A DNA stretch of 10,363 nucleotides from NCBI GenBank assembly GCA_040256005.1, contig JBDZWC010000105.1, positions 1 through 10,363 on the forward strand. Direction: 5' to 3'. This document shows positions 1-10,363 of this stretch, piece by piece. Made by a program: the position numbers and the translations under genes. The notes beneath the pieces are model-generated. The model did no database searches. It saw only the letters and a list, made by a program, of their open reading frames with translations, and had not been told where the DNA came from. The DNA is from Deinococcaceae bacterium (GTDB lineage Bacteria > Deinococcota > Deinococci > Deinococcales > Trueperaceae). The number at the start of each line of letters is the position of its first letter. Within the stretch, counting starts at the first letter, position 1.

Positions 1-1686
1 GAGCACACACCAGTCGAACGCGCCACTACCCGCCATCGCCTCCTGCGTATCGGCGTTCCTAGCCGCGTCGAGCGCGTTCCAGAGGCGACTGCAGATCGTC
101 AGGTCGTAGTAGGCCACGAGGAGGTGCGCGTAGCGTCCGCCCCGCAGAGCTTCCATGCGCATACCGAGCGTGTCCGGTACGCCAAGTAGACCCGAGAGTC
201 CCTCGCGGTCACGCCTGATGCTCAGCCCGGTCATCACAACCGCGGCAGCTCCGAGGTTCAGGCCAGTCCGGAGCAGGAAGGTCAGGAAGCTGCCCAGGAC
301 CGGCTTCGCCTCCAAACCGGCCGAGCCGATCTGGAAGACGTCGGGCACGCTGAAGAAGAGCTGCACCCGCAGCAGCGATGAGCCGACGAAGCCGAGAACC
401 GAACGCGCGTTCACCTGAGCGTCGTCGGGAGCGAACGTGCTTGGCCAGGCCGACCCTGCCGCTAGCAATGTGCCCCATGACGCGAGCAGGAAGCCGGTAG
501 CCAACAGCGCCGCCCAACCGAGTACGCCGCTGCGCAGACGTTCCAGCGATACGAACGGCAAGACACCGCGCTCGATCATCAGCTCGAAGGACGCGCGCGG
601 CGAGATCAGCAGCCACGTCAGCAGCAGCATGCACGCGAGACCTGCTGCGAACGCGATGATTGGCGGGCCCAGCGCGATCACCACCGCCACCGCCACCCCG
701 CTGACCGACAAGGCCGCGATGACTACCGGGCGCAGGCGCGCCTTACTCTCGGACTGCTGCTCCGCGCCGTTCGATAGCTCTTCTAGCGTCTCCTCCAGAG
801 AGTCGCCCCGCGGATCGCCATGTGTGATTCGCATCCTAAGGTAGGGAATCGCCCAATCCCTCAAAGCGAGTAGCGACCGCGTCGTACCGACGGAGTCGTC
901 ACCAGCCGAGCGCCTTCTCAGCAGAACCTCGACAGTGGCGTTTACATCGGCTGTCAACTCGCGGCCCAGATGACCGGCCAGCACGGCGTCGCCTGAGGCT
1001 GCGGCCCGCTCGAGTCGAGTTATCGAATCATCACCTCGACCCAAGCCGTGCGCCCGGTAGAAGGCCGCTCGCATCAGAGTAAGGACGATGCGAACGAAAC
1101 CGATACTGAGAATCAGGCGTGTGAAGAAGACCAGCGACCTGCCGGCGAGGCTGGGCGCATCGCCCGCGAGGCCGAGGTCCAATACGTCGAACAGGTCGAG
1201 GAACAATTCGGTGAACAGCAGGCTGTCGATGGCGTAACGCCACGCCTCCGACCATGACGAGCCGCTCAATAGGCCCGGATAGAACTGCATCACCTTCCGG
1301 AAGAGAACGGCTTGGGCGCACAGGTGGAAGGGCAGGCTGAACGCCGAGATCGCGACAGGAAGATAGGTCACGACCGCAGGACTATCGCGTTTGAGTATGC
1401 CGAACGAGTCACTGGACCTGAGTAGTCGCGCTGCCAACTCTGGCCATACGACCAACCAAGAGAGCAGCGCGAACCCCACAAGCTGCAGGACGAACGACCA
1501 GGCCCCGATTGGGAGCAAGCCGAGGCAGGCCAGGCCGAGCGACGCACCGCCGATCGCCAACCAGAGCCACGTCGGCGTGAGTTGGTAGGCCTCCAGTAGC
1601 GCCCGTAGCTCGACCCTCAGCCCATGCAGGATCGATCCGAGCGTGACCCGCCCGGTACCGCGCCCCGAAGCACTTGGTTCGTTCAA
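1..1686 (-). CDS. Large multi-pass membrane protein with a tandem ~281-aa internal duplication; partial, 3' end lies beyond window position 1
   Basis: Manual translation of the minus frame (codons ending at multiples of 3) shows no stop from beyond 1743 down to 1: MNEPSASGRGTGRVTLGSILHGLRVELRALLEAYQLTPTWLWLAIGGASLGLACLGLLPIGAWSFVLQLVGFALLSWLVVWP...GSGAFDWCVL. It has many hydrophobic helices. Preferred start is TTG at 1686, with GGGGG 7 nt upstream and a TATAGT -10-like box at 1723-1718; ATG 1743 is an alternative. Absent from the ORF track because no stop codon lies in the window. Confidence 0.85.
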   Translation of the reverse strand, partial: MNEPSASGRGTGRVTLGSILHGLRVELRALLEAYQLTPTWLWLAIGGASLGLACLGLLPIGAWSFVLQLVGFALLSWLVVWPELAARLLRSSDSFGILKRDSPAVVTYLPVAISAFSLPFHLCAQAVLFRKVMQFYPGLLSGSSWSEAWRYAIDSLLFTELFLDLFDVLDLGLAGDAPSLAGRSLVFFTRLILSIGFVRIVLTLMRAAFYRAHGLGRGDDSITRLERAAASGDAVLAGHLGRELTADVNATVEVLLRRRSAGDDSVGTTRSLLALRDWAIPYLRMRITHGDPRGDSLEETLEELSNGAEQQSESKARLRPVVIAALSVSGVAVAVVIALGPPIIAFAAGLACMLLLTWLLISPRASFELMIERGVLPFVSLERLRSGVLGWAALLATGFLLASWGTLLAAGSAWPSTFAPDDAQVNARSVLGFVGSSLLRVQLFFSVPDVFQIGSAGLEAKPVLGSFLTFLLRTGLNLGAAAVVMTGLSIRRDREGLSGLLGVPDTLGMRMEALRGGRYAHLLVAYYDLTICSRLWNALDAARNADTQEAMAGSGAFDWCVL

Positions 1687-1777
1687 AGCTGCGCCCCCAA
1701 ATTGGTGACTTCGCGACACTATACGAGGCTCTTCTGGTCGCATCGCCGGGAGAGTGTGGTCCGCTACTCTGGAGCCG

Positions 1778-2269
1778 ATGAACGGGGGCCACCGAGATGT
1801 CAACGCCATCCCAGCCATGACGAAACCGACGTTCGTTCCCGCTGACTTCGAACCGCCCACGGTGCTCGTCACTGAACACTTCCGCCTCGAACCGCTGGGC
1901 CCGCAGCACAACGAGTCCGACCACAAGGCGTGGACATCGAGCATCGAGCACATCAGGTCCACTCCCGGCTATCCGGACGGACGGTGGCCGCCAGAGGGCG
2001 GCATGACGCTCGAGGAGAACCGGTCCGACCTGGAGCGCCACGCTGCGGACTTCGTCGCCAGGAAGGGTTTCACCTTCACCGTGTTGGACCCGGATGGGGG
2101 AGACGTGATCGGTTGCGTTTACATGTACCCGAGCAAGGATCCTCAGTACGACGTACATGTCCAGTCGTGGGTAAGTGCTGATCGGGCGCATCTGGACGGG
2201 CAGTTAGCGGAAACGGTGTCCGCTTGGATCAAGGCGGCGTGGCCGTGGGAGCGCTTGCTCTACAGATAG
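1778..2269 (+). CDS. GNAT-fold N-acetyltransferase-like protein (RimJ/RimL-like)
   Basis: FVPADFEPP..L.TEHFRLEPLGPQHNESDHKAWTSSIEHIR..PG, and F..RKGFTFTVLDP....VIGCVYMYP...V.VQSWV, match a widespread GNAT-like family as I recall it. Start is either ATG 1778 (TACTCT 7 nt upstream) or ATG 1817 (MTKPTFVP). Confidence 0.8.
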   Translation: MNGGHRDVNAIPAMTKPTFVPADFEPPTVLVTEHFRLEPLGPQHNESDHKAWTSSIEHIRSTPGYPDGRWPPEGGMTLEENRSDLERHAADFVARKGFTFTVLDPDGGDVIGCVYMYPSKDPQYDVHVQSWVSADRAHLDGQLAETVSAWIKAAWPWERLLYR

Positions 2270-2284
2270 GGAAGAGGCCCGGCG

Positions 2285-2498
2285 CTACGTCGTGAGAGCC
2301 AATGCCGCTTCGTTGTCCACTTCCGTGCCCACCCAAGCCTCGGTGCAGCCGAGTCGGTTGCCGTGCACGAGCATGAACTCCATCAAACGCCGGCCGATTC
2401 CCAGCCGCCTATGCGTGCTGGCTACGCCGAGCTCGTTGCTGAAAATCTGAAGCGGCTTTCCGGGTGACCAGGTAGATCGGAACTCGCCCCAAGGCCAT
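2285..2498 (-). pseudogene. Degenerate GNAT acetyltransferase, C-terminal half
   Basis: Minus strand reads KPLQIFSNELGVASTHRRLGIGRRLMEFMLVHGNRLGCTEAWVGTEVDNEAALAL then stop, containing GNAT motif A (R-R-x-G-I-G) and N-x-x-A. The upstream 'IYL-HP(D)KP' segment is broken by frameshifts (cac ccg ga- aag ccg) and the N-terminal half is missing. Confidence 0.75.
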
Positions 2499-3715
2499 CA
2501 GCTCAGGTGCCCGGTGACGACCGCGTCAAGCCTCTCGAGAACCTGCCTGGAGCCTTCGACCGCACCGAACTCCTCAACATGCTTGCGCCTCTCGTCCTCC
2601 GACGCGTAGCGGGTCGTCAGCGTCACGCGGGTCGCGCTGTCCTCGGGTTCCAGCGTGAACACCGCACGGTACGGCTCCAGGCCGAGGCTTTCGGAGCCGA
2701 GCTGCGTGAACACGATTCGCACGAAGGGCTCGACGCTCTCGAACTCGTAGACGTTGTCGTAGACGGTGCCATCAGGGCCGCGCATGGCCACGACGAAGCG
2801 GCCGCCGTAACGGATGTCCAGCTCATGGACGTCGCTCGTGAAACCTTCCGGACCCCACCATCTGGCGATCTTGTCGCGCTCCGTCCAAGCCTCCCAGATA
2901 CTTTGAACTGGCGCTTCGATGATCCTCTCCGTGGTGAGGCGCAGTGGATCCGAGGAGACAGCCGCTTGCCGCAGCAGTTCGAGCTGGCCCACGTACGTCA
3001 TGGCCTCGGCGAGGGGTCCCTGTAGGAGGCGCGTTGGTGTGTGAGGAGGCTTCCACCGGACGCGGCCGACTTCCTGGGCAAGGTCGAAGATGACGTCCCG
3101 CAGGGCCGCTGCTTCCTCGTCCAACGTCGGCAGTGGGTCTGCGACGTATGTCTCACCAACAAGATCGGCGCGCGCGGCGCCGATCACGCTACGCATGAGT
3201 CGCACCAATCGCTTGGGCGTGCGGGACTCCTGGCCGACCGTGAACCCAGCGAAGCCGGGCGGGGCACTGCCCAGAGCCTCGAGCGAACGGTACGCGAGGT
3301 TCCCGAGGTACCCCTTCAGGAGCTCAAGGTCAGCGGCCGTTGGCTGCGTATCCGATGCCGCCTCCATGATCTCGAGTCGGTTCCCGAAAGGGTCGTGCAC
3401 GTAGAAGCGGCGAACGCCTGGGTAGCGATCGTCCCACTCGACCTCGGAGCCGTACGATCGAAGTAGCACGGCCAACCAGTCCAGGTCCCGGTAGAGCAGC
3501 GCCGGATGTGCCTTGCGGGCAGGTGCGAAGGCGCGCTCTACGCCTAGGTGGAGCTCTACATCACCCGATTTGAACCAGGCTCCGCCGTTCGCCACCAGCA
3601 TGGCCGGCTTCGGAACCTCGGAGAGGCCGAGGACGCCCGCGTAGAACTCGCGCGCTCGGTCCTCCCCGCCTTCGGGCATGGCCAGCTGCACGTGATCGAG
3701 GGCAATCGGTTGCAT
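2498..3715 (-). CDS. Three-domain fusion: VOC/glyoxalase + DinB-like helical domain + SRPBCC (AHSA1/START-like)
   Basis: N-terminus LDHVQLAMP...AREFYAGVLGL.E..KP...ELHLG...KAHPAL...RFYVHDPFGNRLEI is VOC. Middle LAYR...AP..FA.F...RTP...LLQGPLAEAMTYVGQL.LLR is DinB-like. C-terminus ERIIEAPVQSIWEAWTE...WWGPEGF...D.R.GG.F...M.GPDG is SRPBCC. Start placed at ATG 3715 (MQPIALDH); 405 aa. Confidence 0.85.
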   Translation of the reverse strand: MQPIALDHVQLAMPEGGEDRAREFYAGVLGLSEVPKPAMLVANGGAWFKSGDVELHLGVERAFAPARKAHPALLYRDLDWLAVLLRSYGSEVEWDDRYPGVRRFYVHDPFGNRLEIMEAASDTQPTAADLELLKGYLGNLAYRSLEALGSAPPGFAGFTVGQESRTPKRLVRLMRSVIGAARADLVGETYVADPLPTLDEEAAALRDVIFDLAQEVGRVRWKPPHTPTRLLQGPLAEAMTYVGQLELLRQAAVSSDPLRLTTERIIEAPVQSIWEAWTERDKIARWWGPEGFTSDVHELDIRYGGRFVVAMRGPDGTVYDNVYEFESVEPFVRIVFTQLGSESLGLEPYRAVFTLEPEDSATRVTLTTRYASEDERRKHVEEFGAVEGSRQVLERLDAVVTGHLS

Positions 3716-3868
3716 GGCTTGGTACACGATACCTGGAACCCTGCTGTTGCTCCGGACCAGCCGAAGCGCTACAGGCCGTACCACCTGGCTCCGACGCTAT
3801 TGGGAGCGGCGTTCCTGCAGTGACTTGGCTACGCGTGTGACCCGTCTAGCCGAATCGGGCCCTCTTCA

Positions 3869-4312
3869 TCAACCATGCTCCAACGAGTTCCCGACCCGCT
3901 TAAGCCCGGCCTTCGAGGCGAGTTCGTTGAGGAACCTTTCTCGATCCGCGGGGGAGATCATCACCGTGCCGGTCAGGCCGGGACCGGACACGATGCTCAG
4001 CCTGTCCATAGACAGCGCCGGCGAGGCCAAGGGGTTGCGAGTCGGTTCGACCTTCGTGATGTCAGCCAGTGGGATGCGGGTTCGGACCAGGCCGAATCTC
4101 ACGAGCAAGTGCTTGTCGTTCAGGCCGTAACGCGTGGGGTACACCAGTCCGAAGAGGACGCCTAGGACGAGAACGGATGCCACCACGGCGCCAACGAGGT
4201 CGTCGTTGGAGCCTGACGTCAGCGCCACGATCCAAGCCACGACGACAGCAACGGGCATCGCCCAGATGAGAACCGCCAGCCACCAATCCACTTTCGATGG
4301 GTACCAACTCAT
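3869..4312 (-). CDS. Membrane protein with bacterial PH domain (bPH_4-like)
   Basis: MSWYPSKVDWWL, two TM helices, then TRY.L....L.VRFGL....IPL.DI.KV.PT.NPLASPALS.DRL.I and ISP.DRE.F. GGAGG lies 10 nt upstream of ATG 4312, so the longer ORF-track start at 4552 is unlikely. Confidence 0.85.
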   Translation of the reverse strand: MSWYPSKVDWWLAVLIWAMPVAVVVAWIVALTSGSNDDLVGAVVASVLVLGVLFGLVYPTRYGLNDKHLLVRFGLVRTRIPLADITKVEPTRNPLASPALSMDRLSIVSGPGLTGTVMISPADRERFLNELASKAGLKRVGNSLEHG

Positions 4313-4517
4313 TCGGTTGGACCTCCATTCTGAGAGTACGGTACTCGGTGACGGTTCCCCACATTCGCAGCCTCTTGACGCCCGCCTTGGTGAGCACGTA
4401 CGCGGACAAGACGGGCGCGTCGGCGAGAATGGAGGGCGGCCCACTAAGCACTGTCGCGTAGACGGACTGCAGGTCGGGCTTATCATCGCTTCGAAAGGTA
4501 TCAACGAGGGGACACCG

Positions 4518-5822
4518 ATGATCTGGCGCGTGGTCTTGAGTTTCGCCGTCATAGCTCTCTTGGCTCGCGTCCACGCGGCCGGTCAAGAGGCGTGCGTAGG
4601 GGGTCCTGGCCGACACGCGCAAAGCGTCGGCGGCGAGGTAAAGGGTGAGAACGACCTCTCGATTCGCGTGGCTAATGGCCTGAGTCTGGTCCTGCAACGC
4701 TCTTCACACGGCTGGCGGGTATCGGTTCTGGAGCGGGAGTCCAACGACCTGGTACCGGCCGGACCTTCCGGTCCTGACATCAAGCCGCGGGACATAGAGG
4801 GGTGGCACTTCCGGAACGCCGACAACACGGGCCCGAACTCCGGCGAGATCAACGCGCCCCAGCTCGTGCGCCGCTTCTCGTTCGTCCCTCCTGGTGAAAC
4901 GCATGGCACTACCGGCACCGTTGCCCTCGTCATCTCCGAGTTCGGACTGGCGAACCTTGCGCCGGGACAGCGGGCTTCGATGGTCGACCTGCGGTTCGAT
5001 GCCTGCCTGACCTGGCCGCTGGCGGAGGCCGAGGTCCCGGTTGAGCCTGGAGCCGCCAATCTAGAGTTCCTGCCCGAGGAGATCGAGGTGATGCGTGCCT
5101 GCGGCGTCAGCGAAGAGTACTCTCTCGTGGCCAGGTTCCCACTGCGCCTGTTAGCCGGCGACTTGATAGTCCTCGAGGCAGCTAATGGCTCGCTTCGCAG
5201 CCTTCACTGGGATGGCGCAGGGTTCGTCGTCCACCATCACCGAGGGAGTCGCCTACCGACTCAGGACGAGTCCGTCGTTCTCTTATACGTGATAGCGGCC
5301 AAGGGCGCGGAGTGTGGTCTGTTGCGCCCGTGGGAGGCTGCCAACGTACAGGCGATGGTCGACCAGGAGACCCTCGGTTGGGAAGATTCGAGGTCGCGAT
5401 CCGTGGAGGCCGCGTCTCGCAATAGGCTTGCCGAGACGCTCTGCGACGCCTCGTTCCTAACCGCCTGGATCGAAGGCGCCAGGGCCGGCATGGAGGCCGA
5501 GTACCTCTCGTTGCATCTGGTCGTCTACCGGACGCTCCTGTCGATGCCGGCCCCGCCCGCGTGGTTCAGCGACACGGTCACTCGCACGAACGCCGAGGCC
5601 GACATCGCGGTGATAAGCGAGAAACTGACAGCTCTGGAGGCGTCGGGTGCCCGTCCCGACGGCGGTGGCCCGTGGACCGAGTTCGTCTCGACCACCAGTG
5701 CCGCGGTGGAGCGGTTCGCGCCCCTACTCGACGAAGGCGAAGCGCCACCGGACGTCGCGTTCCTGCTTCCGCGCTCCGTAGTCATCGCCGAGCTGTGGTT
5801 GGCCGACAACGAGCTGGACTAG
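4518..5822 (+). CDS. Secreted hypothetical protein, probably multi-domain
   Basis: GAGGGG RBS precedes ATG 4518. The N-terminus MIWRVVLSFAVIALLARVHA|AG looks like a Sec signal peptide. Contains a conserved-looking PRDIEGWHFRNADNTGPN.G.INAPQ motif. The ORF-track extension to 4134 overlaps the PH gene in antisense and is rejected. Confidence 0.7.
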   Translation: MIWRVVLSFAVIALLARVHAAGQEACVGGPGRHAQSVGGEVKGENDLSIRVANGLSLVLQRSSHGWRVSVLERESNDLVPAGPSGPDIKPRDIEGWHFRNADNTGPNSGEINAPQLVRRFSFVPPGETHGTTGTVALVISEFGLANLAPGQRASMVDLRFDACLTWPLAEAEVPVEPGAANLEFLPEEIEVMRACGVSEEYSLVARFPLRLLAGDLIVLEAANGSLRSLHWDGAGFVVHHHRGSRLPTQDESVVLLYVIAAKGAECGLLRPWEAANVQAMVDQETLGWEDSRSRSVEAASRNRLAETLCDASFLTAWIEGARAGMEAEYLSLHLVVYRTLLSMPAPPAWFSDTVTRTNAEADIAVISEKLTALEASGARPDGGGPWTEFVSTTSAAVERFAPLLDEGEAPPDVAFLLPRSVVIAELWLADNELD

Positions 5823-5847
5823 CCGGACTCCCCGCCCACCGTGGCCG

Positions 5848-6486
5848 TCACTCGAACACGACGGTCTCTTGGCCGACCTCGAGCTGCCCGTACTTGAGTC
5901 CGCCCACTCGTTCGTAGACCGTCAAAAGCGCGCCTGTGGCGGTGGCCTGCGTCTCGACGAGACGAAAACCACGTGGCATGGTCCCCGAGCCGAACAGTTT
6001 CTTGCCTGCGCCAAGCGTGACAGGGAACTGCCAGATGCGCAGGGTGTCTACCAGGTCTTGAGCCAGGAGAGTCTGCAGTAGATCGCTACTGCCGTGCACC
6101 TGGATCTCGCCGCCGTCTTGTTCCTTCAACGCCCTGACTGCGGCGGGGACGTCGCCTTGGAGCAGGCTGGAGTTCTGCCATTCGACGGTTTTGAGGGTAC
6201 GTGAAGCGACGTGCTTGGGCCTGGTGTTGAGTGCGACGGCGGACTGGTCCTGCGGGTCGGTCGAGTTGGGCCACGACGCTGCGAAGATCTCGTACGTCTT
6301 GCGCCCTAGCAGGAACGCGCCGGCCCGTAAGGTCCACGCCGTCATGCTGTTGACGAAGTCATCGTCCGCGAACGGGACGAGCCAGCCGCCGTGATCGAAC
6401 CCGCCCTCACGGTCCTCGTCGGGCGCGCCGGGTCCCTGCATGACCCCGTCTAACGTCGTGAAGGCGCCGACCACTAGTCTTCGCAT
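5848..6486 (-). CDS. Dihydrofolate reductase family protein (RibD C-terminal domain)
   Basis: MRRLVVGAFTTLDGVMQGPG.P.ED..GGF.HGGW, LLGRKTYEIFA..WP, LN..PK.VASRTL, I.VHGS..L.QTLL..DLVD, PV.LG.GKKLF. Confidence 0.93.
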   Translation of the reverse strand: MRRLVVGAFTTLDGVMQGPGAPDEDREGGFDHGGWLVPFADDDFVNSMTAWTLRAGAFLLGRKTYEIFAASWPNSTDPQDQSAVALNTRPKHVASRTLKTVEWQNSSLLQGDVPAAVRALKEQDGGEIQVHGSSDLLQTLLAQDLVDTLRIWQFPVTLGAGKKLFGSGTMPRGFRLVETQATATGALLTVYERVGGLKYGQLEVGQETVVFE

Positions 6487-6492
6487 GCGTCC

Positions 6493-6498
6493 ACTCTA
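6493..6498 (-). promoter_or_regulatory. -10 box (TAGAGT) of a probable leaderless transcript for the DHFR-family gene
   Basis: Minus strand reads TAGAGT-ggacgc-ATG: TANNNT 6 nt before the start codon, leaving no room for a leader. Confidence 0.5.
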
Positions 6499-6571
6499 AG
6501 CAAGTGGCTATGAGGCGCTGGTGGTGAACAGCTACCCGAGAGTCCGCTAGCATCGCGGCAATGGAGCCAAT

Positions 6572-7906
6572 GTGGACGCGCTGCTCGACTCATCGGCTGT
6601 AGCCATCGCGCGCGCAATACGCTCACGTGAGGTGACCTCGCGCGAGGTCACGCTCGCCTTCCTAAAGCGCATCCGCGAGCGAAATCCGGCGATCAACGCT
6701 GCCGTGCAGATAGCTAATGAGCGGGCACTCGCCGAGGCAGCGAAGGTGGACGCGGCATTGGCTCGCGGTGAACCAGAAAGGCCGTTCCTCGGCGTGCCAA
6801 TCACCGTCAAGGACGTCTTCGACACCGAGGGCATCGTCACGGCCGTCGGCCTGACGGAGCGCCGCGAGTTCGTACCTGATTGTGACGCGGTCGCCGTTGC
6901 GCGTTTGCGCGCCGCGGGCGCAATACTCATCGCGAAGTCCAACTGCCCAGAAGGCGGCGCCGGTGGCGCCACGGACAACCCGGTTTACGGCCGCACCAAG
7001 AACCCGTACGACCTCGCGCGCACCCCGGGCGGCAGCAGCGGTGGCGAAGCGGCGCTACTCGGCGCTGGTTGCTCGCCGCTGGGTCTCGGAAGCGACTCGG
7101 GCGGCAGCATCCGGCTGCCGGCTCACTACTGCGGCGTGGCGGGGCTGAAGCCGACCGCAGGCCGCGTTCCCAATACGGGTGCCTACGACCATCCGGGCGG
7201 GCTAAGCGACGTCAGAACTCAGATCGGCCCCATGTCCCGCCACGTGGAGGATCTGTACCCGGCGCTCAAGGTGATAGCGGGCCCCGACTGGCACGACTCG
7301 GGCGTGGTCGACATGCCGCTGTTGGAGCCAGGAGACGTTTCCATCGCCGGTCTACGCGTCGCGTACATCGAGGACGACGGTGTCTCCCGGCCGACCAAAG
7401 AGACCCGCGAGACGGTCGAAGCGACTGCTCGGCTCCTGGCCGAGGCTGGCGCAGCCGTCGAGCGGGCTATGCCAGACCTCGCCGACGTATGGCCCATAAC
7501 CAGAGCGTTCTGGCAGCTGGACGATGCGAGCGGGGAAGAGGTAGGCGAGCTGTATACGCGCTGGGACGGGTTCCGTAGCCGAATGCTCGGTTTCATGCGG
7601 GGATACGACGCGATCTTGTGTCCGGTCGACCGGCATCCGGCGCCTCTGCGCGGGGTCGACGACCCTGAGCGGTTCTCTTACACCCTTGCGTACAGCCTCA
7701 CAGGCTGGCCCTGTGCCGTTGCTAGAGCCGGAACCTCGCCTGGGAACCTGCCTATCGGGATTCAGGTCGTTGCGCGCCCGTGGAGGGAAGACGTCGCCTT
7801 GGCGGTTGCTCAGTGCATAGAAGTGTCGCGTGATGGCTGGCGCCCCCCAGCGTTCATCAGTTCCGCCGCTAGTTCGAGGGGTACTGGCCATACGTCGGCT
7901 GCCTGA
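6572..7906 (+). CDS. Amidase-signature family amidase
   Basis: GVPITVKD (catalytic Lys), PGGSSGGEAA, LGSDSGGSIRLPAHYCGVAGLKPT (Ser-cisSer-Lys triad), C-terminal LPIGIQVVARPWREDVAL. GTG start with GGAG 5 nt upstream. Confidence 0.95.
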   Translation: MDALLDSSAVAIARAIRSREVTSREVTLAFLKRIRERNPAINAAVQIANERALAEAAKVDAALARGEPERPFLGVPITVKDVFDTEGIVTAVGLTERREFVPDCDAVAVARLRAAGAILIAKSNCPEGGAGGATDNPVYGRTKNPYDLARTPGGSSGGEAALLGAGCSPLGLGSDSGGSIRLPAHYCGVAGLKPTAGRVPNTGAYDHPGGLSDVRTQIGPMSRHVEDLYPALKVIAGPDWHDSGVVDMPLLEPGDVSIAGLRVAYIEDDGVSRPTKETRETVEATARLLAEAGAAVERAMPDLADVWPITRAFWQLDDASGEEVGELYTRWDGFRSRMLGFMRGYDAILCPVDRHPAPLRGVDDPERFSYTLAYSLTGWPCAVARAGTSPGNLPIGIQVVARPWREDVALAVAQCIEVSRDGWRPPAFISSAASSRGTGHTSAA

Positions 7907-8068
7907 TCGGGGTAGGGATTCTCGGCACCTCGGCTAATCCCCGGACGCGCGTGTCAGGCTCACAGCCGCCGTTCCCGTGCCTCGCGATATGGCAAGTGTA
8001 TCGGACATTGTGCAAGCGTCGTACTCGTAAGGTGGTCGATAAAGCCGGCCCTCTCAAGGCTGCGACGG

Positions 8069-8074
8069 TATGAT
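8069..8074 (+). promoter_or_regulatory. Candidate -10 box (TATGAT) for the TIR gene
   Basis: 5/6 match to TATAAT about 40 nt upstream of the TTG start; no recognisable -35. Confidence 0.35.
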
Positions 8075-8113
8075 GGTGCCGGTAGTGCTGTCGGTATATT
8101 GGAGGGATACAGG

Positions 8114-8809
8114 TTGGCTAGATGCACAGCACCAGTACGGGGCCATCGAACTGCAAGCGGAGCAGCAGACTGTCCAGCGTGCGGCGGCCGATACAGAGGC
8201 TATAACGGGTACAGATCGTACTCCTCCCAGTCCTACTACCCGGTCGGAGCCAGCGGAGGTAGCTTGGGCGGCCGAGGCGGGTCTGGAAGCTCCACAAGGC
8301 CGAGGTGGTCGCGACCCGGCTCCTCCGTCGCATACACGTCTGCCGAAGTTAAGGCCCTTACGCCGGTCCGCGTCAGCGTCGAAAAGCAACTGCACCTGCC
8401 CGATCGACGGGACATTTTTCTTTGCCACGCGTGGGACGACCGGCGAGGGGTCGCGAAGGAGCTGCACGACCTACTCGAATCGCTCGGAGTTTCGGTGTGG
8501 TTCAGCGAGAAGGATGTCGTCCTAGGCATGCCGTTGCTTCGCGAGATCGACAGAGGGCTCGCGAGGTCACGAGTCGGAATTGTTCTCGTGACCCCGGCGC
8601 TATTGCTGAGGCTACGTGGCGAGGGAATTGTGGACAAGGAGCTTTCCGCGCTTCTAGCTCGCGATCTCCTAGTCCCTATCGTGCATGACACTACTTACGA
8701 GGCACTTCGTGAAGTCAGTCCACTTCTTGGATCGCGAAGCGGCCTAAATACTGCCGAGGATACGTTGACTAATGTCGCGGGCAAGCTCGCCGAGTTGATA
8801 GCTGTCTAG
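8114..8809 (+). CDS. TIR-domain protein (TIR_2-like) with N-terminal C-x6-H-x8-C-x2-C motif and low-complexity linker
   Basis: RDIFLCHAWDDR...A.EL...LES.GV.VWF.E.D...G..L.REID.GL..SR.GIVLVTP.L is the TIR fold, with the putative catalytic Glu in DKELSAL (codon 8639-8641). Start TTG 8114 has GGAGGG 7 nt upstream; 231 aa. Confidence 0.9.
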   Translation: MARCTAPVRGHRTASGAADCPACGGRYRGYNGYRSYSSQSYYPVGASGGSLGGRGGSGSSTRPRWSRPGSSVAYTSAEVKALTPVRVSVEKQLHLPDRRDIFLCHAWDDRRGVAKELHDLLESLGVSVWFSEKDVVLGMPLLREIDRGLARSRVGIVLVTPALLLRLRGEGIVDKELSALLARDLLVPIVHDTTYEALREVSPLLGSRSGLNTAEDTLTNVAGKLAELIAV

Positions 8810-8918
8810 GGCTGTCATCGAGCACTATGTGTGCGGCGGGACCCTGGGCGAGCGCGACTGACCTCGGCCCCCTCTACAGAACTTAGTCGATTCTGGCGCC
8901 CCGAAATCTCACTACCCC

Positions 8919-8943
8919 ATTGGGCGGCACGATTCTGCCCAAT
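8919..8943. terminator. Hairpin between the convergent TIR and recombinase genes; possible terminator or protein-binding palindrome
   Basis: ATTGGGCGG-CACGATT-CTGCCCAAT forms a 9-bp stem with one G-U pair, followed by AT-richer ACTGTTATT. There is no clean U-tract. Confidence 0.4.
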
Positions 8944-9037
8944 ACTGTTATTCCAGCGCGTTGTATGCCCGCCGCCTTCCTCCGCACATTCATCAGGGCT
9001 CAATTTATTCGGTTGGCTGAGCCGCATGGTTAGGCGC

Positions 9038-10126
9038 TCACTCCGAATCGATTCCCAAACTCCACTCCCGTACCTCATCGGTATCCTGCGCCGCAGCCAT
9101 ATAGATCTCAGTACTACTCATACTTGCGTGGCGCAGATGGTCACGAACTTTCCGCAGGTCGCTGGTCTGCCGCGCATAGTGCACTCCAGCGAAGTGCCGC
9201 AACCCATGCACGCCCTTGGTAAAGCGCTCAAAGGGCAACCCACGAGCAGACAGCGCCAGGTTCCAAAGCTTCTCGAGTCGCGTATACACACGCGACCGAG
9301 AACGCGTCTCCAACACGAACGGCGCATCTTCGCCGGGTAGGCGAGAGGGCACATCTTGTGAACGGGCAGCCAGGTTCCGTCGCAGCTCCTCGCTCATCGT
9401 CACGGACGCGGTCTTGCCGCCTTTGCCAAACCTCACGGTCAGCCGGCCGCCCCGCAGGTCCACGTCGTCCCAGGTGAGCGACAGCATCTCGGAGACCCGC
9501 AAGCCGGCGTGGGCGCCCAGGAGCAGGATGAGCCTGTCGTCCCAGTCGCGGCTCACGCTGGCCATCCACTCGAGTTCCTCGAGCGTGTACGCCTTCGCCC
9601 TGGCGCGCTCCACTGGCTTCTCGGTGAGCTTGGGTAGGGTGACCTCGGCGAACGGGTCGGCGGTCGAGACCCCGGTCCACCTGAGCGCCTCGTAGAACGC
9701 CCTGGCGGCTGCCACGCGCTGCCGAACCGAAGCCGGCGTGAGGGACTTGGTCGGTTGGCGGCCCTGGCGCCTTTGAGCCTCGACGTGTCGATCCGACGGG
9801 TCGGCCTCGCGCCGCGGGTCGCGCAGCTGCCTCACGTACGCCTCGGCGTCGGCGCGCGTGGGCCGTAGCAGGTCGACGCCGCGCCAAGCCTCCAGGAGTA
9901 GCGTGACGCCCTTGCGGTACGAGGCGATCGTGTTGGCCGAGCGCTGGCGAGCCTCCAGGAACGCCCGCGTGACCAGCCACAGCGAATCATGGTCGCGTTC
10001 AGAGACGGCCTTGGCCGCGAAGCGCCGGCGCTCGGCGTCGCTGAAGCCGATGAAGCGATCCACGAGGGCCAGCTCGGCCTGCGGCGTGTAGCGGACGAGG
10101 GAAGCTGACCTACGAGGCATGGCCAC
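9038..10126 (-). CDS. Tyrosine recombinase/integrase (XerC/D-like)
   Basis: Catalytic set intact: GLRVSE (R), GKGGK (K), HGLRH (HxxR), HLRHAS (H), STEIY (Y). N-terminal SANTIASYR...AARAFY matches the core-binding/SAM-like domain. Start is GTG 10126 or ATG 10120. Confidence 0.93.
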   Translation of the reverse strand: MAMPRRSASLVRYTPQAELALVDRFIGFSDAERRRFAAKAVSERDHDSLWLVTRAFLEARQRSANTIASYRKGVTLLLEAWRGVDLLRPTRADAEAYVRQLRDPRREADPSDRHVEAQRRQGRQPTKSLTPASVRQRVAAARAFYEALRWTGVSTADPFAEVTLPKLTEKPVERARAKAYTLEELEWMASVSRDWDDRLILLLGAHAGLRVSEMLSLTWDDVDLRGGRLTVRFGKGGKTASVTMSEELRRNLAARSQDVPSRLPGEDAPFVLETRSRSRVYTRLEKLWNLALSARGLPFERFTKGVHGLRHFAGVHYARQTSDLRKVRDHLRHASMSSTEIYMAAAQDTDEVREWSLGIDSE

Positions 10127-10253
10127 TCAGTTTCACGCGCAGAGACCTCCAAGAGAACAGGTGCCGGGAAGACAGCCCAGCAATAAGTCGCAGACCACGT
10201 AACGAGATACCCGAGAGACCCTCACAGCACCGGTCTCAACGAGCATATCAACC

Positions 10254-10281
10254 AGAGAACATAATGCTGCTTATGTTTTCA
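10254..10281. other. dif-like tyrosine-recombinase core site (11-6-11)
   Basis: AGAGAACATAA-TGCTGC-TTATGTTTTCA. The arms are inverted repeats (9/11 match) and share CATAA-N6-TTATGTT with E. coli dif (GGTGCGCATAA-TGTATA-TTATGTTAAAT). It is an AT-rich patch just upstream of the recombinase gene. Confidence 0.8.
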
Positions 10282-10363
10282 CACACCCGGGGGAGAGGTC
10301 GATCGGGATCTCAGCTGAAGCTGCGACGCGTCATCGCGCCCCACTTGCCACGCTTGCTCCTGA

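Follow-up and report, generated by a model that had tools for sequence, protein, structure and literature searches.

Among described bacterial TIR proteins, the closest to the one analysed here are the enzymes of the AbTir/TcpB group and a set of TIR domains that have been assayed in isolation. For AbTir, the available part of a preprint (10.64898/2026.10.06.757174) describes an N-terminal coil that inhibits its NADase, and a single experiment (n=1) in which AbTir did not protect E. coli. In the tables and text available from Weagley et al. 2022 (PMC9092222), 28 of 152 domains are active overall. Nine isolated domains in Table S2 carry the motif of the family studied here; seven of them yield linear ADPR and two yield nothing. 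These domains of about 138 aa were overexpressed in E. coli, and we counted Table S2 only; the rows marked 'Inactive' in Table S1 are other proteins. The same source lists expression values of the Proteus member in mouse caecum. All cyclase TIRs examined in the accessible part of Manik et al. (10.1101/2022.05.07.491051) have an aromatic residue four positions before the glutamate, a rule that covers cyclic products. Finally, Wang et al. 2024 (PMC11350192, as far as available) screened clones against 111 phages, found 20 of 32 inactive and name a tail fibre as the trigger of TIR-VI. By the available text of their preprint (10.64898/2025.12.03.692087), Yirmiya et al. took stand-alone TIRs out of their screen.

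We analysed a stretch of 10,363 nucleotides (the window), which is an entire contig and overlaps by 55 bases with contig C69. A preliminary description, made from the sequence alone, had placed a stand-alone TIR gene and its parts in it, and a codon-by-codon check of 8114-8809 found all of these positions correct. The features are as follows.

8101..8105, + strand: GGAGG, Shine-Dalgarno-like by sequence, 8 nt 5' of the TTG
8114..8809, + strand: stand-alone TIR gene, 231 aa, TTG start at 8114, TAG at 8807-8809
8123..8182, + strand: C4-x6-H11-x8-C20-x2-C23 module, putative metal (zinc) site, no known family; ligand codons C4 8123, H11 8144, C20 8171, C23 8180-8182
8183..8296, + strand: low-complexity linker, predicted disordered; first half basic with periodic Tyr, second half a Ser/Gly spacer
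8297..8407, + strand: conserved ordered segment, residues 62-98 (PRWS, YT, helix 76-91), pLDDT 81-90
8408..8806, + strand: TIR_2 domain of the AbTir/TcpB/PdTIR group, by Pfam and structure matches
9038..10126, - strand: convergent tyrosine recombinase, context only; related recombinases at 10 of 81 loci
7910-8000 in L027, L054, L055, L056, L060 and L072: promoter-like examples upstream of homologs

Homologs begin with MARCTAP at the equivalent residue, which supports the TTG start at 8114; an upstream alternative, TTG 8099 (236 aa), was rejected. In many homologs a TTGA...TATCAT-like promoter ends a few bases 5' of the ATG and there is no Shine-Dalgarno sequence, a hint of leaderless transcripts. 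A loose pattern, applied without a shuffle control, finds this arrangement in 24 of 79 homologs and suggests that it travels with the gene. At the TIR gene itself a promoter scan returned 0 sites, a terminator-like hairpin at 8919-8943 was no better than shuffles, and a search for flanking repeats or att sites gave only chance-like pairs.

The GC3 of the gene is 0.63, compared to 0.75-0.81 in six neighbouring genes, and the gene was absent from the 40 related genomes searched; we therefore regard it as acquired cargo. The recombinase stays under every NCBIfam cut-off and borders the housekeeping-type genes (e.g. SMC, DnaJ) that fill the first 9 kb of C69; for the TIR protein, too, no NCBIfam model reached its cut-off. 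The remaining ORFs of the window match, in Pfam, an amidase, RibD_C, bPH, glyoxalase-AHSA1 and GNAT, or are large and without a family; the glyoxalase-like/AHSA1 fusion ORF and the two large family-less ORFs lie at 2498-3784 (-), 4134-5822 (+) and 1-1962 (-). Neither the 11 ORFs scanned in the window nor 15 ORFs of the continuing contig form a defence island, and they contain no cyclase, Argonaute, ThsA or NLR partner, as had been stated for the window.

The family is very large. In a protein search, relatives of the TIR protein numbered at least 8000 when clustered at 90% identity, the best of them at 72-83% identity. A genome scan found a relative encoded in 503 of the best 600 stretches; the best 80 loci were kept (63-80% identity, 12 phylum labels). 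Note that these 80 are the loci closest to the query, and all conservation figures derived from them are biased upward.

The preliminary description had the TIR domain begin at 8411 (D100), in agreement with the Pfam TIR_2 match at residues 101-194 (E 6e-14). The nearest solved structures, by PDB sequence search and Foldseek, are TcpB, PdTIR, BtTir and AbTir (E ~1e-11 to 1e-14), and the mean pairwise identity of the domain over the 80 closest loci is 0.83. The glutamate proposed as catalytic, E176 (8639-8641), aligns with the BtTir motif ELNGMVARE and is kept at 80 of 80 loci, which favours the assignment; the equivalence was taken from BtTir, the pairwise alignment with AbTir being displaced by gap placement. 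The residue four positions before it (172) is Ile at 77 loci and Val at 3. Since it is not aromatic, linear ADPR is the predicted product. That the TIR is an NAD+-cleaving enzyme had been stated for bacterial TIR domains in general; the seven active domains among nine in the published Table S2 bear this out for homologs, and NAD+ hydrolysis by the protein of the window itself would be expected by homology to them.

Next, we considered the part of the protein in front of the enzyme. Conservation of the N-terminal Cys and His residues in homologs had been named as decisive: C4, C20 and C23 are present at 80 of 80 loci and H11 at 79, as are T5, A6, P7, G10 and P21 at all 80. The pattern recurs in 119 of the 119 nearest clusters (with the final Cys replaced by His in 2), and C4, H11 and C20 are kept by representatives down to 38-59% identity (93 rows). 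Such near-invariance means that the pattern does not arise by chance, and we consider it quite probable, judging from conservation, that C4, H11, C20 and C23 form a metal site. The term zinc knuckle fits only in part: the Cys/His pattern stands, whereas C-x6-H-x8-C-x2-C is not the CCHC retroviral knuckle, and Pfam returned no match to the module. Its fold is uncertain in the AlphaFold model. A single-sequence fold of residues 1-36 reached a pLDDT of 57 and was set aside, and the best match in the Atlas (0.80, to an unnamed cluster, with module models at pLDDT 54-63) is a lead only. A weak search for the module fused to longer proteins, among those of 406-2000 aa, gave no candidate. We found no description of the module in the literature covered, largely that outside subscription journals, and a search by accession gave no match.

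Residues 2-23 have a mean pairwise identity of 0.80 over the 80 closest loci. The module is thus about as conserved as the enzyme (0.83), while GC3 ranges from 0.16 to 0.78 across the same loci, which suggests that it recognises an invariant ligand. Identity so high across phyla is unusual among phage sensors, which speaks against such a role. Seven sister TIRs (P0153, P0189, P0209, P0219, P0223, P0226 and P0233; 42-63% identity over the matched part) have Cys-free, mostly charged, helical-looking N-termini; going by these sequences, the front end is a swappable part of this TIR clade. The sister clade lends itself to comparisons of product and gating, and two of its seven members have Trp four residues before the glutamate.

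Between module and enzyme there are two different segments. The linker proper is 26-50 aa long (median 41, 80 loci), contains 2-8 Tyr (typically 5) and consists of 36% Ser, 22% Gly, 13% Tyr and 10% Arg, with 0.5% Asp+Glu and 0.7% Gln. The Tyr residues lie in its first half (364 of 403) and are periodic: 177 of 323 intervals have a spacing of 3, and 51 of 80 linkers contain YxxYxxY, compared to 3.5 in full shuffles and 8.8 in first-half shuffles (maximum 16). The linker had been called Tyr- and RGG-rich. The former holds, whereas RGG is no family trait, being found in 6 of 80 linkers versus 14.5 in full shuffles, that is, more rarely than expected. Disorder prediction, which had been proposed as a check, agrees with a flexible linker (AlphaFold pLDDT below 50 at residues 26-58). 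The model becomes confident from residue 61, and the only helices ahead of the TIR domain are 14-18 and 76-91. The second segment, residues 62-98, was missed in the preliminary description; W65 and Y74 are present at 80 of 80 loci, the identity of the segment is 0.66, and its helix portion is shared with the sister TIRs that have Cys-free N-termini.

Family members are found on plasmids, in islands and in prophages. Of 5426 complete E. coli genomes, 109 carry the gene, and in one E. coli island slot it is the sole cargo. It is also found in 210 plasmid records (47 with at least 80% coverage, the N-terminus often being masked as low complexity) and in 27 viral contigs; complete phage records gave just 2 weak partial matches. 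Plasmid hosts include Klebsiella, Bacillus and Acinetobacter, and among the hosts with a name there are many bacteria that live freely in the environment. On a Klebsiella plasmid (L081:4498-8316) the gene stands alone between two ISNCY transposase genes, an arrangement like that of a composite transposon. The GC3 of the genes follows that of their flanks (rho 0.68, 73 loci) and the protein is conserved, so that the protein stays constant while its DNA adapts to the hosts. From a quick and poorly resolved tree of the 80 loci we draw no claims about donors.

An exact match to an E. coli CRISPR spacer was seen in the plasmid allele of the gene (L087:901-933, L084:5029-5061). On the targeted strand, AAG lies directly 5' of the protospacer, which we take to be the consensus type I-E PAM. 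The chromosomal allele has 6 mismatches to this spacer. About 257 E. coli genomes (366 minus 109) have a short match only, and the 21 such matches listed are all this same piece, 20 of them annotated as CRISPR; the chromosome of the one spacer-bearing strain searched gave no hit to the TIR gene.

To see whether the gene has a partner, ORFs around 81 loci were compared all against all. Apart from shadow frames and recombinases (10 loci) no neighbour recurs and no conserved partner gene exists, which agrees with the stand-alone gene originally proposed. Together with the lone copy between insertion sequences and the sole-cargo island slot, this supports a one-gene unit. Enrichment of homologs in defence islands had been suggested as a test. 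Scanning up to two ORFs per side gave 235 ORFs at 78 loci (L005 had none, the duplicate L023 was dropped), and defence genes were counted by hand where a hit had E < 1e-24 and covered some 60% of the model; generic hits to kinases, desulfurases and intron-type RTs were excluded. Of the 235 neighbours, 26 are defence genes (18 of 78 loci). In the control, 93 ORFs at arbitrary chromosome sites in eight related genomes of one order, unmatched for mobility or taxon, there is 1 (Fisher p 0.0015). With the generic hits included the counts are 29 versus 3 (p 0.012). The neighbours include restriction enzymes, a retron, Gabija, Lamassu, pAgo-SIR2, CRISPR, IetAS and DRT, among others; an Argonaute pair adjoins the gene at 1 of 78 loci only. 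This association may reflect mobile cargo in general, and at 60 of the 78 loci a strong defence neighbour is missing.

In prophages the gene occupies cargo positions, beside an integrase or repressor and among head and tail genes. At L121 it lies between P2-type gpA and portal genes, a slot described as a proven anti-phage hotspot in the available part of PMC9122126; the motifs of the family were not found in the supplements of PMC13069673 or in the available accession tables of PMC9122126. Three roseobacter loci (L011, L022 and L023, ~6400-8700) have the same block ahead of the TIR gene, consisting of a CapP-type gene (ImmA/IrrE-like), one HTH gene and one small ORF, and the TIR proteins of L022 and L023 are identical despite coming from different genera.

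An E. coli relative has probably been tested against phages already. Both primers of cluster 8 of Wang et al. 2024 (PMC11350192) match exactly around the family gene in L127, with this gene as the only annotated one between them; at the five other E. coli island loci of the 6 checked, the reverse primer has two mismatches. Judging by these matches, the E. coli member is probably cluster 8. The identification is likely rather than certain, because the slot holds many other cargos and the other primer pairs were compared by eye. The Cys positions of the TIR-V and TIR-IX models differ from those of our family, so that it should be TIR-VI or one of the 20 inactive clones. We found no published phage protection for any identifiable family member.

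What, then, does the presumably gated enzyme respond to, and is it a defence enzyme at all? A trigger in general stress (DNA damage, oxidation, metal displacement) or in incoming plasmid DNA, with dormancy or death as the result, would employ the same gated NADase. A near-invariant module spread over 12 phyla would suit a universal cue, the cluster 8 screen was likely negative, as was the AbTir test, and on an E. coli plasmid katG adjoins the gene, to which the CapP-type neighbour in roseobacters may be added. These stress neighbours are anecdotal, however, and the prophage cargo slots with the P2 hotspot, as well as the enrichment beside defence genes, speak against this reading; we hold a stress or plasmid trigger to be unlikely, though the most credible of the alternatives. 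The preliminary description had activation driven by a FUS-like linker. FUS-type prion-like domains are long tracts of Q, G, S and Y in which Tyr is frequent, accompanied by RGG boxes. Phase separation of such a linker, or a short kinked-sheet Tyr zipper, would be in line with its composition and Tyr spacing, and 30 of 80 linkers come within one residue of SYSSYG, compared to 11 in shuffles (maximum 19); SYSSYG is a segment of FUS (10.1101/153817). On the other hand, exact matches to four known segments number 1, 0, 0 and 0 of 80, near-matches to SYSGYS are within the shuffle range, and the linker of the window is two residues away from each segment. With a median of 41 aa, some 5 Tyr, hardly any Gln and RGG below shuffles, the linker is a poor fit to a FUS/RGG condensate, and we think activation of this kind improbable.

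The PADLOC search that had been suggested did give a hit: PDLC00424, named 'ThsB1|ThsB', matches at full length (1-231 versus 1-234 of 234, E 5e-117), which shows that a model of this very family exists. Its name could mean that the protein is a Thoeris signal producer whose effector is encoded nearby or acts in trans, and at L037:911-3180 the family gene is immediately followed, on the same strand, by a ThsB-like TIR gene and a double-SLATT gene. The label itself could come from such a separate TIR and SLATT pair. Thoeris effector domains STALD and ThsA_Macro were found in none of 50 host genomes (for 50 of the 80 loci) nor in the genome of the window, while in another sample of 201 genomes the same searches found them in 7 and 4, respectively. 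There is no ThsA among the 235 neighbours, newer Thoeris effectors are covered only by the comparison of ORFs around the 81 loci, in which no neighbour recurs, and the homologous domains make linear ADPR. Context and product thus contradict the label, and a role as ThsB is highly unlikely. Hardly more probable is a TcpB-like effector directed at the host, or cargo that plays no part in defence. The structural kinship with TcpB and AbTir and the Klebsiella, Bacillus and Acinetobacter plasmids would suit an effector; the free-living hosts do not, and the available part of the AbTir preprint (10.64898/2026.10.06.757174) reports that even clades labelled virulence effectors score high for defence. 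Neutral cargo does not go well with the strong purifying conservation.

In summary, we favour, with a probability of roughly 55%, the reading that the gene is a one-gene defence system, its product an enzyme of the AbTir/TcpB group that depletes NAD+, carried as mobile cargo and gated by its Cys/His module. The TIR domain would cut NAD+ into nicotinamide and linear ADPR by means of the glutamate equivalent to E176, as shown in homologs. By analogy to AbTir, activity should require head-to-tail assembly of TIR domains, which the N-terminal 98 residues would hold off as long as the cell is uninfected. Zinc would be bound by C4, H11, C20 and C23, which together with the basic stretch of periodic Tyr would act as a sensor. 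As its ligand we tentatively put exposed nucleic acid of an invader ahead of a phage protein, for which the chances seem rather low. The ligand would cluster the N-termini, the Ser/Gly spacer would let the TIR domains assemble, and NAD+ would fall, so that the cell is arrested before the phage or element can complete its cycle; abortive infection and filament assembly by the family are thus what we infer. Against this defence reading count the two inactive domains among the nine in the part of PMC9092222 used here (Table S2), the likely cluster 8 screen and the single AbTir test. A bolder version, which we put forward as speculation, makes the protein a one-gene immune receptor used throughout bacteria, whose CHCC metal module and Tyr-periodic stretch would sense a universal sign of invasion, most likely exposed nucleic acid, and nucleate TIR filaments via a short kinked-sheet zipper. 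If true, signalosome assembly driven by low-complexity sequence would have a minimal counterpart in bacteria.

Compared with known systems, the family shares with the AbTir/TcpB group that it consists of single genes with a regulatory N-terminal part, and AbTir, TcpB (BtpA), PdTIR and BtTir are its nearest folds (rmsd ~2 A, 27-30% identity). This group has a coiled coil, whereas our family has the Cys/His module and the Tyr linker instead, and the coiled coil of CC-TIR proteins (AbTir, TcpB, TirS) has no counterpart in a disordered stretch at residues 26-58 with two helices around it. By alignment, W204, W227, R178 and Y207 of the group would correspond to Ile, Val, Leu and Lys, respectively, in the family, and the product is ADPR rather than 2'cADPR. 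The TIR effectors of CBASS, Pycsar, SPARTA and Avs work with a partner (cyclase, Argonaute or STAND) or carry a fused sensor domain, neither of which our family has, and from Thoeris ThsB it differs by the lack of the aromatic residue before the glutamate, by having neither ThsA nor a conserved partner, and by its product. Retron XII (E 1e-10) and PDC-S66 (E 3e-24) are related in the TIR domain only; their N-termini differ, and our gene has no reverse transcriptase. With TIR-V and TIR-VI as well as TIR-IX, as presented in the accessible part of PMC11350192, it has in common that a TIR defence consists of one gene.

The ADPR-producing TIRs PROPEN_03896, PCC8801_1430, A0A1M5Q011 and META5FDAC71F_537940 in the available tables of Weagley et al. 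2022 (PMC9092222) belong to the same family, 6 of the 9 parent proteins have the N-terminal Cys/His module, and the near-identical E. coli plasmid allele is 63% identical to the protein of the window. As far as this source goes, it assayed TIR domains and not the N-terminus or a role against phages. The novelty originally claimed is accordingly reduced: the family is known, from the PADLOC model, the enzyme data and the probable phage screen, and what appears to be new is the Cys/His N-terminal module. With the enzyme activity on record, the question narrows to what the 98-residue front end senses, and the answer would bear on the AbTir/TcpB group as well.

Follow-up and report, generated by a model that had tools for sequence, protein, structure and literature searches.

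A tyrosine recombinase gene beside a candidate dif site at the predicted chromosome terminus of a Deinococcaceae bacterium

A recombinase gene and its neighbouring palindrome

The window, that is, the whole 10,363-nucleotide stretch that we analysed, comes from a 3.1-Mb, 250-contig assembly (G000, 96.8% complete) and carries a tyrosine recombinase gene, a near-symmetric 28-bp sequence and the end of a glycosyltransferase-2 (GT2) gene, with a variable region downstream of the recombinase (Table 1). An earlier note, made from the DNA letters alone, had described an 11-6-11 site about 128 bp 5' of an intact Xer-like gene. The site is present as described: it reads AGAGAACATAA-TGCTGC-TTATGTTTTCA, is complementary at 9 of the 11 arm positions and lies 127 nt upstream of the first GTG (10126) of a 362-codon open reading frame with all six catalytic residues. 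The count of site copies that the note had proposed gave one copy in the whole assembly, with no second match at six or fewer arm mismatches; the chance expectation for the window was 0.02 matches (at most two mismatches), and the whole genome holds four TAA-N6-TTA cores, this one included. The CATAA-N6-TTATGTT sequence that the note gave as the conserved dif core held only in its inner part, as TAA-N6-TTA is shared across the recombinase family described below whereas CATAA-N6-TTATG is specific to clade A, the recombinase's own clade. A G-rich, KOPS-like motif similar to that in the flank, and likewise directed away, follows the site in all ten aligned clade-A sites. The letters between the site and the gene include what we take, by its consensus, to be an extended -10 box; such a box would possibly set the 28-bp site over the -35 region, and a sigma-70 scan for a full promoter returned 0 sites. 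Since the site overlaps the likely promoter region, it is plausible that the recombinase gene is autorepressed through it, as the note had suggested.

Table 1 Features of the window and their positions
Feature	Positions	Strand	Remarks
Variable terminus region, downstream of recombinase	1-8809	.	GNAT, AHSA1 fusion, bPH, RibD_C, amidase, TIR_2
Tyrosine recombinase gene, 362 aa, clade A of a Deinococcota-specific Xer-like family	9038-10126	-	ORF and profile match
Possible extended -10 box, directly inside the site	10242-10250	-	Presumed from consensus; similar letters in G001 and G009
Predicted chromosomal dif	10254-10281	.	Arm 10254-10264, 6-bp centre 10265-10270, arm 10271-10281
G-rich flank GGGGGAGAGG, KOPS-like, directed away from site	10289-10298	+	Sequence
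GT2 gene, 3' end	10311-10363	-	Continues on contig C69

The 362-amino-acid protein matches Phage_integrase (PF00589) above the cut-off and has the R-K-H-R-H/W-Y set and the core-binding and catalytic domains of a tyrosine recombinase. In an alignment of 27 sequences, R210, H307, R310 and Y342 were invariant and K235 and H333 nearly so. Its predicted structure (pLDDT 91) resembles XerA, XerH and other recombinases at low identity. Scores against models of named subfamilies were far below the cut-offs, at 40.5 versus 267 for XerS (NF003462), 83.5 versus 335 and 67.5 versus 330 for XerC and XerD (TIGR02224 and TIGR02225), 84.8 versus 220 for archaeal XerA (NF040815) and 46 versus 265 for IntI, and the XerH model was absent among the model matches. 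The note had also called for a check for separate xerC and xerD genes. The genome contains three PF00589 matches, none of which comes near the XerC, XerD, XerS or XerA cut-offs, and no XerC, XerD or XerS was found by profile in this 96.8% complete assembly. A clade-B paralog is likewise far below the XerC and XerD cut-offs, and the third recombinase (contig C53) is phage-like, split into two open reading frames and unrelated to the 28-bp site. FtsK is encoded in the genome; a complex prediction for the recombinase catalytic domain with the FtsK C-terminal domain scored 0.14, against a mark of 0.32.

A recombinase family and its sites across Deinococcota

With a profile of 27 members, we found the family in 125 of 151 Deinococcota genomes that are at least 95% complete; 25 of the 26 genomes without a match came from one genus. 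Matches in a plasmid database all fell on Deinococcus replicons (50 of 50). A quick tree of 57 proteins supported each of the clades A, B and C and placed A as sister to the B group, not to C. Thermus phages Lalka8, Lalka27a and Lalka27b encode a member of the family with 35% identity. In genus g29, 25 of 27 genomes gave no family match at E < 1e-40, and to judge from this pattern the genus may resolve dimers by a different enzyme.

The note had proposed a search for a shared motif upstream of homologs, and the palindrome proved to be conserved there: a TAA-N6-TTA palindrome lay no more than 2 kb upstream of the gene at 54 of the 89 family loci kept, as against 2 of 89 downstream (the scan took in 110 loci, and 21 with short flanks were set aside; some loci were fetched twice and related loci are non-independent). 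The arm sequences track the protein clade across the family. Clade-A arms read ACATAA in seven of ten rows, the others being two rows without upstream DNA and one distant row without a site. Clade-B arms are of the TGATAA type, mostly TTTGATAA, and were found within 6 kb in 23 of 46 cases. Clade-C arms mostly read CTGATAA, with a site in 19 of 19 cases, 16 of them beside smc, birA or GT2. Deinococcus-type chromosomes carry the arms GTTGATAA/TTATCATC, and another family carries CCCGTTAA (six of six). Among 89 genomes of genus g27, 47 showed the Deinococcus-type site pattern, a few of these matches being weak, and 42 were without the commonest pattern. Among named Deinococcus plasmids and chromids, two of six have a site right upstream and one further weak candidate lies 1.4 kb off; no clear site was detected in G030 and G059. 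In D. radiodurans, a weak palindrome (6/11) lies 31 nt upstream of DR_RS15985 on MP1 (L162, NC_000958.1) and is a candidate megaplasmid resolution site, and no palindrome was found within 1.5 kb of the chromosome II homolog.

The usual distance between site and gene is 30-130 nt, with the site upstream. This spacing, together with the half-site that is kept at the promoter in clade B (many genomes) and in clade A of G006, would also fit a palindrome that serves solely as an autoregulatory operator of the recombinase gene and not as a recombination site. Against such a role, some full sites persist 1-5.5 kb from the gene, the terminal site of G007 has no adjacent gene, and site position tracks the terminus and the motif flip described below; we regard an operator-only palindrome as very unlikely. 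The note had further considered that the motif might be a transcription-factor operator found before many unrelated genes. This was rejected, because the motif is single-copy in the assembly and tracks the recombinase clades.

Position at the predicted replication terminus

The last 55 nt of the window are identical to the first 55 nt of contig C69, which contains GT2, regulators, a birA-like gene, smc, a MerR-type hspR-like regulator and dnaJ. This overlap anchors the recombinase and its site in a core terminus locus. On the other side, region 1-8809 varies among relatives, and synteny leads on to contig C177 (hisS, aspS). The smc operon marks the terminus in closed relatives: in G021, G030 and G033, the family gene or site lies opposite dnaA, and smc and the family recombinase gene are 1-25 kb apart. 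More broadly, the site or gene lies at 0.474-0.546 of the chromosome from dnaA in 23 of 24 positions computed for chromosomes with dnaA and the site or gene on one large contig (G014, G035, G089 and three weaker second matches were left out). Positional outliers were a second, gene-less site copy at 0.246 in G275 and a family gene with site at about 0.31 in G151.

To place the site relative to polar motifs in G000, we used a 158-kb scaffold of 14 contigs ordered on synteny with G021 and G005. On this scaffold, 24 copies of GGGNAGGG are directed toward the site and 8 away from it (binomial p 0.007), and the orientation flips within a 3-kb interval, between 106,470 and 109,441, that includes the site at 108,799. 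A looser motif, GGGNAGR, which was picked post hoc with the data already seen, gave 145 versus 72 and peaked 559 nt from the site. GGGGNAGA, second in rank among the real motifs when G021 and G033 alone were used, gave 25 versus 5. The GC-skew switch, at which the note had proposed to look for the site, gave a mixed picture: the skew maximum of G021 lies about 1 kb from its own site, that of the G000 scaffold is weak and about 19 kb off, and in G033 both the skew and motif peaks lie about 31-32 kb from the site. Motif polarity was not found on the terminal contig of G007 (29 versus 25).

The locus thus combines a gene linked to a near-symmetric, single-copy site, a 96.8% complete assembly without a XerC/XerD pair and a terminus position with an inversion of FtsK-orienting motifs (on a synteny-ordered scaffold with weak skew), as is characteristic of single-recombinase Xer/dif systems. 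Terminus synteny, the motif polarity flip, the presence of sites upstream of homologs, the single copy and the lack of XerC/XerD together support the first of two alternatives offered in the note, a one-recombinase chromosome dimer-resolution locus. We put the probability that the 28-bp palindrome is the working chromosomal dif of the adjacent clade-A recombinase at roughly 0.85, and this recombinase is very probably the sole resolvase acting on it.

The second alternative in the note was the att or res site of a mobile element, in which case the recombinase would be the integrase or resolvase of an island inserted after GT2 and the true dif would lie elsewhere. Such an island would agree with a recombinase gene that is patchy in the genus and found at two loci, with its GC3 of 0.81 against a genome median of 0.91, with the variable genes downstream of it and with the 35%-identical relative in three Thermus phages. 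However, a second core-site copy and mobility genes, as a prophage or ICE integrase would have, were not found: the 28-bp site has one copy, and the scan of window ORFs gave no match to phage or transfer families (the variable region has its left end on a different contig). In addition, motif polarity flips at the site, neither the clade-C pair nor any other candidate dif was found on chromosome contigs, the recombinase gene tree agrees with the smc tree, and none of four DNA runs revealed a joint at the site, the best of them also giving an even depth along the window, which is weak evidence as it covers contigs only. We therefore consider an island unlikely.

If the palindrome is the chromosomal dif, one recombinase monomer would bind each arm after replication, two sites would pair within a homotetramer and strands would be exchanged through Tyr342 across the 6-bp centre, turning a chromosome dimer into two monomers. 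The asymmetric centre would set the direction, and the homotetramer would resolve directly repeated sites on the dimer. FtsK would be led to the site by GGGNAGR motifs that invert there and would probably time the reaction; its involvement is probable, as judged from motif polarity only. These steps are modelled on established tyrosine-recombinase chemistry, and we infer binding, recombination, FtsK dependence and autorepression from sequence.

The note had compared the locus with streptococcal XerS/difSL, and the layout bears this out: in streptococci and lactococci, according to the available part of PMC5357621, one recombinase of about 360 residues is encoded immediately beside the terminus site in genomes with FtsK, as here. 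Membership in XerS does not follow, given the score of 40.5 versus 267 and a site of 28 bp with a 6-bp centre rather than the 31 bp with an 11-bp centre given for difSL in the same text. Unlike XerS/difSL, several paralogous pairs with different arms coexist here, one per replicon. XerH/difH of Helicobacter and Campylobacter, as described in that part of PMC5357621, is also a single recombinase near its own site, and the fold is related (5jjv, E 2e-8; profile E 3e-26), but identity to 5jjv is 16%, the arms are unrelated to the difH given there and the phylum is different. Archaeal XerA (4a8e, 5hxy) gave the best PDB sequence and fold matches and also acts as a single recombinase on a 28-bp site; the model score (84.8 versus 220), an identity of about 22%, the encoded FtsK and the polar motifs set the present system apart. 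With XerC/XerD-dif of E. coli and most bacteria, it shares the 11-6-11 layout, the TAA-N6-TTA inner core, the terminus position and the GGGNAGGG flip, but it has near-symmetric arms and no XerC or XerD above the cut-off. Cre/loxP of phage P1, a replicon-borne single recombinase that resolves dimers at an adjacent symmetric site (13-8-13), offers a similar arrangement of enzyme and site, but identity in fold matches is 12% and Cre/loxP is not a chromosomal terminus system. On scores and sequence, the family is a phylum-specific single-Xer variant that would work like XerS/difSL yet stands outside XerS/difSL, XerC/D, XerH and XerA.

Gene-site pairs on chromosome and chromid

The clade-B paralog of G000, which is 44% identical to the clade-A recombinase of the window, lies on contig C132 with a full site of its own 1.7 kb upstream and a half-site at the gene start. 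C132 carries a Rep3 initiator and a second parAB, with a skew minimum next to both, and the only NAD-dependent ligase gene (ligA) of the genome, which together identify it as a chromid. Along C132, the motif count peaks locally at site B and falls to a local low at the origin. C132 further carries polA, polX and an imuB/LexA-like cluster. Site B (44840) lies only about 12 kb from the origin region (about 55-59 kb: rep, iterons, parAB), so the replication arms would be very unequal. The clade-B half-site at the gene start (G000:C132:43126; L054, L055, L060, L063, L067, L069) is followed by TGCGA-N6-TCAC, which we take to resemble a CRP-family box; this element may link the chromid resolvase to a CRP-like regulator.

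With both genes in one genome, the clade-A and clade-B proteins could be a XerC/XerD-like pair acting on one or both sites. The genes co-occur in the genus, A and B are sister clades, and in five congeners the two genes are 3-6 kb apart. However, each has its own near-symmetric site with different arms, G016 carries A without B, and in G000 the B gene belongs to a different replicon, which has a Rep3 initiator and a parAB of its own and on which the motif count has a local maximum at site B. A joint role of A and B therefore seems scarcely probable, and we favour separate pairs of one recombinase and one site.

We compared the slot after smc and GT2 across the genus, leaving out G002 and G004, in which it is unreadable. 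It holds a clade-C gene and site in G003, G005, G006, G008, G010 and the outgroups G018, G020 and G021, and site A with a clade-A gene in G000, G001 and G011. G009 has site A and the same upstream leader until the contig ends, and G007 has site A without a recombinase gene. Of the 12 genomes of the genus, the five with the clade-C gene are the only ones that have site C, which is absent from the other seven, G000 included; the clade-C pair was not found in G000, although a 96.8% complete assembly could miss one. On the smc tree, C is ancestral at the slot, G000, G001, G009, G011 and G004 form one clade, and G002, G003, G005, G006 and G007 form its sister clade. The clade-A pair of the window thus stands in a slot where outgroups and five congeners carry a clade-C pair, consistent with a replacement. 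What the window newly adds is this replacement of one dimer-resolution pair by another. In other Trueperaceae, the terminal slot holds clade A in G016 (98% complete), where this gene, with its site and 15 kb from smc, is the sole family member, a sister clade of B in G024 and G025, and a distant clade in G032.

Each genome of the sister clade (G002, G003, G005, G006 and G007) has a clade-A gene on the chromid just upstream of gene B, and between site B and gene B wherever the flank is assembled. In all five of these congeners, protein B lacks the GKGxK catalytic-lysine loop, which is kept in 46 of 46 other B loci (the pattern matched 37, and the remaining nine rows also read GKGxK). Because the five loop-less proteins descend from one ancestor, the loop may have been lost only once. 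The arms of site B are altered in G002, G005 and G006; the site is intact in G007 and unassembled in G003. In a DNA tree of clade A, the chromid copies fall on one side (support 73/85), and the clade-A gene tree is congruent with that of smc. We considered horizontal transfer of clade A into the lineage of G000 from the chromid-bearing congeners, as nesting was suggested by a quick protein tree, and dropped it because the nesting was not seen in the careful DNA tree. In the course of evolution, the clade-A pair has clearly changed replicon, either from the chromid to the chromosome or the other way round.

The phylum holds several non-overlapping gene-site pairs, typically one per replicon. 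We think it more probable than not, as one joint reading that assumes dimer resolution, that each replicon of Deinococcota has its own recombinase with a private palindrome and that these pairs behave as interchangeable cartridges, on chromosome or chromid. A newcomer would settle beside or replace the resident, and the ousted resident would then be lost (C) or kept as a catalytically dead DNA binder (B, in five congeners). By the same reading, the terminal site of G007 would have to rely on a chromid-encoded enzyme, and the genus would capture stages of such a swap. In Vibrio, a single XerCD acts at the dif of either chromosome (cited in the available text of 10.1101/2022.07.15.500248); here, each replicon would instead bring its own enzyme.

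No description of the family's sites was found in the literature searched, most subscription papers lying outside the search. The available portion of PMC13342612 (2026) states that no canonical dif is identifiable in D. radiodurans and lists both chromosomes as 'not detected', and that of 10.1101/2022.07.15.500248 describes six putative recombinases of this species along with putative dif sites that are not specified, the cognate recombinases being left untested. PMC5357621, which defines XerS/difSL, XerH and XerA, PMC3025954, and PMC8138268, which argues for vertical Xer evolution, do not mention Deinococcus or Thermus in the parts available. The combination of gene and palindrome points to specific candidate sites in Trueperaceae and in roughly half of the Deinococcus-type genomes that were searched, and the question of dimer resolution in Deinococcota thereby becomes testable at the bench. 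The swap also bears on whether Xer systems are inherited only vertically, as the available text of PMC8138268 has it, or can be replaced by modules of secondary replicons. With their different symmetric 28-bp targets, the many compact natural recombinases could be a source of orthogonal Cre-like tools, and the same set could yield a map of arm-recognition rules.

Several smaller features concern the sites and their flanks. A second perfect copy of site C lies on a separate contig of G003 (G003:C45:1638-1657). In G006 (L060:5013 and 9599), the full A site is inverted relative to the gene and 4.6 kb away from it; two subtilase genes separate them, and a half-site adjoins the gene. This arrangement resembles a scar left by an insertion or inversion at the site. 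Variable genes are concentrated in the terminus flank, and toxin-antitoxin pairs (PIN with MazE or Phd) adjoin terminal sites at L059:10560-11182 (G005), L070:3708-4343 (G016) and L074:8901-9571 (G021). Within the window, the open reading frame at 2501-3727 has a C-terminal AHSA1 domain and an N terminus that looks glyoxalase-like without a Pfam match, and 8099-8809, just downstream of the recombinase gene, encodes a possibly defence-related TIR_2-domain protein with a low GC3 of 0.63.
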